Positions 1-64,000 of a stretch of 64,000 nucleotides of DNA are shown piece after piece. Below the pieces are notes generated by a model. It was not told the DNA's origin and did not search any database. It was given only the letters and a program-made list of their open reading frames with translations. The DNA is from Iphione sp. A-MEVVRFRX5 (Eukaryota), in contig OZ320317.1 in assembly GCA_976226885.1 (NCBI GenBank), positions 59,706,001-59,770,000 on the forward strand. Reading direction: 5' to 3'. The position numbers and the translations under genes were made by a program. Within the stretch, counting starts at the first letter, position 1; every line of letters starts with the position of its first letter.

Positions 1-1456
1 GGTTAAGGAAGGTTAGGCGTCACCATTGCAGTGCCAATAAGCTCTGAAACCTGAGGACTATTAGATCCGTACATCTTGTATGAGATCTTCTGAATAGTAA
101 TCTGATCAGTGTATTTTCAAAAGTCCTTAATATCTCAACATGGCGCAGGGAATACCTCATTGGTAAAACCTTCAACTCAGGTGAAACTTCTATATGGTTT
201 ACTGCAGTTGTAAACTGTGATATGAATTACATGTGGACTTTTCCAAAGATTACTTTAACTGGTAACATGGAGCAAGATGACAAATGACACCAAGTATTCA
301 ATGACAAATAGTGATGCATGATTTTGCATGTCGAAAGACATTGGTAACTACTATCTAACAAGCGAAATGGCACCCGTGAGAAATATAAAATCTGACATTG
401 GCATTACTTTCATTTTGAGTAAACATTTAGCCCTGGCCACGGTTCCTATGAGGCTTGCTACAGGGGTCTGTATTTCTCTCACTGCCATTTGTTTGTCACG
501 CATGTGCAGCTCTAACGACTTATTGATTCAGAATTACCTATGAACAAAGTACACCAGCTTGCATTTAGTGCCATTCCCAGAGAACGGCCAGCACCATCTG
601 GGGCATTGGAGCCATAATTGTGATGGCTGAAATAATTAGGCATATTTGTTTTGAAGTAATACATTTTGAAGTCGCTGTTGTCAATCGAAGCTAAAGTGAC
701 GTCTATGTAGTTTGGATTGTCATTGAAAGATCTTGTTTACTTCCTTTCATTCGCACTATTGTAATAGAGTAAACGTGAAATATACGTTTTCGTTCTGCTC
801 TGCAGATTCGGGTCGCACAGGAATAGCGAATATTATACTCCTCCTGGCAATACGTATAGCATTTTCCTCTAAAAAGACCAGCTTCCAAAACTAAAGGTTA
901 TCCAAACTGTTTTTCAGTTAATGTTTACTTTCCTAGAACCCGCAGGTTCTGGAAATCTGTACAAACAAATGAGAAAAACTGTATCCATCCACTGAATAGA
1001 TTTATGGTTGGGCCATGGGAGAACACGGAAGGAGCGTTTTAAAGAGACGGATGCTAAAAGCAAGTGGCAGCTCTCTCCCCAGCCAGGTAACTTATTAATT
1101 TGCGTTTCATTTAATTATTACTAATGGAGTCGGGGAGCTGGCTACCATCTACGGCAGCATCCATGTCCGCCGAACATGCTTTTGACCAATCAGGGCCTAC
1201 GTTATATGACCGTGCTTAGCCTCGTAACAACAATGAAAGCAGTATCATTACGGGCTGTTAAGCTGACTGCCTCGGCCGGTGGCCATTAAGGCGGGCAGTG
1301 TGCCGGAACCACAGGCAGAATAGAGTTCTGGACCGGGCCACCATCAACACCGTACACTTTCTCAGGCAATGGCCAACACCACTGCCCAGCCACCCCCTTC
1401 GACCCGGCACCGATGGACCTCCCTGGACCTTGACCCTTCTCACATTGAGCTAGTCT

Positions 1457-1486
1457 GTTGCCCAGGCAACCCGGCGGCCATGTTGG
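1457..1486. promoter_or_regulatory. X-box next to a YY1-like site
   Basis: GTTGCCCAGGCAAC followed by ggcgGCCATGTTgg; CCAATCA at 1186. Confidence 0.4.
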
Positions 1487-3669
1487 AATATGGCGTGCCG
1501 GCTGTCAGCTAACATTTGTTGGGCCGAGCTTGTTGTAAAGGCCAATAACGGATATGAAGGCGTGCTCATAATTGTCGGCATAGTTCAAGCACAGAGATGT
1601 CTTTGCAGATAGAGGATTACATGTCATAGCTGTTTTGGGATTTCTTGTATGTCCTAAATTTGCAAACTGGGGAAAAGATGGTAAAGCATCCTACAAGCCC
1701 AGCAGAAAACGAGGTTCCTGGCAATGCGAAATATTGCTATCGATAAAATATAGTCAATGGAAAGAATCCATTATCACGACGCGGTGATTTGAAGGAAATG
1801 TAATGAATACATGTACTTGGTATCAAGGGATTCAAGGGTCTTCGACGAATAAGACTCAAACATAACGTTCTTCTTTACTCAAACGTAAAGAAGAACGTTC
1901 CCAAAGCGTTTTGCGAAAAGGTATAAGTAAACGATGTGTATGGACATGGCCTGAACAACAAGTAGTGTGCTGGCAGCGAGGCGCTCAGCTAGGGTATATC
2001 AAATTTACATCAAGGCTGGTAATGTCTGCCCTGTCTACATCGTCCATTCCTGTGCCTAATTTGCATATGTATGCACTGTGCCCTACAAAGTTAACTGGCA
2101 CCAGATTCCAAGGCTAACTATAAACAAAGCATGACTGAATAAAAGGTGTTTATATGTCTGGATAGCAGAGCAAGTACTGCCCATACCTTCTGGGAAAAAA
2201 ATACGTCGTATACATACCCAAAGAAACCAAAAATATCCCGTCCACAAAGAGGTTAACTCTATCCACAACTACACCACCTCATCTAACCCCCCAAGCTTGA
2301 ACCAATCTAAGGAGTGTAATCATCACCAACTGAATATCTTGCTTATACGTGATATGAAATGTCAGGTTGCTCCTCGCGGCTATATGTATTTGCTGCTACA
2401 CAGAAGGTTAAGTAAAACTAGAGCATAAAAAGCACTATGTAAAGTCGCATCATTTGCATAACAATTCTATATTCTAAGTTCCCCTCCGTAAATTAGACAT
2501 TTCCTGAAACCAGGCATCAACGATAAATTTTCGCGCAACTAGTTAAAGTTCACAGATGAAAGAAGAGATTTTTATATGACGTCCCAGAAGACGGACAACA
2601 TTTCAAAGGTGTCTGAAAAGATGAATACCCATAGAAATAAGAGGTCACATTTTCATGTCATGGTATAAAAGAATATAAAGGGACACATTTTAAAGGTCTT
2701 TTTCTCTCCTCCTTAGTCTTTGATTTGTATATACCCATTCAACTACCTCTCTCATTTCAGAAGTCAGATTAACAGACAACTGGAGACATTAATCTAAGGA
2801 GGCAGATAAACACAAGGCATACCTTTAAAAAATTATAATAAATGGGTGCTAGTAAATTAACATTTGGGAAATTCCAATATCCCTTGTACATATGGATACG
2901 TCATCACAGGCAAAAATGTACCTCTCTTAACACGGTGGATATGGTCCTTTCTTTCACTTTGTTGTGAGAAACTTGGGTTATGCGAAGCACACCGTCTCAG
3001 TACAAGTTCTCATATGGATTTGGCTTTTCAATCTAGTAATAAATCATGCAGCATGTTTCTGCATGTCCTTTTCTATTTCAGCCATTTTTAGATCCATTAA
3101 TAGAAGTATAACCTCATGGCCACGTATTGCTGCACACTGTCAACGTCTTACCTTTACCTAACTTTGTAAAGGTGAAGGATACGCGATAATACAGCAACCG
3201 CAGCATGATAATGCATTCTGTCTTCAACTCTCTCTGTATCTCTTTCTTGCTCCCTGCCTCTGTCTGTCTATCTGTATGTCTGTCTGTCTGGCTGGCTGGC
3301 TGTCTCTCTCGCCCACCCCCTCCTCTTCCCGCGTCTCTGGTAGTGGGGGCCTTATGAGAACGAATATCGGTGAGTGCGAAGGGCAGGCCGTGGGAACGTC
3401 CCATTATTTGCTGTCGGTCATAAGCCAGCGGCGCCGCGAGGCCTCCGTCTATATTTATGATAACCGTGGTAAGCGAATGGGCCACTGGGCCAAGCAAAAC
3501 AATGATCATCCTTTGGTCAGCCGGGCCCAAACGTGTGTAATGAAGACTCACCCATAAATCACAGTGGCCACAACCGCTGGTGGGGACTGGCCGGGTGGGG
3601 TGTATTAAGCGTGGGGGAAAGGGTGATAGAGGGTAATGTTATAGCAGGCCAACATAATGGCGGAAGACG

Positions 3670-3688
3670 GTCACCATGGTAACAATAG
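3670..3688. promoter_or_regulatory. X-box overlapping a Sox site
   Basis: GTCACCATGGTAAC overlapping AACAATAG. Confidence 0.45.
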
Positions 3689-4726
3689 TCATTAACGCAG
3701 CGCCATGAAGGTGTGCTTAAACAAATCAAAGTGGCGCGACTAATGTCCACTACTGCCATCAATAACGGATAGCCTACAGTTACAGTTGCCGACATGTCTG
3801 CTATGTCCTTCGGCCAGCTGGCCAGCCGGACGGTCTGGCGCTCATAACGAAGAAATATAAAGGCTGTCGATGGTTTTACTATGGCGGGAGGCAGCGCAGT
3901 GGGACTGGCATGGATGGCGGATAACACGACGAATTACAAACCTTAATTAGGACGCCGAAGCAAGTATGGGAGATAGAAAAAGTGCTTAAGCCATTGGTGA
4001 AGGCAACCGCATTTCTGATGGAGGGAAAGGTACATTAGGAAATAAAAGGAAGTAAAATATGAATGACGTCCACTATCTGTCAAGATCAGATTTTTTATGC
4101 GATGCGTTGCCAAATTAGAGATCGGTAGATAGAGTCACCATCAGAAAGGGAAACCACTAAATAAAATAAGATACATAGTAATGAACAAGGACATTTATCC
4201 TAATAAACAGAGCAGACTTTTTTTTATAATCAATACTAATGCATCACTCTGTATTTACATAAGTGCACGCAAAAAGTTTTCTGGAAAACGACAAGAAGCA
4301 ATATGCCTCATATGAATGTGTTTTAGAGAGTGCTTGTCTTGGAAGAAATCTAGCTCTTTGCACCCGTTACCCACAAAAATCAAATTTATTGAATGTAGTT
4401 GGGAGGCAGAAGTGGCCAAAGACTGCCTCTCCGGTAGATCAAATCCTTTATCAGTGAGCAGCCGCACGCATATGTGTAACACTGACAACCATAGAGCATT
4501 GTCAGCCATTAAGGGCCTTGTCACGAAAGGTGTGAGAGTGACACTAACCGTAATGCTGCGGGCCATGACTAAACGGGAAAGCTGGGGGGAAGGGTAATCT
4601 ACTGAGGGCAACTCCCCATCCCCAACCCACTGCTTCCACAGACGCACGCACACTCTCACCAACCCCCCAAACCTCGGACAATGAATTTTTCAAGCACTTA
4701 CACGATTTCCCGACATCTAGTCCCTG

Positions 4727-4740
4727 GTTGCCATGGCTAC
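4727..4740. promoter_or_regulatory. RFX X-box
   Basis: GTTGCCATGGCTAC. Confidence 0.45.
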
Positions 4741-7700
4741 ACAGATCAATACATCGATGAAGTGTTTTAAGCCCACATCAAGTGCGGCAAAACGGAAACG
4801 TAGGTCGAAATGGACGGCGTGAGTACCAGGTTCAATGGCGTTAAAACAAGTGGCGACATGGCCAAACGTGTCTGCATGCACTGTCAAGTACAATGCTGCA
4901 TATCAGTAAAACTGACCCTTCTGTGCAAGTCACTTACGTGTGCCTTTCAGCTTGACATTAGTCTACCCGGATTGGTACAGTACTTCGCGGCTACCCTTCG
5001 GAACTTGGGCACTTGCCCTGGATATTTTACTATTCGACCGTCCATCCTATTCTCTTGTGTGTCCCTTATTTTCATATCAATGCTAATTCCCTGTGTAATA
5101 AATGGCCCTGTGATTTTTTTAAACAAAGTCAAAACAATGTAACTTTGGGGTTGAACAAGTAGTTGCCCCCCCCCCCCCCCGTGTAGTGAACGGGGGATCA
5201 GGAAACCAACCCGTTGAAGATTGTGTATACTGCCATTCACCTCCTTGTGTTCTACTATGCCTAACTGTCTAACAGAACTACTGCAGTTTTGAGCTGCCCA
5301 TCCAAATTTTCGATGTGGGAAGATGTTGCAGAATTCCACGTACAAGGATAACTTTAAAAAGGACACTGCCAAAGCCAAACAGGGGCCAGCGTCCTGCCTT
5401 ATTTTCGGACCATTTACTGCAACGTTTTATGTTATGCATAGAGGTATGAGTTAGGAGGTAAAGTAGGCACGCTTTCTGTATTTTTTCATTTTTATTGAGC
5501 ACATGTATCAACCACACAGACTGTTTTTCAACTATATTTATTCGCTCATGGCATTTGAACTTTTGTTTATTCAGCTTGATTCGCCTGTAATATAATTCTT
5601 GATCTCATTGTCCTTTTGTATACGCGTGTGTGTGTTTGTCTGTATGTGTGTTCTTGGTAAAGGGTATCTGCAGTGTAAAAACTGGGGTCCACCACTGAAT
5701 TTCCAAACAGGAATACAATAATCTTTTCATGTTTCACTTTCACGTTCCTATTGGTAGTTTGTCTTACTATGCTTTAGAAGTTTGACCCATTTTGCTGTAA
5801 AGGACTTCATACTTTATCTTTGACAAGGTTTGTTGTGCTGTCCAGCGTTCCCTGGTGCTTCATCACATAGACAGCACAATGGACAGATATGTGAAGCTTC
5901 AGTCTTCCTGTGTAGTGGGACAGTCTATCGACAGTGGCCCTGGGAGGAGCTGGCAGACTACAAGACTGCTCTGCTCCGGGTTCCCCATGTCATTGAGTCT
6001 GGGGAAGTAAGAAACCTAATGGTAGGCATCAGCACTGTGGGGCACGGGCAAGGAGTCACTACCAATGATTGACAAGTGTCACTGAGCAATGTGAATGGTC
6101 TGTGCACCTAGCTGTGACAAGTAGCAAAGACCCTGTCACTAACACCCCGAAACCTCGAGTTACAGTACTGGTGCCTGAGTATACAATGGCGGCTGTGATG
6201 AGAACCGAGGGTGGTTTGCACCAACTCTCAACCTTGAGTAGGCCCCCTGAGAGTTACAGGCAGGTCATGACCTATGGTCTGCCTTACACCAGAGCAGTAA
6301 GTTAGACCTTGGGGCTGGTTTCCCTTATCCTGAGGGTGGGGAAAGGGGGTATAGCCAAGCACCAACAGGTTTGGGGTGGTACACTTGGGGAGGGGGAAAG
6401 AGGCACACTCACTTACTCTGCTGGTCCTACCAAGTCACTCCTCAGCTCCTCACTAGTTTGGATCCCACAGTGCTCTGTTAAAATTACACATTTCTGTTTA
6501 CTGACATTTAGTTCTTAACTGTAAAGTAATCTAAGGCAGTTTCCATAAGATGCGGACTTTTGTGCTCAATGTAGTAAAACTGTATTTAAAGCAAGTCATA
6601 TATCCATGAGGGATATGCAAAATACAGACATGCATTATTAATATGATGATTTCCGTGATAAATATGCATTGATACTTAGGTCCCTACTACTATCAATAAT
6701 TACTAGACGGACTCTGACGTTCATCAAAACGAGAAACGTATCCCCGTTAGGCTTCATCGCTAGTCTAGTTTCATGCAGAACAACGTAATACCAAAAGTCA
6801 TACAGTGAAACAGCAGAGGGTGGACATTCTAGAAAAAAAGTCTTAGATTTTGATTTTTTCTAGTATCAGATATAACATCAAGCATTTCTGTCCTGTATAA
6901 GTCTGTTTGCCATGTGCTATCGTAGAAATATGTATCTGTATAGAGACAGTGCGACGAAACTGTTCAATATCAAAACCAGAATTAGAGTGTAGATACCAAC
7001 GGGGAAACAATCAGTATTCAATAAGAAAGGAAATGGGTGAAGACACTATATTTTTAACGTTCTCCAAATGGGGAAACGGGTGCGGATGGGCTGTTCCTGC
7101 TGATGCCACCACAGCGTTCCTAACTACCTCAAACATTCTCCACTTTTATAAACCCTTTGTCAACACTCCGGCATCGTCAGATTAGAACCGCATCAGGTTA
7201 CTGACCAAAGTGACGCTCCGCACTGTGTGGGCCTCATGCTCGGAGGAAGGGTCTTCTCACGCCAGTCAATACAGAGCTTAGGGAGGGCCAGACCGGCAGG
7301 CCCGGCTGATCGGACTAAAACGAGTGCAGTTCATCAAAACCGCACCTGGGACCGCGCTGCTACGAGCCGTCTGAGAATCATTAGTGGAAGTCAATTCCTG
7401 CTCCGGGGATCCTGGTGAGAACATGAGTTTTAAAGCTGGTCGTGTTGGCGGAATACTCACCGACGCACTCCTCCGATTGGGGGAACCGTATACAGCAGGG
7501 TACGCGCGACAGGAACATGGGAGGAGTGGTAGGTGGAGTGTTGGAACAGAACGCACAGAAATGATGGTGAACAGCTTCCTTGGGTTTTCCATATAAGTGT
7601 GTATCAATATACACATGTAAATGTGTAGGTATATTTATATATGATTTTAATATAGGGAGGATTTACTTAAATTGGACATTTTTAGACAGATACTCATGTT

Positions 7701-10700
7701 TTTTACTCATTAACTGCAACGGGGCCGTGTGCATACGTCTGCGATCCTGAACAAGACAAGATGTGAAACTTCGTTAATGACTCCTTATCACAAAACTGCG
7801 AACGTTCTACTGTTGGGCAGTAATCACTGCAGTTAGTTATGCCTTGCTCATCATCAGGACGGACCATGACGCTACTGTCCTTACATGGCGCTTACTCTCC
7901 TCACATATATCTTCCTCCCTTTCAGCGCAACCACCAAGCACACACCAACCTGTGGGCCAACATGTTGAAACCAGCGCGCGTGGTGGGCGGTGTGTGGGCA
8001 TGCATTAATGATGGTACCACTGTTGGCAAGCAGACATCCTAGAGACCTGTGGTAAGACAAGGAGACTGACGGGTGGGTTAGAACGACAGAGGGGATATCA
8101 CTCGGAGCTGTGCATACGAGCAGCACTAACAGAAAGATTGAGAGATTTCAGTAAGGAGGATATCAGGATCTCACAAATTACAGGATATTTCGGAGAAGCT
8201 CTAACACGTCGTGTTTATAAACCATTATGAAGCGAATTAATATGGAAAGAAAAAGGGGTTGGGTTCAGGAAGATACAATATTCAACTTAGAAGGATAACG
8301 TGAGCCTTTAACAACTACTTTATTTATAGCTTTAGCAGTGGTAGGAATACGTTCCTAGTAGGTCTAGAAATTTGGGTAAGGCAATACATTTCTTGAAAAA
8401 AGCAATTGGTGAACATCTAAAGTGAGAAGATTCTCAAGGAAAACAGGATCGAAGGAAGGCTCAAGGGTCTGAACATTCCGTAGGCGAATACTGAAGAACG
8501 CCGGACAGAGAAGGCAGCTAGAATGGAGGAGAGGGTTGCTAGTGAACGTGAGGTTAATGTGTTAGGCTGCCTTCAAATATGAGCAATGTTCTAACGGCCT
8601 TTCGAATATGCAGTTAAATATGCAAGGCACACACAGCGAACCTCCTCTGCATGGAGTCCACGTTGTGTAATGGGAAATTAGGCCCCTGAGGTGAATACTT
8701 TTATGCGCCACATTAAATGTACAGTAATGTATTGAGTAATCATGTACAACCCACCACGCCTTCCCATTAGGGCCACCAATTCATTACTTAATACCGATCA
8801 CTGACTTGTATTTTATGTTGTAGCTCATTAGCCGGTATTGTGGGAGTAAATTTACGACACTTACAACCGACAGGACAAATTATTAATAAACACTCTCCTA
8901 TGGTGATGATCATGGTACATTAATGTTTATCGACACACTCCATATTGATACATTTAACCGCGATCGGAATATAAATAAGGCACTGATAGGTGGGCTGAAG
9001 GGGTTTCTTCGCCAGGAGAAAATAACCGATTGCATGTACTACTTCGGTGCATATTTTACCTGACGCGTGCTTTCACAGAACCCAGGAAGCACTCTCCCAC
9101 TTGAAGCAATGCATTAAATATAACAGACGCGCCCCGTGATAGAACCCAATATTCACTGATAGAGAGCTTACGGATGGCACAGCTATCAATACGTAGTTCC
9201 ATAAAACCACCTCCCTCCCTCTTTAATACTGCCCTATACTGTCAGTGGTGGAGGAAGGAGCGCGTAAGACTGTTAGATAAGCGAGCATTGCCAGCTATAC
9301 GTAGATGGGGGACCCGGGTACGTGGTGACTCAGCAGGAACCATACAGAACAGTGTGGAAAGTGGCTGCCGCCGGGGAAGGCAGATCTGTGAACACTGCTT
9401 GGGTGTCACATTCAGGACGACCAGACGTCCAGGGTTTTTACTTTGAACGTGACATAATACTACATTCGGTCCTGCACTTGGGACATACTCCTCATTACGA
9501 TGCTGTAACGGTGGATCTGTCCACGTTTATCAGTCTGTGGAAGTCACGCAACAATAAGAACCAGTTTCTGTTTTTATGAGCCGGACAATGATATTGCAAT
9601 GAGAACGATCTCTCAAAGATGGATTCCATTAGACTACAGGTGTATATCGTACATCAATTACAAAACATTATCAATTATATACATGGAAATGGGGAGAAAG
9701 AATGTTTGCCAACATTGTTATGGCTTATCATGTAATAGATAGAATTATTCTTTTTAAGATGATGTATAGGATGATTTTAATAGTTACCAACCATTCCCAA
9801 CGTGCTAGTGAAGCTTTCTACTGATATGGACTATTGACTTGCGTGGCTCATAAATTGCGTTAATTCATAAATCGTGAATATTCTAACTTAATAGGATACA
9901 TGTGCTGAAGTGCGTAGTTTTCGTCATCACTAACGTTTTTGAGAATCATGGCCCGCACTACTGGGGAGACCGATGTTAACGTTCATCCAGGAAGCCGTTA
10001 CAAATTACCCTTAACATTAACCTTGACATACACCTAACCCGTTCAGCCCGTTCAGATTTCTCTACTTCTTTTTTTAGGAACACACATCCCCTTCTCCCCT
10101 TTCAATACAGGCGTTACAACAAAGCCGAGAAGGGCCGAAATGCAATTCGGTAACGGCACGGCCGAGATCGCTTCGGGATGTCGCCTACCTTGCGTAGTAG
10201 TAACGGGGAGTTCACTTGCCGGTCATTAGCTACTAACATCATTAAGCAACAAAGACAATACAATTAGCCACTGTCCCAGCAGGGGCGCCGTAAACAGCGT
10301 CACGTGGCAACAAGAGCCACCTAGTGATCGACTGCAACCATTCTACTAGACACCGCTCTACCTATTCGCCAGAGTAGACCACCATTATGGGTCAAACGAC
10401 CAGGTTTATGTGTATATATACAATCACTAGAGTAGGCTGCCGGTACTGTACTAATACATCGAGTGCCCCTACAGACTCACTCTGCTTGCCCGATACGGCC
10501 GCGTCAAAAACAAGTCCCATGCCATTTTGCAGTACCCGGTGAACGTTACGGCCTTACAAAGGGCCAGGATCAGTGTGTTCCCAATGGGAAATACAGCTCA
10601 CACCTGGTCCTCAAATATGGTTACCAGAGGCAGGGTTACTATGGGGCGGCTGTAAGAGACAAAGTGTCAGCCTGATGTACAGAGGTCTATACCGCCTGTT

Positions 10701-10910
10701 GTACAGGGACTAGATAGATCAGTATATTTACATGTACAGGTATACACGAAGACAACATTACAATTTGTACATGTGAACTGGAAGTAGATAGGAGCAGATA
10801 TATACAAACAAAGATTCGTTTTAAGTATGTATCCGGTGGCAACTCTATAAGGCTGTGAAACCGCATGCTCTGAGTTTCAAAAACGGGACAAGTCCCATTT
10901 TCCACACAAC

Positions 10911-11350
10911 ATGGCCCGTGTTTTCGTGAGAAGTACATTATATAGAGAAAGTGACAGTGAAAGGGCATTGTTAGCTATGTTTCCTTCAGAAAGGAACATA
11001 TTTCATTTCCTCACTTTTCCTTATACCGCCTCATCAGTTTTGCCCTTTTTCGCCCAAGTTTCCATGAAATATGGCATTTTCTGCTGCATTTCCATGAATT
11101 TTGAGTTTTTTTGGCTGAGTTTCCATGAAATATGCCATTTTCTTTCATTTTTAAGAATAGTTTGCCTGATATATGATTTGTATCAGTCGAATTTGGTTGT
11201 AATGTTTTGTTTATTTCTGGGGTTTTTATGTGTTTTCATGCCCCAAAACATCATGCACATGTTAACACTGTAACCATCTTTAATGTTTGTACAGTCGTTA
11301 TAGGATTTTTAAAAAGCACGGCCTTAGAAACACCGCCTATGCCTACACGT
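10911..11350. repeat. Older dispersed repeat, interrupted by the LTR element (appears to continue from 14334)
   Basis: ggctgagtttccatgaaatatgccattttct...tttgcctgatat...cagtcgaatttgg is homologous to 34910-35000; tttcctcacttttcc recurs inverted near 26830; catggaaacccagcctaat (14341) resembles catgggaatccagcctaat (35460). Confidence 0.6.
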
Positions 11351-11949
11351 TGTAACGTTTTGGAGTTTGATAAGAGCATTCTGGAATGTTCTGTTTTGGT
11401 TCCCAGCTGATTACTGGTACAAGACCTCGATTTTCACTTTGTTGTGACTTAATTATCAGTGAAAAAACTACTCCTGATGGGAGGGGGACTCCTGGAGCGT
11501 TGGGACTGATCATTAAGTGTGAAGGGGTTTCCCTTATTTAATATTAACTGTTGTTCTGTCTTAATTGCTTCATATATTATTATTCTACTCTTATAAATAA
11601 ACTCTGACTCCATTATGTGGATCAATCAGTTTATCTCTCTTACAAACTCTGACTCCATTATGTGGATCAGTCGGTTTGTTTCTCCTTTGTGTATATAATG
11701 TATACATGCTCTCGAGCCTCAGACATGAGCTCGTCGGTTATTTTCGGAAACGGTGATGTCACGATGACGTCGCATATGACTTCATGTCTGGTTTTGTTGT
11801 ATATAAGATTGGAATAAACTCTTCAGGATTCATTCTGCTAGAATCCACCACGCTGTGATCTGCATCTCGACTTAGCCTTGGTTCTTTCATATGGCTTCCA
11901 AAAGTCTTGAAAGAGGGGACGTGAACTCGCACCTTACTGGGAGGTAACA
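11351..11949 (+). repeat. 5' LTR (599 bp)
   Basis: TGTAACG...GGTAACA; contains a 45-bp-period internal duplication (aaactctgactccattatgtggatca at 11599 and 11644), a TATA-like gtatataag and AATAAA. Confidence 0.95.
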
Positions 11950-11951
11950 TT

Positions 11952-11969
11952 TAGCGACCCGGACGAGAC
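11952..11969 (+). other. Primer binding site, tRNA-Arg-like
   Basis: tagcgacccggacgagac, 2 nt after the LTR; 14/18 match to the complement of a recalled vertebrate tRNA-Arg(CCG) 3' end (TGGCGACCCAGATGGGAC). Confidence 0.65.
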
Positions 11970-12353
11970 TCTGTTTTACAGAGGGAGAACGAGACTATGT
12001 TCTTAGGAGAGCATATGAGACTCTGTCCTAGGGAGCATGGACAGGACAATGTTCTAAGGAGAACGGACAGGACCATGTCCTATGGATAGGGGACGGGATG
12101 ATGTCCCTCAGAGATGTGACGAGATGACAAGATGAACACCAAAGGAGTTGGGGCGCTGCAGTACCAAATGAGGTGCTCCCCACTTTTGAGGTGTTGGTGC
12201 GGTGACTGTTTGCAGTGATGGTAAGATAGGAGAAAACTTTCTATTTCTGTTTCTGGTGTGTATTTATGGTGTGCAAAAATGGTACAGGATAGGGAGGTAG
12301 TTTTTGTTGATGCAACTGAGCAGTGGAAGGAAAACTCTCGAAATATGTTAGTA

Positions 12354-12704
12354 ATGGATGAGGAGAACAGAGCTCGACAAGACGATGAAATTTTGGCCCT
12401 TGCCTCCATTTATGGAAATAATTGGAGTGTAATAAATGAAGTAGGACGAATTTATTGTGTCACGGTATCTGCCAGAAGGGTAGATCGAGTCCTGACTGTA
12501 AAACTTGAGGTAGAGTTTATTCCTGAATATCCTGCGACAGCTTCACCTTTTTATCTGTTAAAAGTTCCATGGATGCGGGATGATCAGAGGACCACGTTGG
12601 AAAGTATGTTAAAGGACACATTCTGTGCCCATATGGGGGAAGTTATTGTCTTTTTGTGGGTAGAGGGAATCCGTGACTATCTGTACCAGTTGGTAGGGGC
12701 ATAA
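12354..12704 (+). CDS. IMPACT: Intronless IMPACT-like RWD domain (116 aa) inside the LTR element
   Basis: MDEENRARQDDEILALASIYGNNWSVINEVGRIYCVTV...KLEVEFIPEYPATASPFYLLKVPWMRDDQRTTLESMLKDTFCAHMGEVIVFLWVEGIRDYL aligns end to end with recalled human IMPACT 1-~115 (QNEEIEAMAAIYGEEWCVID...EYPGTAPPIYQLNAPWL...GESILYLWVEKIRDVL). Frame is intact; upstream in-frame ATGs at 12279 and 12345; stop falls right after the domain. Confidence 0.9.
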   Translation: MDEENRARQDDEILALASIYGNNWSVINEVGRIYCVTVSARRVDRVLTVKLEVEFIPEYPATASPFYLLKVPWMRDDQRTTLESMLKDTFCAHMGEVIVFLWVEGIRDYLYQLVGA

Positions 12705-13726
12705 GTTTGGCACACAGTAGTTTGTTATCCAGAAACAGAATGATGAAAGTTAGGCACATCGTACTCGCAATCCTTTCAACATGCCAACTTTCGAGTGTTA
12801 GGCAGTCATTTCAAGTGAGTGACTGGTGCCTAAAGGGAAGCTCGAAGAAGTAATCAAAGGAGCCTAAGTGGAACGTGCTCAGTAACAAAATTGTAGGTAG
12901 GAGTGAATACGCTTGCGCATGGAGTGCATGGAGCGTACCCCGCTGGGATCATGCTGGGAGCACAGGAGGGTCCAAAGGCTGGTTGTTTGGTTTAGACAGG
13001 CAAGTCTATGGCATATAGTTGTATAGGAGGAGTAGCTTTGACCAGGGAGATGTCAGGCTACATATTTTCCGATGATGGATTGCGTCGGGCCAAGGAGTTC
13101 AACAGCGGTTTGCAGTAGAAATACCCAGGCCTTCAATAAAGGTTGTTCGCAGATCTTCACGTCTTCTGTGGGCTACAGCTCCAGTTTCATCGACCCATCG
13201 TAAGGGACGTCTTCGCGGAATGGGTAGTTGGTGTCTTCTCTGTGACTGAGAGATGGACTCTGCTGCTGACAATTAGTATTTCTTCTCCACCACCCAGTGA
13301 ACATTAGAAGTATTTAGTAAAATACATGGAGAGATGCATATCTGTAAACGTCTTTGTCTTGAGGTATTTTGTAACTGAGAAGAATGCTTATGAACTTGGT
13401 ATTTGTTGAATATATCTTACTTTGTTTTGCCTGTGATCAAGATGAAAGTGTCTGATGTGTTATATTTATGGTTGTAAGTAGGAGCAATACTTACGTATGT
13501 GTTGACAGAGTTACATCGAATTTAAACAAACATTGCTCGGGTTTTGTTAATGAAGAGTGTTTGATTTAAAGAGGTTGGTGTCAAAGTAAGTAATCAGTCT
13601 GAACCAAAAAGGGATGAACAATGTGGGAAGGTATGCCACGCTAACTAACACCATTAACTTTACTAACGGGTAACCTAGCTTAAGGCGTAACATGCATGCT
13701 GGCTTTTTATCCTCAAAAGCTTTTTT

Positions 13727-13738
13727 GAGGGGGAGGAA
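13727..13738 (+). other. Polypurine tract
   Basis: gagggggaggaa directly abutting the TG of the 3' LTR; overlapped by an 8-bp-stem hairpin cctcaaaa-gctt-ttttgagg (13711-13730). Confidence 0.85.
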
Positions 13739-14333
13739 TGTAACGTTTTGGAGTTTGATAAGAGCATTCTGGAATGTTCTGTTTTGGTTCCCAGCTGATT
13801 ACTGGTACAAGACCTCGATTTTCACTTTGTTGTGACTTAATTATCAGTGAAACAACTACTCCTGATGGGAGGGGGACTCCTGGAGCGTTGGGACTGATCA
13901 TTAAGTGTGAAGGGGTTTCCCTTATTTAATATTAACTGTTGTTCTGTCTTAATTGCTTCATATATTATTATTCTACTCTTATAAATAAACTCTGACTCCA
14001 TTATGTGGATCAATCAGTTTATCTCTCTTACAAACTCTGACTCCATTATGTGGATCAGTCGGTTTGTTTCTCCTTTGTGTATATAATGTATGCTCTCGAG
14101 CCTCAGACGTGAGCTCGTCGGTTATTTTCGGAAACGGTGATGTCACGATGACGTCACATATGACTTCATGTCTGGTTTTGTTGTATATAAGATTGGAATA
14201 AACTCTTCAGGATTCATTCTGCTAGAATCTACCACGCTGTGATCTGCATCTCGACTTAGCCTTGGTTCTTTCATATGGCTTCCAAAAGTCTTGAAACAGG
14301 GGACGTGAACTCGCACCTAACTGGGAGGTAACA
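13739..14333 (+). repeat. 3' LTR (595 bp)
   Basis: Differs from the 5' LTR by 6 substitutions and one 4-bp indel by eye. Confidence 0.95.
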
Positions 14334-17300
14334 ACGTGCACATGGAAACCCAGCCTAATTTTCATGTATGTGTGTAGCATGTTCGGTGGCTGTGCGGCAC
14401 CATGAGCATATTCATCAGGTATAATCTCAGTAGATAACCATAGTTTCCATGGAAAACACGCCCTCACAGCTGTGAAATATAGTGGGACATTTCCCAATCT
14501 GGAAACATACTATACAGTACAAACTACATGCGTGCAAGGAAGCAACCCGTCCTGAAAACAGATCACCCACAGCTGTGCAAACGCGTATACATGGGAATCA
14601 AGCTTATGATGCAGCCAAACAGCAGCACTTTAAATTTAGTTGAAAAAAGGTTCAAAGAACGCATCGCTATAGGTGGCAATTTAGTAAGCACACCATGGGT
14701 TCAGATCTTTCACAAATCAAGCCTATTACCATACTAAGTAGCTCTAAAAGCATAGCCCATCTACATCAGTTAACAGTCATGGGAAATCTAGAACCCCAGT
14801 AGCAAGGCGGTGCTCATGGACATCAATCAAGTTTACCTTTACATTGCGGCAGAAAGCGAACGGAGGAAAAAACGACGATTACAAAAAGACTATAAACACA
14901 TTGTATAAATCAGCACCTGTTATGCTACATGTTTTAAATATCAACTTCAATGGGGGGGTCGGAAAATGTTTCCTTCAGAGGCATTTACCATATATTTATT
15001 TAACGGAACGGGGGGGGGGGATCCCGTGGCCTTCCCGAATGCCACATGTATACAGTGCGTACTATAATACATTTTTCCCACCCCGAATCAATACGGCCAA
15101 CGATAGATAGTTAAGTATATGTGCTTGGCCAGATTATTTCTGGATAAGGTAAGACAAGAAGTTGTACATGCTCAGGTGTAAAACGAGTGCAGCACCCAAG
15201 CAAACCGAGGAATCCGGAGACTGGGTCATTCCGCTCTGTAAAAAGCGCTGACATTCGCTGTCATTCCCCATGCTTTGGATTTACAGCAAAGATCTACATT
15301 TCACATAACTTCATCTGTGAAAGAAAGAAATTTCTCTTTATCATTCCTATACCTCTTTAAGAGAACGCAAATGAATTGGGAATCGAGGCAAAAGGACACA
15401 ATGAACCCGAAGAGTCGGTAATGGTACATAAATTTCTAGGTGGCCCGTACAGAAATGAACAACCACAATATTCAAGCACGAGAAATATCTAAGAGAATGC
15501 ACGTACGGGAAACATAAGAACACCATCTGCTTTGATATACACCTGAGTCAGTTTGTCTTCTCATCCGACCTATATGTATTTTGATGCAATGTCAGGTAAA
15601 ATGACTGCAATGACCCACATTGTCAAGGGTCTCTTCGGATCGTTCGATTCCCTACATTGGTACTGAATACCTGCTTTTTTCACCGTTGGCACAAAGCGTT
15701 CATTCTTTGTAGCTAAATATATCCTGAATCTCATCCCCAGCATTCCGTTTTGAATACCTATTGTGGCCAGTAGTGAATAATAGAACGACGTATTAAGAAG
15801 TGCTAGAAACGAAATCCTTCACGGCTGGCGCATGAATATTTAAACAGGAAACGTAAGAAAACCGAATTACGAGTGCTGGCGAGAGTAAATAAGCGCCCGT
15901 GAAAATCAGCTAAATGAATTAAAGGCTACACTAATGAAAGAGTGTTATTTGTGGTAATCTAGGAGTTGTTTCGAATCGATTCAAATTCTGACGTTCGGAT
16001 TAAACCAACAGAAAATAAAGGAGGGCGAAGAATGTCACTTGGCAGCATTCAGTATCCATCCCAAAATTTCTGACACTTTCGAACTGCCGTCATTGTCTGT
16101 GGACGTATATTTATTGGGCTGAAGCTTAGCAGCCATATCAGAGGTGATGTTATAGCAAGCACGAGGACAGTTGCCTCTTCTACGTTCTAGAGTGGAGACG
16201 TACGCCTGGGGCTGTTCTGCCCTTGGGAATCACCCACAGAGGCCATTATGTGCTATCTTCACTCCACTGAACGCACACCCGCCATATATTTATGTGTGTT
16301 TGTGTATGTGTGTACGCGTGTTGGTACAATTCTCATGAGTGATAAACCTACGACTGCCCGTGACTGGCGACTGTCTCCACTCTGAAAACAGTGCACATAG
16401 TATGACAGGTCTTCTTGGGACAACTCCCTAATGATGATAACATTTCGAAACGATATTGTACCCGTATTTCAGGTGATAATTAGCATCTTTTTTTTTCTAA
16501 ATGTAACAACCATACTACACCAACGATTTTCATTTTCGAGTCACCCCGGATGGCATTACCATGAGAGGCATTGTTATTTTGTGGTTATTGCATTCATGCG
16601 GGTCGGAGCTGGTGCTATTCTTTTTTCATTTTGTACCGTTAGCTGTAAATACAGCATCACAAATCGCATATCTGAAATGGTTCCGAGATGCAGAACGTAA
16701 CAGATGCGCATCTAGCCTAACAACGCGGAAGTCGCGACGTTTCCTGAGAGCGCACATCCGGAGTTTCCTCCCGTTTGATTGGTTGCTACAAGCATGATTC
16801 ATCTCGGCGTCTTAGCTAGACGCTGTCGGTGTCCACTGAAATATTCACCGATGAAATAACACATGACCTGACGTGCATGTGTCGTTAGGAAGCGGATGGA
16901 AAAAAAACTATCGCTGGTAGAATGTGGTTCTGCATAAAAATGATGGAATACAACTCTGCTAGTACTCTTGATGAGGGCATTTCAAAAACATAACCAAAAA
17001 TTATTAAATGGGACTTTCTATAATAGCTATAAGAGGACTGTGTGTATAAATACGTGTATAACAGAACGTAGCAAATATATGGAGTAAACAGACAATGAGG
17101 CTGCCTCTACTACGTACACCCAACATAGGTATCTGTGGCCAGATTTATATATTCTTACATGCACATGTATACAGGTTTCAACCAAGCACATACAATATTT
17201 TTTCGACAAAACTTTTCACTTCTTGCATATCTATCACACCCTCACATAACTGGACTGGGTGATTAAGTCACGTCTTTCTTCGCATTTGTTTCAATACAGA

Positions 17301-18794
17301 AAATATTTATTCGGAAATGGTAATGCTGTAGATGTATACGGTATGCGAATATTACCATCAGCACATATAAATACTATACAGATCAGAGAGATCATTAAAA
17401 GTGTCATAAAGAAAAACATTCCTTTTTCATGGTATAATGGTAACTATACAACAGTGCTACAAAATACGATAAATGCTCTATTTACAGGTGGTATGCAGCT
17501 GTCTCACTCAGTGGGCGTTCGGTGAAAATAAGCTTTGTATTCTGTGGGTGTAACATTAATAGGATATTGAGGGGAAGCGCTATATTTGTTCAATATGGAT
17601 GATGCGTTACATTCACTCGTTTCCAACGTAAGGGAAAGTGTACACTCAGTGCGTACATTGTTTGGGTTTTTGTATTTCGTGTCGCAAAAGTCAGAACTGT
17701 TTGGTGCCCATTCTAATTATTTCACATACTATCTGCTATAAACGCAGGATGTACAGTCCAAGATTTCATCTTAGTCCTTGGTGCTTTAGAACACCTTCTG
17801 TTCCGATGTGACTATGATGGAATTTTGGAATAGATATACACTGGATACTCTCTATGTTTGGAGAGTAAACAAAGCGTAGGATGGCTAGAATTGCTACCTG
17901 TAACGGCACCAGTAATTCCTGATGCGGAACATGTATTTTTGAAAAAAAAAACTCTGACGCATTTCCTATCGCTTTGTTGATGAAGGAATGGAGATCTAGA
18001 TAATACGCCTCTTAACGCTCAGCAACAATGCGAATAACATCTCTTGCAATATTTATATGACCCTTACTGATGAATGCGCCTCATTTCACACGGTAATGAA
18101 TCTATTCTATTCATGCATCATTTGAAGAACATGTTTAGTTTTGAAATTAACGTACTCCCGATGCGGAGAGTTTCAGCTCTTCTAAAAAGGAAAACAAGCC
18201 CTCAGGACTGGCATGCAATTACCCTTCGGACAGTTAGTGCTTTGAGAATATCTGAAGGAATATTGTTCCAAGTATTGTGTCGGGAATAAATATGAAATTA
18301 ATTAGAAAGAAATAAAGATATATGTATAAAATTATGACAATATTTTGCCCTATGAGTATTACGGGTTTGGAGGATCATCGGCAGAAGTCCGGATCTTGCC
18401 GTCGCTGAATGAGGCTACCTCCCTCAAAGGACCTGTGAGAGACACATTCACATCACCACCTGTGCGCTCAGCTCCAGGTAAGCCACAAAGACTGATTGAA
18501 GAGCCTGATACTCTGGGGGCCTAAGCAGGGATCTGAACGAAGGGGGCAAGGGGGGAGGTGCAAGGCAGAGTCTAGTTCTATGCTGGCGTCTTTCTGCTCC
18601 CTACACTTCTACCGTGACGGCTGACAAGCGACGACTGACAAAAGACGTCCTGGAAGAGGCATGCTTTTGTGCTCCACCCCTCCACTCAGTCCATCGTCAC
18701 CCCTCACGTCATCCTCCTCCCCTCAATCTCCACGCGGGTACCGCATGCTCACCGCCTGAGCAGCTCCAAGGGAGTCACTAGATGACCATTGATG

Positions 18795-18824
18795 GGCGCC
18801 ATAGCAACTGGTCGCCATGGATAC
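18795..18824. promoter_or_regulatory. Paired RFX X-boxes
   Basis: GGCGCCATAGCAAC (one mismatch) and GTCGCCATGGATAC. Confidence 0.5.
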
Positions 18825-19109
18825 AACAGGAAGGTAGCGGGCCAAAAGGACCGGCATACGCTTGCAAGTGGAGTAGTTAGAGGTAATTGGAGGTGTGGAG
18901 AGGGAGCGCTGGCCACGAAATAAGTGGCTACTGGCGGAATCTGCGTTGTAGAAGATGGGGGTAGGATTCCGGAGAAGAGGCCCGACTCAGAAGTAGGAAA
19001 TGATGGGCAAAGATGGGGCCGGATCTGGTCAGGCCGTGTTCCGCCGCTTCTATGAATGTACTGAAACAATGGAGCAATTGGCAAACTTCTTCCTGTCCGT
19101 CCACCTTAC

Positions 19110-19214
19110 CACTGAAGCCTTTAGCAGAGGCAACAGGAGGTTCGTAGTGAGTAACTCGCTGGTATTGGGCACCATGAGAACAATGGCCTCTGACGCGAGA
19201 AACTCACAATGGCC
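19110..19214 (-). CDS. Candidate following exon of the polycystin-1 family gene
   Basis: Acceptor cctcctcgctgcttgttag, donor GTG|gtaagg; 105 nt, phase 0-0, matching the phase-0 end of exon 19699-19879. Open frame GHCEFLASEAIVLMVPNTSELLTTNLLLPLLKASV shows only weak resemblance to recalled PKD1 AAALAQCMGPSRELV. Confidence 0.4.
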
Positions 19215-19698
19215 CTAACAAGCAGCGAGGAGGCTGCTTATTCCTATTTCCGGTCGCTCTTATGAAGGGTCAATTCGCGCCAAAAGAAAGAAAAAGTTTT
19301 CTTCCGTTGGTGATAGTGGAACGAGAGACACGGTACGGTATGGGTCAGACTTGCTGACAGCCACCAACAATGTTCCATTCTGCCAACCATTATGTATGTA
19401 AAACAAAGCGTAAAGCGCCAAGTTCTCTTTACCATTCTCTCATCAAGGTTACAGATGGGCAACACGAACACGCACTACCCTTGTTACGGCTCTGCGAGAG
19501 AGCTTCACTCAAAGAATAAATTGATTAGTCAAGAAGATCGTAACGCGTTTCGTAAGTTTGGGTAAATGATTTCCGTCGAGTAATGAGACCTAAATTTACA
19601 TTAAGGTAAAGTTCCAGTACGAGACTTCACATGCGCGTGATCCCACCGCGCCAAAGGGAGTTTTCCAATAGACAGACAAGTACAAAGGTATCCCTTAC

Positions 19699-19879
19699 CT
19701 CGTCACGCATGGGCAGCTCCTTGAGTGTCTCCAGCATGGTCGTTCTGATCTTCGCACGAAGGGCAGTCTGCGACGCGTTGCCGTAACCATGGTTTCGATT
19801 GAGCCAGTGCGCCACCAAGCGGGTATGAAGGCGTGCATTCCTATTATCGCCCTTGGACACGTACGTCTGAAGTTCGTTC
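19699..19879 (-). CDS. PKD1L1: Next coding exon of the same polycystin-1 family gene
   Basis: Acceptor tatttgtggtcgacacag, donor GAG|gtaagg; 181 nt = 1+60 codons. Its first base completes the CT left by exon 32797-32914 (CTG, Leu). Reads NELQTYVSKGDNRNARLHTRLVAHWLNRNHGYGNASQTALRAKIRTTMLETLKELPMRDE; RAKIRTTMLETL matches recalled PKD1 RAQIRKNITETL. Confidence 0.75.
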
Positions 19880-22800
19880 CTGTGTCGACCACAAATACGT
19901 ATATTTAATTTCAGTAAAAAAAAACCGGCATTTTCCGTTTAAAAATTAGTCTCAAAGGAACTTCACGTGTGTGCATGGCATTAGTTGAGGAGATGGTCCA
20001 TCAAATGGAAAGATAATTCATACCGACAGCATATAAACCAACACGTAAATTCAAAGCTTTATATTCAAAATATACTTATTTCGGATGTCGGGGCCTTAAA
20101 CCCGTTTCACCTTGACGAGAGCATAACTTGTACCACGAATTGACTAGAGATTATACTGCATTGAATAAACAATCACCCAGGGGACCTCTGTAAGTATCCT
20201 CTAGGGCACAGACTAACTAATGTAGGAGGTATACGGGCAAGCCGTCGTACACATTTGCTCGGTTCCTAGAAGCAGTTGCCTGAGCTCACTCTTGCCTTTC
20301 CTTCCGCTTGCTTCTTTCTGGCGGGGTACAGACGACATTTTCAAAATGAACAACTATCTTCCTGATTAGGTCACTATGGCAAATTTAGTGCTAGACGGTC
20401 TGAAGAAATTGTGTCTATATGTACTGTAGGGTAAGCAATAGAAGTCCGTTTCGATTATGCTGATATATGTACATACCACGACAGAACAGTCAAACCGCAA
20501 AACAACCCACTTTGAGGGATATTAAAATATAAACTGGCACGTAGGATGTTTTTTTTATTAAAGCATGTAGCAACTATTTAAAATGATTTGTATATCATGG
20601 CTGCATGGTGCATTACGTGGTTCAGCCAACACACATGTGTAAAACAGAAATGACTTCCCAAGTTGAAGGATTATTGCCCAAGGAGAAGGAGCGGGTAGTG
20701 GATGAGCGTCCAAGTATTTGTAGGCTCTTTGATAGTATTAGGTCCGGTTACCATACCTGCGTTGATGTGCATGCGCGATTCTGTGCAATACTGTTCGTTT
20801 TTATCGGTCATGCTGTTTAGAGTCTAGGGTGTTCCATACCTGCGTTTGGTGTCTGTGTGCATTGCAGTGCGTTGCCCGTTTTCGGGCACTGCCCGATAAT
20901 TTCAACGCACAAGCACACCAACGCTAATCTACTCTATTCATTTCCTGCAACCTCATGTAACCTGAAAATGACGATACCTCTGTGTGTATGGGTGTGGGAA
21001 ACCAAAGTCACTACAAACGCACTAGAAACGCACACAGAAGGGACCACAAACACACATAACCTCACGTAGAGAAACCCGGCCTTATCTGTGCGGTAAGACT
21101 AATGTAGGAGGTTTGTTTACCTACAACTTTTATTAATTTAAAATCTTTGAGATGTTTACTTTAAATAAGTACGATTTCAGAAAATCTATAGTAAGTATAG
21201 TTTGCAGTAGGTATTTTTACAACATTTATTTCAGCTGGAAAATGACACACAACAAGGTATTTACATCCAGACAAATCCGCTCTTACTTTCCAAGATGAAT
21301 TAACACATAAATGAGATGAGGGATGAAATTGTTGAACAATGCTAATGGAGATAATGAGCGATTACTTTCTTTCTTTTAAACACTGCACATACATTAGTCT
21401 TTTGAGCTTGTATCTTGATAACATATATTATGGTTCAAGGAGTCTTTGCAGGATTTGCAGTAGCTGCATTTTGACATGAACGTTAGTGTACATGTACATT
21501 GATTTGCTTAAAGTACTTAAGCGTGAAAATATATCCTTTATATTAGTTACTTTATTTTCCAGACTGTCCCATAAACCCCTGTTCTCTCCTAAACTGTAAG
21601 CTAGCCCCCACTGGAGTTCGACCACAAGTTTTCCCTATCAAGGATTGAACATCCGTGGATGTCCGTCCTCACTTGACCCCATGACCTGAGGTAGCATAAC
21701 ATATGAAGGAGAAACCAGCGCTGGGATTAATTGACATGAACTGCAGACTGAGGGGCTGAAACTCGACACACGGAGAGATATGATTTACCACAGTTGGAAT
21801 ACACCACCCCTTAAAATGCAAGTGGCATATGCAATGTAAATGCTAACAGTGAATCATCTTTAAAAGTAGAAAGAAGCACATTCAGCACTGAGAAACAAGC
21901 ACCGCCGACTAGTGTTTCACCGGTAGGAATGTAAAGTGTAACCAAGCTTTGGGATATAAAATTACGATAACTCCCAATTCTTAAAGTACATTGTGACATG
22001 CTAAATCTTCGGAGTGATATGTGAATGATAGACTTGCACAGCCAGGGACGTCTTGGGTCTGGTTTATTTAAATGGAAATGCCAAGTGTAAATCAATCTGT
22101 CGATAAAACGTAGGCTGGAATAGTCTAGTCAAAAAATCAACTGCAGTGGAATCTCGGATCCAGATAACCATCTATACTGGACACCAAGCAAGGATTCCCG
22201 TCGGATTCCATTCAGAACAGCTTAGAAACCCTGTATTTTAAGTCTGTGGCACTATGGCTAATTAAGACACTCAGATGTTTTAGACACCTATGAACGCTGA
22301 ATTTTCAGAACAAAGAGTTTAAACATAAGATATCTTCATTTCCACTTCTCGTTTTACATGGATGATTTCTTCCAGTGAAATGAAGGGGTTGTACTTAACT
22401 AAGATGTAAGACTAGTACATACAAGCAGAGATGAGTGGGAGCATAGGCCAAGTCGATGGTTTAGTTGAGAGGCGTTCATCTAGACACCACAACCATATAC
22501 ATTAATATTTGTGGGAAAAGGTGGGGAAAGCTGTGAAGAAAGGTACGACAAAAGTGTCACGAAACAATGCAAGTAATTCATGAAAATCCCCAAAGTAGAA
22601 CAAATTACTCATGAATACAGTACACGGGAAAAAATAATTCATAAGAGCCTACACAACATACCAATATATTCTTAATAATGTCAATCCTCATCTAGAGGCC
22701 ATCTCATTTTTCATATGGAGGGTAAAGCACTGAGTTTTGCACAACAGTGAGGCATCGTATGTGTTAGCATTTCCTATCAGATATTAGTTAATCTGGACAT

Positions 22801-23468
22801 CATGCAATCCGGCTGGACCTTGCTCTGACTCTTATTTCTGCGAATAGGTAAGATCCCAATGTATATATGGGGACAGCACAGTGTGCCCAAACATCAGATT
22901 TGATATGCAAATAAAATCTATAAATAGCAGCCAGCAGGCATTGGGCACTTTAAGGACGGGCAGGCTGTTGATAACCTACACCAGGCTCCAGTCACAAGCT
23001 ACACATATCAACTGACAACTTGTTACACTACCTATATAAAGATTTTCCCCAAAGTAGGCCTGGTCATGGTACTGTTATCTCATAGTAATGTGATTTTTTA
23101 AAAATACATCATTTTTAAACTTATTGATCCATAAGGATATTTTCAGGCAAAAGAGAGATAATTATTCATATTTTGTGTCTTTGGAAGGTTTATTTCTAAA
23201 ATCATAACATACATATGGTCCTTTTTTCACACTCTGTAGGAATACATCCCAGCTTTGTGTGTCCAGTTAAGCGGAACCGACGATTGTAAACTTGAAGTAC
23301 TTCAGTTGGATGTACCTGGACGAATCGCATGAATGTGAATTGACTTCGGGGGGGGTACTTAGTGTTTGAGGGTCAAGGTGACGGCCCTCGCTCTACCAAC
23401 TTACTGGAGGTGATTCGGGGGGCGGGATTTGTGCGGTAGCCTAGTGACTAGAAAGCGGTGGAACTGTT

Positions 23469-23538
23469 GAGACAGAGAGAGACAGAGACAGACAGACAGA
23501 CAGAGACAGACAAACAGACAGAGACAGAGACAGAGACA
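23469..23538. repeat. (GA)/(GACA)n compound microsatellite
   Basis: Direct reading. Confidence 0.9.
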
Positions 23539-25955
23539 TGCCTACATCCAATGCAAGTGACGGGGGTACTTGTACAAGCTTTGAAATATTAGGAAATACC
23601 TTTTTACATATAATGTTAATATTGAACAGGTTCCATCTGTCGAGAAAAGGAACTCCAACTCTGTGGTAAAGGTTATTAAGTAAAGTACCCTTTTCCATCT
23701 CATTTGTAGTGAAACTATCAAAAAAATGTCTGTAAAGACATCCACAAATATATTTCTCCAGGTCTCTTTTCTTGAGGCTGTTTTCCTAAGCTCTTCAGAG
23801 AAGAGTGGACTTCGTGACCTTGTATTAGAAGCAGCTTTCAATATGAAAAAGTAGATATAAAGATTTTAACCTTTTGCATGCACTACCCTTAATACGTTCA
23901 TACCTATATGAGAGAACTAAGTGAAAGTCAAATAACGTTCCTTTAGAGGCAAGCATAATATCAATTTTACGGCATCCATTCCACGCAGTTAAAATTCAGT
24001 GTTAACAATTTTCATTATATGAACGTATGAAGGTCAGGTGGTTGTCTATATTTTCAAACCATGTATGTATATCTATTTTTATGTACTCTTCTGGAGGTTT
24101 TGCTTATTAGTGAACAGTACACTGTTGGACAAATCAGCAATAATAAAAGAGCGTATGACTGTACTTCTGCTCGTGCTATGGGAGTGCAACAAAGAGTACT
24201 ATCAACGTTAACAGAGCTTACATACACACTTTTTTGTTTCAACAAAAAGAAACAGAATTCCAAAAATGACACCCCAAGTTCAATGCTGATGTGTCCTGAT
24301 TTGCCACATGAGATTCTTCCCTGTTGTAATTTCATAGGTGTATCTGTTCTAGATCTGTTCTGCAATTGAGCAGAATTAAAAGAAACAATGAATAGATGAA
24401 TTACAAGAACAAATACAATGCGACAGTAGAAGTGAAAGATGCTTGACGTGTAAGTGGTAAAGGTATACCGAAGTTATGATATAACATGTCAAAATTATGA
24501 CGAAGCTTTGGAAATACTGAAGACGAAATAGGGAAATAAATGTTATTATATGGGGAGGGTGGAGAAGGGATGAAATGGGATTGAAAGCGGAAGATGAAGA
24601 CACAAGGAAGAGAACGCAAACGAATCAAGGAAGACTTAGGCGGAGAAAAAAGAAGAGAGGAAGAAGATATTACGAACGGATCGGTCGCATGCCAGGGCCT
24701 CTACAACTCTTGTGATGCACTCATTGACACTAGCTTAAAACGCTTGCTGGAAAAGCGAAGGATTAATTCAATGAAGAGAAGGGAACCTGCATGGGCGTTG
24801 GGGGCACAAAAACAAGCCAACAAAACTAATCTGGTAAAATACCATACCCTGGCAGACGCATGTTTAAGAGTGTAATGTAGACACCAGAAAAAAAGACATC
24901 ATGCAAATTTTATCGGTTTTCTCTTTACTAGCTATCATCATTTCCTTCGTGACGATGGCTTTCATTGCTCAGCTCATCTTTCACCTTCCTCGAGATTCAA
25001 TAATGATGACAAAAGCCGTGTGCTGCTGGAGGACAGCTGCATGTGCATTACAGACTCTCTCATCTATAGAAATCGAAGGGCTGTGTATATTACAGGACCG
25101 CATGGGTGAAACATATACATATACGTGAACTAGTGTCACACGTCTCTTCTTTTAAATACATTCGTATACATGTACTAACTTACACTAAGGGAAACTGAGA
25201 GACCAATTTCGACTGCTCCATCAGATCCTCTTAATTTTTAAATGATAGATGCTTGGATGTAATCTATCCGATATATCTATGACCTAGCAATAACCTAGCA
25301 ATGGAAGCAGGGGGACCTGTTCGACCCCGGAATGCACTGTGATCAAAGAAACCTGATGTAATGCAATTGTTGCCATATTACTGAAAATAGGATTAAAATT
25401 CTTTTATAAGCTCTCAATTCTCTTCTAATTTGTAAATATCAGGTTAAATAGTGCCTTTGGGTAACAGTTCTCCGTCCTCAAGTTGGTTAGTTGGTCGCAG
25501 AATGGCCTTGCGGGTGGCATGTCAACAGGAGCTAATTGCTGAAGTCATGCCCCCGACTGCCACCGCCATTACTTTACTGCCAACCATTTTCTCTCACTGC
25601 ATCAGAGACCACAGCGGCCAGGATTTCACGGCTGGATCGAGGACGGGCCGGCGACGACAAATGACTCAGCAGATTTTGGCTTTTGTGCAGGGCTGCCATT
25701 CTTTTCTGCGGGATGACAATATGGCGCAAGTCTCCCCTGGCAACAGCGTGTTGACTGAGCATGGGGCCGTCTGTAGGGCCGTCATGCGCCGGGCTGGCGT
25801 TGGCAATGTTTATCTTTCATTACGCGCCCCAGTCGGTCCCCTGACAGAGCTGGTCCAGTCATTGAATAATTAACACGAGTGCATTATGGGTAGATTTAAA
25901 CGGTAATTGAATTAAAAACAACTGCATCAACCGAGCACTGCCTCATAACCTTGGT

Positions 25956-25969
25956 GTTCCTATGGCAAC
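25956..25969. promoter_or_regulatory. RFX X-box
   Basis: GTTCCTATGGCAAC. Confidence 0.45.
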
Positions 25970-27142
25970 TTGACTTCACGTAGGCGTGCAGAAATGACCA
26001 GGAAATTATCTCATAAAACAAGACAAATATTACAAGTAATATCTATTTTCTTTGAAGCGTTGAATGATGTATATCCGGCAAAATCATAGAATTCTGATTT
26101 CCGACATGTCCAGTGTACTCTTACAGTTTGCGGTGATAGTGGTCTAAAAGCTGACAGACTTTCATATTAGCCATTAGCGTTAAACTGATTTCTAAGCATA
26201 TGTAGAAACATTCTCAACGTATTAGGGAGACTTAGGCCTAGTTTCCATATCTGCATTGCTGTTTACTTGTCTTCATCATTTTCTTGCAGCCTCGAGCAGT
26301 TTCAGGCATGTTTCATAGGTACGCGAATGAAAAATCAGGCCCCATGTGCAGACACGGGGGTACTCCCTGCTGTGTCCTGACACCGTTGCTATCATATGGG
26401 TAGCAGATGTCTCTCCACCATTGCTTCTTATGGAATCTGTGTCCAGACACTGAGTAAACCCATGACACATGGGTAAACATCCGCATCCGCATCCGCATGT
26501 GGACACTGACAAATCCACATACATGTGAATGAGTACAATAGTAAGGGATGGTTTGGAGAAAACCTGCATCCATGTGTGGACACAGAGAAGAAAAATCCAC
26601 ATACATGTGAACAGTGCCTCAGAGAGGAGTGTTTTTGACCCTCCGTTAAGGCTGGATGAGGTTGCAGGAGAATGACCAGGAAAAGTATAAAAAAGGACAA
26701 ACAGAAGGCTAAAAGCCATGAAAACTAGTGAAAATGACAAGAAAAGGGATGAAAAAGGATAAATTTGATGCTAAATGATGAAGAAGGGTGAACTAGTAAG
26801 TAAATATGTGTAATTGTGCATGTTTCACCAGGAAAAGTGAGGAAAAACCTTAAACATTGCTTCTACCTGCCAGCAATGAAGAATATATCCTCTTTACTAC
26901 TGTCCATTAGTATCTGGGTGTGTTAAATTATCGGGCATTGTTAAATACTGAACAATCGACGAATAATACACCTCAGTGCACCACAATGCACAAGGATCTA
27001 AAAGACACCCTTTAATAAGTTTCGCTGGTTCAATAAAAATGGACCTCAACGGACCTCGACACACACAGATGGAAAATGCAAATATGGAAAGCAGGCCTTA
27101 TTCTAACATACAGAAATGAGAATTAGTTTTTTTCCGAATAAA

Positions 27143-27198
27143 GCATGTCCCTATAAGAGGCATATCCCTATTGGTGTCTCTAAAGTGGCTTTCCACTG
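27143..27198 (-). mobile_element. Fragment of the same MITE family
   Basis: Reverse complement cagtggaaagccactttagagacaccaatagggatatg resembles 35942 cagtagaaagccaccttaaggatatgtctccaatagggatatg. Confidence 0.5.
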
Positions 27199-29839
27199 CG
27201 CCTCATGTGTGGAAATAGGTTTCATTTAAGCAGGTATATATGCATATGCGGACAGCTTATTTGTAACAAAAATTAATCAGCCGTATTTTGATAATATCAC
27301 TGAGAAGATACCAAGATATCTCTTTGTTCCGCAGACATGCCGCATATTTTACAGCTATACGGACCAAGCACGTGCAGATCGGTGCTGACTGACGCACATG
27401 AGTTATTTTACGGTTCCTATTTTTGCAGTGGTATCATGTCAAATATCTGACCTCGAGCACATTGGATACAAGAGAAAAGCTTACTACCGGAGAGACATGG
27501 ATGACGTAATCAGGACGTCAGTGTCGTGTCCTGATGAAAACCAATTATGTAGTCCAGCGTAACGATTCTCTCTGATCAAGTTAACTTCCCAATTAAGCAG
27601 ACTATTGTTTTTAGGCCTTGCAAAATTGCTAGGCGACTGCGGCCTCCTACCACTCGAGCGACGGCCGTAAACTGATATAGGGTGCTTCTTACGCCTACGG
27701 AAATAAGGCATAATTACATCCCATCATGGAATAAAACCCACATCGCTGACAGAAGCACCAGCAAATTAGCAGCAGCGATGTTCTGAACGTGACGGAGGAT
27801 TAAAATGATTCAGACGGTTAGATAAAGACGATTCTGGCTGAAGGCGTAACGGCTCACTGGGTCTATAACCCTACAGATACGCTGCCAGACCTCAACCCAG
27901 AAAAATCAGGACTAAATATAGCATACGCTGACATAAACAGACACCAGAAAGGGAATATAGGATAGCAAAATGTGTGTTGATGTGTAAGGGTATTCATAAA
28001 CTAGATGGTGTGAGAGAGGTCATAAGAGTGTATAAAGTTATGCCTATATGTGTTCAACACATTTTTTACAAACATATCTATACCCAACTCCATGTTGCAT
28101 TTCTTGCTAGCTGCTTTATCAATATCGAAATGAAGTTAGCTTTGATGGGGTTTGTAGGAGGATCAGGCGTAGAGCGAAAAATCGGAGCTAGGCCATATTC
28201 CTTTGGTTTGCCCCTTTGAATTTAATAACCAAGCCTCATTAGCTGGTGTCGTAGCAGACAGAACTGTAAATAGCAAGCTCGACTCGATCAATTTGGACGC
28301 ACCGTGGAGGATTGTTCCGGAAGGAGTCAGGGGTTTGTCCCAGTAGCTTGATAGATTTTACTCCTGATAGGTGGCCACGGTCCAACACTCTCTCTTCCCC
28401 CTTTGCCTGCTGGACACGCAGACAGCCATGCGGGTGCGTCCCTACGGTCTGTGTCTGACATCTGACCAAGCTCACATTTAACACCTTCCTCGGCGACACT
28501 GACTCCAAGCTTTGTTTTGCCCAGTGTGACCCTGCCACGTGGGAAATCTAGAGTGTTTGTCTGCAGTGCCTGCTCCCTCCTCTTCCTCCCACAGCAGGGA
28601 AACACGGAAAAAGGGGTGTAACCACCCCTCCTTGTGGTCTTATCATAAATGTGGAGGTGGTCGTTTTGTGAACCACACTGCCGGCAACGGTACTGTTCCC
28701 ACACTTATATTTGTTTCCTCGAGTGTCTGCCTTGTTTACCCATCCATCCTACTCCATCTCGAGATCACTTTCAACAGGGCCGTATCGCATCCATTTAATG
28801 TCCTCTGCAACGTAGCTTTGTTCAATATTTTTTTCTGCTCCTGAAGAGGGTCCCCCTGTCTGATCGGAGACCGACTCCCTCACAAAGTACCTCTCAACTA
28901 GGTTTCTCTCTTTTAAAAAATTACTCTTTTTTTCATATAGAACGCTCATTGGAGTAATTTTTCATGGCATCACTCAACTCGAGCGACCACAAATAGCACA
29001 CGCAAGACTCTAGCAGGTACGAAGGGCTGAAAACGAAATCAATTGGATGAAACAAACGACCTGAACTATCGTTCGAAATACACATTTGGAGCCGACGCTC
29101 TGTGTCCTATGACGTCAGACGACGCGCGGGTCACGTGCCGAGGCCTTTCCATCGTCCTTCTCAACCTAACCAAACAGGCCAGCTGCCGCCATCAGCCACA
29201 AATAAAAGTGATGATAACCGAGAAAAAAATCCAATCGACTTTCAGTGGTGCGCAAGTGTTTGATATTTCTAGCATATTTCCCATGAGACAGTGATGCACA
29301 CGCACACTGTAACTGAAGTACAATGTATTCCAGTCACCCGTCGCACAACGCTGACAGCCGTCAAGCTAGATTCCCCTATAGAATGGCATTGAACCTTTGG
29401 ACCACTTTAAGTAAGTCGGAATTTTTACAATTGAATAATAAAAAAACGAGCGCAGAGTGCTCGACTGTGTTTTTCTGGGCCACAGTGGTTTCCGTTTTGT
29501 GTAAGGACGATTCGATTTTGCTGTGTGAGGGCTTAGACGCAGAGTCCCCCCCCCGTATCCCCACCTTTCCAAAGCCGCGTGGTTGCGCCTTTCTATACGG
29601 CAGCAACCATCGACCCGCCGTTTGTTGCTATGGACGCACCTGAATAAACAGCGCTCCAGTCGGTCCTATTTGCCTTGTATTCATATTAATTGTAATACAT
29701 CTTTATTTGGACTGCCTCGCGCGACAGACGGAGGGTCGGCCGGCCATACTGCTGACTGCGCTGCCCTGTCTATAGCCATCGGCCGGACTAGTGTGAGCTT
29801 ACTCCAGCTAGCGGAGGCCGCATATTACTGCCAACAGCA

Positions 29840-30068
29840 AACAGCGGCCATCACCACCCACTGGCACTACAAGCAACATCCTCAACCCACCATCAGCCGC
29901 CACCTCCACATGTATTAAACAGTGGCAACCACCGCCCACACACATACCAACGACATCTTCAACCCACCATCAGCTGCATCTATATCTACATCAAACAGCC
30001 GCCACAACCACTACCTTTCGCACTACCCGCAACATCTTCAAACAACCATCAGCTGCATGTACACCAAA
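29840..30068 (+). repeat. Degenerate ~77-bp tandem repeat, 3 units
   Basis: Units start at 29840, 29918 and 29994; shared core caacatc(c/t)tcaacccaccatcagc. Confidence 0.7.
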
Positions 30069-32796
30069 ATGTCCCTCGCTATGCACTGCCATTGATAACC
30101 ATGAATCTTGCCCGAACCAGAATGGCAAACAACATTACCAGCATTCCTATGGTCAACCCGTGAAAACTAATAGCACTAACATCAACCACATGTCACAACA
30201 TTAACTACTCTCCATGACAACAACATCAAATAGTGACTATTTCACTGCACCAACTTCAACAACAATGTTAACGTTCACGAATGACAAAGAGGAATGATAT
30301 CAGCAATATACACAGTTCGTTAGCCAACACCACTTTCCAAAGTGTAACCTTATCTGATGTTAAATTATAGCAGAACTGACATCTTTACATCGCGACTTCC
30401 ATGTTATTTAAACATTTACAGCATACTACTCAGCTATCACCTGTAGCATAGTCCAAATAACAGTCATCAGCCTCAGAACTACCTGCCAACCAGGGACGAC
30501 AACACCCATTACCGGCAGTATTGACGAACATCCAACACGTCCAACATCATCATCTACACTACCAAGTCGCCTGACTAATCACCCTTAAAATGTAAAACTA
30601 TTCATGAGACATTCTCATGCAACACCAACACCTCAAGTTGTAATTATGTCGACATCATCAGCACCAGCACCGTGGATATTGCCATTTTTAGGGGGCTTCG
30701 CCACCACTGCCATTACGCCACAACCAAGAACTAGCCTCAGTACCATTACCCTTGACGCCATGATAACATCAGCACCGTCACTAATCATACCAACATGACC
30801 AGAAAACTCCACCATCCAACACCATCCAGCACCAGTCATCACCACCAAGGCGACCAGGAACCCTGCCCTCCCGCTAGGCTCCCTGCCTTCCTACCCCGAC
30901 CCCCACCCCCTCCCACCCCCAGCAGCTGTGGTGGACGAGGATGTGGTCTCGCCGAACGGGCCGGACCACTCGATCAATACGCTCTCAGAGACTATTCGCT
31001 TAGTTTCGGCCCGTCCTTTTCCACGGTCGCCAGTCTCCACAACAAATCTCGTTGATTGTTCGTCTAGCACGGACGGCTGATTGAATTATTCATATTGGCC
31101 ACCACGGCCGAGGATTTTCATTCCACACTACGCTGCCCTACGAGCATTCTGTCCCAACTATCCGCCGATCATGTGATATATGACGTGTCAAGGGGGGAGG
31201 TGATATCGGTAGGAATAGGCTGTCCGATAAGCGCGATTCCTCCGTCGGCTGCTTCAATCAAACTGATTTATGTTAGGGCATCCCCAACGTTGAAAATCAT
31301 CATTAACTAATATTAATATAGCGTTGCTTTACAGATGGGTATAACTCGAAAGGTTTTTTCATATGCTTGCATTGCTATTTGCGCGAGCTTCCCTTTCATG
31401 GCAGTTGCCCTGCAATAATCACAATGCCACACATTTAACCATGACATTGTGCTAAATGGAAAGGTTCGATCAGTAGTTTTACCGCCTCTAAACTTCGTCA
31501 TAGGCCCGTTTCATAATTCATACGGTACTACTGACGGCTAGCACTGATATAATATCGAGAGATATCACGAATAAACGGCCCGCAAATTTATGTGTGATGT
31601 TTGCGTGGGATTCTACCTGTGGAGAACATGATTAGTATGACTCAATTCGCACGTTATGCACCATGTATAAAGCCGACGGAATGTAAAGAACTGTCCCAGT
31701 TCCAAATGCACATTTTACACTAAATAATTTGTGGGCGAAACCCCGTATACTATGGAAGAATTTCCAGTCATTTTCCGGCCTAGAAAAAAGACAACTGGAC
31801 GGTAAATGTAGTCTTTACTGTTCGACCTGGAGCACTCTGACTTCAGGTTCTGACAAGAACAAATATTGCACTCTACTCGCTTTTTTTTCTGCAGTGTCCT
31901 ATACAACTATAGACAGTTCAGCTCAGCACATTCGAAAAATGCGGGGTATACTTAATGCCTAGCACTGTCTCTATTGTCACGCACAAAAATCAAGCGCCCC
32001 AACAAGCTTCATCCTGAATCCTAAAACAGTGAGTCTATTTTATAATAAGGGAACCCAGGCCCGTAGCCAGTCTACATCAGTCAACAAAAATTAGTTTGCT
32101 GACTAACCGAGTCTACATGGTCAGTCTGCTGACTAGATAAGACCAGTCTCTTGACCTGGTAAACACTGGCAGCTGATATAGTGGGTGATTTAGAATGACA
32201 TAGCACATGCGACTGCTTTTTTGTTATCACTATGCTGCAGCTCGTAAAAAGGAGACAACGCTCTCTGGATAAACAACCATAGAGATAGGGCGACCCCCTC
32301 TACAACTGGACCGAATAGTCATATTTCTATTCAGTAGAAGCACTGGCAACCTTCGTCTACCACTTCTAAACCCTTTCCATCGCACATGTACGTCATACGT
32401 TTGTCTATTGCAACACCTATGCTATCAAACGTCAGTGGGAGAAACACTTGTACTCTTTGTGTAAGCTGGATCAGGCTAACAGACTTGTGATTAATGCCGC
32501 ATTGCTCCTCCGACGTCTTGATTTGCTATGTAAAAATGCTAAGTACCAAGAACTATTGCCTAACGAGACCGGGCTCACCCCTACATAAAATGAGACCAAG
32601 CGGGGATAACTCCACACTCTACAGGAGAGATTTTGAGATGTAAAGGCTAAAAACGAAAGGAACGGAGTAATCTACTGGGAGCTGGATACGGTGACGACAG
32701 CTTTCACAGCAGCCTTCTGACACACAAGAGGGCACAGTAAAGGTATAACCTCTAAAGAAACACACGGTTTGTCGTAGGTATCCTTGATAAACTTAC

Positions 32797-32914
32797 AGAA
32801 CTCTCTCCTCCTCGACCTGTGTGGTCCCCAGGTGGACTGGCTTGACCTTCACGGGCAGACTGCACACCGTCGTCCGCGCTCCCAGCTGGTCCAAGATGGC
32901 TATGCTAACCAGAA
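32797..32914 (-). CDS. PKD1L1: Internal coding exon of a polycystin-1 family (PKD1L1/PKD1-like) gene, end of REJ region
   Basis: Strong acceptor (ctaat...tctcttcctcttccctctacag) and donor (CT|gtaagt); 118 nt, phase 1 to phase 2. Reads (x)LVSIAILDQLGARTTVCSLPVKVKPVHLGTTQVEEERV(L). Resembles recalled human PKD1L1 VSTEITDGKGSKVQPCTVVVTVLPRYHG and PKD1 VVVQDQLGA. Family assignment is firmer than the PKD1L1 subfamily. Confidence 0.75.
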
Positions 32915-34739
32915 CTGTAGAGGGAAGAGGAAGAGACACTCATTAGATACTAAGTGAGACATAAATACATACCTATACATACATATATTGGTGAGCGATC
33001 ACCTCCATTAACAAGATTTCTTATGGAAGCCGATTCTAATGCTATTACTATCAGAAGCGTCTGGGCTGAACGTCGGGACGGCATGTGTTTAAATTGGCAA
33101 ATATAATGAAGAAGAGTCTGTATTTTAAAACATAGCTAAAAATATGAAACTGTTAGAGCAGCTATACTTTACATGGATCTTATGTACCGAAAGAAGTCTA
33201 TGGTATCTACCACTGATATTTAAAATACCGAGGCAACTACATTTTTACTCCTTATACATTTGACAATCAGATTTTACTCTTTTAAAGTACATGTAATATC
33301 ATAGGCACGATCGGTTGGACCAAAAATTACACTGTATAAAAACCAGCCACTGCTTCGTAGCAGTGCACTCTAAAGGCAGTCCTAGAACAACCAATATCCT
33401 CATCTTTACACGAGTATGCAACAAAAAGAGGGTCCAATCTGACAAAATATAATTCACATTAAATTCAACGCAGATATATGTATGTGCATCATTTTGTTAC
33501 AAAAAAGCATATCACTTTGTGACTCGACATCTGTTATAAAGCACAAATATAGACTGATTGAAATTGAACAGTAGTCAGATATGATAATAATTGGATCATA
33601 ATGATGGTAAAGCTAACATATACAAAAAAGCGCGTCGGGATGCCCTAGGTGGCCAGTGATAATAACTAGGCTCATTTCCATTATGGTACCAATAGAAATG
33701 CCTGGTTATATAGCTATGGCAGCGTAGGGGTGTATGACAGGGAGCGGTGTGGCGGCCCGAGACAGCCATATTAAGCAGACAGGCTCGGTGCACGACGACC
33801 GCTGGCACGGCTAGGAGTACCCTCATCCACAATCAAGCATCAATAATTTAAGTTAAAACAAGGCGGCCGACCCGACACAATGATGTGGCCCTCATTATAG
33901 CTGACAGAGCAGGCGAGGCCCCTTGGACCCTGATCTAACGCTGTGCGCAGTTGAGAAGCTGACTAACTGACGAGCAGCCACGGCGCGGTGTGCACGGGGT
34001 TTAACTATGAAACCGTTATTAAATAGAACGTCGAGAGGCGCCTACCAGCAACACATTAATCCTGGCACAAACGTTAAACTAATGTCGGTTGTAAGTTATA
34101 CAGAAGCTGGACATAGGGCTTCTTCACCTGTCCTCATAATAAGCGTCAAAAGCTTCGATTTATATGAAGAAGCTTCCGTAAAACGTTCCTATAACCGTGG
34201 CATCGATATAGTTCTTGAGGCTTCATCTATATTAATCCGTTCTATATCACTGCATTATTCGAATTAGAAATATAAAATCTGACGCAGAATTTGAGAAAAA
34301 GTAGAAAATCGGGCTAAGTGTGTTAAATTTAGCAACTGAATAGGGAAAAGGTAGACCGGATGTGTTCCTTGTGCGCTCCAAGTTGTGCTCTTGAACACTT
34401 GTAGGTAAACCATGTAAACCATACCTCTGTCCACCTTGCCCAGCACCGTATGTGTATGGATATATTTATTAAGTTATGGATAAATAATAATAATGTATGC
34501 TTTTGGATACATATGTGCAACATATTTTTCAGTCCAGACTGCATTATGGTTTTCCATGTACATGTACACATTTTACTGAAATAGACAGTAAGGCTGGGTC
34601 TCCAGGTACATGTGTCTCTGTGTCTGTGTGTGTGTTTGTGAATGTGTATTTTGGGAACAATCATTTACACGAGGACTATACCCATGCACGTATGGGCCAT
34701 GGGCCATGGGCTGTATGGACGTGGGCGATGTTTCCAAAA

Positions 34740-35130
34740 TGCAACACGTTCTATTTTCCATGGAAAAAAGCCGTGTTTTGCACAGTAGTATAGGAAAAGT
34801 AGGGTTGAAATAACCATGTAATCTATGTTTCCTGCAGAATGTAAACTATATTTCCTGCACATTACTGCACATCACTGCACAGTCATGTAATCATGACTTT
34901 TGCCATTTTTCGGCTCAGTTTCCATGAAAAATGCCATTTTCTCATGTTTTTCAGCCAAATTTGCCTGATATTTGGCTTGTTTCAGTCAAATTTGGCTGCT
35001 TTTTGACTTATTTCTGCCATTTTCCATGTTCCCATGCTCAAAAAACAACATGTGCATGGAAACACCTGTCCGTGTTTTATGTTGGTTCATGGATTATAAA
35101 CATGCTCTAAAATACACGGCCCACATGGTC
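34740..35130. repeat. Second copy of the dispersed repeat family
   Basis: Diverged but collinear with 10911-11340. Confidence 0.55.
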
Positions 35131-35941
35131 AGGTTGATAACTGCTGGTGGCTGAAATAAACATATCATTCATCCCAGTTGCACATCTGTATACGTGAGAA
35201 ACCCTCCAACGATGGAATGATGTTATACTCACACATCCATGTACATTATACCCGGTTTATTGTTAAAATTGGAACCATTTGGAATGATAAATAGATGGTG
35301 GCGATTACAATCGATTGTACATAAAATAACCAGAGTAAATAATGGAATTTAAATCAAATTATGTCCACACACAAGGAGACGTACCTGTACATTCCTATGT
35401 CCTGGTTTGCCCCACAAGTTGTGCCAAATAACATGTATCTGGGCGTGTGAATATGTGTACATGGGAATCCAGCCTAATGTTCAAACACGGTACAATTAGT
35501 TATGCTGCAGCAATTCTTGCAAGGCATCAGACCCATTTCTACATACAGTGGAACCCCTGTTTGCGACCACCCCTCGGACCCCACCAAAAGGGGTCTTATT
35601 ACTGAGTTTGGTATTAAATCGATCACAATTATAGAAACTATGACTCATTTTAAATGATCAGAAATAAGATTTGGTCAGAAATCTGTGCAGTCGGAAATAA
35701 ATGTTTCACTGTGTGTTAAAAATTTTCAATAATATACTCATGATTTCAGAGAAAAGCCTTGTTTTGGTCTCAAGGAAAGCAAGTTCCTTGAACAAGATGT
35801 GACATTCCAATTGTTGCGAAGCTATTTCTAAGAATAAGCCCTTTGCCAAATTCACGACTGAAACGACAGAGAAGTGGTGCATCCGACACAAGTCAGGGAC
35901 AGCTAACCTTTGCTAGCACGGCCAAATTTATTAAAATTGTA

Positions 35942-36066
35942 CAGTAGAAAGCCACCTTAAGGATATGTCTCCAATAGGGATATGTCCCTAAAAGAAGCCC
36001 GCAATAGAGACATGTCTCACTAAGGGACACTTTGGAAAGAGTGTCCTGATTGGAGGTTTTCCACTG
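35942..36066. mobile_element. Tc1/mariner-pogo-type MITE
   Basis: TA|CAGTAGAAAGCC...GGTTTTCCACTG|TA, 10/12 TIR match, TA flanks; a related inverted fragment lies at ~27143-27198. Confidence 0.6.
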
Positions 36067-39000
36067 TATTTGCCCCACATTTACGTGGTTTCGACAAACA
36101 AGGGTAATTAACCATGTAACACTTCCATGACGGGTATGTTGAGTATTACAATATTACTATATTCCGGTTTCGTCAAGACCAATAAAGCGGATGCATACAT
36201 TCTAGCAATTGAGTATGAAATTAGCCAAAGACATCGGCAAATTTTTATTCTTATTATTTTAAACGGATTTCCCCGGCAAACTGCAACTTCAGTGAAGGCC
36301 GCTGGTGCTTCTTGGGGCAAAAAGCTAGTGCGCGAACACTTGGCGCATTACAGCCAGCATGAAGGCGATCAATCAGACACCAGGATCAAGGAGTCAATGT
36401 TGCCAATTTCCGAACCTTGCAACGCCTATCAAATGGATGATCTCAGCTGCCAGAAAGCGGTAAACGTCCCCCCTGCGTGTCAGGAAATGCCCCCCTCGCC
36501 ATCCACCCAACCCACTCACCCAGCTACGCGTTGCCCCCGCGCCCACCGGCCGCCCCTCTACACGCTCGGGCTGCCCGTGTCGGGACAGCTAGTCACAGGG
36601 CAAAACCAACGTATTGACTAAGGTCATCCAGTGAGTGAGATGTCATCGGGCGACTACCATTGGGGAGCGAATCAGACGTGCAAGATGGATGGCTTATGCA
36701 CTCTTTTACCTCCATCACCTGGGCGCCCCTGTACCCTTTGCCCGCTGCCCCCGCCCGTTAGGTTCACCTATGACGACACTCTTCCCCCCACTTGGGGTTA
36801 AATATTCGCACTGAATGATGCGCCATCAATGAAGGGTCGTCTTGATGGGGAGAGAACGGCAACCTTCAGTGACGAAAGAGAAAGACCTCTACTCACAACC
36901 AATACTGTTAGAGCGAAGAACCAAATGACGCCTCATATTGTAATCACGCCGTTAGTCACGCTGGAAAGTACCATGCCATGAATTTGTGGGTATTGGACCG
37001 TGTATTAATTAATCCAGTACTGTCGATGAATCGTGAGGAATACCATTTCGGACGTATACTCTCATCGTTCAATATCTAACTATTCGATAATCTTCCCACC
37101 AAATTTAGGTAACAAAAAAATAGTATATCTTCAGAACCTGAATATCCTCACAAAATTATTTACTGACCTTTTGACACGAAAGAAATGACTGCAGTAAACT
37201 GAATAACCATCTACATTTTAACCCCTGGGTTTTCAGGGATATTTTTGTTTCATCTGTCCTTCCTGAAAGCATCGATCTAGCCAGGACAATTCCTTTATTT
37301 CTGTCTGAGCTATCAGCGCACTATTTTTCTGTGCCAACTGGAGTTCACATACCCATTGTGAATGGAATATGCTCGTTGGGGGGGACGTTGCACGAAGGTG
37401 ACCGTGGTGTAGCTGAACAGACGGCGTATTCGTTCACACGCAAATTCCATGATGGAGACATGCTACATACGAATCGGGATGGAGGGAGGAGTGGCTTTAC
37501 CAAAATGGAACTGTGGTACTCTAGCTAAGGGAATTGGATGGTGATGGGGCGGGGAGACGGTGGGGGGGGGGATAGCGGGATCTGTATGCTTGGCGTAGAG
37601 CAGGGTAACAGATGCATGACTTCATGTTGACATGCTCTCTATCACAGGGTTGGTCAGCTATGACGTTCCACATACTCCTAAAGTGCACACCTGTTAAAGA
37701 GGAGGCCGATGCTTTATCATGGATCCCATTGCTAGGCTTAACATCTGTGTATGCATATAAAACATGATAATCTGGTGTGTGGTATGACTGGGTATCCGTT
37801 AAGAACTGCTTACCAACAATGATATACAACCATATTGATACATACAGAAAAACGGTGCATCAGTACTGACAGGGTGTTGGGGCGGGAAGGGGTAGGAGTG
37901 GAGCAATGGGAGGGGACTGATTGTCATTACCTCAATTTAAAACCCTCTACTCGGACGGTATATAGGTGCCCCTTATTCCCTGGACTCTCTCTGATCCCCC
38001 TCCCTTATGAGGCCTGGCTATTCCATAGATGATTTTAACCGTACACATAGCTCTTGATACAGTTTCTGGTTGACCATGTAAGCCAGCATCTCTAGATATT
38101 GAGGATCTTTTTCTGAAACGACAGCATATCGTAGGCAGACGGATACAACAAGCATAAACTCCAACTATTCCTCGTACACGTTCTAATCCATCTACATGGA
38201 TTATGTTCACGCAGAAAAAGATTTCAGTGATTCCTTAATGGGAAGGCTCAAGTCAACCGAGCTTGGGTGTCGCGAATTATCCTAAGGAGAGCATAGAAAC
38301 ACATACATGTACTATTATACAGAATACAAGCCTAAGCCCTTGGAAAATCCATGCATAAATATATGCACCTAACTGACCGTGAAAGGCTAGGTTCAGGAAG
38401 CAACTCCTATCAATATCAGTCCAGTTTATAATGCTTACGTTAATACCACTATTGCTTAAGTTAAAACCACTACAGACTATACCTTTTCCTGCAAAGTAAA
38501 AGCAATACAAAAACTTATGTACATGGAATATTTATACTTATATTCTCCTCTGTAAATCAACACGCTCACACGATTTGCAACGAATGTATGAGAAAAAAAG
38601 AATATATAGACACTCTTACATACTCATAGAGTAGCAAAATAATAATGACTCTCTCTGCATACGTAGTGCCTCCCTATCAGAGATCCTCCATACTGCACAA
38701 TTCATTTGCTACTCGAGATATCTAGACTGAGTTAGGCATGGATGAAGAAGTGCCGCTCTAACGTCTGTAATATCCTGGGTTGAGGCGGGTAGCTCAGCTG
38801 AGTTGATTTGGATCATTAAAAAGCTTCCTGCATATGGCCTAATCTCTACTACAGTGTACTTACAGCGGTGGAGCCGCCATGACTTTATACCTTCTTACAT
38901 TGTAATCCTGGCTGACAGAAAATAGATACGAGCCAAAGAATCCTTCGTGCTGCTCAACCCTGCAGAATTCCTTTGAGTGTGACACTCAGTTGACAAGGAT

Positions 39001-42000
39001 AATGCATATCAGTCCATTACATATGTCGGCATTAGGCATTAACTCGCTGCCGTCAGGTAATCTGCGGTGATCCTAAGCCTCTTAGCTAGATCATCGCTTT
39101 CAGTGGCAGCCATTGTGAGGCGCCCTGTATGTCTGTATGTGTACCTGTCGGCGGGCTACACTTAGCGGAGCCGTTTTATTTCTTCTTAGCTGCGGATGGG
39201 TCTTTCAGCTGTAATGAGCCGTCTACCGGTATGTTTCCATGCCGACTATAAATCTCTCATTTACCAGGCTCCGTCTTCTACATAATTGTACACCCATCAC
39301 GACACTATTTGAATGTAAATTTAAGAGAAGCCCGGTGTCAGCACAGGCACAAGCTCTCTCACATAGTTAAGAATGATATAGGTTAATGCATTTACTGAAA
39401 GAGTCTGGGAAACTGACGTGTAGTTTGTTGGTGATTTCACTACTACCCAAGGCATGTGTTAATTAATGGTAGTGTTACAGTGGTGGCAGAACGACTAATA
39501 TGAATTCACAATTAGAAAGAATATATGTCTGACAGCATAAACTACGTCTATTGTCTGCTTAAACCTCTTGTTGTATCAGCAGAAAATTCACTACATTCCC
39601 TATGAGATATTTCCGCATAAAGAATTGAAAACATGTTGGCATTTATGAACGCTTTTTAAACCGCTTACATGACAAATGCTTATGGAAAGTGCTATATACC
39701 AAGCAACGAACACACTCCGCCTGAAAAGTATATAGCTCGATAGAGGACTCGAGAGCTTTATAAACGCCAAGTACATGTATATTAATCAACTGTCTGTCAC
39801 GCCCGCGCGACTTTTACCTGTTATGCCTATTCTTTTGAAAGGTTAGATATTTTCGTATGAGTTCTCAGCATTTCACTGCCATCTTCTCAACTACCGATTC
39901 AAAGCATCTGTTTATAAGTGTCAGGGTGTGGGGCTGTCTATCTACCTTCTTCATGTTCATCTATATTTTGTGCTAAATATTAGAAGAATATGGAAATAAT
40001 CCGTGCAGTTTTTTTTAATCATCTACTTATACTAACTGATAATACACACTCACGTATACGAAAGTTTATATGAATGTGCGAGTAATAATCTTTTAATTTA
40101 AAGTTCTGTGCTTCTCCTCTAGCACTTGTAAAGTACAACTACTTATTTTTATTGTATGACCTTTTTCGAAAGATAATACATCCACATGCAGCAAATACGT
40201 GGACCTATTTTTGAAGTGAATTTTTTTATTCGTTTTTCTCTGGAAAGGGTAGGCCAGGGCCTTACATATCCAGATCTCCAGTTAACTTATATGTGCCAAT
40301 AGCTAACCGAGCTCATTAACTAATATACTGACGTTCAAAAATAATTTATGAAGAAAAGAATGCCTAGACCTACTCCGGTGCATTCATCAGTGCCAATGAG
40401 TCGCTAGTATGGCCTACGGAGTGGCTTTCCAAGGCCATCAAATACCCTTATGTTCAGGCTTTCTCTCTCCTGACAGCTGAAATACGCCCTGTCCTTCAGA
40501 TGCTGCGACTTTCTAAGTACTACCATAAGGCATGTACGAGTGGATAAGGGATGAAAGTGTGCATGGGAACTGGTCATTTTCGCAAAGTGGCTGATCATAC
40601 CTTCCGTAAGTTTTTTAGTCTTAGAACGGCACCAGTCCTTATTACAGATCTCGAGGCTCCACCGTACCTTGAATAAACTGCAGTGATGGCCTCATTACCG
40701 TTACTTTAACGTTGATACGTTTATTCATGTACGAACAGCTAGTCAGATTCAATATAAAATGTTCCTAAATAATTCAGTATACATGTATATAAGATATCCT
40801 CGTATATCAATACATGTAAGGCTTTAATTACGTTCCCTCACTCAAATAGGCAACTTCATGTTTGGCGTCACCACTTATTCTCAGTAATCTGGGAGGCACA
40901 GGCTGAGTGGAAAAAAACTATTCTAGCCAAAAAAGGTATTCAAAATATCACTATGGTTATACATATATATAAATATACATTAATGATTCACTTTATAATG
41001 TACACAATTTAATACGGCTGTTTTGGCCATCATGTCTTGATTGTACTCGACAAGGTATTACCTGCCGTTTCAGGATGAAACTTCCAGTGGTGAACATCCC
41101 AGGCGAGAGGGCATGCTGTAGGCTGGATAGAACCCTGTCCAAAATGCCCTCGCTATATCAGCTTTAAAAACGCCACAAGTTTCTTTCCCTTTCGTTTATT
41201 GATGATTCGGTCGAGTTACAGTGAAAAGGAGACCTTGCTGTCGCCGACCATGGGTGTTGGTGGGCGTCATGCCGGAAGCATATCTTACCACTGGCCGGAC
41301 TAGGCTTTCATCTTCTTCTTATCAAAGGTTATCTTGCTGGAAACGCAATGTTATCATTTGGGTCACGAGAGGGGGCTAAAGGAAAATTTATCACATGATT
41401 GGCTCGATGTATGAAGGAAGTCGATACCCTTTTAGGAGGCAGGCCTACTGAGTTGTATTTAAAACATAAAGAAAAATAATCTCCTACGGGAGAGTCAGTA
41501 TTTCAAACCTCGGAACGCTAGGCCACCCCACTAAAAGCTTGCAAGTTGATCACCTTCAGTTATGATCTTTACCTTCATACTTGCGATGGACAAATGTAGG
41601 TGATATACAAGGTACATGGATTTGAGGTGCGTATTTGCCATATTGTAACATGGAGAATTCCCGTGCTGTGTATCTAGTTTGTTTATCTGGGTAGACACGA
41701 AATGTCAGTGTCAAAGTGTTGCGCATACAACAATTACGCATATATCTCTAGATCTACTAAAACGGCAAATGTCCGTATGGATGAACAAGAACACGTTGAA
41801 ATTAAATGCTACAGGAAAATCTTCAGACGAATTCAGGACTGTAAGGGGGATTCAATACAAACTTCGAACTTGAAACACGGGGCTACTTTATCACTTGGAG
41901 TAAGTAGGGTATCTACTACATGTATTTTCTTGCTTTGAAAAGTAAGCTGAGTATCAGTTAGAAAATGACACCAAAAAGTAGTCCCTGAGGTTATTTGGAC

Positions 42001-43382
42001 TTTCAAATGCCCTAAACTATGTATGGTCTTCATAGAGCAAGGAGGCTGTGATTCTGCAGTCAGAGAGCCCAGCCCAGTGCTTGCAGTTGACTTAATAAAC
42101 GCCACTTAAAACCAGTATTAATACTTGATAGGCGCAGCGGAAATACAGGGAGCAGTGCCCGCCCGTCTAAACGGCCGTCTACGCTGGCCTGGCCAGGCAG
42201 CAGCACCGTAATGGCTTCCTATCAAATGATAATATGAGCCAGGGACCCTATTAGCCGGCTGCTAAAATGTCCGGTTGATTACAAGATAGTTAGGCACGGC
42301 GATTAGAGGTGAACCGCTTCTATGTGAATGGGCAGAGGCTGTGCTCCGGTTCATCTTGGGCACAAAGGTGCTATTTCGATGCGAATCCTTGAAAATGTAG
42401 GCAATTCGGGAGGGTTCATTAAACTGGACGTTTGTGGCCAGAGTGTTACATGAGAGAAAATCCGATAAAGAATGGATAAGCAAAAACAGATAAAACAGAT
42501 GTAATGCAATGAATACTATACTGACTTTTTGAACTTCCATTTCCTGGTGTCATTATCATAAATAGCTTCAAATAAAACCGGACTATCAAAATGTTACTTA
42601 GCAATAGCTACCGCGCAATTTATCAAGCGGTTTTTGCATTCAAACTAACCGCGGCAATAGATGCCGAAATGAATGCTAGATTAAGAAAATAAATATGACG
42701 GCCTTACACTGAAAAGTCCTAAGGGATAATCCATATCAACAAAACAATCAAAGCGGGGACATAATTACGAACGCATAGGCCCCAAAATGATGATAAAGTA
42801 AACACAACTTTAAATAATGAACTGCGAGTGAGGTTAATTACCCATTCCTCATGCATCATTTACGTGCTCCCAGCATAGCATATAATTCGCTAACTAATGG
42901 CACAACGATTGCCACTCATTCTCCCGATTTTTGGTTTGTTGCTCTGAAAGTATTTGCAGCATGCATGCGCGAAGCGTCCATTACTTAGGGAAAATGGATA
43001 AACAATTTAATTCGCGATAATAATGGACACTTGGACCGCTGCCGCGAAATCTGTCATTCTGTCAATGTCCGGAAGCCACGTTAGAGATGCCAGGGTCCTG
43101 CTGAAGCAAGCTGGTCGCACGCCAGAGGTAGCAACGTATGGCGCACCTCTGACGTCGTCCACCCCGAGTGTCAACACGGTTTGACCTTTGTGGACCTGCA
43201 GGTGACTGTAAGTGGTCGGTGGAGGAGCCGTAACGGGCCGGTGTGGGATATGACGAAACGATGAGCGCGACATCACTGGCCATTAGCCATCACAAATTGT
43301 TGTGTCCATGTTTTATTCATGCCGCGGGCGAATGCTCTCCTGTTGACCTTCTGATCACGTGAACATCGCCATAATCGCATCC

Positions 43383-43419
43383 GTTGTCATGGCGACTGGG
43401 CAACGGTTGCCTTGGTGAC
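43383..43419. promoter_or_regulatory. Paired RFX X-boxes
   Basis: GTTGTCATGGCGAC (43383-43396) and GTTGCCTTGGTGAC (43406-43419). Confidence 0.55.
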
Positions 43420-46400
43420 GGGGATAGGTCTCGACTACCCCTATCTGCCTGTTGCGTAGAGGTGCTATCTAGCAAAAGGCGTCCGTTCAAAGCTGATACC
43501 ATTTGCCTTTAGAAGGTGTGTGGGTTATTTTTATATGATTTAACAATAAACCTTAGAGGAAACGCTGTGCTGCATCACTGCTGCAATCATAGCTCATTCT
43601 ACGTATGACGACCCCCACGTTCCAACACCCTACTGCCACTACCACTGTATTACTGCAAATGACAAATATGGCTGTGAGTTAATTCCTGGTTATTATCAGA
43701 ATATGTGGGATGATAACTATGTCATGATGGAATTTGATCTCGTAGATAAATCTCTCGCGGAGGTCTTTTTGCCGGGGCTGTAGGATCTATTATTCTTCTC
43801 TTTCGGGAGCACTAATGGAAGCTTCTGCGAGGGGATCAAATTGCTTGATATTTGAGTTTTCGCAGAACTTGAAAATAAAGACTTGTTTTAATAGAAGGGT
43901 CTATCTATCCTCCCTATTTGACAGATTTGATCTACTGTTCCATGGATCTGCCGTACTCTTATTATGTAAATGAAAGTCACTAGTAGCGCCATACGGGTCG
44001 AAGACGACTAGTGTCAATGCCGTAGCCCAAAGTACTGTCCTTGGTCTTCTGCCTCTCACAGGGATTCCCTTCAAAGGGCCTCCGGAAGCAGTGACTTCTT
44101 TCGGTCTTTCTTCGGCACGGCCTGTTTCAAGGTGCCTGCCGGAGCTGCCATTGTTTCAGCATTGGTGCCGCCTCCCGGGTTGCTAGCAGAAGGAACGCCG
44201 CCTCTGGGCCTGCTACCCAGGCAGCATCTGTGAAGGGCAGCAGGTGAGTGCAGTATGGGCAGCAAGCAGTAGGGCAGGAGACATGGTAAAGAGACCTCGA
44301 GAAGCGTTTAATAGACAGGAGCCGATCTTCACGAGTGAGGTTTGGAGTCAGGCTTTTTTCTACGACGTATAAAAGGGTCCAGTTTGGGCGTGAGTATAAG
44401 ACCACATTAGAAAAGATGAGCCACCAGGGTAAAGATGCGCATGTATACAAGCGATAACATAGATATAGCGTCTGAATCAAGCCCGCGGGTAGTTTAAAGC
44501 AGTCTCTCCTGTGGACAGAATACGTAAGAAAGCTGCAGAATGAGTACGCTACGCTACAGGAGATTGTAAGAGGTGTGCTGCATATAAGAGCTTACATTCA
44601 GGACGATTAGTGTGAGGATGGCCCCTCTGGGCAGCCTGAAGCGGCGCCTCTTGTTGGCAGCAGGTTAGTACAATATATTGGCATCAGCGTGTAAGCATCA
44701 AGCAAAAAATCCAATGGTATTGCGGGAGGTGTCGCCATTATAGCAGCTAAATATGGGCATGCCGTGTGTGAAAAGAAGCCTGTCGGAAAGCTACAGTACT
44801 GATTCTTCTTGGGTGGTAAGATAAAATGCCTAAGCAGGCTGGCGAAACATAAGCATCAAAAGAAAGAAGATCCTTAGAAATTCGAATACATGTACGTGTA
44901 TTTACTGAGGCTTCCAGATAGGACATCTCGTGTAACGATAGTGTGGGGAGGCAGTCTGAAGCTGAATTGGCGGAGAACATTTCGCTAGCCGGGCAGGCCA
45001 GTCGTCACAGGAAAAATCTACATGTACGTCAAATACATGCACGTTTAGAGAAACTGCATGTAGCGGACAGTATACAGATTATTGTCGAAACGTGGGAAAA
45101 CGTAGAGCAAGTGTCGTTGAGGAGCAAGTGTTGTTGATGAGAGTTATAATGTTTGACGATATTTAGAAATACTGATCGGTAGAGGCTGCTAGGAAAAATC
45201 TGTTACTGAATTACGAAAGTTCTATGTATTCAAATTCGTGTGTTTCGGTGCGTGTGCGCGCGTGCCGTGGGTTACATGATCTATACTTGGTGACGTAAAA
45301 ATGTACCTGTTCTGGCTAAGAAGTATACGAATAAAAGGGTAAAAGTTAATGGAAAATGCAAACGAATGGAGAGACAAAAACATTTTGAGAAGTTATGTAG
45401 GGCCCGGTTTTAGCGTGCTTTCCACCCGCTAAAAATCACAAACCCACATGTTTCAGCAGATAGTAAGCTCCACCAGAACCTCATAGCTCCAGGGGGGCTA
45501 CATACAACACCCCCTGGTGACGAATTACATTACAAAGCTCTATAGCTTCGGTTCAGAAAATCCCATCAGGGGTATTCAGCTAATGAGATAAGTTACGATA
45601 AAAAAAGCGACCAGGCAGGGTGGGCTCCGTGCTCTAGCATCAAAGGCAGTGTCGGCGCGACGCAGGCCAACTCGTCCTGTTCACTACCCCTTCCACGCAC
45701 GTAATCCTCCGCGGGGAAAAGAACTCAATTACGAATTTAATATTAATCCGCGCGACGTAATTGGACGACAAATAGTGCGCGTCTTCTCGGCGGATTGATT
45801 TGTGGCGCGCAATGGCTCCTTATCGCTGACACGACAACCAATTGTTCCGATCTGATAAATGTTTCATCAACTGCTCTTTTGAGAGGCTTAGCGTCCGTAG
45901 CTGATCGGTGAATCACGGACGGGTCCGTTCGCAGCGGCCTTATCTGCTCCGACTCAGCCATGTTTATGGGCCAGGATAGCTGTATAGTCTACCCCAGTAT
46001 CCCCTTAGATTATCCCAAATCACAGACAAGCTTATTTCATTAGAACATATCGGAATATCGTCTATGGAGTGGGTCCAACGTCTCCGTCGGTACATCCTGA
46101 GGGAACGCACAATGAACACTGTCAGCAGTGGACTCTCTTCAACAATGGGGATAGTTGTATGAACCTGTGCTATGAAACTATCGCATTAAGTATGGAGAAT
46201 AAGTACTACAGAAATGGTCTGGTTCTATCGTTCATAATCTTCCTCTGTCTACCAAACTGGCTTCATAAACAAAAATACTGCTTATAGATTTCTTTGGTTC
46301 TCACTGTAATATTTGCACAACTTCTGAAAGATATTTGTCCCTTTAAAGAACAAACTATTAAAACAATACCTTCGTCCCGTGACGCTAATCTTCTGCAAAC

Positions 46401-47498
46401 TTGGACGCTTTGACGCTCGACATTTTAAAGTGGCTTTTCCCACAAGCAACGCTTGCTGAGTATTACACATGGACAAATAACTCACGGTCACAACGCGTGA
46501 GTTTTCGGCACGTAAAGTGTTATCAAACGACCAGCGCAAGCATGCTTCAGCTGTGGTGGGCATCGATTGGTATTCCTCCCGATCGGTTAGTATGCACAAG
46601 GCTTACTGAGTTTGGTGCTGGAAGAAATGGCATGAATCTACCTGAAGTGTGAGCCATGGCAAATGTTGTCAAAATATTTGCCGGCGCCATACTACGGTAT
46701 AAGCAGGAACGTTACCTGGGCTCTCCTTTCATCTACCATGCCGTAGCGCTCGATCGTATTGAACAGCATGCATTTTTTTATTTGGTTCCATGTAATTCTA
46801 TGAAGAAAACTAAAAGTGAAATAAAACTGACCGAGGGGTGTTTCTTTGTCATGGGTGCCTTCCAAAATATTTACGGAAAACTTCATTTTAAAAAAGCAAA
46901 AAACAATAAAGACTTTTTCATATCATTTCTAAAAAGGCAATGTCTGTATACTTAGTGACAAGAGTGTTTTTCGATAATGTTGTTCTTCTTGCTGCTTTGC
47001 AATGACATTTTCTGTGACCGTTTTCAAGCTACCTATCAAATAACCGGAGACTTGTCAAGAAATCTTCACTAGTAGTAAGTCATCTAAAATTTCTGTCGCT
47101 TCACTGGTAAGAGTAATAATATCCAGCACTCCCAGTCTTGGTTGGTTTGCGGTTCTCTGCCTTTTGTGGAGTTCTGAAACGCCGCTAGAGGGCACCGGAA
47201 ACGGAAGAAGACACTTGCAGGACCATTCTCTTTCCGGCGTGAGGGTGGTGCGATGGCCTGATCACTGACGCTAACCCAATCAAGCTCTCACCCTCAACCG
47301 CTGGGACATGGAAGGGTGATCAGTTGCAGTACATTTTCTAGGGAGGTGATAGGTCGGTTATTGTTTCAGGCGGGTATTATATTGCCTTCTATGAGCGAGC
47401 ACTAAGCGTACGTATCAGATAAATAAGATGTATAGAGCTGGAAAAGATTTATACAGCTGGAAACGAGGAAGTAGGGTGGAAGGAGAGGTGGTGAGGGG

Positions 47499-47526
47499 AG
47501 ACAGATAGACAGATAGACAGACAGAC

Positions 47527-47560
<34 letters not shown>
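47499..47560. repeat. (GACA)/(GATA)n microsatellite within a GA-rich tract
   Basis: Direct reading. Confidence 0.9.
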
Positions 47561-47561
<1 letters not shown>

Positions 47562-50496
47562 GAGGCAGAGGCAGAAGCAGAAAGCAGAAGAGAGATGGAA
47601 GGGGCGAGAGCGGAAGAGAGATGGAGACAGGGAGAGAGCAGAAGAGAGATGGAGCGAAGGCACAAGGAGATATAAGGAAAGAGAGTGAGACAGAGAGTAG
47701 AGAGAGAGACAGATGACATATTATGTGGCTCTGTGTTGAACGAAGCAATGGAACTGGAGAGGGCACATTATTCGGCCTAGCTAGCCAGTAATGACCCATT
47801 TCATCAAGCAATACAACGCGCGACCTGTGAAATTGTCAATTACGCTGAAAGTGCACCTAGGATTATTCTGATGTAAGAGTCTCCATGCCCTGGTCCTGTA
47901 TGGCTCAGCGGACGTAGGCAACCCGCCGTTCTTTGGTACGGTCTACAGTTTCCGTTCTTTGCTTACCCGTCAGTTTATCGCTGTCGATGGCTGTATGTTC
48001 CAAAGATCCAATTCTTAATTATTGTGTTCTATAACGCCTTTCCCGTTGTGCCCTTTTCTTTACGGATGGTAACAAAGCTACATGTCAGTGTTCCTGCCTA
48101 CGCAATGGGTGTAGCCCTTCTGTGTATGGCAAACTAAGTGAGTTCTTCCTACTTGGGCATTTGCCAATCTCATGGGGTGTAATCAAAAGCTCGCTGGCGT
48201 TTCATAACCTCCCACCAGTAAAGAATGGGGCTATTTTCATCGCTTGCATAAGAGGGCATTTCGTTATTACGCTTCGCTGATACAATAGTGTGTTGATAAT
48301 TGGATTACTGCTTGGTCGCAGCTATCCGGCCTGATTTTATTATTTTCTAAGATTTCGGGAGGTCATTAAATATCTGAACTTTGTACGTAAGTCCCAAACA
48401 CATTTCTTACGGCTTTCCAGGACCTAATACGTGCGAGCCCCATATTAAAACGATTACCTTCAGTGCAAGCCAAACCGAATGCAATACACCCAATTCACCC
48501 CACCCACCCCCACCCACCCCCAAAAAAGCCTTTGCTAGGTTCTACCGCCTTTTTAAATTGGGCATAAAGCTGTTGCCTCCTTTCCACGGACTGCACTGCT
48601 TTGCCAATTGATGGAAGTCTAATTGGAAAAAGCCTCCGCCAGACATTTGGCTCTATGTGCCATTTGCTTCTACAGAGCTAGTGCTAAGTCGGCGCCTTTG
48701 TACCTTCACTCTGAGCTTTAGAGCTCTGCTACAAGATCTCTCGGTGGCACGGATGCACATAGCACTCCGTAACTGCGGGGTGCCCTTCCATAAGTGTAGC
48801 AGCCTTAAATCCCCGCCTCTAATTAAGCCGACATTTCTTGTGCGACTGTTCACTTTTGTTGAGTAATTGCCTCCAGGTACGGTGATCAGGTATCATTTCA
48901 TTTTACACATGTGACTCGCCGCTCAAATCCGCCTGCCTTTGAAGACATTTATGCCGCGCGGCCCACCGTTAGCTATTCCAACCATCTACAGCATTGTACC
49001 AACATGCTCACTCCATTGCGCTACGTCCAGTTGTTGGAGCTCATCTCTTTCTTGCAAGTTCTTTTATTTCAGGCCATTCTCTTACCGACTCATATTTATG
49101 CACAAAGCAATTATAACATATTCCCAAACGTCTTCTCATCCTTTTCTATGATTAGTGTATCCAACTGATAATGCCCGTATCAGTGCATGGATATATGCAT
49201 ACAATGCAGGTGCTGTTTACAGAACTATTTCCGTCATTACTTAGAGAACCCTATGCTTACTGACGTCCTACCTAATACCACATTCTGAGATCTCCACGGT
49301 TACACCTAAGCCACACTAGGAGGTGGTCAATGGCGAACAATTGTATCTGAATGGCCTTGGTCCAAAAGCCAATGATTACCTAGTGAAAGCTTTAGGCAGT
49401 AACTTTACCTGGTCGTTACCTGCCATCGCTCAGGGAGAACAGAACCAAACAGCTACGTGATCCTGTCACGTAATACAACTGTCCTCCAGAAATCCTCATT
49501 AAATAAAGTGAGACCGAGAAAATTCCTCCAAGAGAGATAGGCCACGAAGGTTAAAACAAGGCTGTCATTGCATGTTTATTGTTGATCTGACAAAGGACGG
49601 ATGAGCTAACCCTGGAAGCTCGACAGTATCCAAGCTAATAAACGTACAGAAGTGTATACAACTGGCCCAATCATATAGAACAGCTTGTAGAAAAAATGTC
49701 ACATCTCCTAGAGCAACTACAGACATGCTCTTCACGATATACATTGTACTACCAAACAGAGCCTTCAACAAAGCCCTCTTTTTCCATGCTACTTGAACTG
49801 GAGACCTCCCCTTATTCAAAGCCGACTAAAGACTTAAAATCGTGTTGTTTCCCGTTATCATTCATTTAATCTTCTTAATGTGCTACTGAATTCTTTTTAA
49901 ACGCCCCCGGTTGTCTGTAAGCGCTATGTAAGAAGATGCTGACAGATGTTTCTGGTGGAACAAAAGCTGCCTTTCATCCCATTTTCCGCGAAACACACAA
50001 GCAGCATATTACTTCCATATAGTACTGTCACCCAAGCGGCAGGCTAATAGGTGCCACATCGCGACACTATTTTTATGTGGAAGACGTATCAAACGAGTTG
50101 CATGTTACTATATGACATATCACAATAGTGCATTATTTCTACCAAAGGAACGGCGACAGCCAAAAGGGCCAGCGAGGATTCCTGTTACAGTTGAGGCCTT
50201 TCGAGACCGTTGACCTTTCTCTCGCCTTCACAAAGGGAAATTGATCCGGCCTTTTATAAAAGAGGAATTCGAGGCGGCCGTAGGGCGGTCCACTGTGCCG
50301 GTGAGGGTGAAGGAGCAGCGGGGCGGAAGGAGCGGGCCGGCGGGGCCCTAGGCCCCGGTGGCAGGGCGCGACCGCTGCCGGCCATACTAAACTGTGACCT
50401 GTGTCGGGTGGCCACTGATAGCTGCCCCTGCCCGCCTTGCTCACGCCTGTCCTGACCTCTAACGCGCACCGACAACTGTCCTCCATTAATGACGTG

Positions 50497-50528
50497 GTTC
50501 CCATGGCAACAGGCGTCCCCATGCCAAC
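50497..50528. promoter_or_regulatory. RFX X-box plus adjacent near-match in a GC-rich island
   Basis: GTTCCCATGGCAAC then GTCCCCATGCCAAC. Confidence 0.5.
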
Positions 50529-51438
50529 GCCATATCCTGCACTTATGCACATATGCCATATTGCTATCAGGGCGTCGCCACGTCTTGACGGCCACTCAGA
50601 TGGGCCGACCCTGTTAAAACAATAGGCACACGCAGACGGAGACAGGGTGCATGTTTCAACATATAGTGTTCGAGGCGTGGTTACCTACTTGTAGGAGACA
50701 GGGACTCTTGTTGGCATCAATCTTGGGCACTGTTTGTTTGCTTTACGTTCCTAATGAGGTCTCCTGTCTGCGGTCAGCGAGGTTCTCCTTTATTATATCC
50801 AACATTATTTCGTGAACTGAAGGTTTACCTCGAAACAATGTACGATGTAGATCACAGGCAACTGCTTTCTCTGTCACGGAATACCAGCGTGTTAGAGATT
50901 AGTACTCCGTATCTTCAGAATCCTACTAAATGTACAAATATCAAAGGTAATTATTCTTTATTTATTCATGGATTCTGTCAGTCGAGTTGGTATCTGAAAC
51001 ATACTGCCCTACGAGATAAGAAAACACCTGGAAGACAAGTTGGGTCTGTGAAACTCCAGATTTTCTTGATAAGGTCAACAGTAGCGCCACCGCACGGTAC
51101 AAGAGCTAAACAAAGAGCACCACTATACAGAACGGCCTGTGTGTAGATTACGGGAGATATTTATACGGAAATCATAAAGTATAATGCGGCACGCGACTTC
51201 GGTGGAAGGAGATAAGGTTTGCACAACTACTATGCATTCTCGTTTGATCATACTGCGCCGAACGGCGCGCCTGCCAATTACAAAATATGCAAATGGCAAA
51301 AAAGGTTAATTGCTGGTGGTGGTGATGGCGCGAGGTTGGACGTGTGGGAGTGTGGTGTAACGTGGCACTTAAGTGAGAAATTACACAGTTTTGGGATCGA
51401 TGCAGGAAACATAAAAGAAAAACCAAAGGGACGTGGAC

Positions 51439-51444
<6 letters not shown>

Positions 51445-51510
<66 letters not shown>
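51445..51510. repeat. (AG)33 microsatellite
   Basis: Direct reading. Confidence 0.95.
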
Positions 51511-51513
<3 letters not shown>

Positions 51514-53214
51514 CTATCAGATAAAGGGGTAGATAAACAGACAGATTGAGAAAAAGACAGTACGGAAAAATTAGAATTACATGTGAGAACAGACGAAGGG
51601 AAGACCGAAGAAGGAGCGAAGAGAACTACGAAGCAACAGTAATGGTGGCATGTCCACAAGGCATTTAACACTGCAAAGTGATGGAAGATGATAGACAATA
51701 ATTAAGCGACAGATGACAATATGACATGAGCGCTGCTGAATGAATTGAGGACGCATAGAGGAACTAAAAAAGAGCCAAATTATATGAGGTCAAATGAAAC
51801 AGGAGACACACAAAAGGGAGAAATACAAGGAATGAAGATTCAACGTCATTTGGTAATCTCAACCATCAAGCAGATTATCTGAAACTAAACTCAACAGTTC
51901 GAGTTGACTTTAATAATAATGTGTGAATAAACAATTGGGTTTTTAGTATTTCCAAAAGGGGCACATACAGTGTAGCGGGGCATCATACCTGGTGCAGTGG
52001 TCTGCCTGTAAGAAAAAGTTTTCTTTTGTCGTAGCCCTCGGTTCACCAGACCGGCCCCTCCGGTATAATAGCACCACTGACCAGTCCGACAGCATGTGCT
52101 GCCTAATGCGCCAGCATTCTGCCGACAGAGGCACTGCTATCTCTCCCGTACGCCTGCCTATGCCAAGCTGCCATAATATTTTGTTTGCGCTAATCTTTCT
52201 TCCTTGGGGCGCCCTCCATCTGCCGCTAGGGGTATATGGTGCGTTCTGAGGGCTGCTGCTGCTGCCGCTGGCTGAGGTATGAGACACTGCTGAAGAAGCC
52301 GCTCTGCTTCACCTTTTCTAGATGTGGGTATCTGCAGCGCAAAGCCCGCCCTACTATTGACTTACTATGATTCAGCGTAGTCGATGACTGCCACGGAATA
52401 GCCCGCCAACTGATATCCTTGTGGCAACCCGCAAGGCATTCATCCTACCTATAGTTGTCCCTGTCTCTCCTCTTCAGCATCAACATGCTTCTGTCCTATT
52501 CCTCTGTTTCATCTATCTGTCCCACGCTACAGGCCCCAGGACCTCACTCGAAGAATTGGCTAAGCTTGCCCATAACCTACCCACGTCCTAGAGCAACTCA
52601 TCTCACTACCGACTTGATACCAAGATACTGCAACATAACTGTGACGCCCAAACGGCCCTACTAGCATGCAATCTTTCGCTCGCCTACAGGGAGACATTAA
52701 CAACCTGTCACCTACCCTAAACCTCCTTTTCCCTTTATTATATTCAAAACAAACCGGCTAAACCCTTGCGTTGAAGTCCAGAGTCAGCTCTGAGCAGCTC
52801 ACAGCTTCATCGCCACTCATCATCTTTCGTCATTCTTTCCCAACTACATTCTTTCGATTCTTTCCAACTGCCCGCTTCTTACAATCCAATGCCTGCACCG
52901 TACTGGCAGACATCCTCAGCAGCCGTCTTTCCCCACTTCTTTGGTGGGTACCGGCAGTTGGGTACGACCAAGGGGTAGCCATAATGATCACCTCACATAG
53001 CCATGACCGCTGGCAGATTAGCGCAAATGGGCCGCCCAGCAAAATTGGCAGCATGTTTTGGTGGTGGATAGTGTGGTGTCATGCCTGAGTGCTTCTCGGC
53101 CTTGCAGGCTGCAGCCTTAAATTGTCAATAAATATCGACAGCATAATCTTTCATAATGCGGCATGCCTATAATGAAAGGTTTCTTGGCAGACCGGACCAC
53201 AGGCCCATTTTCTG

Positions 53215-53253
53215 TACTACTACATGTACTACTACTACTACTACTACTACTAC
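53215..53253. repeat. (TAC)n microsatellite, once interrupted
   Basis: Direct reading. Confidence 0.9.
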
Positions 53254-54851
53254 TTCGAGATTGTGACGAGAGCTATTTACAAAGAATATTATCTCTTACG
53301 GTGTCAATCGAATGTTGATAGAGAAAAAGTGAAGAACAACAGCTTCGCTTTACACTTAGGCATAGGAATCAATGTTGTGTTCAAAAAATGTACAGAATTT
53401 CCTTCTCTGTAGATCGAGGTATAGCTGTGTCGGCCTACCTATTCCCAACAGGTCACGGTAACCAAGAAAAGCTAAATGTAAACCTATCATATGTGATTAT
53501 TCAACTGTCTTTTCACTATATATAACATGCTCCACATTCTTGACAAACCTATAAATTCAACATTACAGACACCGCTACACTATGCTACCAGTCTATTTGG
53601 TAAAAAAAAGGTCTATACGAATGCCTTACCAATATACATATTGCCAACACAGAATACTACTGTGACCATCTCCTCAACAAATCTACAGATTCTTTTCCAC
53701 TGACCATTCTATCATGGCGCAAATATCTTCTCATCAAATATACCAATGCATTACCACTCTCTACTTTATCTTCCCCGACCATTTTATCAAAAAAACTTAC
53801 CGATTCTACCCCCAAATATCCCAACGACTCTATCTGCGCAAGCCATCCAACCTACTGTATCCAATATGGGCTCATCCTACTTCCTGAACCTTCCAATCAC
53901 CATTGGTAAGAAGGGCCCTTTATGTTCTTACCCTCTGATCTAGACGCCCATATATATTTCTACATTCTTTTCCCACAACTTCAATATCTGCCATGACCTT
54001 GGCAACGTAAAGTGAATATTGGCGGAGTGTTTGTCCCTAGTGGAATAAAAAAAGGTGTGATCGATTGCAGAGACAACGCAATTGTTTTTTCTGACGTTAA
54101 GAATACGAAGATGCAAAAAGTGTTTTGATACAGGGCGCCAACGACCAGTAAAAGCTGTGCTACAATTTTGTTAATCCAATAGCACTGGCGTCTGGACTTT
54201 TATGAGATAGAGTGGAACGCATGCTACGACAGGCCATCTGTTATTTAAGTCGCGGTAGTGTATCTCTTTATGGGAAGAATGCACCTAAGCCCCTACGACT
54301 TTTCGACGTTATAACGTTAACTTGCTCGCTTGGCATTTTCTTTGAATTTTATTTTTCAAGAGAACAAGCGACCTACTAAATTACTTGAGATGAAATTGCT
54401 TTAGATTTTTTTTCACTCAATATAAACAAATGTTGCTTGATGTATGTTGTTCAATGTTATGTAGCTGATATACATGTTCATGTATGTACGACGAACCTAT
54501 GTCCTTCTGTACATATAGAGTGCGGAATTCTCATGAAGTTACAAATACTGAAACTTCAATTTCAACACAATCTACAGAAAAATATCGCGTTCCTGTTAAG
54601 CACAGTTATAGTACGGTTTTGGAATTCCAGAAATAGGTGGAAATGTTGGAGCAACTTTTGGATAGGAACCGTCCGGACATATTCTATATGTGCAATCGTA
54701 ATGGATGTGACTGTGGTATGTGGCAATGGGAGTGGTCGATCCATTGACACATCGCGCGACGAGCCCTGACGGCTTCTCCGACCGGCAACAACAGCGACGT
54801 CGGCGGCGGCGACAGGCGGCGGCTGCCTGGTGCCGTCGTCGTCGCCATATC

Positions 54852-54938
54852 TAATCCCTCACTCGAGATCTCATGCTAATCCGGCTAATCCGGAGCGATT
54901 TATGACGGCAATAATCCTATCATTGGCTTAGCGGATTA
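54852..54938. promoter_or_regulatory. Homotypic cluster of five TAATCC (K50 homeodomain; Otx/Pitx/Gsc-type) sites
   Basis: TAATCC at 54852, 54877, 54886 and 54912, GGATTA at 54933; TTTATGAC between them. Confidence 0.6.
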
Positions 54939-56407
54939 CCATATGGCGGCCCACTTTGGGGCGGCGAGTGGGGCGCGGGATGCCGGCGGGAACGGGCGGT
55001 GAGGGGCTCCACTGGCAAGTCAAGCTGCTACGTCGTAGACAGGGCAGTCCTCGCTTAGCCTGCTGAAGGCCGGAGGGGCAGGAGGGTGACCTATGGGGCC
55101 GGCCTGGCAGATGAGTAGTACTACTAGCAGCAAGAGAGCCTGAGTCTGCTGAGCGAGGGGTGGAGGGGGGGGGGGCGATATAGCGGGGAGCGACCGGCAT
55201 GGTGGCTGGACTGGACCTACAGCCATCAGATCCCGTCAGCAGGCCCATAAATAGGGCCACCGTCAAACCCTCAAGCAACAGACCCTCTGGCAAGACACCG
55301 ACTATGTATGTGTGTTCGTCCGTCTGTTTGAAAGTGGGGACTGTTGGGAAGATGGACGGTGAGGGGATACGTATGGGCAAATTGTACACTGCGAAGCAGA
55401 CAGTAATTATCCCATAGCCCTTACAATACTTGTAAATAATGACGTATACATTAAATGAATGAACGTGGCCACCTTTTTGATACTGCCTGTTGTGTTCTAT
55501 TGGGTCGACCTAAAATGTCCCTCGACATGGATTGATTTCTTCCAATAAATTAGCACAATCCCTTTCTAACTACCACTTTTACTGCCACGCGCAACATTTA
55601 CAACACAAGACTATCTTAATTTGTCGATAGTCTTCGCCAACGAGCCATGAAAACGCACAAGGATTATGCCAAAAGAGTTAACCTATAGACAGAATATGTG
55701 AGAAACAGATGACGATGAAAGTAACAGGGGACTAACAGGTAGTCAGGGTAAGAGACAAAACACGGGATATTAGATGTGAGAAAAAGGTGCAAAAACCACA
55801 AATACATCAAGTTTCAACTAGCCCTAGAGACATGATGTCAGGGAGAGAGAGATAATCCCGGCTGCAGACGCTCGAGTGGAATAGTCCCTCGCGGAGATTT
55901 ACTGACGCCAACCTACTAATCTGAGAGTGAATCATAATTAAGATAATCCTCTTTGCACGGAAACAGAAATCGATGAAACTGTTGCGTTTGAATGCGCCGC
56001 TTGTCAAACCCTTGCCCCTCCAACCATCAAGGGCTGCGAACAAAATATCTTCTGTGTGTGAAGGAAGAGTAACTCGACAATCGGTAAAACCTCTGACTCA
56101 AAACTTCTTAGCAGTTTTTTTTATAGGTCGCTCTAGTCCTAGCAGAGCCGTACATGTATTTATGTATTTATTCAACGGGCTACTCGCTCTACCGGTACAG
56201 TTGCGTTTCAAACATCTATCAGATAGTGTTAATGGTTGTCAGCCGTCGTTTTACTGCGTCTGAACATGATGTAGACACATCAAATACATTCTCCCATTTA
56301 CCTCCTGTTGTACAAAAAGACGGTATACATGCATACAAATTATATCGAGTAAGCATAACGATGAATATCCAATATTGGCTCCTCGCTTCGCTTAAAATAT
56401 GGAGCGA

Positions 56408-56409
<2 letters not shown>

Positions 56410-56436
<27 letters not shown>
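56410..56436. repeat. (AT)n microsatellite
   Basis: Direct reading. Confidence 0.9.
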
Positions 56437-56440
<4 letters not shown>

Positions 56441-58294
56441 AATGATATGTATAGATCGCGAGAGATTCGATATTTCGGCAGATTCAGTGGATATACACAT
56501 CTAAATGCATGGGGCAATACTTGCTATTGGATGGAAAAGAGTGATGCCCGTGTTATAGTAACGATGTGAAACTGAAATGATTAGTAGGAATTCCATTGTT
56601 ATTTTAAAACACAATTTTGTCACATCCCTTCCCCTTGCCATCCAGTGCATCGTCTGCAACGGACTGGAATGGCGTTCGGTTATAACCATACCACATGACG
56701 AGCCTAAATCAAACGTGTGTGCCACTTTGGCCAGGAGGACTAAATAAATTAGAAGATCCACAATAAGCAGCAAAATGAATATAGAAAAATGTCACTACTG
56801 CGCTCTTCACTTGGTGATAGAGAGACATCAGAAAATGAGTGTTAGTACCTTTCTTTCGTTGAGGCAACACGAGACAACAGCAAGAACACATCGGGGAAAG
56901 CTCTTTCTTATGGGATTTTCATTATGCTGCAGAAGAGGCTTTTGCCTCAGAAGGAAAGGCTTGCTGACTAACGGGCGTTACCCCTACCAGTTACAAGAGC
57001 CTATTCCTCAGCACAAGTGGGCACTGCCCATAAAGTAGAGTCGACCGTCTTATCGTGCCTGATATCATTAATACTCCGGCACAGGGTATTTATGTCGACT
57101 TCTTTCTACTCGCCTAACAAATAAATGTCGCCTAGCCAATAAATGCGGCATGCGATGGGGCAGTTGGGCAGAGCATTGCCTGGCGCGCCTGTACGCGCGC
57201 TACTACTGGACGAATGTGAAATCATACTGACAGATTGGTTAGGACTCGACGCGTAGGTGGATGCATGTGTGTGTATGTGTGTGTCTGTGCGTGTGTGAGT
57301 GAGTGAATGTGTGCAGGGGGGTGTATAGAGTCGGGGGTATGGGAGGCAGAGAACCCTCAACTCATGCCACTCCTCTCGATAAGCCAATGTACTCGTGCAA
57401 GCACATGTAGACCGTACATACCGATATTAGGGGAACAACACTGACGCACGCACGCACGCACAAGCAAGCAAGCAAGCAAGCAAACACGCACGCACGGGCG
57501 AAGTGGAAAAGAGAAAAGAGGCACGCCGCATTCCTGTCAACCAATATACTTCACGACTGCAAAACATACTGCAGAGAGGAAATTGTTTAAAAGCCTGCAG
57601 GAGGCCGGCACGATTTGCATTAGTTGATTGCTCTCTGCAACCAGCAGAACGCCTAACCGAAATATGAATTATACATTTCATCGGCAGACCCCACGATTAA
57701 CTGCGCCAGACCCTCTATTAACCATGGAAAGTTCACGCACATTGGATGGTCCAATCCCACATGGAGGATGATCTTTACAGGTTTTACTTTACCATATTGT
57801 GTAATTAATTGTGGACATGAGAAGGCCAGACTGCCGAGGTAATGTATGGCAAACAGCATACATATCTTTATAGAAATCCATCTAAAACATGAGGGTAGAG
57901 AAGCAGGAAGCTAGTGTTGGACTACGTAGGGTATAAACTAGATGTTTCTATACAACTGCCAGAAACTTCATGCAGATTCAGCGAATAAAAACACGTCCTA
58001 GATAGCGGGACACCATTACAAAGGGTTTTACACCTTGATGGTGACGAACGTCAGGGCAGTATGTGATGTAAGTACACTTCCGAGGGATACCGCGTTGTGG
58101 TCCATATAAAAGCAGGGAATGGAGGCGGGTAATCCGGCTATTCAACTTAAAACATTACTCAAAGAGTCCGTGGATGGAAGTGGTTTTCTCCTTTAAAGGG
58201 GCAATTTCCTCCAAGATCCTAACAGAAGTTCAAGTGGTTCATTTATATGGCAAAACTGCTGTATACTGTTTGGACATCGCTTGGATAGAGGTAC

Positions 58295-58562
58295 TGTAGC
58301 GTTTCCCATTACGTAATAAAGACATGACCAAGGTTTGAACAATGAAGGTTTATTCCAGAGATGTGAACACTACGGTGACTCAGCCTAGACTGACTCCCTC
58401 CTCCCTAGCAGCCCCTTATATACCCCACCCAAAGGCAAGGGAAGGGGGGGGGGATGGTGAGGAGTGCAGCACTCCGCACCCCCGGCGCGTCCTAGTGCAG
58501 CACTCCGCATGCAGCACTCAGCACCGGGGGCGCCTCCTGGTGCCGCACTCCGCAGCACCACA
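58295..58562 (-). repeat. Gypsy 3' LTR (268 bp)
   Basis: Minus strand TGTGGTG...CGCTACA, preceded by PPT GGGAGGGGGCAG (58563-58574); TATATAA at 58406-58412 and AATAAA at 58349-58354. The second LTR and TSD are outside the window. Confidence 0.85.
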
Positions 58563-58665
58563 CTGCCCCCTCCCGAAACGAAACTTTGTCCCCAAAGTTT
58601 TTAACATGCTTCAACATCGGAACAGTCCAACCGGGAACAGTCAACAAGGTACAGGTGATCCAAGC

Positions 58666-61419
58666 TCATCGTAGGGATACCGTCCACACCTCCTTCAGAT
58701 TGGCGACAACACAGTCGCCGTCGCGGGACTGGTCCCAGGTGGTCAACCTGCGCATGGCAGTGCCCCTAGTGAGGTTCTCAAACCTCTGCGCGTGCCAACG
58801 CATTAGCTCTGCTGAGCCTAGTTGGTCCGGCCCCCTCGGCCGGAAACGAATACTCTGGTTGAGAGTCAGCTTCACCTGATTTCCCCCCAACGCCTGGACT
58901 TCCGATCTCCCTGATGCTCGTACGATCTCCCAGCCCTCGGGAGGTGTGGACTGGCAGGAGACGAAGCGTCCCGCCGCCCACACGTACACTTCCTCTGGTA
59001 CTCCGGTTTCTTCGGGCGAGGGTGGGGAGATGTCCTGGTAGGACCAATATTGCGTGGGGGACCGAACGCCCGATGGCAGCCACGGCTGTCCAGCCCCTCG
59101 TCCAAGGCCCGGCGACGACAAGGGGAGTACCCGCGCTGTAGGAGATATGGCTCCTCGTGCCAGGTTCGGCAGGGACGCCCGTCTCTGCAAACGGGGGCCT
59201 GGGGGTGTCCAGCGTGGGGGTGCATCTCCGGAGGGGCCAGGCCGTAGGGGGCGGTCGACGAGGGCCTCCACATTCACACTGTGCACCTGTAGCGGTCCTC
59301 GAGGCGGCGGCACCGCGCCGGCCCCAGGGGCAACTGGCGGCGCCAGTTCCACATTGAAGTCCCTGGGGGGAGGCTCGTGGTCGGGCGCTACCCTGGGTCC
59401 TCCTTCGGCGGTACGGGGTGATCTTGGCGAGCCAGGGGCTGGTTCGAGCTGCCCCGTCTCGTCCTCACGGTCGACAGGTGGCGGCACTCCCGGTCGCTCT
59501 CCAGCTACACCATGGGCTGGCTCGAGCCGCCCGACGACGTTGGTGTCTCCGTTCCTTTCGCCAGTCACCAGCCCGGCGATGACGGGAGGGTTCACCGCGG
59601 GGGGTGTACGTAGCGGGGCCACCGGAACGGCTTCCTCCGATGGCGCTGGTGATGCACTTCCGGTCCCCGTCTCCTCCCGGTCTGGAGCCCCAGGTGGGGG
59701 ACCCGCTGGGCGTGCCAGCAGACCCGTTGCGGAGGAGCCTAGTGAGGGGGACGTAGGCCCGGCCTCTTCCTGGTGGACCGTCAGGGGTCTGCCGACCCCC
59801 ACCCCTGCGTCGCTGGAGACGTCCTGAGGCTCAGTATCCTCCTCAATTGGCGTGAGTCCGCGGCCCGGCCCCCCTGGCGGGGTCACTGCGGAAGCACCTC
59901 TCTGGTCCGACGGCGAGGTGGTCTGTTGGTCCGCTGGGAGCTTTGGAGGCGGCGGGGTGGATGTGTCATCCCGACCTGACGTACTATGCTGGGAGAGGCT
60001 GGCCAGGGTAACCGCGGCCTCCTCCTCTAAGCTTGGCAATTCATCGGAACTGATGTCCTCGACCCAGAAGGAGGTGCCCAGGGTCTCGGCGAACACTCTC
60101 CTTATGGGGCTGATGTCAACCGCGTCGTCCTTCTTGCTGGAAGACCCTGGTGTCGAGGGGGCGGACGCTGCCACCTCCCCTCCGGGGGTCATCTCGCCTT
60201 CCGTGGAGCGGGTTTCACTCCCCGGTCGCTTCCGGGGGAGGGGAGGGGAGTCCTCTGGTGAATCGGAAATAACCACTGGTTGGGACGGCGAGGCCTCCCT
60301 GGACCAGCCTGGTCCAAGGCGGCGGTCTAGGTCTTCCTCAGTGTCCGTGGCTGACCCACGACCCAGCTTGAACGGCGGTTGCCCTGGCCGCGATGACTTG
60401 GATGGGGGCGCTTTCCCTTTTCCTTTTCCGTACGATTTCGTCGCAGCAGGTCCCTTGCCTTTACCTGTCCCCGCGCGGCCTTGATGACGTGTTGCTGCTC
60501 GTCCTCTGCCCGGCGAATACACGGCGTAAGGGGGTTGGGCTGTCGGTCCCGGGGAGGGGCGCGCCGGGGTGGCCCCTTCCTCTTTGCCCTCCTCGACCCC
60601 TGCCTGGGGGGGGGTGTACGACCGCCGCTCACCGGACCCCCGGTCAGCTGGTAGGTTGATCCCTTTTGGGGTTGGGACAAGGGGGAGGGCCCGCGCACAC
60701 GTGGTCGGACGGTCTTTAGGGGCCCTGGCGTAGGTCCGTGGCCGCATCCTCTCTGGCGGTGAAGCCGACCCTCTGCTGGTTCCGGGTCGGCTGCCTGGCG
60801 ATGGTCCGGCCTCGGAGGTAGATCCATGCCCCGGCGTCTCAGACTGGGAATCGGCCGACCCGGCTGACGCGGAAGTAGGCGGCCCCTTGCTGCCCGCGGA
60901 GCTGCTGGGGGTAGCCGGGGCGGAGCGGTCGGTGCCGAGTCGGCGGCGGGCTCGGCGGGCCGATGGGCGCGAGGGTCGAGGGGGTGCTTCCTCGCCTGAC
61001 TCGGCGTCCTCGTCCGAGGACTCAACGACCTCCGCCCTGAGGTCCTTGGTTCTGGCAGTGGCCTCGCGACGGCGCCGCCTGGCCAGTTCTGTCCGCTTGT
61101 CCTCAGGGCAGTCGATAGCGACCCCACGGGTGGGGTTGAACCCCGAGAATCGCACGTAGCGGATGTCCACTGTCTGTGTCATCTGGAGGGATCGGTGTAC
61201 CCCCAGAAGGTGCCGTTTCCAGTCCGTTCGTCTGCGGAAGGCAGTGTTCTTGCACGTTTGGACGGGGCAAATCCAGCCGAACCCCTTAGGGCTGTGCACC
61301 TGCTCCATATGGCGTCGTAGATTTTGCTTCTGTTGGAAACCAGTATCGCACAGATGACATGCGAATGGAGCGGTGGCGAGGGGTACTTCCCCGGAGGCAG
61401 TGGGGGTCTGCTCTGCCAT
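58666..61419 (-). CDS. Putative separately expressed ORF3 (917 aa): two C2H2 zinc fingers, Pro/Ser/Gly-rich region and a C-terminal domain
   Basis: ATG in good context (gtgATGG) 5 nt after a strong acceptor (ctgtcgcttgtctgtttccag, AG at 61426-61425). Fingers FACHLCDTGFQQKQNLRRHMEQVH and WICPVQTCKNTAFRRRTDWKRHLLGVH (61195-61365); Arg-rich patches; no signal peptide or transmembrane segment seen. Confidence 0.6.
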   Translation of the reverse strand: MAEQTPTASGEVPLATAPFACHLCDTGFQQKQNLRRHMEQVHSPKGFGWICPVQTCKNTAFRRRTDWKRHLLGVHRSLQMTQTVDIRYVRFSGFNPTRGVAIDCPEDKRTELARRRRREATARTKDLRAEVVESSDEDAESGEEAPPRPSRPSARRARRRLGTDRSAPATPSSSAGSKGPPTSASAGSADSQSETPGHGSTSEAGPSPGSRPGTSRGSASPPERMRPRTYARAPKDRPTTCARALPLVPTPKGINLPADRGSGERRSYTPPQAGVEEGKEEGATPARPSPGPTAQPPYAVYSPGRGRAATRHQGRAGTGKGKGPAATKSYGKGKGKAPPSKSSRPGQPPFKLGRGSATDTEEDLDRRLGPGWSREASPSQPVVISDSPEDSPPLPRKRPGSETRSTEGEMTPGGEVAASAPSTPGSSSKKDDAVDISPIRRVFAETLGTSFWVEDISSDELPSLEEEAAVTLASLSQHSTSGRDDTSTPPPPKLPADQQTTSPSDQRGASAVTPPGGPGRGLTPIEEDTEPQDVSSDAGVGVGRPLTVHQEEAGPTSPSLGSSATGLLARPAGPPPGAPDREETGTGSASPAPSEEAVPVAPLRTPPAVNPPVIAGLVTGERNGDTNVVGRLEPAHGVAGERPGVPPPVDREDETGQLEPAPGSPRSPRTAEGGPRVAPDHEPPPRDFNVELAPPVAPGAGAVPPPRGPLQVHSVNVEALVDRPLRPGPSGDAPPRWTPPGPRLQRRASLPNLARGAISPTARVLPLSSPGLGRGAGQPWLPSGVRSPTQYWSYQDISPPSPEETGVPEEVYVWAAGRFVSCQSTPPEGWEIVRASGRSEVQALGGNQVKLTLNQSIRFRPRGPDQLGSAELMRWHAQRFENLTRGTAMRRLTTWDQSRDGDCVVANLKEVWTVSLR

Positions 61420-63999
61420 CACTGCTGGAAACAGACAAGCGACAGTGTAAGTCAAGGGTCTATACGTTGTAGGTGCGGTGGCGGCGATAGAACTCCGCAG
61501 CGGCGTAGCATATGCCGCTGCGGCCTCAACGTACGGGTGTTTAGCTTTAGAACTCCGCAGCTGATTTTTACTTGCTGCTGCGGCGTGCAGCTTCGACCTA
61601 TCTTTAGAACTCCGCAACAGAGGTTTACTTGCTGCTGCGGCGTGCAGCTTCGACCTATCTTTAGAACTCCGCAACAGAGGTTTACTTGCTGCTGCGGCGT
61701 GCGACTCCCGATTATCGCTCAATGGCCTGCACGATCGAAGGGTGGTACGAAGCCTTACCTCGCTTGAAACGTGTCCTGTAGAGGGTACGGGAGACGCTGT
61801 GTGTGGTATTTGGGTTTTTGCCCTTACTGATTCGTGCCAACTGGAATTCACAACGAAACTCGGACGATGTACTGCGGCGGACGTCTCACGCTGCGCACTC
61901 CATAGGTTGTCAGGGACGCTGGGGAGAGGGTTCCGGTCGACGGTGGCGCCTCCTATCTTGAGTGCGGGGTTAAGGCGGGCCGCATGACTGCACGTGCTGC
62001 GGAGTGCTAACTCCGCGGCGTCTAATCGTGGTGCGGCGGCAGGAAGGGCCGCATGGTCGCTCGTGCCGCAGGGCCGCAACTCCGCAGCGGCCACCGAAGT
62101 AAACGTCCCGCAGTGCGCCCTCACATCGGGCCTTTCTTGCCTTGCGCCCATCGCTGCGACATCCTCTGTTATCGCTGGCTTGAGGCGATCTGCATGCACA
62201 ACCTTCCTTCGCGTGCCTCTCCCTATCCGATAGACAACCGCAGACAGTCTCTCCTCCACCTGCCACGGGCCCTCCCACCAGCTCTGGAACTTAGGAGATA
62301 CGCCTTTCTTTTTCAGTGGGGTGAAAAGCCACACTTTCTGCCCCACCACGTACTCCTGGGGGCGCACCTTCTGGTTGTACCAGTCCTGCCGCAACTCCGC
62401 TGCCTTATTCAGCTTGCAGGCGACCCACTGGTGGGCTTCCCGGACTTCTTCTTCTACCTGCTGCACATATTCGCCTCTTTCTACAGTTGGTCCTTCAGGG
62501 TACCCATAGCGGAGCTCGGCTGGGGTAGCAACCTCCCGATGCAGGGTAAGCCAGTTAGGGGACACGCCCGTAGTGCTGTGGGGGGTGGCCCGGTATGCAG
62601 CCATGACGAAGGGGAGGGCCAAGTCCCAGTCGGCTCGCCTCTCCTCTCCCAGGGTGGCTAGCATGCTGGCGAGCGTCCTGTTGAAGCGCTCCACCACTCC
62701 GTCGGCTTGGGGGTGGTATGGTGTGGTCCTGGATTTCTCGATCCCCAGCAATCGTAGCACCTCCGCGAAGAGCTCGGCCTCGAAGTTCCTCCCCTGGTCG
62801 GAGTGCAAGGCTCTAGGGGGCCCGAAACGGCACACCACTTCCCTGACAATCACTTCGGCGGTTGCCCGAGCTGTGATTTCCGCCAGTGGGAACGCTTCTG
62901 TCCATTTAGAAAAGTGGTCCGCCACTACTAGAATGTAACGGTGTCCCCGCTCCGTGCGCGGAAGTGGCCCTAAGACGTCGGCTGCTACTAGTTCCCAGGG
63001 CTCGCTGACTTTCCGGTACTGTAGCGGTGCCCTCTTGTTGCGGTATGGCCCCTTTCTACGCTGGCACGCCTGACAAGCTTGTGTCCAGCGCAGGACGTCC
63101 CGCCGGAGTCCAGGCCAGAACCACTTAGTCTTAAGAGCGGCTCCGGTTTTCTCCGCTCCCAGGTGGCCACTCAACACCCCTTCGTGAGCCTCTCGCCAAA
63201 CCTGCTTCCTTAGACTCCTCGGTACGTATGCCTGATACACCAGTCGCGAAGGCTCTTCCTGCCAACATCGCATCAGCACCCCGTGCCGGAGACTCAACCG
63301 TCTCGCCTCGGCGCGCAGCTGGCGCTCTTCCCAGGACAACCCGGATTCGAGTCCTGGGATTTCTCTACCTTCCTCGAGTGCATCTATGATGGCGGCTACG
63401 GGCTCCTCCTCCCGCTGGGCGTCTCTCAGCTGCGGTCGATCTCCAGTTGGGTCCACGGTCACCATGGCCGTGAGCTCCCGCACCGGTTCTTCCCCCTCTT
63501 CACTACGGTGGCACTGTTTACAACGCTGGCGGGACAACCCGTCTGCATTGCCATGCTTCTTCCCGGGCCGGTGGACGATTAACAGGTCATAGCAGAATAT
63601 TTCCTCTAACCACCGCGCCAGCTGCCCCTGGGGCTCACGGAAATTGCACAGCCAGCGCAAGGAGTCGTGGTCAGTGCGTATCTCCACAGTGTGCCCTCCC
63701 ACGTAACAGCGGAACTTCCGTAATGCGAACACCACTGCCAATAATTCTCGACGAGTGACACAATAGTTCTTTTCGGGACGCGTGAGGGTCCGGCTAGCGT
63801 ACGCCAACACCCTCTCCTGTCCCTCTTGCTCTTGGGACAACACCGCGCCGATGCCCGTATCCGACGCGTCCGTGTCGATCAAGAGCCGCCCTTTTGGTTT
63901 CGGGAACCCCAGGATGGGTGCCGTCACCAACCGTTCCTTCAACTCCTCGAAGGCCACTTGGCACTGCTCTGACCACGTGAACTCGGCGTGTCGATCGGC
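58666..63999 (-). CDS. pol: Gypsy pol (RT connection, RNase H, integrase) fused in-frame to a zinc-finger/low-complexity extension
   Basis: RNase H DTDAS..ELLAV..TDH..NADGLSR (~63529-63885); integrase HHCC (HEGVLSGH..CQAC), D-D35-E (AADVLG, HSDQG, VVERFN) and GPY/F-like EGPW, ending ~62176. No stops or frameshifts. Confidence 0.95.
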   Translation of the reverse strand, partial: ADRHAEFTWSEQCQVAFEELKERLVTAPILGFPKPKGRLLIDTDASDTGIGAVLSQEQEGQERVLAYASRTLTRPEKNYCVTRRELLAVVFALRKFRCYVGGHTVEIRTDHDSLRWLCNFREPQGQLARWLEEIFCYDLLIVHRPGKKHGNADGLSRQRCKQCHRSEEGEEPVRELTAMVTVDPTGDRPQLRDAQREEEPVAAIIDALEEGREIPGLESGLSWEERQLRAEARRLSLRHGVLMRCWQEEPSRLVYQAYVPRSLRKQVWREAHEGVLSGHLGAEKTGAALKTKWFWPGLRRDVLRWTQACQACQRRKGPYRNKRAPLQYRKVSEPWELVAADVLGPLPRTERGHRYILVVADHFSKWTEAFPLAEITARATAEVIVREVVCRFGPPRALHSDQGRNFEAELFAEVLRLLGIEKSRTTPYHPQADGVVERFNRTLASMLATLGEERRADWDLALPFVMAAYRATPHSTTGVSPNWLTLHREVATPAELRYGYPEGPTVERGEYVQQVEEEVREAHQWVACKLNKAAELRQDWYNQKVRPQEYVVGQKVWLFTPLKKKGVSPKFQSWWEGPWQVEERLSAVVYRIGRGTRRKVVHADRLKPAITEDVAAMGARQERPDVRAHCGTFTSVAAAELRPCGTSDHAALPAAAPRLDAAELALRSTCSHAARLNPALKIGGATVDRNPLPSVPDNLWSAQRETSAAVHRPSFVVNSSWHESVRAKTQIPHTASPVPSTGHVSSEVRLRTTLRSCRPLSDNRESHAAAASKPLLRSSKDRSKLHAAAASKPLLRSSKDRSKLHAAAASKNQLRSSKAKHPYVEAAAAYATPLRSSIAATAPTTYRPLTYTVACLFPAVMAEQTPTASGEVPLATAPFACHLCDTGFQQKQNLRRHMEQVHSPKGFGWICPVQTCKNTAFRRRTDWKRHLLGVHRSLQMTQTVDIRYVRFSGFNPTRGVAIDCPEDKRTELARRRRREATARTKDLRAEVVESSDEDAESGEEAPPRPSRPSARRARRRLGTDRSAPATPSSSAGSKGPPTSASAGSADSQSETPGHGSTSEAGPSPGSRPGTSRGSASPPERMRPRTYARAPKDRPTTCARALPLVPTPKGINLPADRGSGERRSYTPPQAGVEEGKEEGATPARPSPGPTAQPPYAVYSPGRGRAATRHQGRAGTGKGKGPAATKSYGKGKGKAPPSKSSRPGQPPFKLGRGSATDTEEDLDRRLGPGWSREASPSQPVVISDSPEDSPPLPRKRPGSETRSTEGEMTPGGEVAASAPSTPGSSSKKDDAVDISPIRRVFAETLGTSFWVEDISSDELPSLEEEAAVTLASLSQHSTSGRDDTSTPPPPKLPADQQTTSPSDQRGASAVTPPGGPGRGLTPIEEDTEPQDVSSDAGVGVGRPLTVHQEEAGPTSPSLGSSATGLLARPAGPPPGAPDREETGTGSASPAPSEEAVPVAPLRTPPAVNPPVIAGLVTGERNGDTNVVGRLEPAHGVAGERPGVPPPVDREDETGQLEPAPGSPRSPRTAEGGPRVAPDHEPPPRDFNVELAPPVAPGAGAVPPPRGPLQVHSVNVEALVDRPLRPGPSGDAPPRWTPPGPRLQRRASLPNLARGAISPTARVLPLSSPGLGRGAGQPWLPSGVRSPTQYWSYQDISPPSPEETGVPEEVYVWAAGRFVSCQSTPPEGWEIVRASGRSEVQALGGNQVKLTLNQSIRFRPRGPDQLGSAELMRWHAQRFENLTRGTAMRRLTTWDQSRDGDCVVANLKEVWTVSLR
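61567..61702 (-). repeat. 57-bp in-frame tandem repeat (~2.4 copies) in the integrase-ORF3 linker
   Basis: tttacttgctgctgcggcgtgc starts at 61567, 61624 and 61681; encodes HAAAASKPLLRSSKDRSKL. Confidence 0.9.
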
Positions 64000-64000
64000 C

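Follow-up and report, generated by a model that had tools for sequence, protein, structure and literature searches.

Why should an LTR retroelement carry a piece of IMPACT as its only intact gene? The question is raised by an element at positions 11351-14333 of a 64,000-nucleotide stretch of the genome of Iphione sp. A-MEVVRFRX5 (GCA_976226885.1 OZ320317.1:59706001-59770000), here called the window. The original prediction, made from the sequence of this stretch alone, described a young element carrying the RWD domain of IMPACT, possibly as a mobile antagonist of the kinase GCN2. It proposed counting the copies, looking for an autonomous partner, placing the RWD in a tree with host IMPACT and computing dN/dS across copies; a single copy, a dN/dS near 1 or frameshifts in most copies were named as signs of an incidental passenger. 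The cargo gene proves to be real, of host origin and under selection, and it is carried by a non-autonomous family resembling errantiviruses; the analysis suggests that the element uses the stolen host protein to damp a cellular alarm.

The hallmarks of a non-autonomous Ty3/Gypsy LTR element are present, namely paired LTRs, a primer site, a polypurine tract and a short target duplication (Table 1), and the element is complete, as had been claimed, with six substitutions and one 4-nt indel separating the two LTRs. The primer site pairs with the 3' end of a host tRNA-Arg(TCG) gene, the mismatch in the window copy falling within the three bases that pair with CCA. Only one internal frame reaches 150 aa (12225-12704), and it matches the Pfam RWD domain with an E-value of 5.6e-16. 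It has two possible starts, the ATG at 12279, which is the old gag start, and the IMPACT methionine 25 codons later at 12354, giving predicted products of 141 aa and 116 aa respectively. As predicted, the frame is intact and intronless and ends with the domain: its stop, past helix 3, aligns with the last full codon of host IMPACT exon 5, the ancient UPF0029 domain is absent and RWD is the sole Pfam domain. The YPxxxP and WVExxRD motifs are likewise retained. Judged by its sequence, the cargo is an IMPACT-derived fragment rather than a member of the IMPACT/Yih1 family. The claim that gag and pol are missing holds in so far as neither is intact, though decayed remnants of integrase and env persist. 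Beyond roughly its first dozen codons the N-terminal extension is of uncertain origin; a gag match is present in an old copy, L033.

The leader of the window copy contains 14 upstream ATGs, against 3 in the leader of the helper family described below, and 9-16 were counted in each of the 23 cargo copies checked. The 26-nt leader repeats, which resemble the end of the primer site, are the source of many of these ATGs and vary in number between copies, at least 12 of 28 having an additional one.

Table 1. Features of the element and its flanks, in window coordinates.
Feature	Position	Strand	Remarks
Left target-site duplication ACGT	11347..11350		flank sequence
5' LTR, 599 nt	11351..11949	+	87-92% identical to helper LTR over 435-576 nt
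Primer-binding site, tRNA-Arg(TCG)	11952..11969	+	one mismatch in window copy; helper has same site
Three degenerate 26-nt leader repeats	12019..12096	+	
Leader homologous to helper leader, up to helper gag start codon	12135..12278	+	
25-codon N-terminal extension	12279..12353	+	start codon and about the first dozen codons align with helper gag start
IMPACT-derived RWD coding region	12354..12704	+	host exons 1-5 without introns
Decayed integrase 3'-half remnant	12750..13003	+	weak in window copy, E 5e-11 in old copy L033
Decayed env 5'-end remnant	13191..13328	+	E 8e-4 in window copy; weak matches in many copies
Polypurine tract	13727..13738	+	common to helper
3' LTR, 595 nt	13739..14333	+	
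Right target-site duplication ACGT	14334..14337		flank sequence

Host IMPACT maps to the contig that holds the element, at a distance of about 28 Mb. Its exons 2-5 (129, 53, 63 and 80 nt, with AG/GT ends) align without gaps to the cargo frame, a candidate exon 1 (MDEDNLTRQ) is identical to it at 19 of 27 nt, and the four host introns are missing from the cargo, which bears out the earlier proposal that a fragment of IMPACT mRNA was captured. The leader aligns with that of the helper up to and across the gag ATG. Since the intronless exons 1-5 sit on the gag start codon, with scraps of integrase and env behind them, a piece of spliced IMPACT mRNA replaced most of gag-pol between two junctions. 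Such a replacement is what would be expected from template switching, and the junctions suggest that an env-bearing Ty3/Gypsy element recombined long ago with the spliced mRNA during reverse transcription. The cargo is only 43-45% identical to host IMPACT (45 of 104 residues), which points to an old capture within a young insertion; the element is thus young, as predicted, with regard to its insertion, while the capture is old.

Host IMPACT is also the best match to the cargo, scoring 122 bits where none of 143 database proteins exceeds 97. A database-wide scan returned 135 RWD protein matches, the best about 40% identical and all below 50%; seven of the ten best clusters are named IMPACT and the others carry an RWD domain. 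Among 29 database matches scanned with Pfam the layout was mostly RWD plus UPF0029, and none had a retroelement domain. In a tree of 49 rows, 45 of them the database rows nearest to the host among 109, host IMPACT and the cargo are sisters (support 96/88). The cargo sits on a long branch, 0.97 against 0.18 for host IMPACT, corresponding to about five times faster evolution. A horizontal origin is not favoured, the host gene being both best match and sister in a tree without close relatives of the host. Outside the genome, a word-indexed search of proteins of near or greater length returned nothing closely related to the cargo, which is weak evidence. No viral RWD decoy was seen in viral contigs, and a viral fold library gave no match at E<=0.001. 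Eight further loci with RWD matches were fetched from the genome, none of them within a recognisable LTR pair; from their translated exons we take these to be ordinary host genes.

In the 1.18-Gb host assembly, a protein search gave 43 matches among 47 candidates: a single exon of host IMPACT, and 42 pieces distributed over 39 element loci. This number is a lower bound and makes the family multicopy. The full-length frame is open in 17 of the 39 copies, and the other 22 are broken by stops, frameshifts, insertion or truncation. Most of the stops (24 of 28) fall at codons that read CGA in the window copy, a pattern of CpG decay as expected after insertion. LTR pairs are at least 99% identical in 14 of the 24 copies for which both LTRs were at least partly recovered. 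As so many pairs are nearly identical despite an internal divergence from the window copy that reaches about 14%, several sub-lineages moved recently. Some broken copies also carry nearly identical LTR pairs. Seven copies (L015, L019-L022, L024 and L027) lie within 0.65 Mb (C4:19.2-19.85 Mb); all are truncated, six share one stop, and the cluster probably arose by local duplication rather than retrotransposition. A search with the LTR gave 331 candidates, compared with the 39 cargo loci, and many of the 20 fetched are solo LTRs or 3' fragments. L090 (C1:123.4 Mb) and L091 (C1:80.7 Mb) are older relatives of the 3' region and LTR, at 70-77% identity; the RWD was undetected in the fetched stretches of both, which seem to be cut off upstream.

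A search with the LTR end and primer site identified three elements of 7-7.5 kb (L041, L042 and L044), and a fourth, older copy (L074) was found through its pol. Their frames encode a gag with a zinc knuckle, PR-RT-RNaseH-integrase and a third protein weakly similar to baculovirus F (Pfam Baculo_F, E 4e-4 to 7e-4, below the curated cut-off; against Baculo_F clusters, Atlas 0.96 with a low recognition score, hence weak). The gag and pol frames overlap, out of frame, and in none of the four copies seen are all three frames open. The LTRs of L041, L042 and L044 are 87-92% identical to that of the cargo element and those of L074 77-81%, and all have the same tRNA-Arg primer site and the same 3' end, so that the proposed autonomous partner does exist. 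As LTR, primer site and polypurine tract are shared, the defective element is probably packaged and copied in trans by this helper family; LTR pairs at least 99% identical occur in copies of both. No autonomous element bearing the RWD was seen in the genome. A pol frame upstream of the old copy L033 is only 29% identical to helper pol and is taken to belong to a different element. The helper would appear to be an F-type env-bearing Ty3/Gypsy element of about 7.5 kb with gag, pol and env, similar to errantiviruses. Env-bearing Ty3/Gypsy elements occur across animals (PMC13524379) and, like the errantiviruses sensu lato described there, the helper has a zinc-knuckle gag, the order PR-RT-RNaseH-IN, an F-type-like env, LTRs and a tRNA primer site; the 4-bp target duplication is likewise seen in the cargo-bearing derivative. 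Unlike the errantiviruses of that paper, the cargo element is a defective derivative and carries a host cargo. The main text of the paper contains none of the words RWD, accessory and non-autonomous, though the helper may be in its supplements.

Is the cargo maintained as a protein? Selection was assessed in 29 of the 39 copies, after removal of five duplicates belonging to a single cluster and of five copies that were old or partial, with variants tallied per column rather than per event. Private variants have an N:S of 59:23, whereas variants in three or more copies have an N:S of 20:27 (Fisher p=0.0014). The private ratio equals the neutral site ratio of 2.4-2.6 (for transition ratios of 3-5), and private variant density tracks the divergence of the LTR pair (rho 0.59, p=0.0025, n=24). 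Over the three codon positions of 28 copies, shared variants are distributed 13/10/30 and private ones 35/29/32; in the same copies no shared indel falls within the ORF and several fall in the 3' region. The N:S deficit is confined to the RWD frame and to the antisense frame whose third positions coincide with those of the RWD frame. In the non-coding 3' region, six pseudo-frames have a shared N:S of 2.0-2.6; no such deficit is seen there, and the idea that the 3' kilobase hides another ORF under selection was rejected. A recombination-free codon model gave an omega of 0.47, with a log-likelihood of -1732.3 against -1747.6 at omega=1; this gap of 15.3 units is an upper bound, as the tree was fixed and kappa was set in the null, where three values were tried. 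Since the shared variants are depleted in non-synonymous changes and the private ones are neutral, selection acts while the element replicates: the cargo protein has long been under purifying selection during element replication and decays once inserted.

The comparison with the host gene reaches further back. Nucleotide identity by codon position is 56/77/32%, none of the 18 fourfold sites is identical and synonymous sites are saturated. The third-position composition of the cargo (C 0.14, T 0.33) resembles that of helper pol and env, not that of host IMPACT (C 0.28, T 0.23). Ranked from the most to the least conserved columns of the family, cargo and host are identical at 18 of 23, 19 of 39 and 8 of 42. 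These results bear on the idea that the frame is open only for RNA-level reasons, such as stability, avoidance of decay or packaging size, with a protein that has no specific role. The 22 broken copies, some with nearly identical LTR pairs, and the leader rich in upstream ATGs would be consistent with such a passenger, but an open frame alone predicts neither a deficit of amino-acid changes nor the match to columns conserved in the family, the second positions have stayed 77% identical despite synonymous saturation, and stops at CGA codons are what CpG decay after insertion would be expected to leave. Selection tests largely refute this idea, which we consider highly improbable; as for the signs of a passenger named at the outset, the family is not single-copy (at least 39 copies), omega is 0.47 rather than near 1, and frameshifts do not affect most copies.

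Selection could also have acted on the host, with the animal benefiting from dispersed LTR-driven RWD copies as a domesticated stress regulator and the element riding along. The open frame in 17 of 39 copies would agree with this. However, the private variants, which mostly arose after insertion, are neutral in aggregate, placing selection during replication and not in the genome, and a benefit to the host seems very unlikely, though the pooled test would miss one or two domesticated copies.

The predicted structure of the cargo is a confident RWD fold (mean pLDDT 94.4), the nearest solved folds being the RWD domains of GCN2 and RWDD1. The acidic residues of helix 3 are kept, E129 in 28 of 29 copies and D133 in all 29, four positions apart as in RWD proteins that bind GCN1. 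From an alignment made without Yih1, they would appear to be equivalent to Asp102 and Glu106 of Yih1 (D102/E106). Host GCN1, which was found with PF24987 and missed by PF23271, keeps a GPLIR segment that we take to hold the equivalent of Arg2259. Host GCN2 was not located by family searches with PF12745, for which the controls were silent too, or with PF13393, which returned an apparent histidyl-tRNA synthetase; neither search shows absence. In yeast, the binding of Yih1 to Gcn1 is reported to need two acidic helix-3 residues four apart (PMC4503747), and these pair with basic residues of Gcn1 (PMC9704636). Yih1 competes with Gcn2 for Gcn1, and its RWD alone, when overexpressed, inhibits the starvation response (reviewed in PMC7140605).

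Because of the selection, the identity at conserved columns, the acidic residues of helix 3, the RWD fold and the precedent of the Yih1 RWD, we favour the reading that the cargo is a GCN1 decoy that damps GCN2, and would give it slightly better than an even chance. The selection suggests that the element makes a protein consisting of the RWD only, from either of the two starts. This would occupy the RWD-binding site of GCN1 in the manner of the isolated RWD of Yih1 or IMPACT, GCN2 would stay inactive and the RNA of both element and helper would continue to be translated in the cells in which these replicate. The further idea, that a satellite retroelement pays its helper in this way, with the decoy switching off GCN2 signalling for both, is possible though somewhat doubtful; if true, the integrated stress response would truly restrict LTR retrotransposons in an animal germ line, with enough force to drive counter-defence.

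Several points count against a decoy. With so many upstream ATGs in the leaders simple scanning should be hindered, though, as speculation, a leader rich in upstream ORFs could favour translation of the decoy when eIF2-alpha is phosphorylated, making a feedback switch. A decoy that acts in trans is a shared good, so that selection on its carrier needs explaining, and the 22 broken copies of 39 and the unlocated host GCN2 were also counted against it. The restriction of retroviruses by GCN2, which had been offered as precedent, is reported for HIV-1 and MLV but is weaker for the Ty3 class, the integrase of Ty3 showing near-background phosphorylation by GCN2 (PMC5442153), so the best-documented route of restriction may not apply to Ty3/Gypsy elements. 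No report of GCN2 restricting an LTR retrotransposon was found in the open-licence full-text literature.

GCN1 also recruits other RWD proteins, e.g. RNF14, and a GCN1 decoy therefore need not act through GCN2. The cargo might displace the stall-response ligases RNF14 and RNF25 or a protein of the DFRP2/Gir2 type, or alter what GCN1 does when ribosomes collide, and in this way it could help the overlapping gag-pol junction of the helper to be decoded. The selection evidence fits this equally well, and the helper frames do overlap out of frame. RNF14 binding needs the same GCN1 arginine, and competition with GCN2 and IMPACT has been proposed (10.1101/2022.03.21.485216), while at collided ribosomes Gcn1 keeps frameshifting down in a Gcn2-independent way (10.1101/2021.08.26.457827). 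Deletion of YIH1 or GIR2 in yeast, however, barely affects frameshifting according to the latter study, and the captured domain comes from the one RWD protein best known for inhibiting GCN2, and we regard a selected effect on GCN1 apart from GCN2 as unlikely.

Helix 1 is identical to that of host IMPACT at 9 of 13 residues, and its glutamate, found in 80% of family rows, is a leucine in all 29 cargo copies. Along with the fast evolution of the cargo, this loss counts against the decoy and suggests that the cargo may now have another partner. As a fusion to the gag start, the domain might act on actin, an E2, a trafficking factor or helper Gag, for instance in packaging its own RNA or in interfering with the helper. 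The long branch, the fixed change of a conserved helix-1 residue and the gag-derived start are consistent with a changed function, IMPACT/Yih1 also binds actin and CDK1/Cdc28 (PMC4503747, PMC7140605), and a role in cis would explain selection at the level of the carrier more simply. On the other hand only about a dozen gag codons are left, with weak protein similarity, and the conservation matches the IMPACT family pattern, including the acidic residues on the surface of helix 3. Such a change of function seems to us quite unlikely.

Host sequences captured by retrotransposons are usually treated as decaying passengers. Here, over a long history of replication, purifying selection has kept the captured domain, and this suggests an accessory gene of the kind that viruses have. 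The same domain is the part of IMPACT that is sufficient to block GCN2 in yeast. If the decoy reading is true, the element would provide evolutionary evidence that GCN1/GCN2 restricts LTR elements, a GCN1 decoy would join the known ways of defeating the stress response, and the question of whether LTR elements are restricted could be put to a standard yeast assay with a single small protein.

With its source, IMPACT/Yih1 (RWD plus UPF0029), the cargo shares the fold and the conserved motifs, host IMPACT being its best match. Unlike IMPACT/Yih1 it has no linker, ancient domain or introns, starts from gag, is carried between LTRs in many copies and has diverged to 43-45% identity with the host gene. 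Defective transducing retroviruses carry spliced host coding sequence in place of gag-pol, form gag-onc fusions and need a helper. The cargo is similarly spliced, replaces gag-pol, starts at the gag initiator and probably depends on a helper, although it travels in a Gypsy element in the germ line of an invertebrate and has been kept until synonymous saturation. Poxvirus K3L and baculovirus PK2 are truncated host proteins that antagonise eIF2-alpha kinases. As the cargo may be, they are trimmed host domains serving as dominant-negative decoys in the stress response; unlike it, they mimic the substrate or the kinase and reside in large DNA viruses. Telomeric retrotransposons of Drosophila, TART-A/nxf2 and relatives, have captured host gene fragments (PMC13534243, PMC7785250), proposed to counter host control (PMC13534243). 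Those elements are non-LTR and target piRNA silencing, whereas the present evidence favours a selected protein directed at the control of translation. Every ingredient thus has a precedent, and no report of the combination, an IMPACT or RWD cargo in a transposon or virus, was found in the open-licence full-text literature.

Two further observations concern other Gypsy-like sequences. A second env-bearing Gypsy family (L094-L097, at C11:41.0 Mb, C10:12.7 Mb, C26:17.1 Mb and C4:5.4 Mb), with a pol 53-56% identical to that of the helper, has an extra frame of 330-370 aa upstream of gag; this frame has no Pfam match, and to us its start looks HMG-box-like by eye. In the window itself, an open frame of at least 1777 aa on the minus strand (58666-63999) runs off the end. 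We take it to read as the RNaseH-integrase end of a Gypsy pol. Past pol it continues in frame for about 1100 aa, a part that contains two C2H2-like zinc-finger motifs and a long region rich in proline and serine, and the GC content is 61-63% against about 43% elsewhere.

Follow-up and report, generated by a model that had tools for sequence, protein, structure and literature searches.

A Ty3/Gypsy element of Iphione sp. carrying a conserved C2H2 finger unit in frame with pol, with a predicted linker intron and a candidate internal promoter

The window, i.e., the whole 64,000-nucleotide stretch of Iphione sp. DNA analyzed here, holds the 3' part of an LTR retrotransposon whose upstream part lies beyond the window (Table 1). 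Two LTRs, a tRNA primer-binding site (PBS), a polypurine tract and a target-site duplication, together with the Pfam domain order protease-RT-RNase H-integrase downstream of gag, place it in Ty3/Gypsy. The PBS is of the tRNA-Leu type, and tRNA-Leu(AAG) genes with a matching 3' end were found at two of three loci. The gag frame (505 codons) includes a CCHC knuckle and a G GGA AAC slippery site with a hairpin, and returned no match in a Pfam scan. For the finger domain and the C-terminal domain of the accessory unit described below, at least 150 genomic matches each were obtained. From the finger matches, 120 loci were retained, 101 of them scorable, the matches listed favoring intact copies. 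Since the loci are related and form about six deep families, locus counts overstate their independence. The element families, which are numerous, are also young, the two LTRs of near-clade elements being 97–100% identical at 20/20 loci. RT/RNase H trees were built from search hits only (36–46% identical), among which the named metazoan Gypsy clades Osvaldo, Mag, CsRN1, MolGy and PolGy have no reference element.

Table 1. Features of the element in the window (positions are those of the window unless stated otherwise).
Feature	Position	Strand	Details and basis
Upstream part (5' LTR, tRNA-Leu PBS, gag, protease, RT)	outside the window, up to G000:C11:59773472		LTR pair, PBS, gag frame
RNase H part of pol	63589..63999	-	Pfam RT_RNaseH
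Integrase	62176..63225	-	HHCC, core, GPY-type C-terminal domain; Pfam Integrase_H2C2, rve, Integrase_p58_C
Post-integrase linker	61420..62170	-	250 codons, no stop in the pol frame
AGRGGGCGC-type motif, candidate promoter element	61946..61954	-	about 196 nt before the donor, one mismatch in the window copy
ATG-poor stretch, candidate non-coding first exon	61759..61900	-	
Predicted donor GAG/GTAAGG	61753..61761	-	intron begins at 61758, between two pol codons
Predicted 334-nt intron	61425..61758	-	3n+1, open in the pol frame
57-nt repeats carrying TGCGGAG	61482-61712	-	inside the predicted intron
Branch-like motif, pyrimidine tract, CAG acceptor	61422..61456	-	predicted; first exon base 61424, second CAG 3 nt on
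Accessory unit, 917 aa	58666..61419	-	starts at its own ATG (gtgATGg); same frame as pol
Two C2H2 fingers, conserved beta-hairpin, basic helix	61060..61371	-	fingers at 61294-61359 and 61195-61269
Pro/Gly/Ser-rich low-complexity region	59047..61059	-	basic and acidic patches
Conserved alpha/beta C-terminal domain, 126 aa	58669..59046	-	two helix + long-hairpin units; no assigned family
Polypurine tract	58563..58574	-	sequence
3' LTR, 268 bp	58295..58562	-	identical to the 5' LTR
TGCGGAG, three copies in U3	58548-58554, 58503-58509, 58472-58478	-	
3' LTR signals	TATA 58416-58422; AATAAA 58349-58354	-	
Target duplication GTAC, 4 bp	58291-58294		

A single open frame runs through positions 58666-63999 of the minus strand, with zero stops from integrase to the ATG of the accessory unit. 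The whole pol counts 2,401 codons, with the accessory unit as its in-frame 3' end. The 917-codon unit that a sequence-only reading had recognized behind integrase keeps its limits, from the ATG at 61419 to the stop at 58666, but does not form an ORF of its own. In the linker, no in-frame stop occurs vs. 8.5 expected, and the other two frames contain 9 and 15. The linker itself is poorly conserved (220–580 aa across families, dN/dS 0.27–0.77). The stretch from integrase to the fingers is in frame and stop-free in 82 of the 101 scorable copies among the matches listed, and the predicted introns of 20 representatives hold no in-frame stop, the other frames having 84 and 192. Judging from these frames, the pol-fusion open frame is maintained across families. 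As no stop interrupts pol, the linker and the unit made of fingers, disordered region and C-terminal domain, unspliced RNA could yield a Gag-Pol-finger polyprotein after a gag/pol -1 shift. This in-frame fusion and its persistence across families had been missed in the sequence-only reading.

The two fingers (C21/C24/H37/H42 and C51/C56/H70/H75) have the classical C2H2 ligand spacing (C-X2-5-C-X12-13-H-X3-5-H) and a modeled beta-beta-alpha fold, and all eight zinc ligands are invariant across 11 aligned copies from families that are 38–83% identical. The Pfam zf-C2H2 match (E 0.00029, 21.6 bits) lies under the 25.2 cut-off. The finger domain was modeled with a pLDDT of 90, its nearest structures being C2H2 proteins, with weak matches. 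Classical tandem fingers are joined by a canonical TGEKP-type linker. Such a linker is absent from the 11 aligned copies; the window copy reads SPKGFGWI, with an invariant G-x-G-W. The low-complexity region noticed earlier extends over 671 aa (17% Pro, 12% Gly, 11% Ser) with a dN/dS of 0.14–0.35. The values are 0.03–0.25 for the finger domain and 0.03–0.08 for the C-terminal domain, close to those of RT and integrase. Both ordered domains are therefore under strong purifying selection. That the unit is a passenger or an ORF arisen by chance, of no use to the element, is scarcely credible and already largely refuted by these ratios: the GC content of the DNA (68–69%) does favor long frames and the Pfam scores are under the cut-off, but the low dN/dS of the ordered domains, the invariant ligands and the number of genomic matches per domain all oppose it. 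A module exchange was seen between loci L076 and L077, with a dS of 0.05 in RT and 1.8 in the finger domain.

The non-repetitive C-terminus, which proved slightly longer than first described, was modeled confidently (pLDDT 85). The Foldseek comparison that had been proposed for it led to no accepted fold, the TM-score being at most 0.48, within background. A phage tail-terminator-like fold was considered and rejected, its values (Z 7.2, rmsd 3.5–3.6, about 100 aligned residues) falling in the background range. No homologue of this domain outside this genome was found among 212 candidates, and six weak matches were all repeat proteins on re-scan. Likewise, the finger alignment recovered generic C2H2 clusters only and no outside homologue among 6,594 candidates, and contig scans found no relative. 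The highest 19-residue hydropathy in the unit is only 0.9, hence the absence of a TM helix. Judged by hydropathy only, the N-terminus reaches 0.67. For errantiviruses, splicing from exons that lie ahead of gag or inside it is described for env-F, a protein with a signal peptide, a furin site and a TM helix (PMC12992720, PMC13524379). Like that env, the present unit comes third among the coding units, lying downstream of integrase and ahead of the 3' LTR, and is predicted to be reached by splicing. Unlike it, the unit shares the pol frame, its best-scoring donor lies in the post-integrase linker, and it has neither the TM segment nor the N-terminal hydrophobic signal of an errantiviral ORF3. 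These sequence features support a conserved, non-envelope protein with its own start, which is probably nuclear. This much of the accessory nuclear regulator proposed by the sequence-only reading stands, whereas its env-like expression is not supported.

The best-scoring partner of the acceptor does not lie near the LTR. The acceptor consists of a pyrimidine tract and a CAG ending at 61425, with the ATG 5 nt further, as had been noticed, and, with an ad hoc score, heads the 611 AGs of the element interior. In the near clade, this region is kept as several different sequence versions. All splice scores are ad hoc heuristics, and because the acceptor score was written after the near-clade sites had been seen, it is tested by the distant families only, where the acceptor ranks first in 12/20. 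In the family of L080, L081 and L090 the acceptors are weak (rank 5 and 12). The donor ranks first of 366 GTs and is in phase 0 in 81/82 intact copies among the matches listed, and the linker houses the best donor in 26/31 loci. In 10 family representatives, where the linker makes up 12–24% of the region scored, the top acceptor falls inside it in 8/10 and a donor of rank 1–3 in 10/10; on the antisense strand, the control gave rank 1 in 0/10 and 1/10. In 21 loci, the donor matrix detected nothing both strong and conserved around the 5' LTR or leader. By these scores, the acceptor pairs best with the linker donor 334 nt upstream and not with an LTR donor, contrary to the splicing from the 5' LTR or leader first suggested. 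Among the matches listed, the predicted intron is 3n+1 in 78/82 intact copies, with 28 different lengths, although this regularity partly follows from inheritance within a preserved frame. In 72 of these 82 copies, the first ATG after the acceptor, 2 to 440 nt away, belongs to the finger frame. Removal of this small intron would very probably shift the frame, uncouple the unit from Pol and let translation start at its own ATG. No intron-less copy occurs among the 101 scorable of 120 loci (matches listed), as expected if the spliced RNA is without PBS. Two loci that might be taken for spliced copies are read as ordinary deletions: L110, where the PBS is joined to integrase at a common short word, and L093, which is internally deleted. 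A specially structured linker RNA was unsupported (z -1.07).

The region preceding the donor has promoter-like features. An AGRGGGCGC motif, which we take to resemble the CTCF core, is present 187–310 nt before the donor in 16/24 loci and missing in 8/24, vs. a pol background of 0–1 per 3,000 nt. A TATA lies upstream of the donor in 4/24 loci and is absent in 20/24. Over 28 loci, only three ATGs fall in the last 140 nt before the donor vs. 31 upstream and 49 in the intron, while six control trinucleotides are undepleted in the same test (20–47). In the window copy, one ATG stands 145 nt before the donor. A TCAGT-like initiator 72 nt before the window-copy donor is unconserved (35 loci), and no six-letter word before the donor is common to more than 6/10 families. 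From these sequence patterns, it is probable that the linker holds an internal promoter, and the spliced RNA would then probably start there, with a short ATG-free first exon, rather than in the LTR. Instead, the intron could be removed from full-length, LTR-started RNA, Pol ending just past the junction and the finger ORF being reached by termination-reinitiation or a further upstream splice, without an internal promoter. Stop/ATG overlaps mark reinitiation in some viruses, and the finger ATG does overlap the stop of the shifted pol frame in the majority of near-clade copies (TGATG, ATGA, TAATG); the further acceptor could be provided by a YAG-CGTC motif lying about 160 nt upstream of the donor. 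However, such an overlap is lacking in L100, L104 and the distant families, whose stop and ATG are mostly separated by well over 100 nt, and the ATG depletion is unexplained if the stretch is internal. The lack of a strong conserved LTR donor and, unless packaging needs the intron, the missing intron-less copies also speak against this route, which we regard as quite unlikely.

The linker and U3 share repeats. TGCGG is the most enriched 5-mer in U3 and the second in linkers, and is outside the top ten of pol or the disordered region. In U3, the repeats immediately precede the LTR TATA, an enhancer-like position. U3 variants match linker variants within families at k=6 (p 0.003–0.019), the pol and disordered-region controls giving p 0.65–0.84. 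The concordance is weaker at k=7 (p 0.004–0.09) and non-significant at k=8 (p 0.08–0.24), L083 and L090 fit it poorly, and GCGGA ranks only 27th in U3. By a Zif268-type code, finger 2 (R-1, D3, R6) presumably reads GCG and finger 1 GAA, the latter clashing with GCA/GCT variants. A family whose first finger is stripped of Asn/Arg residues has GTGCA-type U3 repeats instead. Two fingers can specify only a short site, and host factors might be what the repeats bind; we lean slightly toward the two fingers binding the TGCGG-based repeats present per family in U3 and linker. GCCGCAGC also encodes the Ala runs of the linker, which speaks against this reading. The protein might bind its own repeats and repress, as a copy-number or timing control, and evidence for self-binding fits repression and activation equally. 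Repression is nonetheless improbable given the numerous young families, the enhancer-like placement of the repeats and the lack of a PxDLS-type corepressor motif in 9/9 units scanned.

There is, from sequence analysis, an even chance that the unit is an internally promoted, spliced nuclear regulator that acts on its own element in a Tas-like manner and is also made as a Pol fusion. This would be a built-in regulatory gene with two outputs from one frame in a Ty3/Gypsy element. The disordered region and the C-terminal domain would recruit host factors, so that the element's own internal promoter and LTR are activated or protected from silencing, and the Pol-fused copy would bring the same module inside the particle to a new insertion. 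The role may be that of an activator, an anti-silencer or a targeting factor. In foamy viruses, Tas acts on response elements at an internal promoter and the LTR (PMC12789967). The likeness, one of layout and role and not of sequence comparison, lies in a 3' regulatory gene and a second, internal promoter, shown there and proposed here. Unlike foamy virus, a retrovirus harboring its internal promoter in env, the present element is an env-less Ty3/Gypsy element in which the promoter would sit in a translated pol extension, and its protein has C2H2 fingers and is also encoded as an in-frame fusion to Pol. VANC of Arabidopsis VANDAL elements is an anti-silencing protein that targets short motifs, arranged in tandem repeats that differ between related families (PMC5735166). 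Here too, an element-encoded protein coexists with family-differing tandem motif repeats, presumably its targets, but VANDALs are plant DNA transposons, for which demethylation was shown (PMC5735166). In bdelloid rotifers, LTR elements have a third ORF that is not an env and reportedly uses spliced messages for its expression (PMC5408684). These ORF3s encode DEDDy exonucleases, GDSL esterases, coiled-coil proteins or TM proteins, unlike the fingers here, and the words 'zinc', 'fused' and 'in-frame' are absent from the paper.

The position of the unit on Pol suggests another function. In chromoviruses, an extra nuclear module, the chromodomain, is fused to the integrase C-terminus and tethers the integration complex. 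The unit could mainly be such an integrase tail, binding chromatin or DNA, its separately started form being secondary. The Pol-fusion frame is strictly kept, even within the intron, and relatives have a chromodomain tail (P0016, P0025) or a Macro-like tail labeled by eye (P0087) in the same place; target duplications have T as their common second base, the majority reading NTAT. Unlike in chromoviruses, the tail is about 1,170 aa long with its own predicted splice sites and ATG, and no chromodomain family matched the full frame in Pfam. A mere tail needs no conserved donor and acceptor, ATG-free leader or strong-context ATG, and does not predict the U3/linker concordance; the length and poor conservation of the linker also count against it. 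We therefore hold a tether as the main function to be unlikely, and retain the spliced regulator as the preferred reading.

A parallel is found in a second Gypsy lineage from public assemblies (P0010, P0011, P0013, P0014, P0017, P0019, P0020, P0023, P0024, P0034), where 10/120 relatives among the matches listed have an in-frame post-integrase tail made, as here, of a Met, two zinc fingers, an acidic disordered stretch and, in most of them, a beta-rich C-terminal domain. It differs by C2HC+C2H2 fingers and a far shorter tail, and no homology of its C-terminal domain was detectable (HHalign probability 9.9%). It forms a separate clade, a common origin being neither shown nor rejected (p-AU 0.25). 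Literature searches found no paper describing this layout, which may nevertheless already be catalogued in Repbase, Dfam or GyDB. More tentatively, with somewhat less than even confidence, a Metaviridae lineage may have independently evolved a complex-retrovirus-style circuit, with an internal promoter in a pol extension, a spliced finger transactivator, family repeats co-evolving in LTR and internal promoter, a Pol tail licensing or placing insertions, and a parallel design in the second Gypsy lineage of other animals. LTR retrotransposons of animals are generally held to rely on transcription factors of the host. If true, the present element would bring complex-retrovirus logic into an env-less retrotransposon, and metazoans would have an equivalent of the anti-silencing proteins of plants. 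Because this one genome contains about six diverged families that vary in finger residues as well as in repeats, the co-evolution of protein and target can be tested directly. A single stretch acting as open frame, promoter, exon and intron together would, if true, be an unusual design. Annotation as one long pol hides this design, of which the last three roles are proposed.

The element is 9,178 bp long, has two identical LTRs of 268 bp each, and belongs to Ty3/Gypsy, being neither an errantivirus nor a chromovirus. Its gag frame of 505 codons overlaps pol at a slippery site, where a hairpin was present in 4/5 loci checked. The pol frame extends over 2,401 codons in the order protease, RT, RNase H, integrase, 250-codon linker and finger unit. 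In broad agreement with the sequence-only reading, this last unit comprises 917 codons opened by an ATG (61419, minus strand), with a pyrimidine tract and CAG 5 nt ahead of it, and holds two C2H2 fingers, a Pro/Gly/Ser-rich middle (671 aa) and a non-repetitive C-terminus, with no hydrophobic segment. That reading rightly placed the ATG and the ORF after integrase and missed that no stop separates them from integrase, the whole forming one frame. The finger domain and the C-terminal domain each have at least 150 matches in the genome, with identity down to 39-40%, and many of the listed matches sit in frames of 2,300-2,750 codons. Ten own-genome representatives formed one clade in a tree based on the RT-to-integrase core, from which 35/120 outside proteins were left out as their core was not found by the pattern used. 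Target duplications in the flanks of related loci L013-L031 were 4 bp with T at position 2, mostly NTAT. At the gag-start place in U5, GTCATGTC is conserved in nearly all families and adjoins TTTATT, complementary to the poly(A) signal. At locus L110 (2400-2600 region, oriented coordinates 4749), the primer-binding site runs directly into integrase through a short word common to both sides, with gag, protease, RT and RNase H deleted and the finger unit retained. No ORF of 200 aa was found in window 1-50000.

Landmarks of the element and its surroundings (positions within the window, except for the placement)
Feature	Position	Strand	Detail
Window placement	G000:C11:59706001-59770000		genome 1.18 Gb
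Tandem duplication	11351-14333		~2.39 kb; blocks 98-100% identical; internal 45-nt repeats
U5 of LTR (window and locus L013)	58295-58340	-	holds first ATG of gag frame, which crosses primer-binding site
Single open frame holding integrase and finger unit	58666-63999	-	no stop
Finger unit	58666-61419	-	
Stop/ATG overlap	61417-61424	-	
Linker	61420-62170	-	
Predicted intron	61425-61758	-	
Predicted donor	61758	-	GAG/GTAAGG
Four 57-60-nt repeats in predicted intron	61482-61712		each with local CCGCAG/CTGCGG hairpin
Target duplication			4 bp
Primer site			tRNA-Leu
PPT			

Among 120 loci examined, 101 contained both landmarks and 19 were dropped. The integrase-to-finger stretch was in frame and stop-free in 82 of these 101 copies, interrupted by one stop in 9 and shifted in 10. 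Shuffles predicted 6-11 stops in each of 26/26 linkers, a less fair count than 82/101 because those 26 had been selected as open. Twenty representative introns held no in-frame stop, whereas the remaining two frames had 84 and 192. The Pol-finger fusion is maintained as an open frame, with unspliced RNA presumably translated through the linker. The unit could alternatively be an integrase tether, which we consider unlikely.

Conservation across copies is evident from dN/dS values computed over 13 pairs: the finger domain gave 0.03-0.25 (estimable in 10 pairs) and the C-terminal domain 0.03-0.08 (estimable in 11). Values were 0.14-0.35 in the disordered middle and 0.27-0.77 in the linker, which aligns poorly, and RT gave 0-0.14. 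The finger unit is under selection; that it is a passenger is scarcely credible. Loci L076 and L077 share RT (dS 0.05) but not the finger unit (dS 1.8), so the accessory module has been swapped between families. Likewise, L075 and L078 have nearly identical RT and a highly diverged finger unit, recombination exchanging the module. The C-terminal domain was modeled as two helix-plus-long-hairpin units (pLDDT 85), for which structure and sequence searches gave no convincing relative.

Acceptors were ranked with our own heuristic score, in the shaping of which distant families played no part. In the near clade, the finger-unit acceptor ranked first among about 600 AGs in 27/32 loci, and such acceptors occur in several differing sequence versions, with branch-like motifs. 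In distant families, the top acceptor was again in the linker in 12/20 loci, 194-377 nt upstream of the finger ATG and with no ATG in between; acceptors were weak in the L080/L081/L090 family. When 10 family representatives were scored on both strands as a control, the linker acceptor came first in 8 and the linker donor ranked 1-3 in all 10; on the antisense strand, rank 1 was reached by an acceptor in none and by a donor in 1. The env-like use first proposed for this acceptor found no support. The best upstream donor was located in the linker in 26/31 loci, and no strong, conserved donor was found near the LTR or leader. The predicted splice is local to the linker, whereas errantivirus env-F is spliced from upstream of or within gag (PMC12992720); the finger unit, unlike env, has no TM segment. 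Among the 82 intact copies, the predicted intron was 3n+1 in 78 and came in 28 lengths (148 to 676 nt), and in 72 the next ATG downstream of it lay in the finger frame; therefore, splicing would uncouple the finger unit from Pol. The constant phase is no independent proof because it is partly inherited within the preserved frame. Intron-less genomic copies numbered 0 among 101, and the linker as a whole folded no better than shuffles. Splicing of the linker intron is very likely. As an alternative to an internal start, full-length RNA could be spliced and translation reinitiate at the finger ATG: the shifted pol frame stops on this ATG in most near-clade copies (TGATG, ATGA, TAATG), but the overlap is absent from distant families, and we regard this route as distinctly unlikely. 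L100 and L104 have no such overlap.

In 28 loci, 3 ATGs were counted within 140 nt upstream of the donor, vs 31 in the adjoining upstream stretch of the same length and 49 in the intron; six control trinucleotides were not depleted there. A short 5' exon that is scanned would leave such a pattern. An AGRGGGCGC-type motif, which we take to resemble the CTCF core, was found 187-310 nt upstream of the donor in 16/24 loci, followed by TATA in 4/24. Against an internal promoter, no universal core promoter word was found upstream of the donor, the window copy carries an ATG at -145 from the donor, and the loci counted are related to one another. Transcription of the spliced RNA probably starts inside the linker.

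In finger 2, residues R-1, D3 and R6 are kept in all families and presumably read GCG by a Zif268-type code. In 13 loci, two of them without U3, TGCGG was the most enriched 5-mer in U3 (33 vs 8.8) and the second in linkers (172 vs 53.5), and was outside the top ten in pol and the disordered region. Repeat variants track families: TGCGGAG in near-clade U3 and linker, TGCGGCT in L080/L081, TGCGGCA in L079 and L084-L086, and GTGCA-type U3 repeats in the family that has a divergent first finger, with a poor fit in L083 and L090. U3/linker permutation tests (six families, three overlapping sets) yielded p values of 0.003, 0.019 and 0.017 at k=6; the ranges were 0.004-0.09 for k=7 and 0.08-0.24 for k=8, and pol and IDR controls stood at 0.18-0.95. 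These patterns argue moderately and indirectly for binding of the element's own repeats by the finger unit, a reading that is slightly favored; alternatively, the repeats may reflect Ala codons or be host-factor sites.

The finger unit is real, conserved and apparently expressed more unusually than first described. For the function that we infer, an internal promoter in the linker would yield an RNA with a short first exon, removal of the intron would release a free finger-IDR-CTD protein, and this would bind repeats of its own element and activate or shield both promoters (we infer the direction of effect), a Pol-fused copy being carried in the particle. Taken whole, this scheme is evenly poised; a self-repressor is very unlikely. 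The scheme would parallel the internal promoter and Tas of foamy viruses (PMC12789967), and the candidate family-specific repeat targets resemble those of VANC (PMC5735166).

No description of such a layout was found in the literature searched, Repbase, Dfam, GyDB and supplements being outside its scope. 'Zinc' terms were absent from the main text of PMC13524379, PMC6238403 and PMC8556966, and none of the queried terms was present in preprint 10.64898/2026.08.24.746577. Other sources report non-env ORF3s in rotifers (PMC5408684) and accessory ORFs of small size in the Drosophila MDG1 group (PMC11952523); planarian Burro has extra domains (PMC6431247), and accessory domains are also described more generally (PMC6338049). 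The 120 listed Pol relatives are 36-46% identical, those named being from arachnids, fish, a limpet and entries labelled Em. Ten of these 120 have an in-frame tail made up of Met, two fingers and an acidic stretch, which in most closes with a beta-rich domain. The fingers of these ten are of C2HC+C2H2 type, and their C-terminal domain gave no alignment with that of the finger unit (probability 9.9%). They form a separate clade, a joint origin with the window family being neither demonstrated nor refuted (p-AU 0.25, 26 rows), and one member, P0028, ends where the tail would begin. Besides, among related Gypsy Pol proteins of metazoan type, P0016 and P0025 end in a chromodomain (Pfam PF00385) and P0087 in a domain labeled Macro-like by eye.
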